Assembly: GCA_037444405.1 (NCBI GenBank)
Contig: JBBIML010000011.1
Coordinates: 1-64,000, forward strand
Length of the DNA: 64,000 bases
DNA from: Armatimonadota bacterium
GTDB lineage: Bacteria > Armatimonadota > Fimbriimonadia > Fimbriimonadales > GBS-DC
Direction of reading: 5' to 3'
In this document: positions 1-64,000 of the stretch, piece after piece
Layout: every line of letters begins with the position of its first letter
Numbering within the stretch: the stretch's first letter is position 1
Program-made: the position numbers and the translations under genes
The notes under the pieces: model-generated
Told to the model about the DNA's origin: nothing
Database searches by the model: none
What the model saw: only the letters and a program-made list of their open reading frames with translations

Positions 1-683
1 CAGCCAGAGCCGTCCTGCGAACCCCACACCCCGATGCCATTCCCACCCGTGCCACGATTGATCCCGCGCACCGCAGCGGAGAAGATGCCCGGGCTGGTGG
101 AGCTGACCTCGCCCAGCACGCCCACGGCAGAATCGCTGGTGGAGTTCGTAATGCCGTGGACACCAGGCGCGGTACCTGTTGTTGCAGCGTGCCAGCCATA
201 CACCCCAGTCCCATTGGGACTGCTGCTTTGCCCGTACACGCCATAGGTCGTGCCACTGGTCGCGCGGGTCCAGCCGAACACGCCTGTGCCCGACACGCTG
301 TCGCTCAACCCGTACACGCCGAACGAGGCGCCTGTCGTGGAGAGCGCATAGCCCAGCACGCCACGCGCCTGCGGACCCTGTGCCTCAAATCGCGCCCCAT
401 AGGTGAAGCCACTGGTTGCCAGCGACTTGCCGAAGATAGTCGGTCCAGGAGCCACAGTCTGCACGAAGAGAGCGGGTTGCGTCGCGCTGCTGTTGGCGAT
501 GAAGAACTTGGCAACGGCACCCGTGCCGTTCTGGGTAATCTGGAAGAGATAGGTGCTGTTGTTGCCTGATCCGGTGTAGGGCAGGCTCAACTGGGCGGAG
601 AGGGTTGAACAGCCGACAAGCGTCCACACAATCGCGCACGCGAAGCGGCGCGCCACACCCATGAATCGTGTTCCTTGCATCAT
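1..683 (-). CDS. Secreted Gly-rich repeat protein (GVxG repeats, probable beta-helix); partial, runs off the left edge
   Basis: Manual translation from ATG 683 (SD AGGAGG upstream): MMQGTRFMGVARRFACAIVWTLVGCSTLSAQLSLPY..., a signal-peptide-like start followed by repeated GVLG/GVYG/GVFG/GVHG/GVWG units; open to position 1; absent from the ORF track. Confidence 0.8.
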   Translation of the reverse strand, partial: MMQGTRFMGVARRFACAIVWTLVGCSTLSAQLSLPYTGSGNNSTYLFQITQNGTGAVAKFFIANSSATQPALFVQTVAPGPTIFGKSLATSGFTYGARFEAQGPQARGVLGYALSTTGASFGVYGLSDSVSGTGVFGWTRATSGTTYGVYGQSSSPNGTGVYGWHAATTGTAPGVHGITNSTSDSAVGVLGEVSSTSPGIFSAAVRGINRGTGGNGIGVWGSQDGSG

Positions 684-921
684 TTTTGAGCCTCCTCTGA
701 CTTTTTTTATACCCTATTGCTGCGAGGTCTCCTGCACGAAATCGCTGCGATTGGCTCGAATCGCCCGAATCGATGTCCGCTTTTTGGGGGTTTTGGAGTC
801 TATTGTCTATTAAGGGTGGATGACCTCTCACAGGGGTCAGCCCACAGGGCGAAAATTTAGAGACATCGGCGGCGCTGGGCTTTGATCCTCCTTTCGACAG
901 CGTCGCCCATTTTTTTCAAAA

Positions 922-957
922 AAAAAGAGGTAGCCCATCAGCGGGCTACCTCTTTTT
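922..957. terminator. Intrinsic terminator, probably bidirectional
   Basis: AAAAAGAGGTAGCCC-atcagc-GGGCTACCTCTTTTT perfect stem with A/T tails, just downstream of the 977-1198 gene. Confidence 0.85.
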
Positions 958-976
958 GTGTGCAGCATCGGGTTTG

Positions 977-1198
977 TCAGACGCTAATCAGCTCTTCAGC
1001 GGGTGTTTCAGCGGTCTGGACGGTGGTCAACACGGAGCCAGCGAACAGTTTGTGCAGGATGGTCATGGCAATCTGTTCCACTTGCTCGGTTGTAATCGCC
1101 AGATGGTCGGCAACCTGTTCAGGGGTCAATCCCTCGGCGAACAAGCGGATAGCGTTCCGCTCGCGCCCTGTCAAATGGTGCATGTGATCCGTCTCCAT
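977..1198 (-). CDS. Small stand-alone LuxR/sigma-region-4-like HTH protein
   Basis: LTGRERNAIRLFAEGLTPEQVADHLAIT matches the LuxR HTH pattern; AGGAGG precedes ATG 1198. Confidence 0.7.
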   Translation of the reverse strand: METDHMHHLTGRERNAIRLFAEGLTPEQVADHLAITTEQVEQIAMTILHKLFAGSVLTTVQTAETPAEELISV

Positions 1199-1257
1199 AG
1201 TGTACCTCCTTTGGGTCTGGTTCCAGAGGCGATTATACCCCCTGACTGACAGCGGAG

Positions 1258-2058
1258 TCAAGAGTTTTCGCGAGATTGGACAAAACTGGTAGAACTGCTG
1301 GTTCGTCGGGCGCGGCTGCCGTTGCGGGGCAGGGGCGTGACGACCGTCTCGTACTGGTTGCCCCGGCGGCGGATGTAGCCGCGCGCCTCCAGCTCCTGCA
1401 GGTAGTTCGTCAGCGTTTTACGCGAGCAGCCCAGCATCGCCGCCATCTGCGTGCGACTGAGGGTCGGCTGTTCGTACAGCAGATAGAGCAGTTGCTCCAG
1501 CGTCGCCTCTTTGTTGGGCGGCAGATGGTTGCGCTCGGGCGCCATAGCGACCACCGCCGGCGCAGGTTCGGCGGGCACGCTGATGGGCGGCTCTGGCGTC
1601 GGCTCCGCGCCCGCCTGCTCCTGCATGCGCAGCGCGTAGTTGCGATCCTCGCCGATTATCTCGATCAGTGCGAACATGATGATGGGCAGCGTAACGGAGA
1701 GCAGGAAGGGGCGCAGGAACACCACCACCTGATCGAACGCGCTCGCGGTCGCCAGCGGCTGCTGGTGCATGATGCCATAGAGATAGTTCGCGTACGCGCT
1801 GATGAAGGTTACCAGGGTCAGCACCGCCCACAGGGGCGTGGTGGAGCGTCCCTGCCGCTTGCGCAGCTGGATGCCGTACGCCAGACCCAGAATGCCCAGA
1901 TCGATTCCGAGCGCCTGCACATAGCCCCACAGCAGATGACCGCCCTCCAGCGTGCTGAAGGTGTACGCCACATGATGCACGCTGCCCGCCAGCACAAACA
2001 GCGTCACCAGCACCAGCAGCGCGGTCGACAACGGCATATCTTTGAGCAGATATCGCAT
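1258..2058 (-). CDS. Membrane protein with about 4 TM helices and a C-terminal winged HTH (DUF2637/Spd-like architecture)
   Basis: Four hydrophobic segments, Pro/Ala linker, then LSRTQMAAMLGCSRKTLTNYLQELEARGYIRR; GGAGGT precedes ATG 2058. Confidence 0.7.
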   Translation of the reverse strand: MRYLLKDMPLSTALLVLVTLFVLAGSVHHVAYTFSTLEGGHLLWGYVQALGIDLGILGLAYGIQLRKRQGRSTTPLWAVLTLVTFISAYANYLYGIMHQQPLATASAFDQVVVFLRPFLLSVTLPIIMFALIEIIGEDRNYALRMQEQAGAEPTPEPPISVPAEPAPAVVAMAPERNHLPPNKEATLEQLLYLLYEQPTLSRTQMAAMLGCSRKTLTNYLQELEARGYIRRRGNQYETVVTPLPRNGSRARRTSSSTSFVQSRENS

Positions 2059-2173
2059 CGGTAGCAACCTCCATGTCGTTTGGGGCGGCTGTCAGAAAAA
2101 GCCTGCACGCCCTCTCCACCTTTATCGGCTGGACTGTTTCCGTTCGGGATGGCGTTTGCGATTCCTGCTCGAT

Positions 2174-3103
2174 TCACGCGGGATGGCGGCGCATTTCGAC
2201 GGCGGTCGTCTGCTGCGGCTGCACCGATAACATGCCCGCCGATAGCAGCACCAGCAGCACCCACAGCAGGTCGGTTAGCGCCAGATGCACCAGCTGCATC
2301 CACACGGGCGCTTTGAACCACACATTGAGCGCGCCGAAGAGCAACTGCCCCACATAGAGCAGGTTAAACGCCACGCAGAGCCGAACCGTGAAGCGCGTGA
2401 ATCGCTGCAGGGTGAGCGCGGTCAGCGCCGTAAGGAAGTAGACCCCGACGCCAATCGCCAGCCACGGATGATAGATTCGCAGCGCCAGCAGCGTCTGCCC
2501 GATAACGGGCGATTGATCGATTGCGCCCAGCTTGAGCAGGGTATCGCCCAGCGCGGTGATGGCGCCGCTGGCGCCCACAACCAGCATCAGCAGCAGCGCA
2601 AGGAGTATCCCGACGCCTGTCCAGCCCTGCCCGCGCACTCGAAAACGCGCCCCGCCCGACGCCCAGTACGCCGTCAGCGTGAGCGCACCGAGCAGCATCA
2701 AGGTGTTCGCCAGATGCACCGCCATCATCACCGCCCGCTCGTACGACACATCGCGCGCAACCCACTCATAGCGCACCAGCAGCATGCCGATCAGCGCCTC
2801 GGTGATGATGAACAGCAGGCTCAACAGCGCGCCCAGTCGCACGATATGTCGCTGCGGGTAGAGCCAGAACGCCCCGATGACCATCGCCAGCACCAGCAGC
2901 CCTGCCAGCCCGCTGGTGAGCCGATGGGTCAGCTCGATGAGCGTCTCCACCGCTGGCGCACGGGGGATAATCTCGCCATTACACAGCGGCCAGTGGCTGC
3001 CACAACCTGCGCCACTGCCCGTCGCCCGCACATACGCGCCCCACAAAATCACCAGCACATTGTAAGCCAGCACCAGCCAGCAGAATCGGGCAAAGGCACG
3101 CAT
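2174..3103 (-). CDS. ctaA: Heme A synthase (COX15/CtaA family)
   Basis: GAGCGSHWPLCNG, ELTHR and further conserved His in a multi-TM protein; start moved to MRAFARF. Confidence 0.85.
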   Translation of the reverse strand: MRAFARFCWLVLAYNVLVILWGAYVRATGSGAGCGSHWPLCNGEIIPRAPAVETLIELTHRLTSGLAGLLVLAMVIGAFWLYPQRHIVRLGALLSLLFIITEALIGMLLVRYEWVARDVSYERAVMMAVHLANTLMLLGALTLTAYWASGGARFRVRGQGWTGVGILLALLLMLVVGASGAITALGDTLLKLGAIDQSPVIGQTLLALRIYHPWLAIGVGVYFLTALTALTLQRFTRFTVRLCVAFNLLYVGQLLFGALNVWFKAPVWMQLVHLALTDLLWVLLVLLSAGMLSVQPQQTTAVEMRRHPA

Positions 3104-3269
3104 CCCAGCCCGATTATACCCGCACCAGCGGAACCTGTCCCAGTCCAGCCGCGTCCAACACCATGATCCTGTCAGAATGGGAATCCTGCATGTGAAAAGG
3201 CGCGGAGCGATGTGGAATAAGACCGACACGGGCGGCGGCAACACTCAACAGCAGAGCGGAGGAGAAACT

Positions 3270-3527
3270 ATGAGCCAAAGGAACTGGCAATCGCAAAAGC
3301 CCGTTCGGTTGACCAAGCGCGAGATCGAGGTGCTGAGCCTAATCGCGCAGGGACGGTCCTCGCAGGAGGTAGCCGACGCGCTGTTCGTGAGCAAGCGCAC
3401 CGTCGACTTCCATCTGGCGAACATCTACGAGAAGCTCAATGTGAACAATCGGGTGAAGGCGTTCCGTCGGGCTGCCCAGATGGGACTGATCCCTGTGGAG
3501 GTGTTCTTCAGCGACGACGGGGACTGA
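3270..3527 (+). CDS. Stand-alone LuxR-family HTH transcriptional regulator
   Basis: LTKREIEVLSLIAQGRSSQEVADALFVSKRTVDFHLANIYEKL; GGAGGAG before ATG 3270. Confidence 0.9.
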   Translation: MSQRNWQSQKPVRLTKREIEVLSLIAQGRSSQEVADALFVSKRTVDFHLANIYEKLNVNNRVKAFRRAAQMGLIPVEVFFSDDGD

Positions 3528-3743
3528 ACGCGCTCGCTCAATCAGCCACACTAGGCGGACCCCCTCTTCTGTAATGGAGAGGGGGGTCCTGAAGTTTATC
3601 ACTTTTAACATTCCTCTTGCCCCACCCCTTGACAACAAAACGCTCCATCGAGTATCCCTGTCCCACTATGAAAAAACAGCCACACAACCCGGAGACAGCG
3701 ATAACCCGATGAAGCCAACCCAACAACAGCGCGAGCCACTCAG

Positions 3744-3836
3744 CCCCCTCACCCGTACCCTCTCCCCCGCAGGCGGGGGAGAGGAACTTGGTTTTCCCCC
3801 TCTCCCACAGCGTTGGAGAGGGGCGGGGGTGAGGGG
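3744..3836. repeat. Composite palindromic repeat (CCCTCTCCC...GGGAGAGGG, boxC-like REP)
   Basis: Outer CCCCTCACCC/GGGTGAGGGG arms enclose two hairpins; related copies at 35954-36033, 47372-47458, 28321-28348 and 55038-55070. Confidence 0.85.
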
Positions 3837-3842
3837 ACTCAC

Positions 3843-5342
3843 TCAGCGAATCTTCGCGCTCAGCCCCTGTGCCATCTTGATTTCGGTGGCGTGGTTGACG
3901 GTGAAGGCGACTTTGTGCGTGACGGCGTCGAACAGGGCAGACGCGCTCGGATGCCCGTTGCCGCTGCCCTTGACCCCGCCGAACGGCAGATGCACCTCCG
4001 CGCCGATGCTCGGCAGGTTCACATAGCCCACACCGAACTCGCAGTTGTCGCGCACATAGCGCCACTTGCGATAGTCCTCGGTGATGACCGCCATCGCCAG
4101 CCCGTAGGGCGTGTCGTTATACACGAACACCGCCTCCTCCAGACTGCTGACGGGGATAATCGCCACATGGGGGCTGAACGCCTCCTCGCGCAACACGAAG
4201 CTGTCGGAGCGGTGGCGCATGCGATAGACAAACGGCGCGACGAAGTGCCCGTACTGTAGCTCACCCTCCTTCAGCAGCCCGCCCGGCAGCAGCACCTCCG
4301 CGCCCTCCTCAATCGCCTTCTGATTATGATGAAGGTACTTCTGCACGCCCTGCTCGTTGATCAGCGGTCCCATGAAGGTGTCGGGGTCCAGACCGTTGCC
4401 GATCTTAATCTGGCGGGCGGTCTCCACAAAGCGGCGGGTGAACTCCGGCTCAATCTTCTCATGCACAATGATGCGGTTGGCGGAGACGCACCGCTGACCG
4501 CTGGTCTTGAAGGCAGACAGAATCGCGGCGTGGACGGCGATATCGAGGTTCGCGTCGTCCAGCACAATCACGGCGTTCTTGCCGCCCATCTCAACGGCAC
4601 AGAACTTGTGCTGTTTGGCGCACTCCTGCTCGATGTAGCGCCCGACGGCATAGGAGCCTGTGAACACGACCACATCGACGCCGGGGTGATGCACCAGCGC
4701 GTCGCCCGCGTCCTCGCCGTAGCCCTGAATCACATTGATAACGCCGGGTGGGAAGCCCGCCTCCACGAACAGCTCGATCAGCCGATGGGCGCAGATGGGC
4801 GTGTCTTCGGACGGCTTGAACACCACCGTGTTGCCTTCTAACAGGCTGGGCAGGATGGTCCAGAGGGGGATAGCAATCGGGAAGTTCCACGGGGTGATGC
4901 ACGCCACGACGCCTTTGGGTTTGCGCAGGATGTAGGCATCCTTCTCGGCGATTTCGCTGTCAATAATCTCGCCGTGCGGCATGCGCGCCATGCCCGCCAC
5001 ATATTGCGCCATATGGAGCGCTTCGACCACATCGGCGCGCCCCTCGTTGATGGGTTTACCGCACTCGCGCGTCACCAGCTCCGCCAGCGCGTTCAGGTCG
5101 CGCTTGATCAGCTGGGCTAACTGGTCGATATACTCGCCGCGCTTGATGCGCGAGGTGCGTCGCCAGCTTTCGAACGCCTCGCGGGCGGCGTTAACGGCTC
5201 TATCGACATCTTCCGGGGTGGAACGCGGCGCGGTGCCGATAATCTCGCGCATGTCGGCAGGGTTATAGCTCTCGAAGCGGTTGCCCGAAACCGATTCCTG
5301 CCACTGCCCTCGAATCAGGTTCATCGCCTCTACAGGTTTCAT
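3843..5342 (-). CDS. NAD(P)-dependent aldehyde dehydrogenase
   Basis: ITPWNFP, FTGS, VEMGGKN, SGQRC and EEAFSP motifs; 499 aa. Confidence 0.95.
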   Translation of the reverse strand: MKPVEAMNLIRGQWQESVSGNRFESYNPADMREIIGTAPRSTPEDVDRAVNAAREAFESWRRTSRIKRGEYIDQLAQLIKRDLNALAELVTRECGKPINEGRADVVEALHMAQYVAGMARMPHGEIIDSEIAEKDAYILRKPKGVVACITPWNFPIAIPLWTILPSLLEGNTVVFKPSEDTPICAHRLIELFVEAGFPPGVINVIQGYGEDAGDALVHHPGVDVVVFTGSYAVGRYIEQECAKQHKFCAVEMGGKNAVIVLDDANLDIAVHAAILSAFKTSGQRCVSANRIIVHEKIEPEFTRRFVETARQIKIGNGLDPDTFMGPLINEQGVQKYLHHNQKAIEEGAEVLLPGGLLKEGELQYGHFVAPFVYRMRHRSDSFVLREEAFSPHVAIIPVSSLEEAVFVYNDTPYGLAMAVITEDYRKWRYVRDNCEFGVGYVNLPSIGAEVHLPFGGVKGSGNGHPSASALFDAVTHKVAFTVNHATEIKMAQGLSAKIR

Positions 5343-5457
5343 CGTTTCAACCTCCTTCCTCCTGGCTCGGCATCGAGCCTGTAGAGAGTGTACCTTAACC
5401 GAGCGGGATTAGGATGGAGGCGATGCATCTGCCTGCGCGGGTATACTTTCCATCGCT

Positions 5458-5684
5458 ATGCCAACCTTAGTGTGTAAGGGGCGAATTATCGGCAAAACGA
5501 TTGTGCTGGAATCGGAAACGGGCTTACCAGAGGGTGTGCCCGTAGAGGTGGAGATTCACTTCCGCGAGCCAGAGTCTGCCATCGAGGAGCGGCTGCGTGC
5601 CCTGCAGGAGCTGTTCTCGATGAACCTGCCTGTTGCCGACTGGGAGCAGATGGAGCGTGAAACGATCCAGGGAGCGATCGAAGA

Positions 5685-5688
<4 letters not shown>
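5458..5688 (+). CDS. Putative antitoxin (DUF104/AF2212-like)
   Basis: 76 aa, GKTIVLE..GLPEGVPVEVEI N-terminus; ATGA overlap with the PIN gene. Confidence 0.7.
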
Positions 5689-8498
<2,810 letters not shown>

Positions 8499-8506
<8 letters not shown>

Positions 8507-9614
8507 TTCTAGCCCCAGATGACGGGTGAACAGATGCGCGAAGCTCAAGAAACTTTCGTTTAAGTTCGTGGCTCACAGCACTCTCAGGCTCTTGTAGCAG
8601 CAGCTGTTCGTATCTGTTTAAAAATTTTATTCTCAATTCATAAAATAAATGAATAAAATGTTTTATAAAATTAATACAATCTAAAATCATAAATTCGGTT
8701 TCGGATTGCTCTGAAAGTTTTTTAGCATGTTCGTGTACAGCAGTATCGACAGGAACCGTCGTTACAATCACATATTGCTCGACTTTGATGGCGGTAACCT
8801 TTTGCGCCGCTCTATCGAGATCGGCAGGTGTTATTCGACGGGCTTTCATTTCGTATACAACAGCCATTCGGTTGTCAGTTGCAAACTCTACCTCCAGGTC
8901 ACCAATCGTGCCTGCCCGAATATCAGCTGCAGTGTGGGGGTGCAGAGGCTTTGGGCGCTTGCGCAGATATTCTTGTGCAACATCATATGCAGCGGTTATC
9001 AGAAGCACCGGTAAGCGACTTGAGCGTCTCGATTCTAAATGCTTGCTCACAATTTGTATAATAGATTCTGCCGAAAGCTCACTTTGCGTATCGGCTCTCT
9101 GAATGAGTAAGCTTATTTGCTGTTGTTGTTCTTTTTTTAACAAGATAAGCTGTCGGATTACCTCTGTGAGAAGCGCTTTCGCATCCAGCAAGCCATTTTG
9201 CACCAGTTGCAACAGGCTAATGAAGGCATCATATGGCTCGCGCGGTTTACCTGATAGCCGGACATCAGGTTCAAGTGGTTGATTGAATGTGCGAAAAGCG
9301 GGCGTCAAAAAGGCTGTGGTCGGATTACAGGGAAGATCATAGCGGTAAATGAATGGGGTAATATAGCGTTCATCGTAGGTACGCCCGGAGTACGAATCGT
9401 CGGTTCCAATCTCGGTGTACGGCTTGCGAATATCCAGCTGCGGGCGGTGAACCTTTGCCAGTAAACATGCCAGTAAGGCGCGCATTGGCGCACGAGTAGA
9501 GCTCTGGCATATCTGCTCTATCAGCTTCACCTCCGCAGGATTTGTAATCAGGGGTTGATCAGGTCGAGTTGATGCCTCTGTGTAGCACTCCTCGAGGATT
9601 TGATCTGGTTCCAT
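8499..9614 (-). CDS. Putative type II restriction endonuclease (resembles SacI-family proteins)
   Basis: Directly downstream of and overlapping a DNA methyltransferase; GDLEV...VYEMK fits a PD-(D/E)XK core; AT-rich; SD before ATG 9614; family assignment is from recall. Confidence 0.7.
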
Positions 9615-10459
9615 TGGATAGCCTCCTGCGGGTCGTAGTTGGTCCAGAGGACCTCCTGTCGAACCTTCTTGATAGAGTGGCAGATTCGCGGTGGTGCCTC
9701 GATGCAGAACCAATCGCGGTAGAGGTGATCCATCAATTCACAGCGATAGCCAGAAAGCGCGACCTTACCTCTGACACCATGTAAAACTTCTGCCAGCAGG
9801 ATGTGCTCCTGATCGCTCATTTCATAGGCGTACGCACTTCGATCGCCTCGCACCTCGTGAACATAGGGTGGGTCGCAGTAAAAGAGCGTGTCCTCACTGT
9901 CATATTTTTGAATAACCTCAACGGCTGGCAGGTTTTCGATCTGGACGCGAAGCAGACGGTCGGCGATGTAAAACAGCTCCTCGATGCCGCCGAACCAGCG
10001 TGAGATAGCGCCTGCCATACCTGCACGGCTGGTGGCGACGCAATATGCCCAGCGACCGGGCGAGGCGGTTTGGGCTAAGCCAGTGCGAGTCTGGCGGGCG
10101 CGCACATAGAAGCGTCGGGCGCGTTCGAGAACGGATAGCCCCTCATTGACAGAACTGCAGGCAATTTCTAACTCTTGGCGCGAAAAGGGTGTGAGAGCAA
10201 TCAGGCGAATCAGTTCATCGGGCTGGTCGCGCAGGACGCGAAAGAAGTTCACTACCTCGCCGTCAATATCGTTGTAGGTTTCCACTGGCGACGGCTCACG
10301 ATTGAGCAGCACAGCAGCCGAGCCGCCGAAAGGTTCGCAATAGTGGTGCGCAGGCGGCAATAGGGGCAGAAGCCAGTCAAGATGGCTGAACTTGCCGCCA
10401 TACCAGCCAAAAGCGAGCAACCTGCCATTTCGCTTGACAGTCCCTGCCCCATGCGGCAT
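9548..10459 (-). CDS. DNA adenine methyltransferase (Dam/D12 class)
   Basis: WYGGK, EPFGGSAAV, YNDID and FYCDPPY motifs; start moved to MPHGAG. Confidence 0.95.
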   Translation of the reverse strand: MPHGAGTVKRNGRLLAFGWYGGKFSHLDWLLPLLPPAHHYCEPFGGSAAVLLNREPSPVETYNDIDGEVVNFFRVLRDQPDELIRLIALTPFSRQELEIACSSVNEGLSVLERARRFYVRARQTRTGLAQTASPGRWAYCVATSRAGMAGAISRWFGGIEELFYIADRLLRVQIENLPAVEVIQKYDSEDTLFYCDPPYVHEVRGDRSAYAYEMSDQEHILLAEVLHGVRGKVALSGYRCELMDHLYRDWFCIEAPPRICHSIKKVRQEVLWTNYDPQEAIQWNQIKSSRSATQRHQLDLINP

Positions 10460-10496
10460 GCTATTGCCCTCCATCCAAGCCACCTCCGCAATTATA

Positions 10497-11513
10497 TTAC
10501 CCAAGCTGTCGGAACGCGCGGATGGCGTAGTCAATGCCTGCATCATCCACATCGTGGTGCGTGACGAGGCGCAGGCGGTGCGGATCGAGCGCGATGGTCA
10601 GCACGCCCTGCCTGGCGAGCTGCTGCTCCACCTGGGGGGCGGGACGCGCCGTGCGCACAAAAACGATATTGGTCTGAACGGTTTCCAGGTCGACTTCGAA
10701 GCCTGGCAGTTCAGCAATCGCTTCCGCCAGCTGGCGAGCGCGGCGATGGTCTTCGGCAAGGCGTTCAATCATTGTTTGCAACGCGACGATGCCCGCCGCC
10801 GCCAGCACGCCCGCCTGCCGCATGCCGCCCCCGAACAGCTTGCGCACCCGATGCGCCTCGCGAATGAACTCACGCGAGCCGACCAGCACCGAACCCACAG
10901 GGCAGCATAGCCCCTTGGAAAGCGCGAAGAACGCCGAGTCGACATGGCGCGTCCACACCTGTGGCGAGACGCCCAGCGCGACGGCTGCATTAAATAGCCG
11001 CGCCCCATCTAAATGCACCATCAACCCGCGCCGATGCGCCAGCCGACAGATTGCCTGAAACTGCTCTGGTGGCAGAATCGTGCCCCCACAGCGGTTGTGG
11101 GTGTTTTCCAGGCAGAGCAGTGCCGTGCCGGGCGTGTGATCATCGGCGACGCGGATGCGCGCCTCGATCTCGGCAGGGTCAATCCGCCCGCGCGTGATGG
11201 GGTACGGCTCCAGCATCACGCCCGACAGCACCGCTGGACCTGCCAGCTCGTAGTGCAGGATGTGGCTTTCGGCGTCCACCAGCACGGCGTCGCCGGGCTG
11301 GGTCCAGACCTTGATAGCGATTTCGTTCGCCATCGTGCCGCTGGGCACAAAGAGCGCGGCTTCGTGCCCCAGCAGTTCCGCGGCCATCTCCTGCAGGCGA
11401 TTGACCGTGGGGTCTTCGCCGAACACATCGTCGCCCACTTCGGCGTCTGCCATCGCCTGACGCATGGCGGGCGTGGGCTTCGTCACGGTATCGGATCGGA
11501 GGTCGACTCTCAC
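10497..11513 (-). CDS. ltaE: Low-specificity L-threonine aldolase
   Basis: [38 protein letters not shown]. Confidence 0.95.
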
Positions 11514-11514
11514 A

Positions 11515-12444
11515 TCAGGAGTTTACCTGTTGAAGGCAGGCATCGCGCACGGCATCTAAAGCCTGCTGAACGCCCACTGTTGGCACCACGCCGCAGCCCT
11601 GCGCCGGGCGAATGTGCCAGCCCTGTGGCGTGTGAGCGATCTCTATCCAGAAGTGCTGGGTGAGGTCCTCTTCCACAACCACCACGCGCACCATCGCCAC
11701 CTGACGGCGCGGGTCGTACAGCATCGCTTTGAAATGCACATGTACTGGCTCCGATTGATCCTCCAGTTGCAGCCTGTCGGGGTCAAAATGGGGCACACGA
11801 TGGGTCTGCATCGGTACATCCTCCTTCAGCGGCACGGGCATCGGCTCCACGCGGCGCAGGGTCAGCTCATAGAAAATCGTCTGTCCGCCAGCGAGCCACT
11901 TGCGCTCGTACTTAGTGCCGAAGCTAGGCGGCAGTGTGCGCGCGTAAGCCACAAAGCCCGTGTCGGTAATCTGGCTCAACACCCAGCTGAAATAGTCGGC
12001 GTGGTCGGTGACCACCTGCACCTCGCCGTTCGCCTGCAGGCGGCTGTTGAGCAGTTGCAGAAACGACTGGCTGAAGAGGCGATATTTGTGGTGATGCTTT
12101 TTGGGCCAGGGGCAGGGGAAGAGCGAATAGATGCGGGTGAACGATTCGGGCGGGATGGCGCGATAGAGGATGGGCGTCGCGTTGCCCAGCAGCAGGCGAA
12201 TATTGGGCACCTGTGCCTGCGCGATGCGGCGCAGCGTGCGCTGAACGCTCTCCCATTCGATCTCGATACCCACAAAGTCGCGTTCAGGGTGCTGGCGGGC
12301 GCGGGCGACCAGATAATCGCCATTCCCGAAGCCAATTTCCAGCTCGCGGGGCGCGTCGCGCCCGAAAATCGCCACCCAGTCCAGCGGGCGTGCCACCTGC
12401 TTCCACAAAATCAGCGGGCGCAGCGAGAGATAGGTCGCACGCAT
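11515..12444 (-). CDS. trmB: tRNA (guanine-N7)-methyltransferase with a C-terminal extension
   Basis: [29 protein letters not shown]. Confidence 0.9.
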
Positions 12445-12448
12445 CGCT

Positions 12449-13111
12449 TCAGACCAGCCCCTCACGCACCGCCAGCAGCGCCGCCTCCGTGCGCGAGTTC
12501 ACCTGCAACTTGAACAGAATGTTAGAAATGTAGTTTTTAACGGTCTTCTCGGTGATGAACAGCTCATCGGCGATTTCGCGGTTGCGTTTCCCTGCAGCAA
12601 TCATCTTCAGGATTTGTAGCTCGCGGGCGGTTAGCTCCGAGAACAGGTGGGCAGCCTGAGGCATCCGGGCAGACTGGCGCTGGAACTCGGTAATGATTCG
12701 CGCCGCGACGGTCGGATGCAGGATCGATTCGCCATGCGCCGCGCTGAGGATGCTCTGCACAATCGTGTCAGGCGGGCTGTCTTTGAGCAGGTAGCCAATT
12801 GCGCCCGCCTTGATCGCCTCGAACACATTCTGGTCATCGCCAAAGATAGTCCAGATGACCACCTGCACGCTCGGCAGGGCGCTTTTGATGCGGCGCGTTG
12901 CCTCGATGCCGTCCATACGCGGCATCCGGATGTCCATCAGCGCCACCTGCGGCTCGAACTGCATCGCGAGCTGAACCGCCTGCTCGCCGTCAGCGGCGGA
13001 GCCAAGCAAGTCAAGCGAATCGTGGCGCATCAAAATAGCCTGCAGATGCTCGCGCAGTCGCGCTTCATCCTCCGCGATGATCAGGCGCACCTTCTCTTGC
13101 GTTTCCATCAT
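12449..13111 (-). CDS. NarL/FixJ-family response regulator
   Basis: IAEDE, LMDIRMP, GYLLKD and a C-terminal LuxR HTH; start moved to MMETQEK. Confidence 0.95.
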   Translation of the reverse strand: MMETQEKVRLIIAEDEARLREHLQAILMRHDSLDLLGSAADGEQAVQLAMQFEPQVALMDIRMPRMDGIEATRRIKSALPSVQVVIWTIFGDDQNVFEAIKAGAIGYLLKDSPPDTIVQSILSAAHGESILHPTVAARIITEFQRQSARMPQAAHLFSELTARELQILKMIAAGKRNREIADELFITEKTVKNYISNILFKLQVNSRTEAALLAVREGLV

Positions 13112-14273
13112 CAGACACCTCTTCATCAGGTTCGATGGGCACACTGAACTCGATGCAGGTGCCCCTGCCGGGCGCGCTCTGGACGGTGAACTGCCCGCCG
13201 AGGCTTTCGATGCGCTCCTGCATCGAGCGCAGACCGAACCCCAGCAGCGCTCTGGAGACATCGAAGCCCTCGCCGTCATCTTCGATTCGTCCGACGAGCT
13301 GCTTACCCTGCTGGGCGAGCGTGATTCGCACGGTGCGCACGCCGGTGGCATGCTTGATGATGTTGTTAAGTGCTTCCTGCACCACGCGGGCGATGGTCAG
13401 CGTTCGTGAAGGGCTTAACGCCGGCAGCGGCTGCGGGCATTCGAACTGAAACTCGATATTCAGGCGCTCTGCCACATGGTTGCCCATCTGCTGGATGCGC
13501 TGGCACAGATCGAGGTTCTCGTCCGCGTACAGTTGCTGAATAATCAGGCGGGTCTCGTCCAGCGCCGCTCGCAGCAGTTGGATCTGTTCCTGGATGGGGC
13601 AGGCAGGCTGGCTGGTAGATGAACGAGCCTCATGGCTGACGCGCTCCAGTCCCAGGATTACCTGAACGAGGGTGCTGCCCAGCCCGTCGTGGAACTCGCG
13701 CGCGATGCGTTCCCGCTCGCGACCGAGTTCCACGCGCTCGCGCAGTTCCGCCAGCTCCGCCCTGTATTCTAAGTGGGTGCGATGCACCTGATGAATCAGC
13801 CATGAGAGCAGCCCCAGCGACGCCACCCGATAGCCGAAGTCGATCCATAGTCCTGATGGCAGGGGATAGCACGCCAGCGCGTAGCCCAGCCCCGCCAGCC
13901 CGATCATCACGAACAGCATCGGCGTGGTCATCACCGCGGCTTCGGACACCAGCAGCATAAAGTAGAGCAGCCATACCTCGCTGGCGTACTTACCCGTCAT
14001 CGCCACCGCGACCGAAATGAGCAGGATATCAAAAGTGGCTAACGGGATGGTGAACGAGTACATGATGTGCGGGTCGCGCAAGCCGACCCATGTGCGGGCA
14101 GATGCGGACAGAATCGCCAGCACGGCGAGCGTAATCAGCTGGGCGAGGGTGAGGTCGAGCGTGCCCTGCAGATGGCGCAACACGCCCCATCCAATCGCTG
14201 CCAGCACGACCAGCCAGACGCTGGAGTTGACGCGCTGGAACCGCTGGTATTGACGCCTGAGCTGGGTCGCCAC
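13065..14273 (-). CDS. Membrane sensor histidine kinase (HisKA_3)
   Basis: Multiple TM helices, ERERIAREFHDGLG, QEALNNIIKHA, DDGEGFD, GFGLRSM. Confidence 0.95.
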   Translation of the reverse strand: MATQLRRQYQRFQRVNSSVWLVVLAAIGWGVLRHLQGTLDLTLAQLITLAVLAILSASARTWVGLRDPHIMYSFTIPLATFDILLISVAVAMTGKYASEVWLLYFMLLVSEAAVMTTPMLFVMIGLAGLGYALACYPLPSGLWIDFGYRVASLGLLSWLIHQVHRTHLEYRAELAELRERVELGRERERIAREFHDGLGSTLVQVILGLERVSHEARSSTSQPACPIQEQIQLLRAALDETRLIIQQLYADENLDLCQRIQQMGNHVAERLNIEFQFECPQPLPALSPSRTLTIARVVQEALNNIIKHATGVRTVRITLAQQGKQLVGRIEDDGEGFDVSRALLGFGLRSMQERIESLGGQFTVQSAPGRGTCIEFSVPIEPDEEVSDDGNAREGAPDHRGG

Positions 14274-14279
14274 CGCGCA

Positions 14280-14522
14280 TCACTCCCCTTGTGCAAGGGG
14301 CGCAGGTTGTGGACTGAACCCAGCCTGCCGCAGACGGCTCACAATCGCGCTTTCGTCCACCTGTGCAGGGTCGTATAACACGCGCACACGCTTGCCCTCC
14401 AGGGTGACCGTTACTTGCTGGACGCCTGCCAGCTCATTCAGTGCCCGCTGGATTGCCCGCACGCACCCTTCGCAGCTCATGTCGGGAACCAGCCATTCCT
14501 TCTCCGATTGCTGTACCATCAC
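14280..14522 (-). CDS. copZ: Heavy-metal-associated domain protein (CopZ-like copper chaperone)
   Basis: DMSCEGC metal-binding motif; 80 aa. Confidence 0.85.
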   Translation of the reverse strand: MMVQQSEKEWLVPDMSCEGCVRAIQRALNELAGVQQVTVTLEGKRVRVLYDPAQVDESAIVSRLRQAGFSPQPAPLAQGE

Positions 14523-14608
14523 ACAAACCTCCGTGTCGATTTTACCCGTTTCGGCAAATGTTCGACAGGTGCATGGAGGAGCTTTTTCGCGTAGGGTACA
14601 ATTGTTAT

Positions 14609-14935
14609 GTGATACACGGTGCCGGTCGACATTCGCAAGAGGCGAATCGTCAGAGCGGTCAAGCGGAACCCCACCCTGTTGTTAATGGGGAACAGTTTCG
14701 CGCCTGGCTGGCGGGTATCCGTCAGGCGCAGGCAGTGCTGGAGCGCGAGAGGGCGCACTGGCTGCGCCAGCTGACCCCGCAAGAATCGCTTCGCCTCTAT
14801 CATGCCCTCTGGGAGCGCGCCCATCACCAGTTCGACTACTCCACGCCTTCACCGCTGGTTTCGCGTGTGCGGGCGGTTTTTCGACGCTATCTGGAGGCAC
14901 AGTCGCGTGAACCCGCTGGACACTGCCGCGATTGA
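14609..14935 (+). CDS. Hypothetical protein, possibly the partner of the downstream decayed gene
   Basis: GTG start 6 nt after TACAAT; helical C-terminal half (WLRQLTPQESLRLYHALW). Confidence 0.5.
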   Translation: MIHGAGRHSQEANRQSGQAEPHPVVNGEQFRAWLAGIRQAQAVLERERAHWLRQLTPQESLRLYHALWERAHHQFDYSTPSPLVSRVRAVFRRYLEAQSREPAGHCRD

Positions 14936-15058
14936 CAGGACTATATCCGTTCCTGCCTGCGCCTCTTTGCGCCCTATGTGGAGGAGTTTAATCCTTTAGA
15001 GGTCTTCGAGCGCAATCTGCAGGTGGTGGAGTCCAACCAGAATGAGGACATGTGGTGA
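14907..15058 (+). pseudogene. Internally deleted, frameshifted remnant of a probable nucleotidyltransferase-family gene
   Basis: GGAGG then GTG-AAC-CCG-CTG (MNPLDTAA), then in another frame DYIRSCLRLFAPYVEEFNPLEVFERNL...W*. Confidence 0.45.
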
Positions 15059-15084
15059 GCGGGAACACAGGTACAATAAGCGTG

Positions 15085-16089
15085 ATGGCGAGGCGGATCA
15101 GCCCGTTGCGGCAGGCGGTGCAGCTCATCATGGAGGCGGAGACCTGCCTGGTGGTGTGCCATCTGAACCCGGATGGCGACACACTGGGCAGCGGGCTGGC
15201 GCTTTATCACGGGCTGTGCGCTCTGCGCAAGCACACCGTGCGCCTGCTGTGCCATGACCCTGTGCCAGAGATTTATCGCTTTCTGCCCGGCAGCGAGGTG
15301 GTGGTGACCGAGCCGCAGCCCGTCACGGTGTATGACCTCGCGCTGGTGTGCGACATGAGCCAGTTGAATCGGGCGGGGCGGCACGAGCCGCTGGTGCGCG
15401 CTGCCCGCCACATCCTGCAGATTGACCATCATGTGGCGCAGGAGCCGTTCGCCGATGTGCGCCTGGTGGATGAGAGCGCGGCTGCCACCGCCGAGATTGC
15501 CTATCGGCTGCTGCAGGCGTTGCGCATCCCGCTCACTCCAGAGATTGCGACCTGCCTGCTCACGGGCATCGTGACAGACACCTTCTCCTTCAAATTTCCG
15601 AACACCACGCCGCGCACCCTGCGCATCGCGGCGCATCTGCAAAGCTGTGGCGCGGACATCAGCGAGATCAACGAGCAGGTGTTCGAAACGCGCTCCTTTT
15701 CGGCGGTCAAGCTGCTGGGGCTGGCGCTCGCCACACTCAAGCGAACCGAGGATGGGCGCATCGCGTGGGCGGTCATCCCGCGCAGCGCGTTCGAAGAAGC
15801 GGGCGCCAGCGAGGAGGAGACCGAGGGCATCGTGAACTTCGTGCGCTCCATTCACGGCGTGCAGGTGGCGATGCTGTTGCGCGAAGCGCCCAACCGCAAG
15901 ATTCGGGTGAGCCTGCGCAGTCGGGGCGCGATTAATGTGGCGCAGATTGCCCAGCGGTTCGGCGGTGGCGGGCACGAGAACGCTGCCGGCTGCACGCTGG
16001 AGATGAGCCTGGCTGACGCTGAGCAGGCGCTGCTGCAGGAGGTGCAGAAATGGATGGCGTGCTTAACCTCTGCAAGCCCGTCGGCATGA
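15085..16089 (+). CDS. nrnA: DHH-family phosphoesterase (nanoRNase/pAp phosphatase)
   Basis: HLNPDGDTLGS, IDHH, GIVTDT, SLRS, GGGGHENAAG. Confidence 0.92.
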   Translation: MARRISPLRQAVQLIMEAETCLVVCHLNPDGDTLGSGLALYHGLCALRKHTVRLLCHDPVPEIYRFLPGSEVVVTEPQPVTVYDLALVCDMSQLNRAGRHEPLVRAARHILQIDHHVAQEPFADVRLVDESAAATAEIAYRLLQALRIPLTPEIATCLLTGIVTDTFSFKFPNTTPRTLRIAAHLQSCGADISEINEQVFETRSFSAVKLLGLALATLKRTEDGRIAWAVIPRSAFEEAGASEEETEGIVNFVRSIHGVQVAMLLREAPNRKIRVSLRSRGAINVAQIAQRFGGGGHENAAGCTLEMSLADAEQALLQEVQKWMACLTSASPSA

Positions 16090-16931
16090 CCTCGCACGAT
16101 GTGGTGGAGCGCATTCGCGAAGCGTCCCGCCAGAAAGAGGTGGGGCACACCGGCACGCTCGACCCGATGGCGGACGGCGTGCTGGTTCTCTGCCTCGGAC
16201 GCGCCACCCGCCTCACCCCCGTGCTGCAGCCTCTGACCAAAAAGTATCGGGGCGTCATTCAGTTCGGCATCCGCACCACCACGCAGGACATCGAAGGGCA
16301 GGTGTTCTCGCAGATACCCGCACCGCACCTCACCCTCGAAGCGGTGCAGGGGGTTGCCCGGCGGTTCGTCGGGCGCATCGAGCAGATACCGCCGATGTAT
16401 TCCGCCGTGAAAATCGAGGGCAAACGGCTCTATCAGCTGGCGCGTGAGGGCAAGGAGGTGGAGCGCCCACCCCGCACCGTCACCATCTATCAGCTGGAGA
16501 TTCTCGATTTCGAGCCGGGCGAGTTCCCGACGGCGACTTTTTATTTAGAGTGTTCGGCGGGCACCTATGTACGCACGCTGGCGTCCGATATAGGCGACGC
16601 GCTGGGCACAGGGGCGCACCTGAAACAGCTCACGCGCATCGCAGTGGGGCACTTCACGCTGGAGACGGCACAGCCACTGGAGCGGTTCACCGATGTCGAC
16701 TCGGTGGCGGCGCATCTGATCCCGCCTGCGGACGCCCTGCCGCACCTGCCGCGCTGGAAGCCCTCGCCACCCTATCTGGAGCGACTGCTGAACGGCAACT
16801 TTGTGCAGGCGGAAAACCCGCTGTGGACGCCCGGCGGCTATGTGCTGGTGATGGAGGATGAGCAGCGGATCGCGCTGCTTGCCCGCTGGTTGCCGCCGCT
16901 GCTGCGCCCCGTGCGGGTGATTCGAGCATAG
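16050..16931 (+). CDS. truB: tRNA pseudouridine(55) synthase
   Basis: KPVGMTSHD, GHTGTLDPMADGVL, PPMYSAVK, CSAGTYVRTL. Confidence 0.97.
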   Translation: MDGVLNLCKPVGMTSHDVVERIREASRQKEVGHTGTLDPMADGVLVLCLGRATRLTPVLQPLTKKYRGVIQFGIRTTTQDIEGQVFSQIPAPHLTLEAVQGVARRFVGRIEQIPPMYSAVKIEGKRLYQLAREGKEVERPPRTVTIYQLEILDFEPGEFPTATFYLECSAGTYVRTLASDIGDALGTGAHLKQLTRIAVGHFTLETAQPLERFTDVDSVAAHLIPPADALPHLPRWKPSPPYLERLLNGNFVQAENPLWTPGGYVLVMEDEQRIALLARWLPPLLRPVRVIRA

Positions 16932-16948
16932 CAGGGTATACTTCGCGC

Positions 16949-18193
16949 ATGAGCAGTCTGCAGCGCAAAGCGTTGCTGATTATTGGTGACGGGATGGGCG
17001 ACCGCCCGGTGGCTGAGCTGGGCAATCGCACGCCGCTGGAAGCCGCGCACACGCCCTGCATGGATCGCCTCGCGCGGGAGGGCGAGTGCGGACTGATGGA
17101 CCCGATTGCGCCCGGCATCCGCGCAGGCTCCGACACCGCGCACCTCGCCATTTTAGGCTACGACCCCTACAAAGTCTACACAGGGCGCGGTCCGTTCGAG
17201 GCGCTGGGCATCGGCATGGAGGTGCATGGAGGCGATATTGCCCTGCGCTGCAACTTCAGCACCGTCGATGAGCAGTGGCGCGTGATCGACCGCCGCGCAG
17301 GACGCATCACCCAGGGCACCGATCAGCTCGCGACCGCGCTGAACGGCGTTGAGATCGAGGGTGTGCAGTGCTTTTTCAAGGAGTCGGTGGCGCATCGGGG
17401 TGCGTTGGTGCTGCGCGGCGAGGGACTGAGCGCGCGCATCACCGATGTGGACCCACACGCCGAGGGTGAGTTCGTCGCCGAGTGTCGCCCAATCGACCCC
17501 GATGACCCCGCCGCCCAGCGCACGGCGCGCGTGGTGAACGCCTTCGTGCGCCTCTCCTATGAGCGGCTCAAAGACCATCCCGTCAATCGGGAGCGGATGG
17601 CGCAGGGCTTGCTGCCCGCGAACATCATTTTGCCGCGCGGGGCAGGCGTCGCGCCCCATCTGGAGCCGTTCCCACAACGGCACGGCGTCCGCGCCGTCGC
17701 CGTCGTCGAAACGGGGCTGATCCGCGGCATCGCCCGATTCGTCGGCATCGACACCCTGCACGCGCCCGGCACCACGGGCGGACTCGACTCCGACCTGATG
17801 AGCATGGGGCGCACGCTGCTGCAGGCGCTGCAGGCGTACGATTTTGTGCTGTGCAATGTTAAAGCGCCCGATATCTGCGGGCACGACGGCAACCCCATCC
17901 AGAAGGTGAAGGTGATTGAGCGGATGGACGCGATGCTGGGGCTTATATTAGATTCTGCGGATCGCGACCTCTATATCGCGCTGACCGCTGACCACTCCAC
18001 GCCCTGCTCGGTGCGCGACCATTCGGGCGATCCTGTGCCGCTGCTGATCTGGGGACCCGACCTGCGCGGCGATACGGTGCAACAGTTCCACGAGCGCGCC
18101 TGCATGCAGGGCGGGCTGGGACGCCTGCGCGGGTGCGACCTCGTGCCCATCCTGACCCAGCTGATGGGTGCCCAGCAGAAGTTCGGCGCGTGA
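16949..18193 (+). CDS. apgM: 2,3-bisphosphoglycerate-independent phosphoglycerate mutase (ApgM type)
   Basis: GDGMGDRP, TPLEAA, GSDTAH, GRGPFEALG, DICGHDG, TADHSTP. Confidence 0.93.
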   Translation: MSSLQRKALLIIGDGMGDRPVAELGNRTPLEAAHTPCMDRLAREGECGLMDPIAPGIRAGSDTAHLAILGYDPYKVYTGRGPFEALGIGMEVHGGDIALRCNFSTVDEQWRVIDRRAGRITQGTDQLATALNGVEIEGVQCFFKESVAHRGALVLRGEGLSARITDVDPHAEGEFVAECRPIDPDDPAAQRTARVVNAFVRLSYERLKDHPVNRERMAQGLLPANIILPRGAGVAPHLEPFPQRHGVRAVAVVETGLIRGIARFVGIDTLHAPGTTGGLDSDLMSMGRTLLQALQAYDFVLCNVKAPDICGHDGNPIQKVKVIERMDAMLGLILDSADRDLYIALTADHSTPCSVRDHSGDPVPLLIWGPDLRGDTVQQFHERACMQGGLGRLRGCDLVPILTQLMGAQQKFGA

Positions 18194-18231
18194 CTTCTGG
18201 ACTGCGGAAGCCCTGCTTCCGCACTCAGAAG
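18194..18231. repeat. Palindromic REP-like hairpin
   Basis: TGCGGAAGC-cct-GCTTCCGCA with outer CTTCTG/CAGAAG arms, immediately after the apgM stop. Confidence 0.55.
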
Positions 18232-18301
18232 CAGGAATCGAATCGGCGAGGGCGAAGCCTGTATCTGGAGCAAAAACCAAAACGGAGGAGAGTGATGCAC
18301 T

Positions 18302-19039
18302 ATGCCGACAGTTGCGATAACGCTGGATTGTGAGGCAGCCGATTACCCGCGCTGCTATACCCGTGACTACATCAAAGTGGCTGAAGAGTTCACCATCCCC
18401 ATCACCTGGATGATTCAGGTCTCCGGCAAAGACCCTATGGGCAATGTGCAGCTCTATTATCGGGAGTATCTGCATCGAATCCCGTCGTGGCATGAGTTCG
18501 GCTTGCATTTACATTTTGAGGACAGGGACGGACGCTATGTGGAGGACCCGCGCGAGCGTGGCGAACTCATTCAGATGGGCAAAGATATGCTGAAGCAGGC
18601 ACACCTGAAGCCGACCGCTTTCCGCGCGGGCAGCTACGCGCTCATCCCGCCCGACCTGAAATATCTGGAAGATATGGGCATTCTGGTCGATTCGTCCGCA
18701 GTGCCCGATGCCGACTACAAGATGTTCGTGGACTGGCGCGGTGCGCCCGCACGCCCCTATCACCCCTCTTACGAAGACCTGCGCCGCCCCGGCGAAGCGA
18801 AGATTTTGATGGTGCCGATAGCCACCGCGAACGGCAAGATTGCCTATCTGGATCAGGGCTGGGATGTGGTGCGCCCCATTCTGGAGTATCATCTGGAGGC
18901 GCAGACGCCTGTAATCTGCATCGGCGGCTACGACTATCAGGACAGCACCGAAACACTGCGCGAGACCATTCTGTTCCTCAAAAAGCACAGCGCCCGCTTC
19001 ACCACACTCACCCAGATTGTATCGGAGTATACGCTATGA
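18302..19039 (+). CDS. Polysaccharide deacetylase-like (NodB/CE4-fold) protein
   Basis: ITLDCE, HEFGLHLH, AFRAG, DSSA pattern. Confidence 0.7.
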   Translation: MPTVAITLDCEAADYPRCYTRDYIKVAEEFTIPITWMIQVSGKDPMGNVQLYYREYLHRIPSWHEFGLHLHFEDRDGRYVEDPRERGELIQMGKDMLKQAHLKPTAFRAGSYALIPPDLKYLEDMGILVDSSAVPDADYKMFVDWRGAPARPYHPSYEDLRRPGEAKILMVPIATANGKIAYLDQGWDVVRPILEYHLEAQTPVICIGGYDYQDSTETLRETILFLKKHSARFTTLTQIVSEYTL

Positions 19040-20193
19040 TCGACGCACGCTGGCAACGGTTGGCGGATGTGCTGGTGTTCCATTCGGTGCGGGTTCAGCC
19101 GGGCGAGCGCGTGCTGATCGAAGCGTTCGATATGCCGCCGGAGTTCGTCGCGCTGCTCGCCCGCACCATCGCACAGGCGGGTGGCGTGCCGATTGTTGAG
19201 CTCAAGAGCAGCACGGTGCTGCGCGCGCTCTATCAGAACGCCAGCGAGGAGCAGATTCGCTTCATCGCGGGGTTGGAGCGCGCCCGCATGGAGCAGGTAC
19301 ATGGCTATATCGGCTTGCGCGGCACGCCCAACTTCGCCGAGATGTCCGATGTGCCCGCCGATAAGATGAAAATGGTGCGCCAGCTGTGGTGGACACCTGT
19401 CCATCAGGAGGTGCGCGTGCCCCGAACGAAATGGGTCGTGCTGCGCTGGCCCACCGTCGGCATGGCACAGGCGGCGAACATGAGCACCGAAGCCTTCGAG
19501 GAGTTCTACTTTCGGGTCTGCACGCTGGATTATGCCCGTATGGAGCGGGCGGTTCAGCCGTTGGTGGAGCTGATGGAGCGCACGCGCGAGGTCCACATCA
19601 AGGGACCTGGCACCGACCTGCGTTTCTCCATCGAGGGCATCGGCGTCGTGCCGTGCTTCGGCTTGCGCAACATCCCCGACGGCGAATGCTTCACCTGCCC
19701 CGTGCGCGACTCGGTGGAGGGCGAGATCACCATCAACACCGGCAGTGTGTATGAGGGCAACCTCTACCGCGATATTCGGTTCCGCCTGCGGCAGGGCAGG
19801 ATTGTGGAGGCGACCTGCGCCGATGATGGCGACCGCCCTGGCGCGGGCAACCCGCGCAAGCTGAACGCTATTCTGGACACCGACGAGGGCGCCCGCTACA
19901 TCGGCGAATGGTCGCTCGGCTTCAACCCCCACATCCTCTACCCGATGAACGACACCCTCTTCGATGAGAAGATTGCAGGTTCGTTCCACTTCACACCTGG
20001 CAACGCCTATCAGGAAGCGGACAACGGCAACCGTTCGTCGGTACACTGGGACCTGGTGGTGATCCAGCGTCCCGAATATGGCGGCGGCGAGATCTACTTC
20101 GATGGGCGACTGGTGCGCAAGGATGGGCTGTTCGTGCTACCTGAACTGCAGGGACTGAACCCGCAGGAACTGGCGCGGGCTGAAGGGGAGTAA
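19036..20193 (+). CDS. Aminopeptidase, M29 family (AmpS/AmpT)
   Basis: NIPDGECFT, DEGARYIGE, LFDEKI.GSFH, NRSSVHWD. Confidence 0.93.
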   Translation: MIDARWQRLADVLVFHSVRVQPGERVLIEAFDMPPEFVALLARTIAQAGGVPIVELKSSTVLRALYQNASEEQIRFIAGLERARMEQVHGYIGLRGTPNFAEMSDVPADKMKMVRQLWWTPVHQEVRVPRTKWVVLRWPTVGMAQAANMSTEAFEEFYFRVCTLDYARMERAVQPLVELMERTREVHIKGPGTDLRFSIEGIGVVPCFGLRNIPDGECFTCPVRDSVEGEITINTGSVYEGNLYRDIRFRLRQGRIVEATCADDGDRPGAGNPRKLNAILDTDEGARYIGEWSLGFNPHILYPMNDTLFDEKIAGSFHFTPGNAYQEADNGNRSSVHWDLVVIQRPEYGGGEIYFDGRLVRKDGLFVLPELQGLNPQELARAEGE

Positions 20194-20207
20194 TATCCTT
20201 CAGGCAG

Positions 20208-23200
20208 ATGCAGCGCGCGATTTTTGTTGACCCATCGGGCAGGCGTCGCCGCCGGGTGCAGATGGCGAGCGGGGTGCTGCTTGCGCTGATGGGCGTGCTG
20301 GGCACGGCTTTCGTGCTGAGTTTGCTGCTGCCCGCGCTCATTCCGCAATGGCGGCAGGGCTGGAGCGACCGTTCATTGTTGCCGCGCCCAGTGGCACGCA
20401 GTGTGGCGCTACGGCGTTACCTCTATCGTCGCGCTCGCGCTCAGCTGCTCCGCGCCATTCAGCACGAGCAGCAAGCTATCCAGGTCGAACAGCAGGGCAA
20501 CCAGCAGGGTCAACATGAGGATGGTGACCGCCCTCATCGTTCGTCATCCTCTGCAGCGCCGATTGTGGCAGCCTTCTACGCGCCCTGGCAGGAGGTGGGC
20601 TTGCATACGCTGCGGGCGAACGCCAGCCATCTGACCCATCTGTTCCCGGTGTGGCTGAATCTGACCCCTGACGGTCAACAGCTGGACACGCGCCCCGCAT
20701 CGATCAAGCTGGCGCCCCTCAACCAGCAGGTGCTGGCGATTGCCCACCGCGCCGGCTTGCAGATTCATCCCGTTTTCAGCAACGCGGGCACGAACGGCTT
20801 CGACGCGCAGCGTGCCCATCGACTGCTGCAATCGCCTGCTTCCCAGTGGCGCATCGCTCAATCGCTGTGCCACTGGCTGCTTGCCAATCGTTTTCAGGGC
20901 GTGAATGTGGATTTTGAGTCGTTGTCGCCTGCCGACTACCCGCGCCTGGTGGCATTCGTGCGCCGGCTGCGTCGCGTGCTGGCGCCGGCGCACCTGCAGG
21001 TCAGCGTCGATGTGGAGGCGCAGATGCCCGTTTCTGTTGTGCGTGCGCTGGCAGAAAGCAGCGATTTCATCGTGCTGATGCTCTATGACGAGCATTACCA
21101 GTCAGGCGAGCCAGGTGCCATCGCGTCGATTGGCTGGACAGATCGGTTGCTGCGGCAGGTGCTCACGCAGGTGCCTGCGCAGAAGGTGGTGGCAGGGTTC
21201 GCGAACTATGCCTATGACTGGCAGCGTGGTCGGCGTGACGCCGAAGTGTTGTCCTTCACCCAGGCACTCTCGCGGGCCCGCGACAACCGCCCCGATGAAC
21301 CACCCCAGAAAGTGGTCGACTTCGACCCTGTCGCGCTCAACACCACCTTTGAGTACCTCGATGAAGCGGGACACGAACATGAGGTGTGGCTGCTGGATGC
21401 CATCTCCTTTTACAATCAGTGGCAGGTTGCGCGGCGCTACGGCGTGCGCGGCGTGAGCCTGTGGGTGCTGGGGCTGGAAGACCCCACCGTGTGGAACCTG
21501 CTGGATCGCCAGCACTTGATGACTCCTGACGCCCGCACCCTGCGCGAAATTCATTACCCATTTGACATCGAGTTCGATGGTGAAGGGGAGATATTGCAGC
21601 TGCGCTCTGCACCTGCGAAAGGTGAACGCACGCTGGAGATCGATGCGCGCACGCAGCTCTGCACCGATGTGGTCTATCAGCGCTATCCCTCGCCTTACCT
21701 GATAGAGCGATGGGGTTACCATCCGCACACAGTGGCGCTCACCTTTGATGACGGACCCGACCCGCGCTACACGCCCCTGATCCTGAACTTGCTGCGCCGC
21801 TATCATGTGCCTGCGACCTTCTTCGTGATCGGGCTGAACGCGGAGCGGTATCCTGAGCTGATTCGCCGCATGTGGCAGCAGGGTCACGAAATCGGCAATC
21901 ATACCTTCAGCCATCCGAACATGAGCGCAATATCGGAGTGGCGGGCGGAGCTGGAATTGAACGCGACGCAACGCCTCCTGCAGAGCCTGCTGGGACGCAC
22001 CACGCGCCTGTTCCGACCACCCTACGATGCCGATGCAGAACCCAGCACCGCTGCCGAAGTGCGTCCTATTCTTATCGCCACCCGCATGGGCTATCTCACC
22101 ATCGGCGAACTGATCGACCCCACCGACTGGCAAACGGAATGGGCGGACGGTGCGGGACATCTGCATCGGCGCACCGGGGCGGACATAGCGCAGGATGTGC
22201 TGAACCAGCTTGACAGTCGTCAGGGCAATGTGATCCTGCTGCATGATGGTGGTGGCGACCGTTCGGCAACGGTAGAAGCGCTGCAGATTCTCATTCCCGA
22301 GTTGCAGCGGCGGGGCTATCGGTTTGTGCCTGTGTCGGCGTTGATGGGTGTCTCCCGCGAGCAGGTGATGCCGCCGCTCACGGGTAAGGAGCGCGTGCTG
22401 GCGGGCGCAGATGCCCTCGTGTTCACCCTGATGTTCTGGTGGCAAAATGCGCTGATTGTGCTGCTGTATGTGAGTCTGATTCTGGGTGTGGGGCGGTTGC
22501 TGTGGGTGGTGCCGCTGGCGGTGTGGGAGGCGCGTCGGCGCGTGCTGACGGCGCCTGGTCTGCCCGTCGAGCCGCCTCTCGTAAGCGTGTTGATTGTTGC
22601 CTACAATGAGGAGCCTGTCATCGCCCGCACCATCGAGACCGTACTCCATAGCGATTATCCTGCGCTGGAAGTGGTAGTGGTGGACGACGGTTCGCAGGAT
22701 GGCACGGCGCAGGTTGTTCAGCAACGGTTTGGCGACGACCCGCGCGTCAGGCTAATCTGTCAGCCCAACATGGGTAAAGGTGCCGCGCTCAATCGCGCTC
22801 TTCAGCATGCGCAGGGCGAAATCGTGGTCTGCATCGATGCCGACACGCAGGTTGCCCCCGATGCGATTCGGCGCCTCGTGGCACACTTTGCGGACCCGCA
22901 GGTGGGTGCGGTTGCGGGCAATATTAAGGTGGGCAACCGCCAGAATCTGCTCACGATCTGGCAAGCCATCGAGTATATCACCAGCCAGAACGCGGAGCGG
23001 CGTGCTGGCGCCCTGCTGAACGCGGTGCTGGTGGTGCCGGGCGCGCTGGGCGCGTGGCGGCGTCCAGCAGTGCAAGGTGCAGGTGGCTATGAGACCGACA
23101 CGCTGGCTGAAGATATGGACCTGACCTGGCGGCTGCGCATGGCGGGCTGGCGTATCGAGCATGAGCCGCTGGCACACGCCTATACCGAAGCGCCGACCAC

Positions 23201-23732
23201 GCTCCGCGCCTTCCTGCGCCAGCGGTTCCGATGGAGCTTCGGAACCCTGCAGTGCCTGTGGAAGCATCGGCGGGCACTGGGGCGCTATGCATGGTTCGGC
23301 TGGTGGCTGCTGCCTTCGGTAATCCTGTTTCAGGTGCTGTTTCAGCTGGTGGCACCCTTTATTGACCTTAAGCTGCTCTGGCTGCTGGGCTATGGGTCTA
23401 TTGGCTGGCTGCAAGCGGGGCTGGTACTGCACCACTGGGCGCCGCCAGCGGACTGGATGGCGGCGCTGGGGCGCGTCGGACTGTTCTACAGCCTGTTTTA
23501 CTGCCTGGAATTGCTGATGGCGTGGCTGGCGTTCGGGCTGGATCGGGAGCCGCGCCGCCTGCTGATCTGGCTGTTCTGGCAGCGACTGGCGTATCGATGG
23601 CTGCTGCATCTGGTGATGTGGCGTGCGATTGCCGCTGCCATTGTAGGCACACGCCAGAGCTGGGGCAAACTGCGACGGTACGGCACCGTGACCATCACGC
23701 CCGCGTCCACCCAGAAACCCGCTCTCGATTGA
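20208..23732 (+). CDS. Tri-domain GH18-like hydrolase / polysaccharide deacetylase / processive GT2 synthase
   Basis: GVNVDFE and MLYDEH (GH18); LTFDDGP, NHTFSH, RPPY, LLHDGG (CE4); DDGS, DAD, AED, QRFRW (GT2); TM segments between and after. Confidence 0.93.
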   Translation: MQRAIFVDPSGRRRRRVQMASGVLLALMGVLGTAFVLSLLLPALIPQWRQGWSDRSLLPRPVARSVALRRYLYRRARAQLLRAIQHEQQAIQVEQQGNQQGQHEDGDRPHRSSSSAAPIVAAFYAPWQEVGLHTLRANASHLTHLFPVWLNLTPDGQQLDTRPASIKLAPLNQQVLAIAHRAGLQIHPVFSNAGTNGFDAQRAHRLLQSPASQWRIAQSLCHWLLANRFQGVNVDFESLSPADYPRLVAFVRRLRRVLAPAHLQVSVDVEAQMPVSVVRALAESSDFIVLMLYDEHYQSGEPGAIASIGWTDRLLRQVLTQVPAQKVVAGFANYAYDWQRGRRDAEVLSFTQALSRARDNRPDEPPQKVVDFDPVALNTTFEYLDEAGHEHEVWLLDAISFYNQWQVARRYGVRGVSLWVLGLEDPTVWNLLDRQHLMTPDARTLREIHYPFDIEFDGEGEILQLRSAPAKGERTLEIDARTQLCTDVVYQRYPSPYLIERWGYHPHTVALTFDDGPDPRYTPLILNLLRRYHVPATFFVIGLNAERYPELIRRMWQQGHEIGNHTFSHPNMSAISEWRAELELNATQRLLQSLLGRTTRLFRPPYDADAEPSTAAEVRPILIATRMGYLTIGELIDPTDWQTEWADGAGHLHRRTGADIAQDVLNQLDSRQGNVILLHDGGGDRSATVEALQILIPELQRRGYRFVPVSALMGVSREQVMPPLTGKERVLAGADALVFTLMFWWQNALIVLLYVSLILGVGRLLWVVPLAVWEARRRVLTAPGLPVEPPLVSVLIVAYNEEPVIARTIETVLHSDYPALEVVVVDDGSQDGTAQVVQQRFGDDPRVRLICQPNMGKGAALNRALQHAQGEIVVCIDADTQVAPDAIRRLVAHFADPQVGAVAGNIKVGNRQNLLTIWQAIEYITSQNAERRAGALLNAVLVVPGALGAWRRPAVQGAGGYETDTLAEDMDLTWRLRMAGWRIEHEPLAHAYTEAPTTLRAFLRQRFRWSFGTLQCLWKHRRALGRYAWFGWWLLPSVILFQVLFQLVAPFIDLKLLWLLGYGSIGWLQAGLVLHHWAPPADWMAALGRVGLFYSLFYCLELLMAWLAFGLDREPRRLLIWLFWQRLAYRWLLHLVMWRAIAAAIVGTRQSWGKLRRYGTVTITPASTQKPALD

Positions 23733-23738
23733 AACCGC

Positions 23739-24362
23739 TCACAACAGCAGCAGATAGAGGCTGGCTTCGACCTGTTCCATCGTGTAGAACTCATACCCGC
23801 GTGCCCGCAGCTTGATCAGCATGCGGGGCAATACCTCCAGCATCGGCAGAATGCCATCGTGCAACAGGATAATCGCGCCGTTGACCACACGCTCCAGCAC
23901 GCGCGCCTCGATCAGCGCGCCCTGCGATATGCGGTAATCTTTGGGCGCAACGGTCCATAGCACCGTCGTTAGCCCTTCCGCCCGCGCCATCTCAATCACC
24001 TTGCGATTGCAATCGCCACCCGGCGGTCGACAAAAACGCATTCGGTAGCCCGTAATCAGCTCAACCGCGCGGTTGCACAGTCGCCACTCCGCTCGCACGA
24101 TGGCAGGCGGCAAGGAAATCAGGCGACGATGGGTAAAGCTGTGATTGCCCAGCGTGTGCCCTGCATCATGGATGGCACGCACCAGATGGGGGAGCTTGAG
24201 TGCCTGCTTACCCACCACGAAGAAAGTTGCCTGCACGCGCTGCTGCTCCAGAATGCGCAACAGGCGTGGCGTGCGGTTCAGATGGGGACCGTCGTCAAAA
24301 GTGAGTGCCACCGCCCGCAGATAGGGGTTCCCCCGCATAATCTTGTCTAAACTCAGACTCAC
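23739..24362 (-). CDS. Polysaccharide deacetylase (CE4)
   Basis: LTFDDGP, GNHSFTH, RPPGG, ILLHDG. Confidence 0.92.
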   Translation of the reverse strand: MSLSLDKIMRGNPYLRAVALTFDDGPHLNRTPRLLRILEQQRVQATFFVVGKQALKLPHLVRAIHDAGHTLGNHSFTHRRLISLPPAIVRAEWRLCNRAVELITGYRMRFCRPPGGDCNRKVIEMARAEGLTTVLWTVAPKDYRISQGALIEARVLERVVNGAIILLHDGILPMLEVLPRMLIKLRARGYEFYTMEQVEASLYLLLL

Positions 24363-24405
24363 TGCCCGCTCCCTCCGCGCAATAGGATTACGATAGAAAT
24401 ATATC

Positions 24406-24930
24406 TCAAGCGTTTACTTCCTCAGCATGGAGGGAACCCTTTGTAATCCAGCGATCGAACATGAAGTGGAAAAGCGGGGTGTGAAGCGAGATGATGAACG
24501 CATGGAATTTGTAATTCGTGCCCCAGTGGAAGAGCGCACCAATACCCACTATGAAGAGAAAGGTGCAGACACCGATAGTCAGCCAGCCTGTCAGCATGGA
24601 CGGCGTGCCACGCGGCAATCGCACCCATTCGGGAGCAGGATACCCAAGCCATTCTGCTGGCGGGTTGAGTAGCTGGGGGTATATGAGGTGGTAAGGGCGC
24701 TCGGTATAGCGCTGGAGCATCGCGATCAGCCAGAGGGCGCCCAGCGCCATGACAGGGACCGTGTCGAGCCATCGCCCGCGCCACAGCCCCAGCACATCCA
24801 GCAACCCGACCGAACAGAAAAAGAGGATTGCACCGCCCAGTAGCTCTATACCAATCGGCAGCTGCGGCGGTTTCAGGTTGCTACCTTTGTAGCTCTCAAT
24901 CGCTTCGCTATCCCTTTGCTCCTCGCCCAT
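24406..24930 (-). CDS. Hypothetical membrane protein (about 4 TM)
   Basis: GGAGG before ATG 24930; four hydrophobic segments. Confidence 0.6.
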   Translation of the reverse strand: MGEEQRDSEAIESYKGSNLKPPQLPIGIELLGGAILFFCSVGLLDVLGLWRGRWLDTVPVMALGALWLIAMLQRYTERPYHLIYPQLLNPPAEWLGYPAPEWVRLPRGTPSMLTGWLTIGVCTFLFIVGIGALFHWGTNYKFHAFIISLHTPLFHFMFDRWITKGSLHAEEVNA

Positions 24931-25034
24931 GTGCGCCTCCTGAAAGGGGGTGTCCTCTGGCGACGCCTGTAAATAAGGATACCACACATGGTTGGTGCTT
25001 TCGTGCCTGACGGTGCAGAGGTATAATGCGGGCG

Positions 25035-27149
25035 ATGAGTGCAACTGCGACGCTGTTGCTGGAGATTGGCTGTGAGGAGATACCCGCGGCGTTCATGCGC
25101 AGTGCGCTGGAGCAGCTGAGAGCGCGGCTGGAAGAGACCCTGCGCGACTCGCGCCTGCCATTTGAAACCGTGCGCGTTTATGGCACGCCCCGCCGCCTGA
25201 TCGCGCTCGCCGATTCGGTGGCAACCCATCAGACGCCTGAAGAGCGCGTAGTGCGCGGTCCCGCCAAGCGAGCATGCTTCGATGCGGAGGGCAAACCAAC
25301 CCAGGCGCTGCTCGGCTTCGCCCGCTCGCAGGGCGTGGAGCTCGATCAGGTGCAGTTTGTGGAGACCCCACAGGGCGAATACGCCATCGTGCAAAAGCGC
25401 GACGAGGGTCAGCCCGCCGTTACGGTGCTGGCGAACGCCCTGCCCGCGCTCATCCGTGAGATGAGCTTCCCCAAAACCCTGCGCTGGGGCACGCACAAAC
25501 TGCGCTTCGGGCGACCCATCCGCTGGATCGTCGCCATGCTGGGCGAGCAGGCAATTGAGTTCGAGCTGGACGGCATCCCATCGGGGCGATTCAGCCGCGG
25601 GCATCGATTCAGGGCGCCAGAACCGTTCGAAGTGCGCTCGCCTGAAACCTTTCTCCAGCAGCTGCGCGAGGTGTGGGTGATGGCAGACCCGGAGGAGCGC
25701 AAGGCTCTCATCCGTGAGGAGGCTTTTCGGCTCGCCCGCGAGGTGGACGCCCAGCCGCTCATCAGTGATGACCTGCTGGAAGAGAACACCTTTCTGGTGG
25801 AGTACCCGCATCTGCTGCGCGGCGCCTTTCCCGAAGCCTTTTTGCGCCTGCCCGCGCCCGTGCTGATCTCCGCGATGAAAAAGCACGAGAAGTTTTTCCC
25901 GCTGGTGAACGCCGAGGGCAGGCTGTTGCCCGGCTTCATCTCGGTCTACAACAACGGCAAGCCTGACCATGTGCGCGAGGGCAACGAGTGGGTGCTGATT
26001 GCCCGCTTCAACGATGCGAGCTTCTTCTTTGAGGAGGATTTGAAGCAGCCGCTGGAGGCGTTCGTGCAGGGGCTGGAGCGGATGCTGTTCCAGCAGAAGC
26101 TGGGCACGCTGGCGGACAAGACGCGCCGCCTGCAGAGGCTGGCAGAGCGGCTGGCGCGCGCACTCGACTGGGATCAGCCGACGCGCGAATGCCTGCTGCG
26201 AGCCGCTTTCCTGTGCAAAGCCGACCTCGCCACCCAGATGGTGATGGAGTTCCCCGACCTGCAGGGGATTATCGGCGAGGAGTACGCGGTTCGGTCGGGC
26301 GAGCCGCTGTGCGTGGCGCGAGCCATCGCCGAGCATTATCAGCCGCGCACCGCCGACGACGAACCGCCCCGCACGCCCGCTGGACGCGCGCTCGCCGTGC
26401 TGGATCGCATCGACACGCTGGTCGGCTATGTGGGGCTGGGCTACCTGCCCAAAGGCTCCTCGGACCCGTTCGGACTGCGCCGCGCGGCGGCAGGCGTGGT
26501 GGAAATCCTCGCGGAGGAACCCGATTATCCCACGCTGTCGGAGCTGGTGCAGGTGGCGCACGATGAGTACCGCGCGGGCGGTGTCGCGCTCAAGCCGCTG
26601 CCCGCCGTGCAGACCGACCTGCGCACCCTGTTCTATAGCCGACTGGAGGCGCTGTTAGAGGAGCAGGGCGTTCGGTACGATTTGATTCGCGCGGCGCTGG
26701 GCGGCGGCTGGGACGATTCGGTGTACGGCTTCGTTCAGCGGGCGCGACTGCTGCAGGCGCATCGGGATGAACCGACCTTCCGCGCGCTGGTGCTGACCGC
26801 GACGCGCCCCGCCAACATCATCGCCGCCGCCCGCAAGAAGAACATTAACGCCCTCGCCAGCCTGAACGAGGTGGACCCCACCCTGTTTGAGCATGAGGTC
26901 GAATCGCGCCTCTACGCGGTGCTGCAGTCGCTGACTCCGCAGTTTGAGGCGCTCGCCTACCGACACGACTACGGCACGCTCTACACCCTTCTGCAGGAGC
27001 AGCTGGGCGAGCCGGTGAACAGGCTATTTGACCATGTGCTGGTGATGGCGGAGGACGAGGCGTTGCGTCGCAATCGCCTCAATTTGCTCGCCTGCGCCAA
27101 CCGCCTCTACCTCGCGCTGGCGGACTTCACACAGGTGGTGGAGGGATAG
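25035..27149 (+). CDS. glyS: Glycine-tRNA ligase beta subunit
   Basis: LLLEIGCEEIP, TPRRL, FGRPIRW, CKADL...EFPDLQG, GSSDPFGLRR, RRNRLNLL. Confidence 0.97.
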   Translation: MSATATLLLEIGCEEIPAAFMRSALEQLRARLEETLRDSRLPFETVRVYGTPRRLIALADSVATHQTPEERVVRGPAKRACFDAEGKPTQALLGFARSQGVELDQVQFVETPQGEYAIVQKRDEGQPAVTVLANALPALIREMSFPKTLRWGTHKLRFGRPIRWIVAMLGEQAIEFELDGIPSGRFSRGHRFRAPEPFEVRSPETFLQQLREVWVMADPEERKALIREEAFRLAREVDAQPLISDDLLEENTFLVEYPHLLRGAFPEAFLRLPAPVLISAMKKHEKFFPLVNAEGRLLPGFISVYNNGKPDHVREGNEWVLIARFNDASFFFEEDLKQPLEAFVQGLERMLFQQKLGTLADKTRRLQRLAERLARALDWDQPTRECLLRAAFLCKADLATQMVMEFPDLQGIIGEEYAVRSGEPLCVARAIAEHYQPRTADDEPPRTPAGRALAVLDRIDTLVGYVGLGYLPKGSSDPFGLRRAAAGVVEILAEEPDYPTLSELVQVAHDEYRAGGVALKPLPAVQTDLRTLFYSRLEALLEEQGVRYDLIRAALGGGWDDSVYGFVQRARLLQAHRDEPTFRALVLTATRPANIIAAARKKNINALASLNEVDPTLFEHEVESRLYAVLQSLTPQFEALAYRHDYGTLYTLLQEQLGEPVNRLFDHVLVMAEDEALRRNRLNLLACANRLYLALADFTQVVEG

Positions 27150-27152
27150 AAG

Positions 27153-28313
27153 ATGCAAGATGGCATGCAGAGGCAGCTGGAGATATTTCGGAAGGGCTTG
27201 CTGGGGCAGCGGGAGGCGTTTCCGATATCGCCGGAGGCGCTGGAGGAGGCTGCCCGCGCCGTGCTGAAGCCAGAGGCGTATGACTATGTGGCGGGCGGAG
27301 CTGGCTCCGAATCGACGGTGCGGGCGAATCGGGAAGCGTTCGAACGGTATCGGCTGGTGCCGCGCCTCCTGCGCGATGTGTCCCAGCGCGATTTGAGTAT
27401 TGAGCTTTTTGGCAACCGCTATCCTGCGCCTGTGCTGATTGCTCCCGTGGGCGTGCAGAAGATTCTCCATCCCGACGGCGAGCTGGCGATAGCGCGGGCA
27501 GCTGCCGCGCTGGGTATCCCCTTCATCTTGAGTACGGTCTCTTCGTATCCCATCGAGCAGGTGGCGCAGGCGGCAGGCGACACCCCACGCTGGTTCCAGC
27601 TCTACTGGAGCCGTGACCCGAATGTGGCGGCGAGCTTCGTGCGCCGCGCCGAAGCCGCCGGCTATCAGGCAATCGTGGTCACGGTGGACACCTCCCTGCT
27701 GGCGTGGCGAGACCGCGACCTGAGCCATGCCTATCTGCCCTTTATGCACGGTGAGGGGCTGGCGAACTACTTCACCGATCCCGCCTTTCGCGCCGCGCTC
27801 GCTCAGCCGCCAGAGGAGGACCCTGGCAGCGCGGTGCTGCACTTCGCGCAGATTTTCGGCAACCCTGCGCTCACATGGGACGATCTCGAGTTCCTGCGCC
27901 AGCAGACGCGCCTGCCAATCCTGCTCAAGGGCATTCTGCATCCCGACGACGCACGGGAGGCGGTGCGACGCGGTGTGGATGGGATTATCGTGTCCAATCA
28001 TGGCGGGCGGCAGGTGGACGGCGCGATCGCCGCGCTGGATGCCCTGCCGATGGTGGCGGAGGCGGTGGAAGGTCGCATCCCTGTGCTGTTCGATGGCGGC
28101 GTTCGGCGCGGCGCCGATGTGCTGAAGGCGGTCGCGCTCGGCACGGAGGCGGTGCTGCTGTCGCGACCCGTGATGTGGGCGCTGGCTATCGGCGGCGCAG
28201 AGAGCGTGCAGACCTATCTGCGCAACTTCCTCGCCGAACTCGACCTGACGCTCGGTCTCATCGGCTGCCGCACCATCGCTGAGGCGAAGCAAGCAACAAT
28301 AAGCCGATCTTAA
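27153..28313 (+). CDS. FMN-dependent alpha-hydroxy-acid oxidase (lactate 2-monooxygenase-like)
   Basis: YVAGGAG, WFQLY, LLKGI, VSNHGGRQVDG, FDGGVRRG. Confidence 0.92.
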   Translation: MQDGMQRQLEIFRKGLLGQREAFPISPEALEEAARAVLKPEAYDYVAGGAGSESTVRANREAFERYRLVPRLLRDVSQRDLSIELFGNRYPAPVLIAPVGVQKILHPDGELAIARAAAALGIPFILSTVSSYPIEQVAQAAGDTPRWFQLYWSRDPNVAASFVRRAEAAGYQAIVVTVDTSLLAWRDRDLSHAYLPFMHGEGLANYFTDPAFRAALAQPPEEDPGSAVLHFAQIFGNPALTWDDLEFLRQQTRLPILLKGILHPDDAREAVRRGVDGIIVSNHGGRQVDGAIAALDALPMVAEAVEGRIPVLFDGGVRRGADVLKAVALGTEAVLLSRPVMWALAIGGAESVQTYLRNFLAELDLTLGLIGCRTIAEAKQATISRS

Positions 28314-28320
28314 AGTGTAC

Positions 28321-28348
28321 CCCTTCTCCCCTTGTGTGGGGAGAAGGG
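28321..28348. repeat. Hairpin between convergent genes (boxC-like half element; may terminate transcription)
   Basis: CCCTTCTCCCC-ttgtgt-GGGGAGAAGGG. Confidence 0.7.
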
Positions 28349-28355
28349 CAGAGTC

Positions 28356-29441
28356 TTACATTCGGCGGAGCATCTGGCGCAGTTCGGAGTGGATGCCCGC
28401 GTAGTTGAGCGCCTCTTCAGGGGTGATCAGCCCTTTTTGCACATAGCCGAACAGGCACTGGTTCATCGTGCGCATGCCCCAGTGCCCGCCTTCGGCAATC
28501 GCTTTATAGATGTCGCTGATATGCCCATCCTCGATCATCTTTTCGACGGTGGGCGTGTTAATCATAATCTCCACCGCCGCGATGCGCCCCTTGCCATCGG
28601 CGCGGGGCACCAGCTTCTGCGCGACGATGCCGCGAATGCTGTTTGCCAGTCGCTGAAGGATATGCTTCTTGTCCTGTGGCGGGAACATGTTCACGATACG
28701 GTCCATCGTCGCATACGCGCTGGGCGTGTGGACGGTGGAGAAGACGAGGTGTCCCGTTTCCGCCGCCTGCATACAGGCTTGCATCGTTTCCACATCGCGC
28801 ATCTCGCCGATGAGGATGATGTCGGGGCTTTCGCGCACCACCACGCGCATCGCGTCGATGAACGATTCGGTGTCGATATCCACCTCGCGCTGGCTGACGA
28901 TGCATTGCTTATCCTGATGCATGAACTCGATGGGGTCTTCGATAGTTACGATGTGCCCGCGCCGCTCCTCGTTGATGAGGTCGATCATCGCGGCGAGCGT
29001 GGTCGATTTGCCGGAGCCAGTAGGACCAGTGACCAGGATCAGCCCCTGTCGGTAGCGGGTGAGGCTGGCGAGCACCTGCGCGATCTCTGGCTCTTCGGGC
29101 CAGAGTTCTTCCAGCCGCCAGTGCTGGAGGGGGATCAGGCGGAACACGCCCGCGACGGTCTGGCGCTGTTGATAGACATTGGCGCGCACGCGGCACACAT
29201 CGCCCACCGTGAAGGCGAGGTCAATCGCGAGCCGATGCTCGAAGCGGGCAATCTGCTCGTGTGTCATGATGCTGAAGCAGAGGTCGCGGCTTTGCGCGGG
29301 TGTGAGCGGCTCGCGGTAGTTCTCGAAGGGCGCGATTTTGCCGTGCAGGCGTATCATGGGAGGTGTGCCCGCCTTAATAAACACATCCGAGGCGCGAAGG
29401 GCGAACGCCTCCCGCAAAAGCGTCTCCAGGTTGTAGTTCAT
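28356..29441 (-). CDS. pilT: Type IV pilus retraction ATPase (PilT/PilU)
   Basis: GPTGSGKSTT, TIEDPIE, ILIGEMRD, ETGHLVFSTVH. Confidence 0.93.
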   Translation of the reverse strand: MNYNLETLLREAFALRASDVFIKAGTPPMIRLHGKIAPFENYREPLTPAQSRDLCFSIMTHEQIARFEHRLAIDLAFTVGDVCRVRANVYQQRQTVAGVFRLIPLQHWRLEELWPEEPEIAQVLASLTRYRQGLILVTGPTGSGKSTTLAAMIDLINEERRGHIVTIEDPIEFMHQDKQCIVSQREVDIDTESFIDAMRVVVRESPDIILIGEMRDVETMQACMQAAETGHLVFSTVHTPSAYATMDRIVNMFPPQDKKHILQRLANSIRGIVAQKLVPRADGKGRIAAVEIMINTPTVEKMIEDGHISDIYKAIAEGGHWGMRTMNQCLFGYVQKGLITPEEALNYAGIHSELRQMLRRM

Positions 29442-29456
29442 CGCTCTCTAACCTCC

Positions 29457-30176
29457 TCAATCTCTGTAGATTTCTGTTTGGACGGTCTGACCGTGCGTTT
29501 GTCGCCTGAGCAGATACGCCACCGAGAGGTAGATTCCTATCCCCACCAGCAGCGCGATCAGCACCACACCGAGCAATCCCCAGCCGAGCCAGGGATTGGG
29601 TCGGGGGGCGGGTGGAGGGGCGGGCTTCGGTGGCGGACGCTTGAGCGGTATCTCCAGCACATTCGGGTCATGGGTGGCTATCTGCAGCACGAATCGCCAC
29701 AGGCGCGGCTCGGTCTGCGCCCACATCTGCAGATGGGGTGAAGCGTAAAACGGATAGCCCTGATAGCGGGCTTGTTGGGGCAACACGGTATAGACATGGA
29801 TGGTGGTAAGGTCGGCGAAGGTGCGCGCCAGCGGTGTGAGCGCGACCGTGCCCTCCCTGAGATTCACCAGCCCGGCGGTGTAGAAGCTGACCGTGGTGAG
29901 CAAATCTTCGGGGTGCGGGTTGCGCTTGAGGCTATCGTCCCGAATCTCCAGTCGGGACGCGGGTTGCTGGCTCCACTGCTGATAGTGCGCCACGCGCGCC
30001 CGCACCTGCTCGTGCGGAACGCGCCGATCAAAGGTCCATGTCATTAGGTAGGAGCCATCAGGCTGAACATAGAGCATGATGACCACTTCGGGGCGCTGTG
30101 TGAGGTCGGGCGCAGGCTGAGGATTGATGGGCGCAACCAGCGCGATACTCACGAGCAGGCTAACTGCTCGCACCAT
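29457..30176 (-). CDS. Hypothetical exported protein with a C-terminal TM anchor
   Basis: Signal-like N-terminus, Pro-rich linker, hydrophobic helix followed by basic residues. Confidence 0.65.
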   Translation of the reverse strand: MVRAVSLLVSIALVAPINPQPAPDLTQRPEVVIMLYVQPDGSYLMTWTFDRRVPHEQVRARVAHYQQWSQQPASRLEIRDDSLKRNPHPEDLLTTVSFYTAGLVNLREGTVALTPLARTFADLTTIHVYTVLPQQARYQGYPFYASPHLQMWAQTEPRLWRFVLQIATHDPNVLEIPLKRPPPKPAPPPAPRPNPWLGWGLLGVVLIALLVGIGIYLSVAYLLRRQTHGQTVQTEIYRD

Positions 30177-30248
30177 TCCTGCAGCGTCTTGCCATCCGCG
30201 CGATAAAGCCCCCATCGCCAATCTCACTCCCGACACACCCTGCGGAGT

Positions 30249-32105
30249 CTACCCGACGGCGGGCATCCAGACGCGCATGGGGCACGGCTCGCGGTTGTCC
30301 CATGCATAGTACGGGATGGCGCGGAAGCGGGTCGGCTCGCGCGGTTTGAGCGGGCGGTAGAGCGCGTCGCCCCAGTCCGATTCGGGTGGCAGGGCGAGCG
30401 CCGCGCCCTCGATCACCATCATGCCGCCCAGCAGGCTCGCCTCCCAGCGTGCCTCCAGAGCGTTATCGGTGCGTACTGCCAGCCGATGCAGCGGCACCGA
30501 CTGGTCCCGCTCTTCGAGGCAGTAGACGAAGGGACCGCGCTGGATGGCGACCTGCCAGCGGTCGGCTTCCACCTGCGGGTGGGCTTCCATCAGGCGCGGC
30601 TCCATCGGCAGGTGCAGCTCCACGCGGTCGCCCTCGCGCCATTCGCGCCGAATGACCGCGTAGCCGTTCTCGCGCGTGATGGGTGTGGCGACGCCGTTCA
30701 CCTTCAGGCTGGGCTGGTCGCACCAATCGGGCAGGCGCAGATGCAGCCCGAAGCGCATCGGGGCTTCCGGACGCAACGCCAGATGAACCACGCCCCGCCA
30801 CGGGTATTCGGTCAGCACCTCCAGCCGCACCCTGTGCCCCATGAGTTCCGTCTGCATGCGGCTCTCCACATAGAGGTTGACCCACAGGTCGCTCTCGCTC
30901 TGCGCGTAGAGGTAGCCGCCCAGCGACGCCAGCAGGCGGGCGATATTGGGCGGACAGCAGGCGCAGCTGTACCACGCCCGCCGATGGTGGCTGCCGTCGC
31001 TCTCCAGCGGGTTCACATAGAAGAAGCGGTTGCCACTCAGCGAGATGCCTGCCAGCGCCGCATTATAGAGCGCGCGCTCCAGCGCGTCGAAGAAGCGTGC
31101 CTCGCCCAGCAGAAGCCCCATCCGATGCGCCCAGAAGATAAGCGCGATCGACGCGCAGGTCTCCTGATAGGCGGTGCGGTTCGGCAGCTCATAATCGCGC
31201 GTGAAGCCTTCATGGCGGGCTTCGTTGCCGATGCCGCCCGTGATGTAGGTGCGCCGACTGATCATGTTGTCCCACACGCGCAGCAGCATGCGCAGCAGCG
31301 TCTCGTCGCCCGTCTCGGCGACCAGATCGGTCGTGCCCGCGAAGAGATAGGCAGCCCGCACCGCGTGCCCGACAATCTCCTTCTGCTCGGCAAGCGGCAC
31401 ATTGTCCTGCCAGATGGAGCCATCGTACTGATCGAGCGGGATGTTATGCTCTTTCGCGAAGAATTTGCTCCCGCGATTGATCAGGAAGAAGCGGGCAAGT
31501 TGCAGATAGCGCCGTTCCCCGGTGGCGCGATAGAGGCGGATGAGCGCGAGTTCGATTTCGGGATGCCCGCAGTAGCCCATGCGCTTGCCGGGCGCGTCGC
31601 CGAACACCGAGTCGATGTAGTCGGCGTAGCGGGTGGCGATGTTGAGCAGGCGGTCGCTGCCCGTCGCCTGATAATGGGCGACGGCGGCTTCAAACAGGTG
31701 TCCCGCGCAGTAGAGTTCATGCCAGTCGCGCAGATTGCTCCAGCGTTTATCGGGCGCAACCACCTGAAAGTAGCTGTTGAGGTAGCCTTCAGGCGTCTGC
31801 GCCCGCTCCAGAATGCCAATCACCTCGTCGAGCTTGTCGCGGATAGGGTCGTCGGGATGGTGCGCCAGCACACAGGCGGCGGCTTCCATCGCCTTGTAGA
31901 GGTCGGAGTCCATGTAGAGGGGTCCCTGGTAGCCCTCGCGTTTGCCGTCGGCGGCGAGGCGCATGTTGGGGATGTTGCCCGCCTGCTCCAGCTGCTCGAA
32001 CAGGTGGGGTAGCGTGATGCGCCGATTGGTCTGCAGGCGCGGCTCCCAAAACTGGTCGTGTATCTCCACCTGTGTATGTGCAATCGCCCTCGCTTTGCCT
32101 GCCAT
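30249..32105 (-). CDS. Glycoside hydrolase family 127 (beta-L-arabinofuranosidase-like)
   Basis: DSDLYK, HELYCAGH, GHPEIE, GHAVR, ETCAS, CACCPPN, IPYYAWDNR. Confidence 0.93.
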   Translation of the reverse strand: MAGKARAIAHTQVEIHDQFWEPRLQTNRRITLPHLFEQLEQAGNIPNMRLAADGKREGYQGPLYMDSDLYKAMEAAACVLAHHPDDPIRDKLDEVIGILERAQTPEGYLNSYFQVVAPDKRWSNLRDWHELYCAGHLFEAAVAHYQATGSDRLLNIATRYADYIDSVFGDAPGKRMGYCGHPEIELALIRLYRATGERRYLQLARFFLINRGSKFFAKEHNIPLDQYDGSIWQDNVPLAEQKEIVGHAVRAAYLFAGTTDLVAETGDETLLRMLLRVWDNMISRRTYITGGIGNEARHEGFTRDYELPNRTAYQETCASIALIFWAHRMGLLLGEARFFDALERALYNAALAGISLSGNRFFYVNPLESDGSHHRRAWYSCACCPPNIARLLASLGGYLYAQSESDLWVNLYVESRMQTELMGHRVRLEVLTEYPWRGVVHLALRPEAPMRFGLHLRLPDWCDQPSLKVNGVATPITRENGYAVIRREWREGDRVELHLPMEPRLMEAHPQVEADRWQVAIQRGPFVYCLEERDQSVPLHRLAVRTDNALEARWEASLLGGMMVIEGAALALPPESDWGDALYRPLKPREPTRFRAIPYYAWDNREPCPMRVWMPAVG

Positions 32106-32215
32106 CGTGAAGAGTATACCTGCTCTCTGAAAAATCCCCGCGTTTTTGCCGATAATCGAAGCCAGCGTGATGGAAAGAGTGCCAACAGGTTGCCGTCACA
32201 GGGAGGCATACGCGC

Positions 32216-33031
32216 ATGTATGAGGCGTACTGGGGCTTAACGGAACCGCCGTTCACCCTGACCCCCGACCCACGCTTCCTCTATATGAGCAAGGAACATG
32301 AGGACGCGCTGGTGATGCTGCATTACACCATCACCCGCAATCGGGGCGCAGGAATGCTGGTCGGCGATATCGGGCTGGGCAAGACGACGCTCAGCCGTAA
32401 ACTGCCGGAGCTGCTCGACCCTGTCGAGTACAAAATCGTGCTGATAGTGAACCCCGTGCTGACGCCTATCCAGCTGTTGCAGGAGGTGCTGCACCAGCTC
32501 GGCGTGCCCACCATCAGCCGCAATCGGCAGGTGCTGGTTCAGCAGCTGTTCGATCACCTGTTGCAGCTGTATGAGCATGGTCAGCGCGTGGTGCTGATTG
32601 TGGACGAGGCGCACCTGATCCGCTCACTCCAGACTTTTGAGGAGTTGCGCCTTTTGCTCAATTGCCAGATGAACGACCGGTTCCTCATCAGTTTGCTGCT
32701 GCTGGGTCAGTTGGAGTTGCGCAAGAAGATTGAGCGGGTGCCTGCGCTCAAGCAGCGTCTGGCGGTACGCCATCAGCTGAAACCGCTGGACCAGCAGGAG
32801 ACCGCCGCCATGATTGAGTTTCGGTTGCGCACGGCGGGCTACGCAGGCGAGCGTATCCCGTTCACCCCCGATGCGCTGTACGAGCTGTATCAGCACACAG
32901 GCGGCTACCCGCGCCTGATCTGCCAGCTCGCCGATAACGCGCTGATGATTGGGATGGCGGAACGCGCCAGCCAGATCGACGGGTTTTTAATGCACAGCGT
33001 GATTATGGACTTCGAGGGCAAGGAGTGGTGA
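32216..33031 (+). CDS. ExeA/GspA-family AAA ATPase
   Basis: MYEAYWGL..PF..TPDP.F, GDIGLGKTT, IVDEAH, LLGQ.EL, GYPRLI. Confidence 0.92.
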   Translation: MYEAYWGLTEPPFTLTPDPRFLYMSKEHEDALVMLHYTITRNRGAGMLVGDIGLGKTTLSRKLPELLDPVEYKIVLIVNPVLTPIQLLQEVLHQLGVPTISRNRQVLVQQLFDHLLQLYEHGQRVVLIVDEAHLIRSLQTFEELRLLLNCQMNDRFLISLLLLGQLELRKKIERVPALKQRLAVRHQLKPLDQQETAAMIEFRLRTAGYAGERIPFTPDALYELYQHTGGYPRLICQLADNALMIGMAERASQIDGFLMHSVIMDFEGKEW

Positions 33032-33032
33032 G

Positions 33033-33461
33033 ATGAACCTGGTGGACGCTATTCGCAAAGCGGCGCAACAGTCGCAGGGTGTGCAGGGTGAGAGCGCAAC
33101 GACCGCGCCTCGTGCGCCAGCCAGCGCGCCCGCAAATGCATCCGACGCCCCTCAGCATGAGCCAGAGGCGATGCAGACCGTGCGCTTCGAGGTGCGGCTC
33201 ACCAATCAGCAGCTCTATGACCTGCTCAGCTGGCTGGCTCGCGCGTTGCACCCTGTGATGACCTTGCGCGAGGCGGCGCACTATCTACGCCTGCGCATTG
33301 CCGAACTCGAAGCGCTCGCCGAGCAGGGAGCCATCCCCGCGTTCAAAGTGGATGGGCGCTGGCGGTTCCTCAAAAATGCGCTCGACGAGTGGATGCTGCT
33401 GCAAAAAGCGAGCGATCTTGAGACCCACCTTGAGGAGAAGGAGGAGAGCCATGCCGCGTAG
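33033..33461 (+). CDS. Excisionase-like HTH (HTH_17) DNA-binding protein with an N-terminal helical motif
   Basis: MTLREAAHYLRL...IPAFKVDGRWRF...LDEW. Confidence 0.8.
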   Translation: MNLVDAIRKAAQQSQGVQGESATTAPRAPASAPANASDAPQHEPEAMQTVRFEVRLTNQQLYDLLSWLARALHPVMTLREAAHYLRLRIAELEALAEQGAIPAFKVDGRWRFLKNALDEWMLLQKASDLETHLEEKEESHAA

Positions 33462-34674
33462 GAACGAGCCGATTCTGGCGATTGACATCGGCGCGACCGC
33501 TGTGCGTGCCTGCATCGGGCGTCTGAACCCCGACGGGTTGGTTGTGGAGCGTTTGATCGACGCACCCCTGCCTCCCAACAGTGTACGGGAGGGGCTGATT
33601 CTGGAGCCGGATACGGTGGCGCGAGCGTTGCGCACGCTGCTTCAGCAAGTGGGCGTTCGCCAGCGGAACGCGCTGGTCTCGGTCGGCGGTCCGCAGGTGA
33701 CGGCGCGCCCCGTGCGCCTGCCACCGATGACCCCCGAAGTGTTGCGCAAATCAATCCAGTATGAAGCGGCCCGCTACCTGCCCTCCGCTGCTGAAGAACA
33801 TCTGATCGGCTTCGAGATATTGCACAGCGGCGAGGACTATCTGGAAGTGTTGCTGGTGGCGGCGCCGCGCTCCACAGTGGATAGCATAGTGAACACTTTG
33901 GAGAGCGCGGGGCTGGAGGCGGAGCTGCTGGAGATTCAGCCGTTCGCCTGCCTGCGAGCGGTGCATGCGAGCTGGCAGGAGTCGATGCCGTCGCTGTTCG
34001 CGCTGGCGGATATCGGCGGCGGGCACACCCAGATTAGCGTGGTGCGGCAGGGCACGCTCGCGCTCACGCGCTACATCCCCATCGCCGGTGAGACGCTGAC
34101 CGCCGCCCTTAAGGGCTACTTCCACTACTCCGACGAGGAAGTCAGCCATATCAAGCAGGCGTTGAACCTCGAAGAGCTGCTTCAGACGGGCGCGCCCCAC
34201 GAGAATCCGCCTCTGCGCCTGGTGCAGCCCATTCTGGACGAGCTGATTCGGGAGATCCGCCGCTCGCTGAACTACTATCAGTCGCAGGTGCAGGCGAACC
34301 CGGCGCATGGGGGGCGCATCGATCAGCTGATCCTGACGGGAGGTGGCGCGCTCATGCGCGGGATTGCCCCTTACTTCGAACATCGGCTCGGCATCCGCGT
34401 GCAGGTGTTCAATCCGCTGCCGTTCGATGAGCCTCTCTCGACACCGCTTACGCCGCTGCCCGATAATGGGGCTGACCAGCCAGTGGCTGAGGCGTCCCGC
34501 CCCGGTCGGACTTTTGCCGCGGCACGCTCGCTGGTGCATGCATCAGCAGTGCCGCCAGAGCAGTGCGCTCAGGGCGCGCAGTGGGTGGTGGCAATCGGCA
34601 CTGCGCTGGCGCCGCTGGAGCAGCGGATGCCGTTCCGCCTCACCGAAGAGCAACCCGAACTGCAAGCCGCATGA
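33451..34674 (+). CDS. pilM: Type IV pilus assembly protein PilM
   Basis: AIDIG, actin-like fold, LADIGGG, EIRRSLNYY, LTGGGA; strong SD before ATG 33451. Confidence 0.92.
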   Translation: MPRRNEPILAIDIGATAVRACIGRLNPDGLVVERLIDAPLPPNSVREGLILEPDTVARALRTLLQQVGVRQRNALVSVGGPQVTARPVRLPPMTPEVLRKSIQYEAARYLPSAAEEHLIGFEILHSGEDYLEVLLVAAPRSTVDSIVNTLESAGLEAELLEIQPFACLRAVHASWQESMPSLFALADIGGGHTQISVVRQGTLALTRYIPIAGETLTAALKGYFHYSDEEVSHIKQALNLEELLQTGAPHENPPLRLVQPILDELIREIRRSLNYYQSQVQANPAHGGRIDQLILTGGGALMRGIAPYFEHRLGIRVQVFNPLPFDEPLSTPLTPLPDNGADQPVAEASRPGRTFAAARSLVHASAVPPEQCAQGAQWVVAIGTALAPLEQRMPFRLTEEQPELQAA

Positions 34675-34689
34675 ACCGGAGGTGAAGGG

Positions 34690-35295
34690 ATGCCCGTTAT
34701 CAATTTGATTGAGCCAGAGATTCAGCTCCGTCAGCGACTGCAACGGCGGGTGCGCCTGCTGGGGCTGGTCGGTTTCGCCCTGCTAACGCTTGCCGCTGTG
34801 GGCTGGGGCGGGCTAATCCTCTATGCAGGCTACCTACAGATGCAGAAAGCCAGCATGGAAGCCGAAATTGTGCGCCTCACACCAGCGCTGCACGCTGTCC
34901 AGCAAACCCAGATGGAGCTGAACGCCCTGCAACCGCTCATCAGCACCCTGCAGACCGCCCGCACCCAGACCGGACGCTGGCGGCTACTGCTCCAGCACCT
35001 GAGCGTGCAGACTCCACCCGCCTGCTACCTCACCAGTGTAGAACTGGGCAAGCGCACCGACCCCAAAAAGCCGATAGAGATAGTGATCAAAGGCATCGCC
35101 GCCAGCCAGCAAGCGGTGGGCGACTTCATGCTGCGACTCAATCAATATAGCGAGCTGGAGAATGTGCGCCTGGACTACACGCAGGAGCGCGAACTCAGCG
35201 AGCAGGGCAGAGCCTTCGAGTTCCAGATAACGGCACAGGTCAAAGGCACCGCCGCACCGCAATCATCCTCTGGAGGTGGCAGCAGTGGCTCTTAG
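34690..35295 (+). CDS. pilN: Type IV pilus assembly protein PilN
   Basis: INLI N-terminal motif, single TM, coiled coil, position after pilM. Confidence 0.85.
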   Translation: MPVINLIEPEIQLRQRLQRRVRLLGLVGFALLTLAAVGWGGLILYAGYLQMQKASMEAEIVRLTPALHAVQQTQMELNALQPLISTLQTARTQTGRWRLLLQHLSVQTPPACYLTSVELGKRTDPKKPIEIVIKGIAASQQAVGDFMLRLNQYSELENVRLDYTQERELSEQGRAFEFQITAQVKGTAAPQSSSGGGSSGS

Positions 35296-36046
35296 CCGAC
35301 GCACGCAGCGATTGGAGCAGTTCGCTAAACTGCTAAGCATCGGGCTGATCGGACTGCTGGCGCTCAGCGTGGGCAGCGTCTATCTACCCTTCAGTATGGT
35401 TCAGCAAGCCCGGCAGCAGGTGGCGGAACGCCAGCAGCAGCTGGACAAAGCGCGTCAGGCGCCCCAGCAACTGCGCCTGCTCCAGCAGCAGCACGAAAAT
35501 GCCTTGCGCGAACTGCGATTCCTGGAGCAGGGCGTCTCGCAAGCTGCGTATATCCCCACCATGCTCAAACAGATCGAGCAAACCGCCCGACAGCTTCAGC
35601 TGGAAATCGTCGCCGTCCGACCCCAGCAGAACCAGCAACAGAGCGGTCAGACCACCCAGAGCGGCTCCAGTCAGGGCAATCAGCAGGGCAACGGCGCCGC
35701 GCCTGCCCGCAAAGCCTATGAGGAGCAACTCATCGAAGTGAGCCTGCAGGGCAGGTTCTGGAGCCTTATGAGCTTCCTGCGCCAGCTGGATGAGTTTCCC
35801 AAGATTCTGGCGGTGCAATCGCTGAATGCGCAGGCGAAACCCAAAATCGACCAGCCGAACGCGAACCCCGATCTGGAGATTCGCATGACGATCAAGGCGT
35901 TCATCTTCCCGTCGACCCGATTGCCGCTTCCCGCTGGTCAGGGCATGCAACCGCCTCTCCCCGGAGGGGAAAGCGCGGGGGTGAGGAACGCTCCCCTCTC
36001 CCACAGCGTGGGAGAGGGGCTGGGGGTGAGGGGTGAAGGAAGGTGA
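35276..36046 (+). CDS. pilO: Type IV pilus assembly protein PilO
   Basis: TM, coiled coil, G.F..L..FL..L..FPKIL.V..L pattern; repeat-derived C-terminal tail. Confidence 0.82.
   Translation: MAAVALSRRTQRLEQFAKLLSIGLIGLLALSVGSVYLPFSMVQQARQQVAERQQQLDKARQAPQQLRLLQQQHENALRELRFLEQGVSQAAYIPTMLKQIEQTARQLQLEIVAVRPQQNQQQSGQTTQSGSSQGNQQGNGAAPARKAYEEQLIEVSLQGRFWSLMSFLRQLDEFPKILAVQSLNAQAKPKIDQPNANPDLEIRMTIKAFIFPSTRLPLPAGQGMQPPLPGGESAGVRNAPLSHSVGEGLGVRGEGR
35954..36033. repeat. Two boxC-like palindromic units inside the 3' end of pilO
   Basis: 35993-36033 is nearly identical to the intergenic copy at 3797-3836. Confidence 0.85.
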
Positions 36047-36051
36047 AAATT

Positions 36052-36708
36052 ATGGAAAAACCCCCTGAGATGAAGACGAACCAGATCAGTCTGAAGCAGG
36101 GTCTCGCGATTGGCGTGCTGGTGCTGATCCTGCTCAGCGTTGGGGTCTGGCAGTGGCAGTCGATGGGCGGGCGTCGGAACCCGTCGCGCCCTGCGAGCGC
36201 GTCCACTTCCAACAGCAACATGGGCGTTTCGGCGACTGTCAGCACTTCGGGTGTGGTGCTGGCGAGCGTGCCGCTGGCGCCGCTGCCCGCGCGCGACCCG
36301 TTCCGACCCACCATCCAGATCGGCGAGCTACCCGGTCGCGTGGCGTCGCCTGCCACCAGCAGCACGAACCAATCGCCCCGACGCGCGATCACGGGCACGC
36401 CGCCCGTGCCGCCTGTCGCGCTGCCCGCGCCCGGAGGGCTGGAAATCAGACGCGCAGAAGAGCCTGCCCCCATACCCGACTGGACACTGGTCGGCGTTGT
36501 GCAGGGACCGCGCACGATTGCCATTCTCAAAGATTCGGAGGGGCATCGCCGCTTCGTGCAGATTGGCGACCTGCTGGAAGAGGGCTGGCGTGTGCGCCGC
36601 ATCGAGCGCGGCGTTATCACCCTTCAAAAAGGGAAGCAGACAATTGCCATTCAGGTCGGCACTTCCACGCAACAAGATTCGCAGTCCACAGGAGGCACAC
36701 AGCAATGA
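36052..36708 (+). CDS. PilP/GspC-like pilus assembly protein
   Basis: TM, RDPFRP, Pro-rich linker, LVGVVQG...AIL...GWRVRRI; lies between pilO and the secretin. Confidence 0.7.
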   Translation: MEKPPEMKTNQISLKQGLAIGVLVLILLSVGVWQWQSMGGRRNPSRPASASTSNSNMGVSATVSTSGVVLASVPLAPLPARDPFRPTIQIGELPGRVASPATSSTNQSPRRAITGTPPVPPVALPAPGGLEIRRAEEPAPIPDWTLVGVVQGPRTIAILKDSEGHRRFVQIGDLLEEGWRVRRIERGVITLQKGKQTIAIQVGTSTQQDSQSTGGTQQ

Positions 36709-38870
36709 GAGTTATCGGGCGTACTGGATGGATGGTTGGCTTGCTGATTCTGGCGTTGCCGCCCTGCTGGAGCCAGTCGGTGAAAGCGGTCAAAGCCTTC
36801 GAGCAGGGCGGTCAGGCAGTTGTGCAGGTGATCGGTGAGCGATTGCCGCGTCCTGGCGTCTCCGTCTGGCGCGGGCGCTATCTCACGCTCGATTTTCGGG
36901 CGCGGCTCGCCACACGCCGTCAGGAGACCCGCTTCATCACGCCCGTCACCACCTATCTGCGCTACGGTTGGTTCAGCAGCAATCCGCCACGCGTGCGGGT
37001 GGTCATTACCATGCGCGGCACGAAGCCCTATCAGCTTGAAGCGATTGAGGGCGGCTGGCAGGTTCGAATTGGCGTCGCGTCATCCCCCTCATCGGACGCT
37101 GGCGAGCGCACCGCGATCGGCTTGCCCCAGCAAGAGCCGAAGACCGCTGAACCCCAGCCTGCCTCGCAGAAAGGGAGCCGGTCGACTCAGCCAGTAAAAG
37201 AGGAGGGCTGGCAGATTGCGCAGCGCACGGATACGAGCCTCCCGCGCCCGCCACGCCCGTCCGATGTGCAACCGCGCCAGAGCCAGCAGGTGGCAAGCAA
37301 ACCGGCTGGCGCCGCGCCACCGCCTGAGCCAACCATCTCGCTCGACTTCGTGGGCGCCGAAATCGGCGATGTGCTGAAAGCGCTCGCCATCCAGTCGGGC
37401 GCGAACATCGTCACCGCGCCCGATGTGAAGGGCACCATCACCATCAGCCTCAACCGCGTAACGGTCGAAGAGGCGCTCAACCTCATCACGCGCCTCAGCG
37501 GCTACCGCTACGAGCGCATCGCGAACACCTATGTGGTCGGCACGCCCAAATCGATTGAGGCGTTTAAGGGCAGCGAGCCGAAACCAGAGCCGCCGCGCAC
37601 CGCCGAACTGCTGACGCTGAAGCAGGCGAACGCGACAGCCGTCGCCACTTTCTTGAGCGCGCGCTATCCGAACCTCAAAGTGACTCTGCCCGGCGAGAAG
37701 AATGCGAACTACCTGATTGTGGAGGGCGAGGCGAGCGTGGTGAACGAGGCGAAAGCGGCGGTCGCTCGCTTCGAGGAGGCAACCGCTCAGGGCGAGGAGA
37801 TTATCACGGAGGTCTATCGCGTGCGGTTCGCCGACGCGCGCGACTTGATGCGCATTCTGAACCAGCTGGTGCCCACCGTGAGCGTGTCGCTGGGACCGGG
37901 CGCGATGCTGAGCGCCGCGCGCACGGGCAGCGGCGCGAGCAGCACGGCCATGAGCGCCGGCGATATGCCAAACGCGGCTGCCCAGCAGATGGGCGCCGCG
38001 ATGCCCGCCGCCTCAGGCGCCAGCGCCAGCACGGGCGACCAGCCACCCAACCTGCTGGTGCTGATGGGCGCCTCCCGCGATGTGCAACGCGCCCTCGATG
38101 TGCTGCAGAAGGTGGATGTCAAACAGCCACAAGTTCTGATCGAAACGCGCGTGATGGATATCTCCGAAGCCAGCCTGCGCTCGCTGGGGCTGTCATGGAG
38201 CATCTTCCAGTCCAGCAGCATCCAGACGCTGGATCGCACGCAGCAGCCGCCGTTCCCTGCTGGCACCACCGTGACACCGAACCAGCAGGGCATCCGCTTC
38301 AACAAAGATGGGCAGCTCGGCATCGACATCATGGTGCTGAAGCAGCCCACCGATGTGACAGCGACTCTGAACGCGTTGGCGCAGGATCAGCGCAACCGCC
38401 TGCTGGCAAACCCGCGAATCGCCACACTCGATGGGCGACCTGCCCGAATCTTCATCGGCGACGAAATCAACTATGTCAAGCTCATTCAGCAGACCCAGCA
38501 GGGCGCGAATGTGCAGACCGATTCGGTGCAGGCAGGCATCATTCTGGAGGTGCTGCCGCGCGTGCATGAGGACGGCTCCATCACGCTGCAGATTAAGCCG
38601 GAAGTGAGCGTGATTACAGGCTTCCTGCAGGTGCCCGGCGGCGGTTCGCTGCCCCAGCTGGCGCGACGCAACGCCGAGACCACCATCCGCCTCAATAATG
38701 GCGAAACGCTCGTGATTGGCGGGTTGATTCGGGAGAGTGACATCAAAACCATCCAGAAGGTGCCCCTGCTGGGCGATCTGCCTTTCTTTGGCTACCTGTT
38801 CCGCAAGACGAACACCCAGCGCGACCGCTCGGAGATTGTGATCACGCTCACCGTGCGTGTGCTGGAATGA
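36705..38870 (+). CDS. pilQ: Secretin (PilQ/GspD family) with an N-terminal AMIN-like domain
   Basis: ISLDFVGA, QVLIETRV, LANPRIATLDG, GETLVIGGLI, KVPLLGDLP..GYLF; start moved to ATG 36705. Confidence 0.9.
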   Translation: MRVIGRTGWMVGLLILALPPCWSQSVKAVKAFEQGGQAVVQVIGERLPRPGVSVWRGRYLTLDFRARLATRRQETRFITPVTTYLRYGWFSSNPPRVRVVITMRGTKPYQLEAIEGGWQVRIGVASSPSSDAGERTAIGLPQQEPKTAEPQPASQKGSRSTQPVKEEGWQIAQRTDTSLPRPPRPSDVQPRQSQQVASKPAGAAPPPEPTISLDFVGAEIGDVLKALAIQSGANIVTAPDVKGTITISLNRVTVEEALNLITRLSGYRYERIANTYVVGTPKSIEAFKGSEPKPEPPRTAELLTLKQANATAVATFLSARYPNLKVTLPGEKNANYLIVEGEASVVNEAKAAVARFEEATAQGEEIITEVYRVRFADARDLMRILNQLVPTVSVSLGPGAMLSAARTGSGASSTAMSAGDMPNAAAQQMGAAMPAASGASASTGDQPPNLLVLMGASRDVQRALDVLQKVDVKQPQVLIETRVMDISEASLRSLGLSWSIFQSSSIQTLDRTQQPPFPAGTTVTPNQQGIRFNKDGQLGIDIMVLKQPTDVTATLNALAQDQRNRLLANPRIATLDGRPARIFIGDEINYVKLIQQTQQGANVQTDSVQAGIILEVLPRVHEDGSITLQIKPEVSVITGFLQVPGGGSLPQLARRNAETTIRLNNGETLVIGGLIRESDIKTIQKVPLLGDLPFFGYLFRKTNTQRDRSEIVITLTVRVLE

Positions 38871-40573
38871 ATATTGGCGAGCTGTTTGTGCAGGCAGGTC
38901 TGGTCAGCCATGAGCAGCTGCAGGATGCCCTGCTGAAGCAACAGGAGGGCATCCCACTACCGCTGGATCGGCTGCTGGTTCAGCTGGGCTACATCACCGA
39001 AAAAGACCGCGTGCGTATCCTGGGTCAGCACTGGGGCATCCCCTTTATCGATCTGGTAGAAACACCGCCAGACCCCAGGTTGAGTTCAGTGATTCCTGCT
39101 GATATGGCGAAGCGCTATCGCGCTGTGCCTGTGATGCAACAGAACGGCAAGCTCACCGTTGCCCTTGCGGACCCGCTCGATATCTTCGCCATCGACGAGA
39201 TTCGCCAGCACACCAAACTGGAAATCGAAGCCGTTATCGCCACCGAGGACGACATCCAGAACGCTCTGCGCCAGCTCTATCGGGTGAGCGCTGCTGTCTC
39301 CGAGACGGTGCAGGAGCTGATGCGCGATATGGGCGAGGCGCAGATTCAGACTCTTGCGAGTGAAGAGGAGGACCTCTCAGCGGAGGAGCTGCGCGAAATC
39401 GCTGACGATGCGCCCGTCGTGCGCCTCGCCAACATGATTATCACGCAAGCCATCAACGACGGCGCCAGCGATATTCACATCGAACCCGCGCGCGATTGCG
39501 TGAAGGTGCGCTACCGCATCGATGGCGTAATGATCGATTCGCTGGTGCTGCCCAAGCGCGTGCAGGCGTCGCTCACCTCCCGCTTCAAGATCATGGCGGA
39601 TATGGACATCGCCGAGAAGCGTGTTCCCCAGGATAACCGCATCAGCGCAACGATTGATGGACGCGAGTATGATTTCCGTGTTTCAACCCTGCCATGCATC
39701 TACGGCGAGAAGATTGTGATGCGCGTGCTGGACAAGTCGAGCGTGCGCGTCGGGCTGGACAAGCTCGGCTTTTTGCCCGACACCCTCGCCAAACTTGAAG
39801 AGGTGATCAGCCGCTCCTACGGCATTATTCTGGTGACGGGTCCGACAGGTTCGGGCAAGTCCACCACGCTCTACTCGATTCTGTCGCGCCTGAACACGGG
39901 GCTGGTCAACATTATCACCGCGGAAGACCCTGTGGAGTATGAGTTGCCGGGCATCAATCAGGTGCAGGTGAACCCGAAGGCGGGGCTGACTTTCGCATCA
40001 GCGTTGCGGGCGATGCTGCGCCAGGACCCCGACATCATCATGGTGGGCGAGATGCGCGACACCGAGACCGCCACAATCGCGGTTGAAGCTGCGCTCACGG
40101 GGCATCTGGTGCTGTCCACGCTGCACACCAACGATGCGTCCAGCGCGCCGCCGCGCCTGATCGAGATGGGCGTGGAGCCGTTTATGATTGCTTCGTCGCT
40201 GATTGCGGTGCTGGCGCAGCGACTGGTGCGCACGCTCTGCCCGCGCTGTAAGCAGCCCTATCATCCCACTGAGTCGGACTTCCTGCGCTACGGCTTTACT
40301 CCCCCCGACAATCTGCATGCTATCGAAATCTTCCGCGCTAAAGGTTGCGACTATTGTAAGCAGACGGGCTACAAGGGGCGTACAGGCATCCACGAGCTGC
40401 TGGTCATCAACGACGCCATTCGCGACCTGATTTTGCAACATGCCGCGGCGTATGCCATCCAGAAAGTGGCGGTCGAACATGGGCTGCGCCTGCTCAAAGA
40501 GGACGCCCTGCAGAAGGTGCTGCTCGGACGCACCAGCATCGAGGAGGTTGTGCGCGTGATCTACAGCGGTTAA
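38867..40573 (+). CDS. pilB: Pilus/T2SS assembly ATPase (PilB/GspE)
   Basis: ASDIHIEP, DIAEKRVPQD, GPTGSGKSTT, LRQDPDIIMVGEMRD, CPRC/CDYC zinc site. Confidence 0.93.
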   Translation: MNIGELFVQAGLVSHEQLQDALLKQQEGIPLPLDRLLVQLGYITEKDRVRILGQHWGIPFIDLVETPPDPRLSSVIPADMAKRYRAVPVMQQNGKLTVALADPLDIFAIDEIRQHTKLEIEAVIATEDDIQNALRQLYRVSAAVSETVQELMRDMGEAQIQTLASEEEDLSAEELREIADDAPVVRLANMIITQAINDGASDIHIEPARDCVKVRYRIDGVMIDSLVLPKRVQASLTSRFKIMADMDIAEKRVPQDNRISATIDGREYDFRVSTLPCIYGEKIVMRVLDKSSVRVGLDKLGFLPDTLAKLEEVISRSYGIILVTGPTGSGKSTTLYSILSRLNTGLVNIITAEDPVEYELPGINQVQVNPKAGLTFASALRAMLRQDPDIIMVGEMRDTETATIAVEAALTGHLVLSTLHTNDASSAPPRLIEMGVEPFMIASSLIAVLAQRLVRTLCPRCKQPYHPTESDFLRYGFTPPDNLHAIEIFRAKGCDYCKQTGYKGRTGIHELLVINDAIRDLILQHAAAYAIQKVAVEHGLRLLKEDALQKVLLGRTSIEEVVRVIYSG

Positions 40574-40604
40574 AGGCAGGCTGGGCATAACGGAGGGACA
40601 GAGC

Positions 40605-41459
40605 ATGTCAACCCAAACGCAGGCGATTATCGAGAAAATCAAGGAGTTGGCGGTGCTGCCGCAGGTGGTCTATCAGGTGCTGGATTTGACCAACGACCCG
40701 AACGCGACCGCCCGCGATCTGGAGCGGGTCATCAGCATCGATCAGGGCATGTCGGCGCGGGTGCTGAACACGGTCAACTCCGCCTATTACGGCTTGCCCC
40801 GCAAAATCGCCTCCATCAAAGATGCCGTGGTGCTGTTAGGCTTCAAGACCATTCGCAATCTGGCGATGACCGCCAGCGTGTTCGATCTGTTTGTCGGCAA
40901 GATTGATCGGCAGAATCTGCGGCGGGGCAAGTGGTGGCGGCATTCACTTGACACTGCGCTCTGCTGCCGCCTGATTGCCAGCCAGCTGCCCGGCTGCTCG
41001 CCTGACGAAGCGTACACGGCGGGCTTGCTCCACGATATTGGCAAGCCGCTGCTGGATCGGTACGGGCAGTCGCCGTATGAGGAGGTGGAGTCGCTGATGG
41101 AGCTGGGTGTGCCCGAGCTGCAGGCGGAGCGTGAGGTGTTCGGCTGCGACCATGCGGAGCTGGGGCGCGAGGTGAGCCTGCACTGGGGCTTCCCGGAGAA
41201 GCTGGCAGAGGCGATTGGCGCGCACCACGCCGAGAGCGTGTTCGGGCTGAATGAGCCGACGCTCACCGCGCTCACCGCGCTGGGCAACTATATCGCCCAC
41301 TGGCTGCGCATGCCTGACCATTCGGAAGACAATTTCCTGTTTTCCATCCCGCAGTGGATTTACGAGGTGCTGAATCTGCAGCCGACGAATCTGCGCCCAC
41401 TCAAGCTCGCCTGCGAGGCGGAACTCCACGCCTCGCCGTTGCACACGCTCGCCCGCTAA
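40605..41459 (+). CDS. HDOD-domain protein
   Basis: LP.V..QVL, VNSAYYG, WWRHS, AGLLHDIGK, DHAELG, HH. Confidence 0.92.
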   Translation: MSTQTQAIIEKIKELAVLPQVVYQVLDLTNDPNATARDLERVISIDQGMSARVLNTVNSAYYGLPRKIASIKDAVVLLGFKTIRNLAMTASVFDLFVGKIDRQNLRRGKWWRHSLDTALCCRLIASQLPGCSPDEAYTAGLLHDIGKPLLDRYGQSPYEEVESLMELGVPELQAEREVFGCDHAELGREVSLHWGFPEKLAEAIGAHHAESVFGLNEPTLTALTALGNYIAHWLRMPDHSEDNFLFSIPQWIYEVLNLQPTNLRPLKLACEAELHASPLHTLAR

Positions 41460-41467
41460 AGGCTAAC

Positions 41468-42331
41468 TTATGTTTCACGGGGAATGAGCGCGATACCCAC
41501 GCTCCCTTCATGCGCCAGCTGCCGAACGGGAGGTGCAATCCATCTACCCATCACGACGGGCATAGCGCGTTTGCCCATCTTTTCGAGAATGTGCGCCCGC
41601 CGTATCGCGTGCTCCACATCGCCCTTGCCGATGCCCCATGAGGCTTCCACCACCAGATACAGCTCCTGCTGATCCACACGGCTGCGCCCGCGCAGCACAA
41701 AGTCCGCCCGATGGAGTTCGTCCCACTCGTCTTCCGTGATCAGACCCGCGTCGAATGCCGGCTCCAGCAGGTCATCCAGCTCCTCATGGGAGAGCAGGCG
41801 GCAGCGTCGCACGAATCGGCTCAGATACGCCGGCGCGTGCCGACAGATTTTCCACTCCACATGCATCCCTTTGAGCGGCGCCAGGTCCTGCTCAATCTGG
41901 TCCAGATGCTGATCATGCCGCTGCAACAGCATCGTGTGTGTCTGCAGAATCGTTGCCTGTTCCTGCAGAGCCGCCGTGTGTTCCCGCAGGATTGCTGCAT
42001 GTTCCTGCAGGATTTGTTCATGATGCCTCTGCATCTCTAAAATTTGCTGAGCCAGCTGTTCGAGGCGTTCCAGTCGCTCTTCATGCCGCTGGTGTAGCCT
42101 CGCATGCTCCTGCAGAATCTGCTCGTGGCGCAGCTGCACCTCCAGAATCTGCTGCAAGAGCTGCTCGTGGCGATCGACGCGCGTAACTAGCTGCTGTGCC
42201 AGCTGCGCCACCAGTTCGGGCAGGCGCAACAGTTCGTCGGTCAGCAGCAGTCGGCGCAGCTCTGCCCGCCACTCTGGACGCTTTTCCAGCAGTTGAATCA
42301 GTTCCCGAAAATCGAGCTCATCGAACGGCAT
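41468..42331 (-). CDS. Coiled-coil repeat protein with a C-terminal nuclease-like (PD-(D/E)XK-type) domain
   Basis: PEWRAELRRLLLTDELL N-terminus, His/Leu heptads, ADFVLRG...YLVVEASW. Confidence 0.65.
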   Translation of the reverse strand: MPFDELDFRELIQLLEKRPEWRAELRRLLLTDELLRLPELVAQLAQQLVTRVDRHEQLLQQILEVQLRHEQILQEHARLHQRHEERLERLEQLAQQILEMQRHHEQILQEHAAILREHTAALQEQATILQTHTMLLQRHDQHLDQIEQDLAPLKGMHVEWKICRHAPAYLSRFVRRCRLLSHEELDDLLEPAFDAGLITEDEWDELHRADFVLRGRSRVDQQELYLVVEASWGIGKGDVEHAIRRAHILEKMGKRAMPVVMGRWIAPPVRQLAHEGSVGIALIPRET

Positions 42332-42357
42332 CGGCTATCCCAGCAGGGATTATACCA

Positions 42358-45168
42358 TTAAAACTGGAAATTCAGGTTGGCGTCCAGTGAGCGGGCGCGG
42401 TAGCTGTACTGGCGGTACTGTGGGTCGAGGTTCAATTGCTCGCGGAAGCGATAGCTCAATACAAACGAGAGATTGCGCGCGATTCGGTACTCGTAGCCGA
42501 AGTTGAACAGCGTATCGCGCGACGCCAGATAGCCGCGCAGGTCGGTGCGCTGCCACTCGGCGAACAGGCTCTGATTCTTGCCAATCGCGTAGCTGGCGCG
42601 GAACGCCAGCCCGACAGGTTGCTGGGTGAACGCGCCGGGCGTGCTGCCGAACCCCTCACCCAGCACGCTGCGCGTGGTCATCTGATAAAAGCTCAGGTTG
42701 AAGGTCCATCGGTTCAGCGGTCCGATTTCCGCCGTGAGCGAGAGGTATTCATTATTCGAGCTGCCCGTCGCGGTGAGAAACCGCACATCCTGTCGTGACC
42801 AGTTCGCGTTCAATGAGAGCCACTCGAACGGCAGGTAGCTGATGCCCACATTGAGCGCGCGCTGTTCGCTGTTGGTCTGAAAGTCGCCGGCGGAGCGCTG
42901 GATGCTTGCCTGCACATCGACGGAGACGGTATCGAGGGGCGTCCAGCGGATGCTCAGGTCGTGCCCTTTGCCGCGCACGCCGAAGTAGGTGTAGCCGCTG
43001 TAGAAGGGTGCGCCTGACGAGAAGCCGTTGCCGTTGTAGCCGACGCCCCACGGGTTCTGGAAGCCGTTCCCGAACGGCGGCTGGAAGCCGCCCGTCTGAC
43101 GCGAGCGCCCGATAAAATCGCTGCCCAGTCGCCCCGAATCGAGGTCGCTCCAGCGGTAGCTGACCTCCAGCCGATCGGATGGTCGCCAGGAGGCGCTCAG
43201 GCTGAAATCGCGTGCCCGTGAAGCTGAGCCAGACTGATTGACATTGCTAACAGCGGCGGTGCCCTGCAGGCTCAAGCGCGGGTTGACCGTCCAGTCCACT
43301 CGTGCCCGCAGGCTCTGAATCCGATAGGTCTGCAGGGTGGGGTTGCCCTGCGTGCCCTGAAAGCGTGCGGTCGCCTCCGTGCGGTCATAACCCAGCGAGA
43401 AGTTCACGCGCTTCCATGTGCGCCCGATGCTGATGGAATCGATGGTCTGCTGATTGTGGCTGCCGGTTGAAGTGGCACGGTTGAGGGTGCGTGTGAGGCT
43501 CAGGCTAAAGCCGTTCGCGGGCGCGTGCGACAGGGTGTAGGTCTGGATATCGGTGTCGGTGAAGCTGGTGCTGAAACCGCCGCTGAGCGGGTTGAGCGAC
43601 GCGACGCGCGACTGGCTCCAGTTGAGCTGGAACTGGGTCGCACTGCCCAGCCGATAGGCGAGGCTGCTGCGGTGCCCCGTCTCGTTGCGGCGGAAGCCTG
43701 TCGATTCGATGCCGATAAACTCGGCGGGGATGCGGTAGTAGCTGCTGTTCAGGTTAAGCCGACCAAAGTTGGACTTTATTTCGCCGATATGGGCGATTCC
43801 TTCCAGCGATGTGGTGAGCGCCTGCGCCCGACTGCGAGCCACATTCCATGCGAGACTCCCCACCTTGCCCAGCGGCAGGGTGATGTCCAGCCCCACCACC
43901 TCGCGGTCGCCGCCAATCGTGGAACCCGGATCGGGCAGCGGCGTGTAGGTCACCTGCACAATCAGATTCTGCGGGATGAAGCGCGTGAAGAAGAAGCGAT
44001 AGGGCAGCACAGGGTCAAAATAGTAGTCTTCCCCTTCGCGCTGGGGCACGCCTGCCACCAGCACCGTGATGGGATGGGCGCTGTCGCGCAGGGGCGGAAA
44101 CTCAAGGTCGTAGGGCACACTGGGCGCGCCCCGCCCGTAAAACTGCTCCGTCCTTGTGCGTAATCCCAGCCCCCCGCGCACCTTCTGGCTCAGCATGCTG
44201 ATGCCCAGATTGATGCCCTGGCCCAGACTGGTTTCCAGTCGCCAGCCCTCCAGTCGGCTCGGACGCGAGTTGAAAGCGTAGGTCTCATAGGTCACCACGA
44301 TTGTGGAGGTGCGCGGGATAATCATTCCCTCGCGGAACTGTAGGATGCCCGCATAGTAGTCGATGGTGTAGTCCTCGCCGCGCCGTTTCTCGACGCCATC
44401 GACCTGCACGCGCTCGCTACCGTCCACAATCTGGCTGCCCTGCAGGTAATAGGGGCCGGGGCTGTCGTTGCCCTGGATGGTGATGGTACGCGCGGCGGCT
44501 TTGGTCTCGGAGGTGATGTAGCGCATGGAGCTGCGCCCGAACTTCGCAGTAGCGATTGCGCCTTTCAGCGTGCGGTTGAACGCCACCAGCTGATTGGAAC
44601 CGCCCAGAATCGCGTTAATATCGCCCCACTCCAGCGTGAAGTTCGGCGATTCATAGGTCCAGGTGATGCGGGAGTCGAACGGGTTGCGGAAGCGGCTGTT
44701 GCTCCAGCGCCAGTCGAAGCTGAACAGTCCGAACAGCCGATCGACGCGGATGCTGAGGTCGGTGTAGTCGGTGGTGCGTTGACCGCCCTGGCCGTAGTAG
44801 TTCTGGTCGCGGAAGGAGGCGGTGTCGCCCTCCACCTGATGCAGATGGAAGCCCATCGTTTTGCGCCCGCTGATGGTGACGCGCTCGCGCAGCTCCTGTT
44901 CAAAGGCGTCCCATGAGCGCAGGGCGTTCCGAATCGCGTCCAGCGTGTTGCGCCGTCCAGCACGGGCATGGACAGGTGGCTGATTAGGCGGGCGATTTGG
45001 GGGTGGGTTCTCTGGCGGCGCTTTCCAGCCGAAGTAGTCGGCGACCTCCTTGGGAATGGTGATGACAGGCAGCGGCACCTGCGACCAGCCTGCTGACCAG
45101 AGTCCCATCAGCAGGCTCACAAGCCCCGCGCACCCGATAGTGCTAACCCCTGTCAGATGCCGCCTCAT
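42358..45168 (-). CDS. Large outer-membrane beta-barrel protein
   Basis: Signal peptide, many alternating aromatic/polar strands, C-terminal ...LNFQF; GSERVQVDG..RGEDYTIDY..G repeat-like segments. Confidence 0.75.
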   Translation of the reverse strand: MRRHLTGVSTIGCAGLVSLLMGLWSAGWSQVPLPVITIPKEVADYFGWKAPPENPPPNRPPNQPPVHARAGRRNTLDAIRNALRSWDAFEQELRERVTISGRKTMGFHLHQVEGDTASFRDQNYYGQGGQRTTDYTDLSIRVDRLFGLFSFDWRWSNSRFRNPFDSRITWTYESPNFTLEWGDINAILGGSNQLVAFNRTLKGAIATAKFGRSSMRYITSETKAAARTITIQGNDSPGPYYLQGSQIVDGSERVQVDGVEKRRGEDYTIDYYAGILQFREGMIIPRTSTIVVTYETYAFNSRPSRLEGWRLETSLGQGINLGISMLSQKVRGGLGLRTRTEQFYGRGAPSVPYDLEFPPLRDSAHPITVLVAGVPQREGEDYYFDPVLPYRFFFTRFIPQNLIVQVTYTPLPDPGSTIGGDREVVGLDITLPLGKVGSLAWNVARSRAQALTTSLEGIAHIGEIKSNFGRLNLNSSYYRIPAEFIGIESTGFRRNETGHRSSLAYRLGSATQFQLNWSQSRVASLNPLSGGFSTSFTDTDIQTYTLSHAPANGFSLSLTRTLNRATSTGSHNQQTIDSISIGRTWKRVNFSLGYDRTEATARFQGTQGNPTLQTYRIQSLRARVDWTVNPRLSLQGTAAVSNVNQSGSASRARDFSLSASWRPSDRLEVSYRWSDLDSGRLGSDFIGRSRQTGGFQPPFGNGFQNPWGVGYNGNGFSSGAPFYSGYTYFGVRGKGHDLSIRWTPLDTVSVDVQASIQRSAGDFQTNSEQRALNVGISYLPFEWLSLNANWSRQDVRFLTATGSSNNEYLSLTAEIGPLNRWTFNLSFYQMTTRSVLGEGFGSTPGAFTQQPVGLAFRASYAIGKNQSLFAEWQRTDLRGYLASRDTLFNFGYEYRIARNLSFVLSYRFREQLNLDPQYRQYSYRARSLDANLNFQF

Positions 45169-45232
45169 CACCCTCGATTATATTTTAGACGCTCGAACCC
45201 CGCTCATGGAATGCCGTTCTGGTGGCTGGCAC

Positions 45233-45272
45233 AAAAAGAGGACCGGGTGCGAGGGGGGCAACACCCGGTCCT
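45233..45272 (-). terminator. Intrinsic terminator of groESL
   Basis: AGGACCGGGTG...CACCCGGTCCT stem followed on the minus strand by CTTTTT. Confidence 0.7.
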
Positions 45273-45297
45273 TGGGGGTGGGAGGGGAAGGAAAGGC

Positions 45298-46935
<1,638 letters not shown>

Positions 46936-47223
46936 CTATTCGCGAATAGCGAAGATTTGATCCTCATCCAGAATGAGATACTTCTTGCCGTCATATTCGA
47001 ACTCGTTGCCCGCATATTTGGAGAAGACCACGCGCTGTCCAACCTGCACGCTCATCGGGGCGCGCTCGCCGTTTTTGAGCAGTCGTCCCGGTCCGACGGC
47101 GACGACAACCCCCTCTTGCGGACGCTTTTTAGCGGTATCGGGCAGAATAATACCCGCGCTGGTCTTCTCATCTTCCTCTATCAGCTCCACCACAACCTTG
47201 TCACCAAGCGGTTTGAAAGTCAT
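46936..47223 (-). CDS. groES: Co-chaperonin GroES
   Basis: [26 protein letters not shown]. Confidence 0.98.
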
Positions 47224-47371
47224 ACATCTCACCTCCTTCGAAAGTCTGGAATAAAACGCTCAGGCACGCGGCTTGCGTGTCGCCTTAATATATACCTGAT
47301 GCGGGATGGGGGTTGTCAAGGGGTGGGGAGGGTGTTCGAAAATTCGGGGCATAATATCGACCTGAGCGAAG

Positions 47372-47458
47372 CCCCCTCACCCATACCCTCTCCCTCAAAG
47401 GGGGAGAGGGGGCTTAGTTTCTCCCTCTCCCCAGCGGGGAGAGGGTCGGGGTGAGAGG
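47372..47458. repeat. Composite boxC-like palindromic repeat
   Basis: CCCCCTCACCCATACCCTCTCCC...GGGAGAGGG...CCCTCTCCCC-agc-GGGGAGAGGG-tcGGGGTGAGAGG; same layout as 3744-3836. Confidence 0.85.
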
Positions 47459-47524
47459 CATCTTTGCCTCTGGGCTGGGAATCCTACTCCCAGATTGGAA
47501 TTTTCGAACACCCTCTCCCCCCCC

Positions 47525-47554
47525 TTGACTTTTCTGTCATCGATGTGGTATAAT
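47525..47554 (+). promoter_or_regulatory. Sigma70-type promoter of the nos operon
   Basis: TTGACT-18 nt-TATAAT with a TGn extended -10, 65 nt before the nosZ ATG. Confidence 0.7.
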
Positions 47555-47619
47555 AAACGGTGTCATTAGGCTGAGCAGGTCTAATGACCTCATAAATGCG
47601 GTCAACGGGAGGAGATACA

Positions 47620-49602
47620 ATGAAAAGCTGGCTGAAGTACCTGACTGGAGCTGTGGTGTTGATTGTGGTGATCGCGATTGTGCTGGTAGTGCGCAATATG
47701 CGCCAGACGGCTCTACCAGCTGGTTTACCTGCAGACGCGCTGTCAGTTGCACGCGAGCGCGGTCTGACCCCCGACGATGTGTATGCTGCGCTGGCGACCT
47801 ATGTGCCAGGCGGCAAACCCGACGAGTATGTGATGTTCGCCTCGGCTGGACACGGCGGACAGGTGATCGCCATCGGCATCCCCTCGATGCGCATTCTGAA
47901 GGTGATCGCCGTGTTCGCTCCGGAACCGTGGCAGGGCTATGGCTATGGTGTGAAGGAGAACCCGCTCCATGAGCTGTACGGGCGTGGTCCCTATCCCGCT
48001 GCGGACACGCATCACCCCGCCTTGAGTGAGACCAACGGCGAATATGATGGGCAGTTCCTGTTCATCGGTGATAAGGCGAACGGGCGCGTTGCCGTGATCG
48101 ACCTGCGCGACTGGGAGACCAAGCAGATTGTGAAGAACCCCGTGTTCGAGAACAACCACGGCGCGGCGTTCGTCACGCCCAACACCGAGTATGTGGTGGA
48201 GGTCTCGCAATACGGCTTACCGCTGGGCAACAAATACGCGCCGATCGAGCGCTACAAGGAGGAGTATCGCGGGCTGATTACTTTCTGGAAGTTCGACCGC
48301 AAGAAGGGGCGGATTATCCCGGAGCAGTCGTTCGGCATCGAGGTGCCGCCTTACTGGCAGGACCTTGCCGATTGCGGTAAGGCTGCCAGCGACGGCTGGG
48401 TGTTCGTGAACTCCTTCAACACCGAGCTGGCGACAGGCGGCATCGAGAAGGGTCGGCCGCCCTTCGAAGCGGGCGTTTCCCAGAACGACATGGACTACCT
48501 CCATATCATCAACTGGAAGCAGGCGGAGAAACTGGTTCAGCAGGGCAAGTTCGTCACCATTAATGGCTTCAAGGTGCTGCCGCTGAAGGAGGCGGTCGCG
48601 GGTGGCGTGCTTTACTTTACTCCTGAGCCGAAAAGCCCGCACGGCGTCGATGTGTGCCCCTGCGGGAAGCATATCGTGGTCGGCGGCAAGTTAGACCCGC
48701 ATGTCACCATCTACAACATCGAGAAGATTAAGCAGGCGATTGCCCGCAAGGACTACGAGAAGATCGACCCGTACGGTGTGCCCGTGCTGCGATTCGACGC
48801 CACCAAAGAGGCGCAGGTGGAGGTGGGGCTGGGACCGCTGCACACCCAGTTCGACGACAAGGGCTACGCCTACACCAGCCTGTTCCTGGACACGGCGGTC
48901 GCCCGCTGGACGCTGGGCGATTGCAAATACAAAGCGCCGGAAGAGCCGTGGAAGCTGGTGGGCAAGATTCAGACCCACTACAACATCGGGCACCTCGCCG
49001 TAACGGAGGGCGACACGGTCAACCCGCAGGGCAAGTACCTCGTCGCGCTCAACAAGTGGTCGGTGGACCGCTTTGCGAACGCTGGTCCGCTGCTGCCGCA
49101 GAACCTGCAGCTGATTGATGTTAGCAACACGGGCGAGACTATGCGCCTGCTGTACGATATGCCTGTGGGCATCGGTGAGCCGCACTATGCCCAGATTATC
49201 CGCGCCGACCGCCTGAAGAGCTGGGAGGTCTACCCCGAAGTCGGCTGGGACGCGCACCAGCAGGCGAAAAGCCCGCATGCCGCGACCAAAGGGCGCGTCG
49301 AGGTGCGCGGCAATACCGTCACGATTTACCAGACGCAGATCCGCAGCCACTTCGAGCCGGAGCATATCAAGGTGAAGAAGGGTCAGCGGGTCATCTGGCA
49401 TCTTACCAACCTGGAGCGCACGCGCGACGCCACTCACGGCTTCACCCTGCCCGGCTACGGGATCAGCGCGAGCATCGAACCCGGTGAGACCGTCACGATT
49501 GAGTTCGTGGCGGATAAGGAAGGGGTCTACTCCTTCTACTGCACGGAGTTCTGCTCCGCGCTGCACCTGGAGATGATGGGCTATCTGCTGGTGGAGCCGT
49601 GA
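47620..49602 (+). CDS. nosZ: Nitrous oxide reductase, clade II (Sec-type, no twin-arginine signal)
   Basis: CuZ His motifs DTHHP, NHG, PKSPHG, GPLH, IGH, EPH; CuA motif HGF...CTEFCSALHLEM; hydrophobic N-terminus without RR. Confidence 0.97.
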   Translation: MKSWLKYLTGAVVLIVVIAIVLVVRNMRQTALPAGLPADALSVARERGLTPDDVYAALATYVPGGKPDEYVMFASAGHGGQVIAIGIPSMRILKVIAVFAPEPWQGYGYGVKENPLHELYGRGPYPAADTHHPALSETNGEYDGQFLFIGDKANGRVAVIDLRDWETKQIVKNPVFENNHGAAFVTPNTEYVVEVSQYGLPLGNKYAPIERYKEEYRGLITFWKFDRKKGRIIPEQSFGIEVPPYWQDLADCGKAASDGWVFVNSFNTELATGGIEKGRPPFEAGVSQNDMDYLHIINWKQAEKLVQQGKFVTINGFKVLPLKEAVAGGVLYFTPEPKSPHGVDVCPCGKHIVVGGKLDPHVTIYNIEKIKQAIARKDYEKIDPYGVPVLRFDATKEAQVEVGLGPLHTQFDDKGYAYTSLFLDTAVARWTLGDCKYKAPEEPWKLVGKIQTHYNIGHLAVTEGDTVNPQGKYLVALNKWSVDRFANAGPLLPQNLQLIDVSNTGETMRLLYDMPVGIGEPHYAQIIRADRLKSWEVYPEVGWDAHQQAKSPHAATKGRVEVRGNTVTIYQTQIRSHFEPEHIKVKKGQRVIWHLTNLERTRDATHGFTLPGYGISASIEPGETVTIEFVADKEGVYSFYCTEFCSALHLEMMGYLLVEP

Positions 49603-49671
49603 GACCTCTCCACTGGGGGCAGGGGACGCCCCCCTGCCCCACTTTTTGGACGCACGCCCAAAAGCAAGATC

Positions 49672-49782
49672 GGGCATCCTGCCCAAGATGGAATAAAGTA
49701 GCCCGGGCATCCTGCCCGGGATGAGGCAAAGTGGCTTGAGCATTCTGCTCAAGGGATTTCACAGGCAAGATGCCTGTGCTAC
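49672..49782. repeat. Cluster of four GTAG-type REP palindromes
   Basis: GGGCATCCTGCCC (49672), GTAGCCCGGGCATCCTGCCCGGG (49698), GTGGCTTGAGCATTCTGCTCAAG (49731), inverted CACAGGCAAGATGCCTGTGCTAC (49760). Confidence 0.85.
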
Positions 49783-49812
49783 GACGAAAGAGTCTGGTGA
49801 GGAGGAATAACT

Positions 49813-52800
49813 ATGGCAACAACTGGTCACTGTCCAAGAGAGGTTCGAAACAAAGTGATGCTGGGCGTCGCGGCGTTGCTGGTGTTCATCTCCATCTGGC
49901 TGCCCTACTGGCAGATGCACATCGTCGCGCCGCAGTACCCGAAAGGGTTGAATGTGATTGTCTATGTAACGGGCGCAGGCGGCGATGTGCGCGAGGTGGA
50001 TGGACTGAACCACTATATCGGCATGCGTCCACTGGGCGAGGCGGCGCCTTTTGAACGCAAAATCTCGGTGCCCGGTTTGAGCGCGATTGCGCTTGCGCTG
50101 CTTTTCATCATGCTCATTCCGCGCGCCCCACGCTGGTTCCAGATTCTGCTGGCGTTGCCCGTGTGGGCGGTTCCGTTCGTGTTCGCAGGCGACCTCTACT
50201 ACTGGTTGCGTGAATACGGCTTGAATCTGGACCCTAAAGCGCCGCTGAGCGCGATGATCAAGCCCTTTATCCCGCCGCTGGTCGGACCAGGCAAGGTGGG
50301 ACAGTTCCATGTGATTGCGTGGTTCCATATCGGCTACTTTGTGGTGATCGCAGCGGGCGTGCTGACGCTGATTGCCATCCGGCAGCGGTTCCGGTGTGAG
50401 CAGTTGCGGCAGGCGGTGCCAGCGATAGCGAAAGCTGCTGCCGCGCTCCTGCTGATGGTCGTTCTGCCGAACGGCTGGGCGCACGAATGGGTCATCAGCC
50501 CACAAAGCGACCAGAGCCTGCAGGCGGTCATCCAGCAGGCGCGGGCAGGCGACACCATTCGGGTGATTGGCGGCGAATATCGGGGCAACTTCATCGTTGA
50601 CAAGACGCTCACTCTGGTGGGCGAGCGCTCCCCCGTCCTCGACGGCGAGCGGCGGGGGAGCGTCATTCACCTCAAAGCGCCCCGATGCGTCCTCAAGGGC
50701 TTCATCATTCGCAACAGCGGTATCACGCTCAGCACCCAGGATAGCGGCGTGCGGGTCTCCGCACCCAATTGTATCGTGGAAAACAATCGCATCGAGCAGG
50801 TGCTGTTCGGCGTCCATCTGGAGCATGCCGACCGAACAGTTATTCGCAATAACGAAATCTATTCGCATGACCTGCCCATCGCTCGACGCGGCGACCAGAT
50901 TCGAATCTGGTACAGCCACCACACCCTTGTGGAGGGCAATCAGGTGGTGGGCGGGCGCGATCTGGTCTTCTGGTATTCGGAGGGGCTGACCATCCGCAAC
51001 AATCGCGTGCGCAACAGCCGCTACGGTATCCACTTCATGTATTGTAACGATAGCCATGTGGAGAGCAACCTGCTGGAGAACAACTCGGTGGGCATCTACA
51101 TTATGTATAGCGAGGGGGTGCAGGTGCGCGGGAATCAGATTCTGAACTCGCGCGGACCGAGCGGTATGGGGCTGGGCATTAAAGACGGCTACCGCCTGCT
51201 GATTGAAAAGAATCTGGTTGCGCACAATCGCACGGGGTTATTTATTGACAGCGGGGAAGGGGTCTATCGAGAGAACTGGTTTCTGCGCAACGATGTGGGC
51301 ATCCATCTGGTGTTGGCGGTGAAGCCGAACCGTTTTGAGGCGAATCGGATGGTGGAGAATATCGAGATGGTGCGGATGGATCGCCCCGATTCGGTGGCGG
51401 GCGTGCGCTGGGAGGGCAACTTCTGGAGCGATTACACGGGCTATGACGCGAATGGCGATGGCGTCGGCGATGTGCCCTATCGGGCGGTGAGGGTTTTCGA
51501 TCAGATTGCGGCGCAGAATGCGGCGTTGCGCCTGCTGGCGTACAGCCCATCGGCACAGGCGCTCGATTTCGGGGCGCGGCTGTTCCCGCTCTTTGCGCCA
51601 CAACCGCTGGTGGCAGATGCGCGTCCGCTGGTGCGGGCGGGCGAGCCGCCACGCCCGATGAGTCCAGCCCAGACACCCTCGCGAGCGAAGGGGCTGCTGT
51701 TCATGGCAGGGCTGCTCGCGCTCGGTCTGTTGAGCCTGCGGACGCCGGGCACCTCGCGAGCGGGAAAGTACCGCCCCATCACGAATGGAAAGCCATCCCG
51801 GAAGTCGCTCATGAGCCGTTCAGCGAAGCCCGCAATGGTGATTCGAGTGGAGCATCTGACCCGGCGATTTGGCAGGCTGGTGGCGGTGGATGATCTCACC
51901 TTCGGCGTGCGCGCGGGCGAGACGGTCGCGCTCTGGGGCGCGAATGGCGCGGGCAAGACCACCATCCTGCGCTGCCTGCTCGGACTGCTGCGCTTTGAGG
52001 GGTCGGCATCGGTGCTGGGCTATTCGGTCAAACAGCAGGGCACCGCTGTCCGTCAGCGTGTCGGCTATGTGCCCCAGCTTGTTCACCTGCATCCCGATAT
52101 GAGCGTGCAGGAGACCGCCCAATTTTATGCGCAGTTGCGCGGCGTTTCAGCGGAGCGTGCCGATGCCCTCCTACGGGAGTGGGGCTTGAGCGAGCATGCT
52201 GACAAACCCGTGAGCGCGCTCTCTGGCGGCATGAAGCAGAAGCTTGCGCTGGTACTGGCGCTGCTGTCCGACCCGCCTGTGCTGCTGCTGGATGAGCCGA
52301 CCGCCCATCTGGACACCGCCGCCCGCGCCGAATGGCTCCAGCTGCTGCAACGGCTCAAAGCGCAGGGCAAAACGCTGCTGTTCTGCACGCACCAGTTCAA
52401 CGAGGTGCGCACGCTTGCCGATCGGGTGGTGGTGCTGGAGCGCGGGCGCAAGGTGGCGGAGCTGACAGGTGCGCAGTTCGTCGCGCTCTGGCAACGGCAT
52501 GGCAGCCTGCGATTGTCTGTGCCCCAGGAGCAGGTGCAGGTCGCCATCGGGATTCTCAAGCAAGCAGGCTACGATGCGCAAGCCGTCGACGGTGTCCTGC
52601 TGATTCGCCATCTGGAGGCGAAGCAGGTGGAACCGCTCAGCCGACTGCTGCAGGGAGGCATCGAGGTGCTGGATTACGAGTGGCGTCCGCCCAGCGAGCC
52701 GCCCGACTGGAGCCAGATTCCCGAATCGGTACGCTTCGCGGCTCTGACCTCCTCACTTGACGATACACACCCCAACCCCCAGCATAAAGGAGAGAAACCC

Positions 52801-53634
52801 CCCTTGCGGCGTGTGGTGGGGTTAATCGCAGGCAAAGAGATACGCGACGCCCGCCGCAACCGCTGGCTGGTGCTGCTGATGGGCGTCTTTATTCTGCTGT
52901 CGCTGCTGTTGACCCTGTTCGGGCTGACGGGCGCAGGCGCGGGCAGCATGGCGGGCTTCGGGCGCACCTTCGCCAGTCTGCTCAACTTATCGCTGTTGAT
53001 TGTGCCGCTGATGGGACTGCTGATGGGCGCGCTGAGCATCGCTTCCGAACGCGATCAGCGCACGCTGGACACCCTGCTGGCTCAACCGCTCACCCCCGCG
53101 TCGATTCTTGCGGGCAAGCTGCTCGGCGCCATGCTCGCCCTCAGCGCCGCTGTCCTGATCGGCTTCGGCAGCAGCGGGTTGCTCATCTACATGGCGGGTG
53201 CGAATCTGCCCCTGACGCCCTTCCTGACCCAGCTCCTGCTCACCATCCTGCTGGGATGGGGCTGCCTGTCGCTGGGCACGCTCGTGTCGGTGCTGGTGAA
53301 GCGGGGTGCAACGGCGGTCGGTATCGCCCTCCTGCTTTGGCTGATGCTGGTGTTCGTCAGCGATCTGGGGCTGATCGGCACAGCCATCGCGCTCCAGCTG
53401 AGGGCGTCCACCCTGCTCTGGCTGACCCTGCTCAACCCGCTGCAGGTGTTCAAGCTTGCCGTGATCCAGGTGATGGAGGGCAATCTGGAGGTGCTGGGTT
53501 CGGCAGGGCTGTACGCGCGCGAGGTGATGGGTGATGCGATTTTACCCATCCTGTCGGGTATCCTTCTGATGTGGGTCGCGGTTCCGTTACTGCTCGCGCT
53601 GCTCTGGTTCGTGCGCCGGGGAGCAGTCGAATGA
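49813..53634 (+). CDS. Fused NosB-NosD-NosF-NosY N2O reductase maturation protein
   Basis: APQYP..GL and LNHYIGM (NosB); RYGIHFMY and GNFWSDY.GYD..GDG.GD (NosD); GANGAGKTT, LSGGM, LLLDEPT (NosF); KEIRDARRNRW and multi-TM region (NosY); no stop codon in 1273 codons. Confidence 0.9.
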   Translation: MATTGHCPREVRNKVMLGVAALLVFISIWLPYWQMHIVAPQYPKGLNVIVYVTGAGGDVREVDGLNHYIGMRPLGEAAPFERKISVPGLSAIALALLFIMLIPRAPRWFQILLALPVWAVPFVFAGDLYYWLREYGLNLDPKAPLSAMIKPFIPPLVGPGKVGQFHVIAWFHIGYFVVIAAGVLTLIAIRQRFRCEQLRQAVPAIAKAAAALLLMVVLPNGWAHEWVISPQSDQSLQAVIQQARAGDTIRVIGGEYRGNFIVDKTLTLVGERSPVLDGERRGSVIHLKAPRCVLKGFIIRNSGITLSTQDSGVRVSAPNCIVENNRIEQVLFGVHLEHADRTVIRNNEIYSHDLPIARRGDQIRIWYSHHTLVEGNQVVGGRDLVFWYSEGLTIRNNRVRNSRYGIHFMYCNDSHVESNLLENNSVGIYIMYSEGVQVRGNQILNSRGPSGMGLGIKDGYRLLIEKNLVAHNRTGLFIDSGEGVYRENWFLRNDVGIHLVLAVKPNRFEANRMVENIEMVRMDRPDSVAGVRWEGNFWSDYTGYDANGDGVGDVPYRAVRVFDQIAAQNAALRLLAYSPSAQALDFGARLFPLFAPQPLVADARPLVRAGEPPRPMSPAQTPSRAKGLLFMAGLLALGLLSLRTPGTSRAGKYRPITNGKPSRKSLMSRSAKPAMVIRVEHLTRRFGRLVAVDDLTFGVRAGETVALWGANGAGKTTILRCLLGLLRFEGSASVLGYSVKQQGTAVRQRVGYVPQLVHLHPDMSVQETAQFYAQLRGVSAERADALLREWGLSEHADKPVSALSGGMKQKLALVLALLSDPPVLLLDEPTAHLDTAARAEWLQLLQRLKAQGKTLLFCTHQFNEVRTLADRVVVLERGRKVAELTGAQFVALWQRHGSLRLSVPQEQVQVAIGILKQAGYDAQAVDGVLLIRHLEAKQVEPLSRLLQGGIEVLDYEWRPPSEPPDWSQIPESVRFAALTSSLDDTHPNPQHKGEKPPLRRVVGLIAGKEIRDARRNRWLVLLMGVFILLSLLLTLFGLTGAGAGSMAGFGRTFASLLNLSLLIVPLMGLLMGALSIASERDQRTLDTLLAQPLTPASILAGKLLGAMLALSAAVLIGFGSSGLLIYMAGANLPLTPFLTQLLLTILLGWGCLSLGTLVSVLVKRGATAVGIALLLWLMLVFVSDLGLIGTAIALQLRASTLLWLTLLNPLQVFKLAVIQVMEGNLEVLGSAGLYAREVMGDAILPILSGILLMWVAVPLLLALLWFVRRGAVE

Positions 53635-53639
53635 GCATA

Positions 53640-53662
53640 GTGGATTGGGCATCCTGCCCATA
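53640..53662. repeat. Single REP palindrome of the same family as 49672-49782
   Basis: GTGGATTGGGCATCCTGCCCATA. Confidence 0.7.
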
Positions 53663-53696
53663 TCTTACAGGGGTTCGTGCGCAGGGAGGCAATCGA

Positions 53697-54146
53697 ATGA
53701 GGACCTGTCCGCTCCTGATGTTGGCGTTGATCGCGGGCTGTCAGCCAGCGGATCGCCCGCCCACCATTCGCTACGGGGAGGACGCCTGCGCGAACTGCCG
53801 CATGATTATCAACGAGCCGCCCTACGCCTGCGCCGTTGAAACCGAGCAGGGCGAACTGCGCAAATACGACGACCTCAACTGCATGGTGCTGGACAGCACG
53901 CGCATTAAGCCCCGGCGCTACTGGGTGCATGACTTCGAAAAGCCTGACCGCTGGCTGGACGGCACGCGGGCGTTCTATGTGCGGGCGGACCATCTTCAGA
54001 CGCCGATGGGCAGCCGCACGATTGCTCTTGCGACGCGCGAGCAGGCGGAGCGCAAAGCGCGCGAACTCAACGGCAGGGTGTTCACTTTCGAGCAGATTCG
54101 GCAGGAACTCCTGCCGAAAAAACAACCTTCAGAGAGCAGGAGGTGA
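53697..54146 (+). CDS. nosL: Copper chaperone lipoprotein NosL
   Basis: Lipobox IAGC, CANCRMII, DDLNCM, TPMG; GGGAGG before ATG 53697. Confidence 0.9.
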   Translation: MRTCPLLMLALIAGCQPADRPPTIRYGEDACANCRMIINEPPYACAVETEQGELRKYDDLNCMVLDSTRIKPRRYWVHDFEKPDRWLDGTRAFYVRADHLQTPMGSRTIALATREQAERKARELNGRVFTFEQIRQELLPKKQPSESRR

Positions 54147-54151
54147 AGAGG

Positions 54152-54991
54152 ATGGAACGATGGACATATTTCTGGGCGAAGCGCGTTGCCCTCTGGGGCG
54201 CAATCGCGCTGATGGTCGTGATGTTCACCAGTTGCAGAGGCGGTCAGCAGCAGCAACAGGGTCAGCAGCCTGCTGCTCCGCAGGCGCCGTCGGCGCCAAC
54301 CGGTCAACCGGCTGCAACCGCACCGACGCCGCCACCTGCCCCCACCGATGGCACAGCCACCATCTTCGGGCTGGTCAAGTTCGAAGGCACGCCGCCCAAG
54401 CCAGAACCCATCAGCTTCGGCGCGGAACTGCAGTGCGCTGCCATGCACCCCACACCGCCCACCAAAGAAGACCTGGTGGTGAACCCCAACGGCACCCTGC
54501 GCTGGACGCTGGTCTATGTGAAGGCGGGACTGCCTGCCGATTACAAACCGAGCGTGCCTTCCGAGCCTGTCGTGCTGGATCAAAAAGGGTGCGTGTTTAT
54601 TCCCCATGTGGTAGCCGTGATGGCGGGGCAGGAGATAATCTTCCGCAACAGCGACCCCGTGCTGCACAACACGCGCGGCACATCCAAAAACAACGGCAGC
54701 TTCAACTACACTCAGCCGAAGCAGGGTGAAGAAACCCGCCATGTGTTCAAAAACCCTGAACTGGGCATCAAAACCGTGTGTGATGTGCATCCGTGGATGG
54801 TCAGCTACATCCATGTGCTGTCGAACCCCTTCTTCGCCGTGATGGGCGAGGACGGCAGCTTCACCATCAAGGGTCTCCCGCCTGGCAAATACACGCTGGA
54901 GTTCGTCCACGAGAAGCTGGGCACGCGCACCGTCGAGGTGGAGGCGAAAGCGAACGCCGTCACTCAAACGGAGGTGGCGTTCAAGCAGTAG
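54152..54991 (+). CDS. Lipoprotein with a cupredoxin-like site and carboxypeptidase-regulatory-like domain
   Basis: Lipobox FTSC, Gln/Pro/Ala linker, DQKGCVF.PHV, NSD..LHN, CDVHPWM. Confidence 0.8.
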   Translation: MERWTYFWAKRVALWGAIALMVVMFTSCRGGQQQQQGQQPAAPQAPSAPTGQPAATAPTPPPAPTDGTATIFGLVKFEGTPPKPEPISFGAELQCAAMHPTPPTKEDLVVNPNGTLRWTLVYVKAGLPADYKPSVPSEPVVLDQKGCVFIPHVVAVMAGQEIIFRNSDPVLHNTRGTSKNNGSFNYTQPKQGEETRHVFKNPELGIKTVCDVHPWMVSYIHVLSNPFFAVMGEDGSFTIKGLPPGKYTLEFVHEKLGTRTVEVEAKANAVTQTEVAFKQ

Positions 54992-55002
54992 TGGCGTTCA
55001 AA

Positions 55003-55070
55003 CGGTAGGGGCGAGGCATGCCTCGCCCCTACCGACCCATACCCTCTCCCCCGCTGGGGGAGAGGGTATG
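55003..55070. repeat. Two adjacent perfect palindromes (GTAG-type REP plus boxC-like hairpin) between convergent genes
   Basis: CGGTAGGGGCGAGGCA|TGCCTCGCCCCTACCG (32 bp) and CATACCCTCTCCCCC-gct-GGGGGAGAGGGTATG. Confidence 0.9.
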
Positions 55071-55087
55071 CTTTGACCTGAACAGGT

Positions 55088-55756
55088 TCAGACGCTCCCC
55101 GCCCCGCCCTGTTCGACGCTTTGCGCCTGCAGGCGCACCTGCAGAATCGTGCGCAATGTTGGAATTGCCTGACGCAGCACCTTCGCGCGGTGGCTGATAC
55201 GGTTCTTGAAGGCGGGAGGCAGCTCGGCGAGCGTGCAGCCGAACGCGGGCAGGTAGAAGATGGGGTCATAGCCGAAGCCGTACTGTCCGCGCGGCGCCTG
55301 TGCGATACGCCCCTCCAGCGTGTCTTCAAAAAGGTGCAGGTCGCCTTCGGGCGTGGCAATCGCGACGGCGCAGCGGAAGCGTGCGGTGCGCCGCTCGTCG
55401 GGCACCGCCTGCAATCGCTCCAGTATCAGCCCCATCTTGACGGTGAAGGGCGTCCGCTCGCTTGCGAATCGGCGCGAGTGCAAGCCGGGTTGACCATCCA
55501 GCGCGTCGATCTCCAGCCCCGCGTCGTCCGCCAGCGAGACCTCGCCGGTGAACCGGGCGCAGGCGCGCGCCTTCAGCGCGGCGTTGCCCGCATAGGTCGA
55601 TTCGGTCTCTTCAGGCACGGGCGCGTTCGGATAGTCGCACAACAGCTGAATCTCCACTGGCAAATCGCGCAGACCCTCGCTCAGCAGCGCAACGATTTCG
55701 CGCGACTTGGCGCGATTGTGGCTCGCAATCACCACACGCAGTCGCTCAGCAGCCAT
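55088..55756 (-). CDS. rdgB: Non-canonical purine NTP pyrophosphatase (RdgB/HAM1)
   Basis: ASHNRAK, NAALKA, DDAGL, GFGYDPIF, KNRISHR. Confidence 0.95.
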   Translation of the reverse strand: MAAERLRVVIASHNRAKSREIVALLSEGLRDLPVEIQLLCDYPNAPVPEETESTYAGNAALKARACARFTGEVSLADDAGLEIDALDGQPGLHSRRFASERTPFTVKMGLILERLQAVPDERRTARFRCAVAIATPEGDLHLFEDTLEGRIAQAPRGQYGFGYDPIFYLPAFGCTLAELPPAFKNRISHRAKVLRQAIPTLRTILQVRLQAQSVEQGGAGSV

Positions 55757-56162
55757 CGCCCTCCATCAGCAATCGGTTAATCAGCGCCTTGACCCGCTCG
55801 CCAATCGTGTCGCGAATGCGGCGGAACTCCTCCATCGGCAGCCCGACGGGATCGGGGATGTTCCACTGCTCGCGCACGCCCCCGAAGTTCGCAGGGCACA
55901 GCGTGTCGGTGGATGCATCGCACAGGCTGACCACCGCATCGAAGCTGCCCATATCGAACTCCTCCACCGACTTGGGATACTGGCGGGAGATATCGATGCC
56001 GATCTCGCGCATGGCTTCGACGGCGAGCGGATGCACCCGCGCAGCAGGCATCGTGCCCGCGCTGAAGGCGACCACTTTGCCCTGACCGAGCGCGTTGGCG
56101 AACCCCTCCGCCATCTGGCTCCGACACGAATTGCCCACACACACAAACAGTATCGTTTTCAT
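55746..56162 (-). CDS. arsC: Arsenate reductase / low-molecular-weight tyrosine phosphatase family
   Basis: FVCVGNSCRSQMAE, SAGT, second and third Cys, IPDP. Confidence 0.85.
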   Translation of the reverse strand: MKTILFVCVGNSCRSQMAEGFANALGQGKVVAFSAGTMPAARVHPLAVEAMREIGIDISRQYPKSVEEFDMGSFDAVVSLCDASTDTLCPANFGGVREQWNIPDPVGLPMEEFRRIRDTIGERVKALINRLLMEGDGC

Positions 56163-56163
56163 C

Positions 56164-56910
56164 TCAATAGCCCCGTTGTCTGAACTGTTCGATGCTCTGC
56201 TGATAGCGTTGTTGCCCGTCGGGACGGTTAATGCTGGCGAAGATGGTGGGGGGCTTGCCCGCCGCCACCATTATTTCAACGATACCTGCCACCAGCGCCC
56301 ACAGTGCGGCGGCGGCGCCGATGCCCGAAGCGGGGCAGAATGGCGTTTCCAGCCCCTCAAGGCTCATCATCGCATCACCATAGGGCGCGGCGTTATCGAT
56401 GACCAGATCCGCCACCTCAAAGAGCCGCTTGCCCGACTCATGTTCCGATTCGAGGCGGGACGAGTAGTCGAGGGCGGTGAGCGCGATGGTGAACACTCCG
56501 CGCTGCCGTGCCTGCAACGCCAGCTCCACAGGGATTGGCGTCTTGCCCGACACGCTGCCGATAATCAGCACATCGCCTGGCACGATGCGACTGCGATCCA
56601 GTGCGGCACGCACAATCGCGCGAACAGTATCAGGCGTGGGCCCAGCGCTGATCCCATGCGCCTCGCGATAGGGGTGCGGGTTCTGCACCTGCAGGTCGAA
56701 GCTGAACGGGATGAACGCTGCCAGCCCGCCCGCGCGATTGATAAGTTCACGCGAGACGAGATGCCCTGTGTCGTACACATGGATCGCGCCACCGCGTAGC
56801 AGGCACTGGGCGCACCGCTCAGCTGCCTGCTCAATCGCGCTCAGCGAGCGGCGCTCCAGCTCCTCCAGCTGCTGACGCAGCCGTTGAAAATAGGCTCCGG
56901 GCAGGTTCAT
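56164..56910 (-). CDS. SIS (sugar isomerase) domain protein
   Basis: TGH, RAGGL, GSVSG, LFEVADLVIDN.APYGDA. Confidence 0.85.
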   Translation of the reverse strand: MNLPGAYFQRLRQQLEELERRSLSAIEQAAERCAQCLLRGGAIHVYDTGHLVSRELINRAGGLAAFIPFSFDLQVQNPHPYREAHGISAGPTPDTVRAIVRAALDRSRIVPGDVLIIGSVSGKTPIPVELALQARQRGVFTIALTALDYSSRLESEHESGKRLFEVADLVIDNAAPYGDAMMSLEGLETPFCPASGIGAAAALWALVAGIVEIMVAAGKPPTIFASINRPDGQQRYQQSIEQFRQRGY

Positions 56911-56937
56911 CGGGTTCGATTGTACCCGCCCGCTATC

Positions 56938-57672
56938 TCACCATGGTGTGGGCACGCGGCTCGGATCCTCGATCGCCCGTATCTCCGTTTTGATGCCCCA
57001 CTGCTGCAGGTCTTTGACCAGCATTTCGGCTTTTCGGCGTGGCAGGTTGGTCAGAATGACCACGGGCGCACTCTGGAGCAGTTTCTTCACATCGGGTCGG
57101 GTGAGCGTGAGGAACGACTCCAGATGGGCGATGGCTTCTTCTTCCTTCAGGCGTTCCACGCCGAGCAGCACCAGTTCGTAAGGTGTGGGGTCGTCCTGCG
57201 GCAGGGGCATAGAGACCTGTGTTTGTGCGGGGGCGACCACGCTGAACTCGCGCTGGCAATGCTCGCAGATGGCGGTTCGGGCACGGGGTGAGACCTTCTC
57301 GGTGGCGCGGCAGTGGGGGCAGCGCACCGTTACCACCTCCAGCACATGCCCGTTCTCCACCGGCACGAGCCGCCGACAGTGTTCGCAGGTGAAGTCGCTT
57401 TGCGGCGGCGCCACGAACACATTCTCCTTCTGGCAGTAGGGGCAGCTCACGGGATAGGCGGGGATATTGCGCGTTTTATAGAGTGACCAGCCCGCATATG
57501 CCCACGAGCCGAGCCACACCAGCCCGAAACCCCATGAGAAGGAGTGGAACATGCCCCCATAGCGCCAGAACAGCCATGTTAGCAGCAGCATCACCAGCCC
57601 CAGCAAACCATAGATGACGGCTTGCGTGTACTCTTTTTCCACAGCGTCAGAGCGCTTAACTGGCTCTTCCAC
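56938..57672 (-). CDS. Membrane-anchored zinc-ribbon protein with a C-terminal L7/L12-CTD-like domain
   Basis: Two TM helices, four CxxC pairs (CPYC, CEHC, CPHC, CEHC), then VKKLLQSAPVVIL.NL...KAE.L...L; GGGAGG before GTG 57672. Confidence 0.7.
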   Translation of the reverse strand: MEEPVKRSDAVEKEYTQAVIYGLLGLVMLLLTWLFWRYGGMFHSFSWGFGLVWLGSWAYAGWSLYKTRNIPAYPVSCPYCQKENVFVAPPQSDFTCEHCRRLVPVENGHVLEVVTVRCPHCRATEKVSPRARTAICEHCQREFSVVAPAQTQVSMPLPQDDPTPYELVLLGVERLKEEEAIAHLESFLTLTRPDVKKLLQSAPVVILTNLPRRKAEMLVKDLQQWGIKTEIRAIEDPSRVPTPW

Positions 57673-57724
57673 GCTTATCGCCTCCCTGTGGAAAGGGTTC
57701 GACCGACTGCCGCGCGATTCCTGC

Positions 57725-59692
57725 CTATTCCTCCTGACCCTCGTATTTCTCTTTGAGCGCCTGCACGACGGCAGGGTCGGCGAGGGTGGTGGTGTCGCCC
57801 AGCGCACGCCCTTCCGCCACATCGCGCAGCAGGCGACGCATAATCTTGCCACTGCGCGTTTTGGGCAGGTCGGCAGTGAAGATTATATCGTCGGGTCGGG
57901 CAAGCGCGCCGATTTTCGCCACCACATGCTGCTTAAGTTCCTCGCGCAATCGCTCATCGGCGGTGTAGCCCTCTTTGATAATCACGAAGGCAGCCACCGC
58001 CTGGCCCTTGATCTCGTGCGATTTGCCGATGACGGCAGCTTCGGCGACTGCCGGGTGATCCACCAGCGCGCTTTCGATTTCCATCGTGCTGAGGCGATGC
58101 CCCGACACATTGATCACATCGTCCACGCGCCCCAGCAGCCAGAAGTAGCCGTCCTCGTCGCGCTTGGCGCCGTCGCCCGTGAAATAGATGCCGGGGTACC
58201 GGCTCCAGTAGATTTGCTGGAAGCGTTCGGGGTCGCCGTACAGCCCGCGCGTCATCGCCGGCCAGGGGCGCGTCAGCACCAGATAGCCACCCCTGTTCGG
58301 CGGCACCGGGTTGCCCAGCTCATCCAGAATGTCGGGGAACACCCCTGGAAACGGCTTGGTGGCGGAACCGGGCTTGGTCGCCACGATGCCTGGCAGCGGG
58401 GTGATCAGAATCATGCCCGTTTCGGTCTGCCACCAGGTGTCGACAATCGGGCAGCGTCCGCCGCCGATATGCTCGTGGTACCACATCCACGCTTCGGGGT
58501 TGATGAGTTCACCGACGGTGCCCAGCAGGCGCAGACTGCTCAAATCGTGGCGGCGCGGGTACTCTTCGCCCCACTTCATAAAGGCGCGGATGGCAGTCGG
58601 CGCGGTGTACAGAATGTTCACCCGATATTTCTCCACTATCGCCCAGAATCGGTCGCGGTCGGGATAGTCGGGTGCGCCCTCGTAAATCACGCAGGTCACC
58701 CCGTTCGCCAGCGGACCGTACACGATGTAGCTGTGCCCTGTAACCCAGCCCACATCGGCGGTACACCAGAAGATGTCTTCGTCCTTGAGGTCGAAAACCC
58801 ATTTGCTGGTGATGGCGACGCCCACGAGATAGCCGCCTGTGGTGTGCATGATGCCTTTCGGCTTGCCCGTGGAGCCGGAGGTGTAGAGCAGATAGAGCAG
58901 GTCTTCGCTGTCCATCGGCTCTGGCTCGCAGGTGAGCGGCGCGTTCGCCATCAGCTCGTGCCACCAGAGGTCGCGCCCTTCCTGCATCGGCACGGTGTAG
59001 TCGCCACCGATACGCTGATAGACAATCACTTTTTCGATGGAGGGTGTGTTGCGCAGGGCTTCGTCGGCATTGCGCTTGAGCGGCACGATCGAGCCGCGGC
59101 GCCAGCCACCATCGGCGGTGATCAGCACCTTCGCCTGCGCGTCGTTGATGCGGTCAGCGAGGCTCTCCGCGCTGAACCCGCCGAACACCACCGAATGGGG
59201 CGCACCGATTCGCGCACACGCCAGCATTGCAATCACCACTTCGGGGATGAGCGGCAGATAGATACACACACGGTCGCCTTTGCGCACGCCCAGCGCCTTC
59301 AGCACATTGGCAAACTTCTGCACCTCGCGATAGAGGTCGTTGTAGGTCAGCACGCGCTCCTCGCCTGGCTCGCCCTCCCAGATGAGCGCGGCTTTGTTGC
59401 GCCGCCATGTCTTCACATGTCGATCCACGCAGTTGTAGCAGGCGTTCAGCTTGCCGCCGACAAACCACTTCGCATAGGGCGGGTTCCACTCCAGCACCGT
59501 GTGCCATCTCTGATACCAGTCGAGAATCTCGGCGCACTTCGCCCAGAACGCCTCATAGTCGCGCGCCGCCTCTTCATAAATAGCCGCATCGCTGATATTC
59601 GCCTGTCGCACGAACTCTTCCGAAGGCGGGAAGACCCGCTGCTCCTGCAACAACGCCTCAATCGCCATTGTGGTCTGCATCGTCTCCATCAT
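57725..59692 (-). CDS. acs: Acetyl-CoA synthetase (acetate-CoA ligase)
   Basis: [38 protein letters not shown]. Confidence 0.97.
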
Positions 59693-59836
59693 CTCACCTC
59701 ACAGGGGAACGATTCGCCAGCAGGCAGCCCTTTTCCTGCTTTATCTATGCCTCTGGGGGGCGAAACGGGATTTTTCTCCCTCTTGCAGGGAACTCTTGAC
59801 AGAGGTCTGGGGTATAATAGGGGTGAGGTGTTGCAT

Positions 59837-60037
59837 ATGGCAACAAGGAACGCAGTCAAGGAAAAGGTTCGCCTGAACGGCGTCGACTATGAGATCACGC
59901 TGACGCCTGCGACCACGAACGACCCGACCACGCTGAACACGCCGATCACTCCGTCTCAGCCGACCACGCCGCAGGAAGTGGTGCGTCGCGCACCTGCCGT
60001 CACCGAGCTGCCGCGCTGGGAGGACGGTATCGGCTAA
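59837..60037 (+). CDS. 66-aa candidate ubiquitin-like modifier ending in Gly
   Basis: TATAAT at 59813 and GAGGTG SD before ATG 59837; MATRNAVKEKVRLNGVDYEITL...VTELPRWEDGIG*; first gene of an E2/JAB-E1 operon. Confidence 0.75.
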   Translation: MATRNAVKEKVRLNGVDYEITLTPATTNDPTTLNTPITPSQPTTPQEVVRRAPAVTELPRWEDGIG

Positions 60038-60067
60038 GCCCTGGATCGCTGTTGCGGGGATGACACC

Positions 60068-60517
60068 ATGAACGCACGCCTGCAGCGGATCGCCTACGAG
60101 GCGGCGCTTGCTGCGACGCACTACTCGCAGACGAAGCAAGCCTCCTATGACGACGAGGACGGGGAGTGGGTCATTATTCACGACTTTCCGCTCCCCCGCG
60201 GCTACAACTACACCACCACCGATGTGCTGATTCTGCTGCCGCGTCACTACCCCCAGACCCCGCCTGACTGGTTCTATGTGGATTACAACCTGCGCTTAGC
60301 GAACGGGCAGCGTCCGCCCCATGTGTTCTATGGCGACACCTCCTATGACCCCAATCGGGGTCAGTTCCGCGAGGCGCCGCCCGCGCTGAAGGGCTGGACC
60401 GCCTGCTGCCTGCACATCCATGAGTGGCGCCCTGCAGCGAACCCGCTGGCAGGGCATTCCCTGCTGAGTGTGTGCGAACTCATTAAGAAGGCGTTTGAAC
60501 GCTGGCGACGCGGGTAG
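60068..60517 (+). CDS. Prokaryotic E2/UBC-fold conjugating enzyme (resembles Prok-E2 family E)
   Basis: WVIIHDFPLPRGY...VLILLPRHYPQTPPDWFY...W..CCLH...WRP pattern. Confidence 0.8.
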   Translation: MNARLQRIAYEAALAATHYSQTKQASYDDEDGEWVIIHDFPLPRGYNYTTTDVLILLPRHYPQTPPDWFYVDYNLRLANGQRPPHVFYGDTSYDPNRGQFREAPPALKGWTACCLHIHEWRPAANPLAGHSLLSVCELIKKAFERWRRG

Positions 60518-60520
60518 GGA

Positions 60521-62008
60521 GTGGAGCCGTTGCAAGCTCTGTGTGGCGAGGTACGCATCACGCGCACGCTCTGGACGCGCCTCACCGAAGCGCTTCTCGC
60601 TGACCGCTGTGTCGAGACGAAGTGCTTCATGCTGTGTCGCACGCTGGAGCTGCCAGGGCGAGCGGTGTTCCTTGTGCGCGAGCTGGTGGAGGTGCCGCCG
60701 GACGCCTACGAGGAGCGCTCCGCCAACCGCGTCATCACCCGCCCGGAGTTCGTGCATACCTTGCTGACGCGCTGCGAAGCGGAGGGCTGGTCGCTGCTGG
60801 AAGCCCACTCCCATCCGTGGACGCCCCGACCGCGCTTCTCCTCGATTGACCACCAGAGCGACTATCAGAAGTTCCGCGTCACCGAGGTGCTATCGCCCCC
60901 GTTTCGGCACGGCACGCTGGTGTTCGGCTCCGACATGGGCTTCGACGGGCACATGTGGGACTATGCGAACCAGCAGGTGGTGCCGATTGAGCGTATTCGC
61001 ATCGTGGGGCTGCCCTGCGAGACGCGCTATGCGACCGACCTCGCGCCGCCGGAGCTGGACAAAGCCCAGCGGGAGCTGTACGACCGTCAGGTACGCGCGC
61101 TCGGTGTGGAGGGTCAGGCGCTGTTGAGCCACCTGCGCGTGGCGATTGTGGGCGCGGGCGGGCTTGGCTCCCAGATTGCGCAGGCGCTCACCCTGCTCGG
61201 CGTCGGACATCTGACGCTGATCGACCCCGACCGACTGGAGCTGAGCAATCTGAACCGCATCGTGGGCGCCACCTGGTATCGCGCGATTCGGCGATGGCGC
61301 AAGGTGAAAGCGCTCGCGCTCTGGTTCAACCGCGCTCGCAGCCCCGAATGGCGCACCATCACGCCCCTGCCCGCCGATGCGCGCTCGCCTGAACTGCTGA
61401 CCACCCTGCTCGAAAGCGATATGCTGATCGGCGCGGTGGACAGCGCGACCGTGCGCCAGTATCTGAACCTGCTGGCGGTGTGCGCATTAATCCCCTATCT
61501 GGACGCGGGTGTCGGTATACGCGCGGAGGCGGGACGCATCGCGCAGGGCGGCGGACAGGTGCAGCTCATCCTGCCGGGCGAGACCGCCTGCCTCAGCTGT
61601 GTCGGGCATCTGGTGCGCCAGAGCGTGGAAGAACAGCTCACCCCTGAACAGCGTGCCATGTCGATCCAGCATGGCTACATTCAGGGCGAGCGGATACCCA
61701 ACCCGCAGGTGGTGTTCCTGAACGGCGTCGTGGCAAACCTGCTGGTGTGGGAGTTCGTGAAGCTGACCACGGGTTGCCTGCCCGCGCAGCCGTATGTCTA
61801 TTACGACCTGGTGGCACAGCAGGCGTTCCCTGCCGAAGCCGAACGCAATCCGAACTGCTTCCTCTGTTCCTATGAGGCAGGTAGCCTGCTGGCAACCGGG
61901 CTGGACGGCATCAATGGCTACCTGAAGCCGCCCCGCCAGAAGGCGCCGCCCGTGCCACGATCCCGAAGCGAATCTCCATCCCCTGACACGGAGGAGAGAC
62001 CCGCATGA
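60521..62008 (+). CDS. JAB/JAMM peptidase - E1 (ThiF-family adenylyltransferase) fusion
   Basis: Glu32 plus HSH-x8-S-x2-D (96-110); YDRQ, VGAGGLGS, IDPD..E.SNLNR, AVDS, two CxxC pairs (357/360, 446/449). Confidence 0.9.
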   Translation: MEPLQALCGEVRITRTLWTRLTEALLADRCVETKCFMLCRTLELPGRAVFLVRELVEVPPDAYEERSANRVITRPEFVHTLLTRCEAEGWSLLEAHSHPWTPRPRFSSIDHQSDYQKFRVTEVLSPPFRHGTLVFGSDMGFDGHMWDYANQQVVPIERIRIVGLPCETRYATDLAPPELDKAQRELYDRQVRALGVEGQALLSHLRVAIVGAGGLGSQIAQALTLLGVGHLTLIDPDRLELSNLNRIVGATWYRAIRRWRKVKALALWFNRARSPEWRTITPLPADARSPELLTTLLESDMLIGAVDSATVRQYLNLLAVCALIPYLDAGVGIRAEAGRIAQGGGQVQLILPGETACLSCVGHLVRQSVEEQLTPEQRAMSIQHGYIQGERIPNPQVVFLNGVVANLLVWEFVKLTTGCLPAQPYVYYDLVAQQAFPAEAERNPNCFLCSYEAGSLLATGLDGINGYLKPPRQKAPPVPRSRSESPSPDTEERPA

Positions 62009-62421
62009 AGCCAATCCCGGAAAATCGTCGTTGGGTCGAGCAGGGCAAACCGAATCAGTCGCCTCAGCGCATATCGAACGAGTCGATTATAGAGATCGAT
62101 CTTCTTGCTGATGAACTGCTCGCCCTGTTGACGGAGCAACAGGGGCAGGTGCTGGAAGCGGGTGCGCCACTGCTCTTTGCTCGCTATGAGGGCACATGTC
62201 CTGCCTGTCTGCAACCGATTCAACGGGGCGCGCTGATCACGCGCCACGCTCGAAGCGGACGCTGGGTGCATGTGGACTGCCTGAACGCTCCCGTTCAGCA
62301 CAGCATTCTTGCCCGCTATGAAGGCTTCTGCCGCATCTGCCGCCAGACGATCGCCGTCGGCGAACCCATCACCCGCGACACCAACCGCGGCTGGGTTCAC
62401 CTGCGCTGTGTGCAGGGTTGA
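62005..62421 (+). CDS. Tandem zinc-finger protein (two C-x2-C-x19/20-H-x2-C units)
   Basis: ARYEGTCPAC...WVHVDC and ARYEGFCRIC...WVHLRC; ATGA overlap with the JAB-E1 stop. Confidence 0.75.
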   Translation: MKPIPENRRWVEQGKPNQSPQRISNESIIEIDLLADELLALLTEQQGQVLEAGAPLLFARYEGTCPACLQPIQRGALITRHARSGRWVHVDCLNAPVQHSILARYEGFCRICRQTIAVGEPITRDTNRGWVHLRCVQG

Positions 62422-62454
62422 TTCCCGCATCACGGGTAAGGTATCCTGCTCTCT

Positions 62455-64000
62455 ATGCAAACTGTTCGGCGTTGCGACCTCCTGCTGCGAGGCGGCACTC
62501 TGTACGACGGCACAGGCGCACCCGCTCAGCGTGGGGATATTGCCATTCGGGACGACCGAATCGTCGCGATGGGCGCGCTGGACGACTGGGAGGCGGGCAT
62601 GGTGGTGGATGTGGCGGGGCTATGCGTGGCGCCCGCCTTCATCGACATCCACACACATTCCGACTTCTCCCTGCCACACCATCCCGAACAGCTGAGCGTG
62701 CTGTATCAGGGCGTGGGCACGCAGGTGGTCGGCAACTGCGGGCTGGGCGTCGCTCAAACCGACACCACCCCCATCTTCCAGCAGGAGCAGCGCTGGCTCA
62801 AGCCTTATGGCGCGGAGATCAACTGGAACAGTTTCGCCGAGCATCTGCGCCAGCTGGAGGAGCGCGGCGTCGGCACCAATGTGATTTTCCTCTGTGCGCA
62901 TGGCACACTGCGCAAGAAAGTGATGGGCTTCGATCAGCGTCGTCCCATGCCCGCCGAACTCGAAGCGATGAAGCGTGAGGTGGCGACCTGCATGGAGGCG
63001 GGCGCGTGGGGACTCTCCACCGGGCTGGAGTATGTGCCCGGCTGCTACGCCGACACGCAGGAGCTGATTGAGCTGGCGACGGTCGCGGCGCAGTACGGTG
63101 GATTCTACGCCACCCATCTGCGCAGCGAGGGCGACCACCTGATTGAGAGCGTGGCGGAAGCCATCGAGATTGCCGAACGCGCCGAACTGCCCCTGCAGCT
63201 ATCGCACCACAAAGCCGAAGGACGCGCCAACTGGGGCAAGGTCAAGCAAACGCTACAGATGGTCTCCGATTCAGTCAAGCAGGGGCTGGATGTGATGCTC
63301 GATGTCTACCCCTACACGGCGTACCAGACCTCGATGGGTGTCGCCTGCCTGCCGAGCTGGGTGCTGAACGGCGAGCCGCAGGCAGTGTATGAGCGCCTGC
63401 GCGACCCTGCAACCCGCGAACGCATCGTGCAGGAGATGCGCGAGCGGCACGACGACTGGAACAGCATCGTGATTGGCTCCGTCGCGGGTAATCGGTCTCT
63501 GCAGGGGCTGACCGTTGCGGAAGCCGCCGCCGCTGTTAGTCAATCACCTGAAGAGTTCGTGATTGACCTGCTGCTGGAGCATGGTCTCTATGTGGGCGTC
63601 GCCTGCTTCCATCTGAGCGAGGATGACCTGCGCATGGTGCTGCGCTATCCGCTCACAATGATTGGCTCCGATGGCGTCGGCTACGACCCGCAAAAGATGA
63701 GCGCGGAACGCCCCCACCCGCGCAGTTATGGCACTTTCCCGCGCGTGATCCGACGCTATGTGCGCGAAGAGGGGCTGCTGACGCTGGAGGAAGCCATCTT
63801 CAAGATGACGGGGCTGCCCGCTGCCCGACTGGGACTCACGGATCGCGGCACCCTGCATGCAGGCGCGTATGCCGATATTGTGGTGTTCGATGATGCCCGA
63901 ATCGCCGACCGCGCCACCTTCCGTGAGCCGCACCAGCTGTCCGAAGGCGTGGTCCATCTCATCCTCAACGGGCGCTGGGTGCTGAGCGACGGGCAGTTCA
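62455..64000 (+). CDS. N-acyl-D-amino-acid deacylase (amidohydrolase); partial, runs off the right edge
   Basis: Manual translation: MQTVRRCDLLLRGGTLYDGTG...APAFIDIHTHSD...GNCG...GLSTGLEY...HLRSE...SHHK...IGSDG...PHPRSYGTFPR; absent from the ORF track. Confidence 0.92.
   Translation, partial: MQTVRRCDLLLRGGTLYDGTGAPAQRGDIAIRDDRIVAMGALDDWEAGMVVDVAGLCVAPAFIDIHTHSDFSLPHHPEQLSVLYQGVGTQVVGNCGLGVAQTDTTPIFQQEQRWLKPYGAEINWNSFAEHLRQLEERGVGTNVIFLCAHGTLRKKVMGFDQRRPMPAELEAMKREVATCMEAGAWGLSTGLEYVPGCYADTQELIELATVAAQYGGFYATHLRSEGDHLIESVAEAIEIAERAELPLQLSHHKAEGRANWGKVKQTLQMVSDSVKQGLDVMLDVYPYTAYQTSMGVACLPSWVLNGEPQAVYERLRDPATRERIVQEMRERHDDWNSIVIGSVAGNRSLQGLTVAEAAAAVSQSPEEFVIDLLLEHGLYVGVACFHLSEDDLRMVLRYPLTMIGSDGVGYDPQKMSAERPHPRSYGTFPRVIRRYVREEGLLTLEEAIFKMTGLPAARLGLTDRGTLHAGAYADIVVFDDARIADRATFREPHQLSEGVVHLILNGRWVLSDGQF

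Follow-up and report, generated by a model that had tools for sequence, protein, structure and literature searches.

A putative Bub-related protein-tagging operon that pairs a tyrosine-type E1 with a cysteine-type E2 in a thermophilic Armatimonadota family

The window (the whole 64,000-nt stretch of DNA analysed) carries a four-gene operon (positions 59837-62421, + strand) which, judged from its sequence, is of the ubiquitin-like protein-tagging type and related to the cysteine-free Bub systems. The predicted E1 has the Bub-type tyrosine, but the predicted E2 has a cysteine at the position of the Bub E2 serine. This Tyr-E1/Cys-E2 pairing is a common state of the family and not an oddity of the window's operon; it is common in nature, yet unstudied. 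We see about an even chance that the operon is a Bub-like (6E-type) conjugation system running a mixed oxyester/thioester relay.

Operon layout and genomic setting

All four genes lie on the + strand, in the order candidate modifier, E2, JAB-E1 fusion, and zinc-finger protein. The surroundings of the operon are housekeeping chromosomal DNA, and nearly all members of one bacterial family, of thermophilic Armatimonadota, carry the cassette. At the operon we saw neither CapW nor CapH/CapP regulators, and a promoter and terminator scan of the + strand returned nothing usable.

The reference for systems of this kind is type I Bub (formerly 6E.1 or DUF6527 operons), with BubAB, BubCD, and BubE, from Citrobacter sp. 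RHBSTW-00271 (PDB 9ea4, 9eae, and 9eav; Ye, Gong, Chambers, Corbett, bioRxiv 10.1101/2024.11.21.623953), of which we draw on the available text. DUF6527/BubE (PF20137) had zero matches in the window's genome (98.9% complete) and did match in the control genome, Caulobacter. Zero matches were also obtained there for PF14452 (Multi_ubiq), but the control genomes likewise gave zero. Two Cys-type E2 alignments, run against viral_contigs, yielded zero relatives, and the sole plasmid match in a tblastn search with the Cys-type E2 P0042 was the known Ser-type Pseudanabaena Bub operon. Our search of the open literature, with subscription journals and the supplementary alignments of the Bub preprint lying beyond its reach, brought up only two preprints of the Corbett laboratory, both from 2024, and no description of Cys-type Bub E2s.

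Putative active-site residues of the E1 and the E2

The JAB-E1 fusion is encoded by a single ORF (60521-62008, 495 aa) with the following features.

60521..61030, + strand: JAB/JAMM peptidase domain of JAB-E1, residues ~1-170, aligning with the BubCD peptidase domain
61043..62008, + strand: E1 adenylation domain, residues ~175-470, plus C-terminal tail; ThiF PF00899 at 2.9e-36
61151-61168, + strand: G-x-G-G-x-G motif of the E1, residues 211-216
61589-61600, + strand: E1 zinc ligands C357/C360
61601-61711, + strand: E1 crossover loop, residues 361-397
61676-61678, + strand: E1 Tyr386, codon TAC
61856-61867, + strand: E1 zinc ligands C446/C449

A phmmer search against the PDB aligned residues 12-425 of the 495 with BubCD (9ea4_A; E 9.6e-24), and the same alignment places G-Y386-I opposite the G-Y-I of BubCD Y370. 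Read from the DNA, the E1 continues after C357/C360 as VGHLVRQSVEEQLTPEQRAMSIQHGYIQGERIPNPQV, with zero Cys and with Tyr386 inside; loop 361-397 holds no Cys and no inserted domain. Gly385-Tyr386 is invariant in 23/23 full-length E1s, and a Cys between C360 and L400 occurs in 0/23. PADLOC produced generic E1-E2 matches only, and the only NCBIfam matches were sub-threshold ones to ThiF/MoeB. In the peptidase domain the JAB motif residues are Glu32, His96, His98, Ser107, and Asp110, with E32, H96/H98, and D110 corresponding to BubCD E28, H91/H93, and D104 (BubCD numbering from the preprint); across E1 alignment A8, S107 is invariant and the other four are nearly so. The Pfam Prok-JAB model scored 13.5 bits on this domain, under its cut-off.

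These comparisons leave a canonical all-thioester cascade through some other E1 cysteine (C419, C85, or a zinc-site Cys), with Tyr386 merely incidental, scarcely credible. The sequence-only reading had pointed to the cysteine of TTGCLP, C419, as the possible alternative thioester site. This residue is kept in 22/23 near relatives, but L036 has F there, and a second group of Cys-type systems, the soil clade, shows V, L, A, E, T, or G. C85 does recur across clades (22/23 E1s), but it belongs to the peptidase domain, is kept just as well where the partner E2 is of the Ser type (L031, L032), and stands opposite an Ala in BubCD. The sole cysteines invariant across the 23 E1s are the four ligands of the usual C-x2-C ... 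C-x2-C zinc site, and Tyr386 itself is invariant.

The E2 gene and its putative active-site positions are as follows.

60068..60517, + strand: E2-like protein of the Prok-E2_E / BubB family, 149 aa; PF14462 match and relative of Citrobacter BubB
60266-60268, + strand: putative active-site Asp67 of the E2, aligning with BubB D299
60404-60406 and 60407-60409, + strand: C113-C114 of the E2, codons TGC TGC
60410-60412, + strand: L115 of the E2, codon CTG
60413-60415, + strand: H116 of the E2, codon CAC, aligning with BubB H335

The PF14462 (Prok-E2_E) match was at 4.2e-14 and 52.8 bits (cut-off 25), its aligned part being residues 29-85 only, and the nearest solved relative is Citrobacter BubB (9eae_C). 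Read from the DNA, the motif context is K-G-W-T-A-C-C-L-H-I-H-E-W-R-P. In an alignment made via a profile of Ser-type relatives, C114, H116, and D67 correspond to BubB S333, H335, and D299, with W-S333-R-H335 opposite C114-L-H116. According to the available text of the Bub preprint (10.1101/2024.11.21.623953), this nucleophile position is the structural equivalent of E2 catalytic cysteines; Cys114, a putative catalytic residue by alignment, occupies it. The C-C-[L/M]-H motif is kept in 30/30 related loci (E2 identity 68-99%).

The coordinates and residue numbers given for both proteins in the sequence-only reading were all correct when the codons were read directly from the DNA, and its two core observations, a loop with Gly-Tyr386 and without Cys and a Cys-Cys-Leu-His motif in the E2, are real and, given their conservation, go beyond chance. 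The positional equivalence that it wanted confirmed holds for Tyr386 (BubCD Y370) and for Cys114 (BubB S333), and both residues are conserved. It had also held that the family usually reads WSRH at this site; Citrobacter BubB does, but among the best 150 of 875 hits the prevailing reading of the Ser relatives is F-S-[W/F/Y]-H, and relatives with Cys are the more numerous.

Either C113 or C114 may serve as the nucleophile, and the sequence does not choose between them. C113 is a possible nucleophile because relatives with C113-S114 occur (P0034, L070), indicating that C113 can persist when 114 is Ser; it is also as invariant as C114 in the 30/30 loci. Against a relay in which C113 is the acceptor, or in which a C113-C114 disulfide acts as a redox off-switch for the E2, BubB S333 lies opposite 114, not 113, and among the best 150 of 875 hits position 113 varies in the wider family (G, A, F, Y, or L) while 138 of the 141 alignable representatives have either Cys or Ser at 114. 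We regard both versions as improbable.

The balance between the two residues at position 114 was followed in the same 141 representatives (alignable among the best 150 of 875 hits of a profile dominated by Cys-type sequences), 82 of which have Cys and 56 Ser, a ratio that an unbiased profile might shift. On a tree of the best 150 of 875 hits, position 114 switched at least 4 times and most parsimoniously 11, against 44 for shuffled labels; an interchangeable nucleophile would be expected to switch in this repeated way. A Cys-type E2 adjoins a Tyr-type, loop-Cys-free JAB-E1 fusion in at least five lineages. The arrangement is found for 20/20 full-length E1s of the soil clade and in L036, L073, and L075; metagenome sampling of Cys-type relatives covered one clade (alignment A5). 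Within the subfamily with the WEDG modifier, the E2 is of the Ser type in L031, L032, and L070 and of the Cys type in the window's family, and the E1 loops are nearly identical despite this difference. The E1 Tyr is kept whether the partner E2 has Ser or Cys. The mixed Tyr-E1/Cys-E2 make-up proposed in the sequence-only reading is thus real at the sequence level but not peculiar to the window.

In raw counts among the best 150 of 875 hits, Asp67 accompanies Ser in 43/56 and Cys in 25/86 sequences. A Ser-Asp67 association was discarded, the independent contrasts being too few (4 pairs on supported branches, median p 1).

Candidate modifier, zinc-finger protein, and proposed relay

The first gene of the operon encodes a 66-residue protein which, from its invariant C-terminal Gly and variable tail, is a candidate modifier.

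59837..60037, + strand: candidate pro-modifier, 66 aa, directly 5′ of the E2 gene in 31/36 loci
60026-60028, + strand: Gly64 of the modifier (end of ...LPRWEDG), invariant

Its layout runs from a predicted N-terminal beta-hairpin through a Pro/Thr-rich linker to an invariant L-P-x-W-[E/Q]-D-G and the tail Ile65-Gly66. Alignment A2 shows no variation at P59, W61, D63, or G64, and a tail of 1-4 variable residues after the Gly; orthologues in L032, L070, and P0235 have no tail and end exactly in WEDG. The gene is separate from that of the E2, its product has no recognisable beta-grasp, and it matched no Pfam, NCBIfam, or PADLOC family. An AF2 model, of low confidence (pLDDT 69.8, pTM 0.25), contains strands 7-13 and 16-22 only. 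The visual impression of a degenerate Ubl was unsupported, with an hhalign probability of 0.2% against the beta-grasp Ubls of the soil (sister) clade.

A small protein of this kind, together with the presence of MccB and ThiF among the PDB relatives of the E1, might also be taken to mean that the operon performs no conjugation, the E2-like protein being a noncatalytic adaptor and the E1 activating the peptide for sulfur transfer or for an MccB-type peptide-natural-product modification. This would accord with Iyer et al. 2006, the available text of which called the 6e E2-like domains inactive and proposed them as noncatalytic adaptors. We consider it very unlikely. In the available text of the Bub preprint (10.1101/2024.11.21.623953), the BubB S333A/H335A mutant is dead, so the homologous E2 is catalytic; moreover, the E2s conserve the positions of Asp, Cys/Ser, and His, and the candidate modifier has, as is typical of Ubls, a C-terminal Gly that never varies and variable tails for trimming, next to an intact JAB peptidase.

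The last gene is kept 3′ of the E1 and encodes a zinc-finger protein.

62005..62421, + strand: zinc-finger protein, 138 aa, its start overlapping the E1 stop codon
62005-62034, + strand: N-terminal motif M-K-P-I-P-E-N-R-R-W
62197-62280, + strand: zinc-finger repeat 1, residues 65-92, C-x2-C-x19-20-H-x2-C
62329-62409, + strand: zinc-finger repeat 2, residues 109-135, C-x2-C-x19-20-H-x2-C

A variable linker separates the N-terminal motif from the repeats. The P-I-P-x-N-[R/K/Q] N-terminus recurs in L031 and, joined to unrelated C-terminal domains, in a distant clade of Cys-type operons, and paralogues with one zinc-finger repeat are present in L028 and L030. The protein is a candidate substrate or E3-like adaptor. 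Its identification as a RING finger E3 was rejected, as RING-type Pfam models scored under their cut-offs (zf-ANAPC11, 23.0 versus 25; zf-RING_2, 13.9 versus 27.3) and the ligands form tandem C-x2-C ... H-x2-C repeats. DUF2175, likewise a RING-type hit, scored 25.0 against a cut-off of 25.1.

In the relay that we propose, the JAB domain would first cut off the few residues that follow Gly64 (...LPRWEDG) in the 66-residue pro-modifier, and the E1 adenylation domain would then adenylate the exposed Gly64. On the flexible crossover loop, Tyr386 would next take over the modifier in aryl-oxyester linkage, the role proposed for Tyr370 in BubCD. The loop would swing to the bound E2, where Cys114, aided by His116 and Asp67, would take the modifier as a thioester; in the counterpart of this step in published Bub, as the available text of the preprint has it (10.1101/2024.11.21.623953), a Ser is the acceptor and an oxyester the product. 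The E2 would finally hand the modifier to a target amine; the target may be the PIPxNRRW zinc-finger protein itself or proteins that it recruits. We infer the chemical steps, the cleavage site, and the target alike, and from homology alone would expect Y386, G64, and C114 to come close to one another.

Thiolates are, by general chemistry, good nucleophiles for acyl-adenylates. The E2 Cys might thus attack the modifier-adenylate directly, with no covalent E1 intermediate and with Tyr386 as a noncovalent helper (positioning, gating, or acid-base), an alternative that seems unlikely to us but carries appreciable weight. Direct attack is possible because a BubA-BubCD adduct still forms with Y370F, and the Tyr-linked Bub intermediate is untrapped, as far as the available text of the Bub preprint goes (10.1101/2024.11.21.623953). 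Retention of the Tyr beside either Ser or Cys E2s fits either role of this residue. Less easily accommodated are further reports in the same text: Y370F kills conjugation and product formation in both Bub types; predicted models put the Tyr hydroxyl 3.7 Å from the AMP phosphate; and in the crystal structure BubCD Y370 sits against BubB D299, S333, and H335, such that the E2 active site faces the loop Tyr and not the adenylation pocket. Transfer from a Tyr oxyester to a Cys thioester is plausible for the window's enzymes as read from their sequences.

Significance and comparison with known systems

The occurrence of the Tyr-E1/Cys-E2 pairing in many lineages contrasts with the sole experimental account, which in its available text (10.1101/2024.11.21.623953) describes Bub as working "entirely through oxyester" intermediates, with an invariant E2 Ser, in a set collected as DUF6527-containing operons only. 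The reported invariance of the Ser follows, in our view, from the sampling of DUF6527-containing operons alone.

A wider reading, possible but on the doubtful side, is that a large, unstudied, BubE-less branch of the Bub/6E systems runs a hybrid relay from an E1 Tyr oxyester to an E2 Cys thioester and may stand as an intermediate in evolution between canonical ubiquitination, with thioesters throughout, and Bub, with oxyesters throughout. Under the same tentative reading, the thermophilic Armatimonadota family would possess a near-core, chromosomally fixed tagging system, with an extended non-beta-grasp modifier of ~60 residues (...LPRWEDG) and a dedicated zinc-finger partner recognised via its N-terminal PIPxNRRW peptide. 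If the relay works as we propose, aryl-oxyester and thioester chemistry would for the first time be combined in one ubiquitin-like cascade, natural Ser/Cys pairs would be available for exploring why cysteine was abandoned in Bub, and the system would bear on the order in which cysteine was lost or gained in the E1 and the E2. The mini-modifier and the PIPxNRRW protein offer handles for finding the targets of Bub-type systems.

Several features are common to the window's operon and type I Bub. In both, one protein joins a JAB peptidase to a single E1 adenylation domain whose crossover loop bears a Tyr but lacks Cys. Both E2s have the Prok-E2_E fold and place the helper residues, Asp and x-His, at corresponding positions. 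The genes run modifier, E2, JAB-E1 in each, and trimming would be needed to expose the C-terminal Gly of the modifier. The window's operon departs from type I Bub and its "invariant" Ser in the Cys114 (Cys-Cys) at the E2 nucleophile position in 30/30 loci, and in a genome without BubE/DUF6527, where the zinc-finger protein follows the E1 instead. In Bub, a Ubl with 1-3 beta-grasp domains serves as modifier and in most cases forms one protein with the E2, whereas the candidate here is a separate 66-aa non-beta-grasp protein. The window's E1 has a C-x2-C ... C-x2-C zinc site and BubCD does not. The setting differs as well, being housekeeping and chromosomal, near-universal in one family, and free of CapW and CapH/CapP.

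The Bil system (bacterial ISG15-like, BilA-D) is described in the available text of Chambers et al. (bioRxiv 10.1101/2023.09.26.559546). Likenesses to it are an E2 Cys with an adjacent His (here putative catalytic residues), a JAB peptidase that preprocesses the modifier (here proposed), and, in the E1, four Cys in a zinc-site arrangement. Unlike the Bil E1 in that text, the window's E1 is a single adenylation domain without an insertion and has a Tyr instead of the Cys; the E2s of the two systems come from different families, that of Bil having the motif CEHH. More generally, unlike in canonical thioester cascades of the eukaryotic type and Bil, the E1 crossover loop is free of Cys and carries no Cys-bearing inserted domain.

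Pup is a conjugated non-beta-grasp modifier, ligated by a glutamine-synthetase-like enzyme rather than by an E1/E2 pair. In type II CBASS, named in the discussion of the Bub preprint (available text; 10.1101/2024.11.21.623953), Cap2 conjugates the C-terminus of the CD-NTase, a non-beta-grasp moiety. Unlike the window's E1, Cap2 uses Cys thioesters, and neither Cap2 nor the Pup system has a Tyr-bearing E1. What the window's operon would have in common with both is a largely extended or disordered polypeptide or protein tail as the conjugated moiety (here a candidate), and with CBASS in particular an E1/E2-type enzyme acting on a non-Ubl, again as a candidate.

Operon organization and equivalence to Bub residues

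The operon comprises four genes arranged head to tail on the + strand, flanked by acetyl-CoA synthetase (divergent) and amidohydrolase genes:

59837-60037, + strand, candidate modifier ORF (66 codons; no Pfam match above threshold)
60068-60517, + strand, E2 ORF (149 codons; Pfam Prok-E2_E PF14462, 4.2e-14, 52.8 bits, cut-off 25)
60521-62008, + strand, JAB-E1 ORF (495 codons; Pfam ThiF 2.9e-36, weak N-terminal Prok-JAB signal)
62005-62421, + strand, zinc-finger ORF (138 codons; no Pfam match above threshold)

The JAB-E1 gene starts 3 bases past the E2 stop codon, and the ATG of the fourth ORF overlaps the JAB-E1 stop. Perfect TTGACA (59796-59801) and TATAAT (59813-59818) hexamers lie 5′ of the modifier gene with a spacing of only 11 bases, and were uncounted by the promoter scan. 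Elsewhere in the window, a 304-aa ORF on the - strand (56938-57852) carries several C-x2-C pairs (weak zinc-ribbon matches), a hydrophobic stretch and weak similarity to the C-terminal part of ribosomal L7/L12; it is kept in the scanned locus L001.

A sequence-only reading had proposed a mixed chemistry for this system, with Tyr386 and no loop Cys in the E1 and Cys-Cys-Leu-His in the E2. The codons that it assigned are right: TGC TGC CTG CAC at 60404-60415 encode C113, C114, L115 and H116 of the E2, and TAC at 61676-61678 encodes Y386 of the E1, downstream of C357-x2-C360 and a Cys-free stretch. According to the preprint on the ubiquitin-like Bub pathway of Citrobacter, the crossover loop of BubCD (the JAB-E1) has no cysteine and Tyr370 as its sole invariant residue, and Y370F abolished conjugation; the E2, BubB, is described there as having an “invariant serine” (S333) plus H335 and D299, with a dead S333A/H335A mutant, and in the crystal structures Y370 packs on D299, S333 and H335 (Ye et al., bioRxiv 10.1101/2024.11.21.623953).

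The closest solved structure to the window E1 is BubCD itself (9ea4_A, E = 9.6e-24; window residues 12-425 versus chain residues 10-408). In this alignment, window H-G-Y386-I-Q-G falls on BubCD R-G-Y-I-T-G, whose tyrosine, chain residue 372, corresponds to Y370 because the chain has 458 residues versus 456 for the protein in the preprint. The peptidase residues E32, H96/H98 and D110 align on BubCD E28, H91/H93 and D104. For the window E2, solved structures offer no relatives other than BubB chains (9eae_C). Since the direct alignment ended short of the active site, a profile (A4) was built from 32 E2 relatives, mainly Ser type, i.e., with serine aligned with window Cys114. The profile covered the BubB active site at E 8.7e-13 and placed chain residues D70, S104 and H106, which are D299, S333 and H335 if the chain begins at residue 230, on the columns holding window D67, C114 and H116. 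Positional equivalence to the Bub catalytic residues, Y386 included, is therefore confirmed by sequence.

Conservation of the E1 tyrosine and the E2 cysteine

A scan of genome contigs yielded 36 loci. The E2 motif W-T-[A/G]-C-C-[L/M]-H was found in 30 of them, all from Fimbriimonadales/Armatimonadota MAGs (68-99% E2 identity), the remaining motifs being G-S-L-H (L031, L032), F-S-W-H (L033-L035) and L-C-L-H (L036). With the window E1, the 28 E1s recovered gave 29 aligned rows, of which the 23 at full length all have Tyr at position 386; the shorter E1s of L033-L035, which have no JAB domain, likewise read G-Y, and the segment between C360 and L400 is free of Cys in every aligned E1. When a wider set of 23 E1s, drawn from three clades, was aligned (A8), the only invariant cysteines were C357, C360, C446 and C449, the same C-x2-C ... 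C-x2-C zinc arrangement as reported for the Bil E1. C85, which lies in the JAB domain, is kept in 22 of the 23, partners of Ser-type E2s included. C419 (in TTGCLP), which the sequence-only reading had named as a possible alternative E1 cysteine, is found in 13 of these 23 E1s and is unconserved in a distant Cys-type clade from soil. One JAB-E1 (L029, 1037-2548) has E-A-D-G-Y-P-Q without the peptidase H-x-H zinc motif, although its E1 part and Tyr are intact, and this genome may be able to do without the peptidase.

Cysteine at E2 position 114 is not unusual within the family. Searching 1.84 billion cluster representatives with a profile yielded 875 matches at E <= 1e-3. Among the best 150 of these 875, 141 were alignable at this position (Cys in 82, Ser in 56, His in 2 and Val in 1), counts that come from a Cys-dominated query profile and cover these 150 but not the 725 weaker matches; in a Pfam check on a sample of 16 representatives, 15 were Prok-E2_E. 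A tree of 142 sequences, from which columns 113-116 were left out, required 11 Cys/Ser changes, at least 4 of them on well-supported branches, versus an average of 44 with shuffled labels. The window clade lies within a supported 13-member group (9 Cys, 4 Ser), and a large clade of 35 Ser-type sequences (D ... F-S-[W/F/Y]-H) corresponds to the classical Bub type, the remaining tree being mainly Cys. The “invariant serine” of the literature appears to be a sampling effect, the preprint having drawn its set from operons with DUF6527. A term search of the whole Table S1 file, the preprint's operon list, found no Armatimonadota names, and no description of Cys-type Bub E2s was found in a literature search with most subscription journals and the preprint's supplementary figures outside its range.

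In every case reached, the E1 partner of a Cys-type E2 was of the Tyr type. A metagenome scan with the soil clade (E2 G-W-G-H-F-C-[I/V]-H) gave 32 loci, 28 with a JAB-E1 after the E2, and all 20 full-length JAB-E1s have H-G-Y and a Cys-free loop. The L-C-L-H locus L036, from Hydrogenedentota, has a Cys-free I-G-Y loop. Ten further Armatimonadota loci were examined. Tyr-type E1 loops with no Cys accompany a Ubl-E2 fusion with G-W-A-W-F-C-I-H (L073), an E2 with G-Y-G-W-F-C-L-H (L075) and one with W-Y-C-V-L (L074), while L077-L079 are classical W-S-R-H systems. Another of the ten (L076, 3929-5850) has a separate JAB gene, an F-S-W-E E2 without His, and an E1 crossover loop containing both Cys and Tyr, the Cys six residues ahead, and may represent one more intermediate stage in this chemistry.

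Candidate modifier, fourth protein and second cassettes

The 66-residue candidate modifier ORF is directly 5′ of the E2 in 31 of the 36 loci. L-P-x-W-[E/Q]-D-G is invariant in the modifier alignment and is followed by 1 to 4 variable residues; orthologues in L032, L070 and P0235 (a cluster of the modifier family) stop exactly at WEDG. An invariant Gly with variable or absent tails is characteristic of modifier precursors that are trimmed back to a C-terminal Gly. The family comprises 59 clusters and extends to Thermoflexus (Chloroflexota); clusters P0236-P0242, from Thermoflexus and unnamed metagenome proteins, end in R-V-P-A-V-x-x-L-P-R-W-E-D-G plus 0 to 3 residues. An AF2 model, however, contained no more than a beta-hairpin (residues 7-22) and then extended chain (pLDDT 69.8, pTM 0.25), and the modifier profile showed no similarity to that of the true Ubls of the soil clade, which have ~70 residues and end in P-F-T-Y-G. 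The L022 modifier gene (3409-3609) has an in-frame stop after ~13 codons, reflecting a sequencing error or else a damaged gene copy.

The fourth protein begins M-K-P-I-P-E-N-R-R-W and has two C-x2-C-x19-20-H-x2-C repeats. By pattern search, a P-I-P-x-N-[R/K/Q] start motif directly follows the E1 in 21 of 30 close loci; it is visible by alignment in L017 and L021, and most other close loci end early or are E1-less second copies. Among the 20 soil-clade loci whose E1 is full length, 14 also have the motif; the proteins there have unrelated C-terminal parts, some of them with a membrane helix. Across distant clades, post-E1 proteins have M-x(1-3)-P-I-P-x-N-[R/K/Q] in common at the N terminus and vary in their C-terminal domains (zinc fingers, membrane helix, long low-complexity regions), and at some loci two such genes stand in tandem. 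The motif resembles a peptide that docks on, or is recognized by, the conjugation machinery.

Sites of the P-I-P-x-N-[R/K/Q] start motif
Window: 62005-62034
L002: 7016 and 7485
L003: 3499 and 3986
L039: 6920 and 7543
L031: 6895

Within the window's GTDB family, 25 of 29 genomes (16 of the 19 high-quality ones) have the cassette, which is flanked by ordinary metabolic genes that vary by genome; in a phylum sample, only 15 of 401 genomes gave matches, mostly more distant relatives. Six of the 29 family genomes have a second E2 copy. E1-less second cassettes consist of modifier and E2 with (L017, L021, L028, L030) or without (L018, L019, L027) the zinc-finger gene, and occur in genomes also having a full cassette. 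Their E2s retain C-C-L-H, and they would therefore need the main cassette's E1 in trans.

Proposed mechanism and relationship to Bub

The best-supported reading of these sequences follows the Bub scheme, with Tyr386 as carrier, in all but one point, a Cys thioester on the E2. Alongside the demonstrated homology, residue equivalences and recurrent Tyr/Cys pairing, we infer each chemical step as follows. The JAB domain would trim the modifier to Gly64 and the E1 would adenylate the trimmed form; Tyr386 in the crossover loop would then carry it to the E2, where Cys114, with His116 and Asp67, would take it as a thioester (sequence alone allows C113 or C114) and hand it to an amine. Since aryl esters are activated, passing the modifier from one to a thiolate makes chemical sense. 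E1 loops are almost identical between Ser-type and Cys-type members of the WEDG subfamily (with small modifiers of the W-E-D-G type), suggesting that a single E1 chemistry serves either nucleophile. In the main rival to a tyrosyl carrier, Cys114 would attack the adenylate directly and Tyr386 would be a helper, which is consistent with the Bub preprint's own account that the Tyr adduct was not trapped (bioRxiv 10.1101/2024.11.21.623953).

The window operon misses three defining features of the published Bub system. The Bub E2 uses a serine, whereas the window E2 has Cys114; Bub includes BubE, a DUF6527 protein, whereas the window genome (98.9% complete) has no PF20137 match, a control genome being matched; and the Bub modifier is a beta-grasp Ubl, whereas that of the window is not recognizable as such. 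The operon is best described as a variant of the Bub kind, in a large unstudied branch where the “mixed” make-up is the rule.
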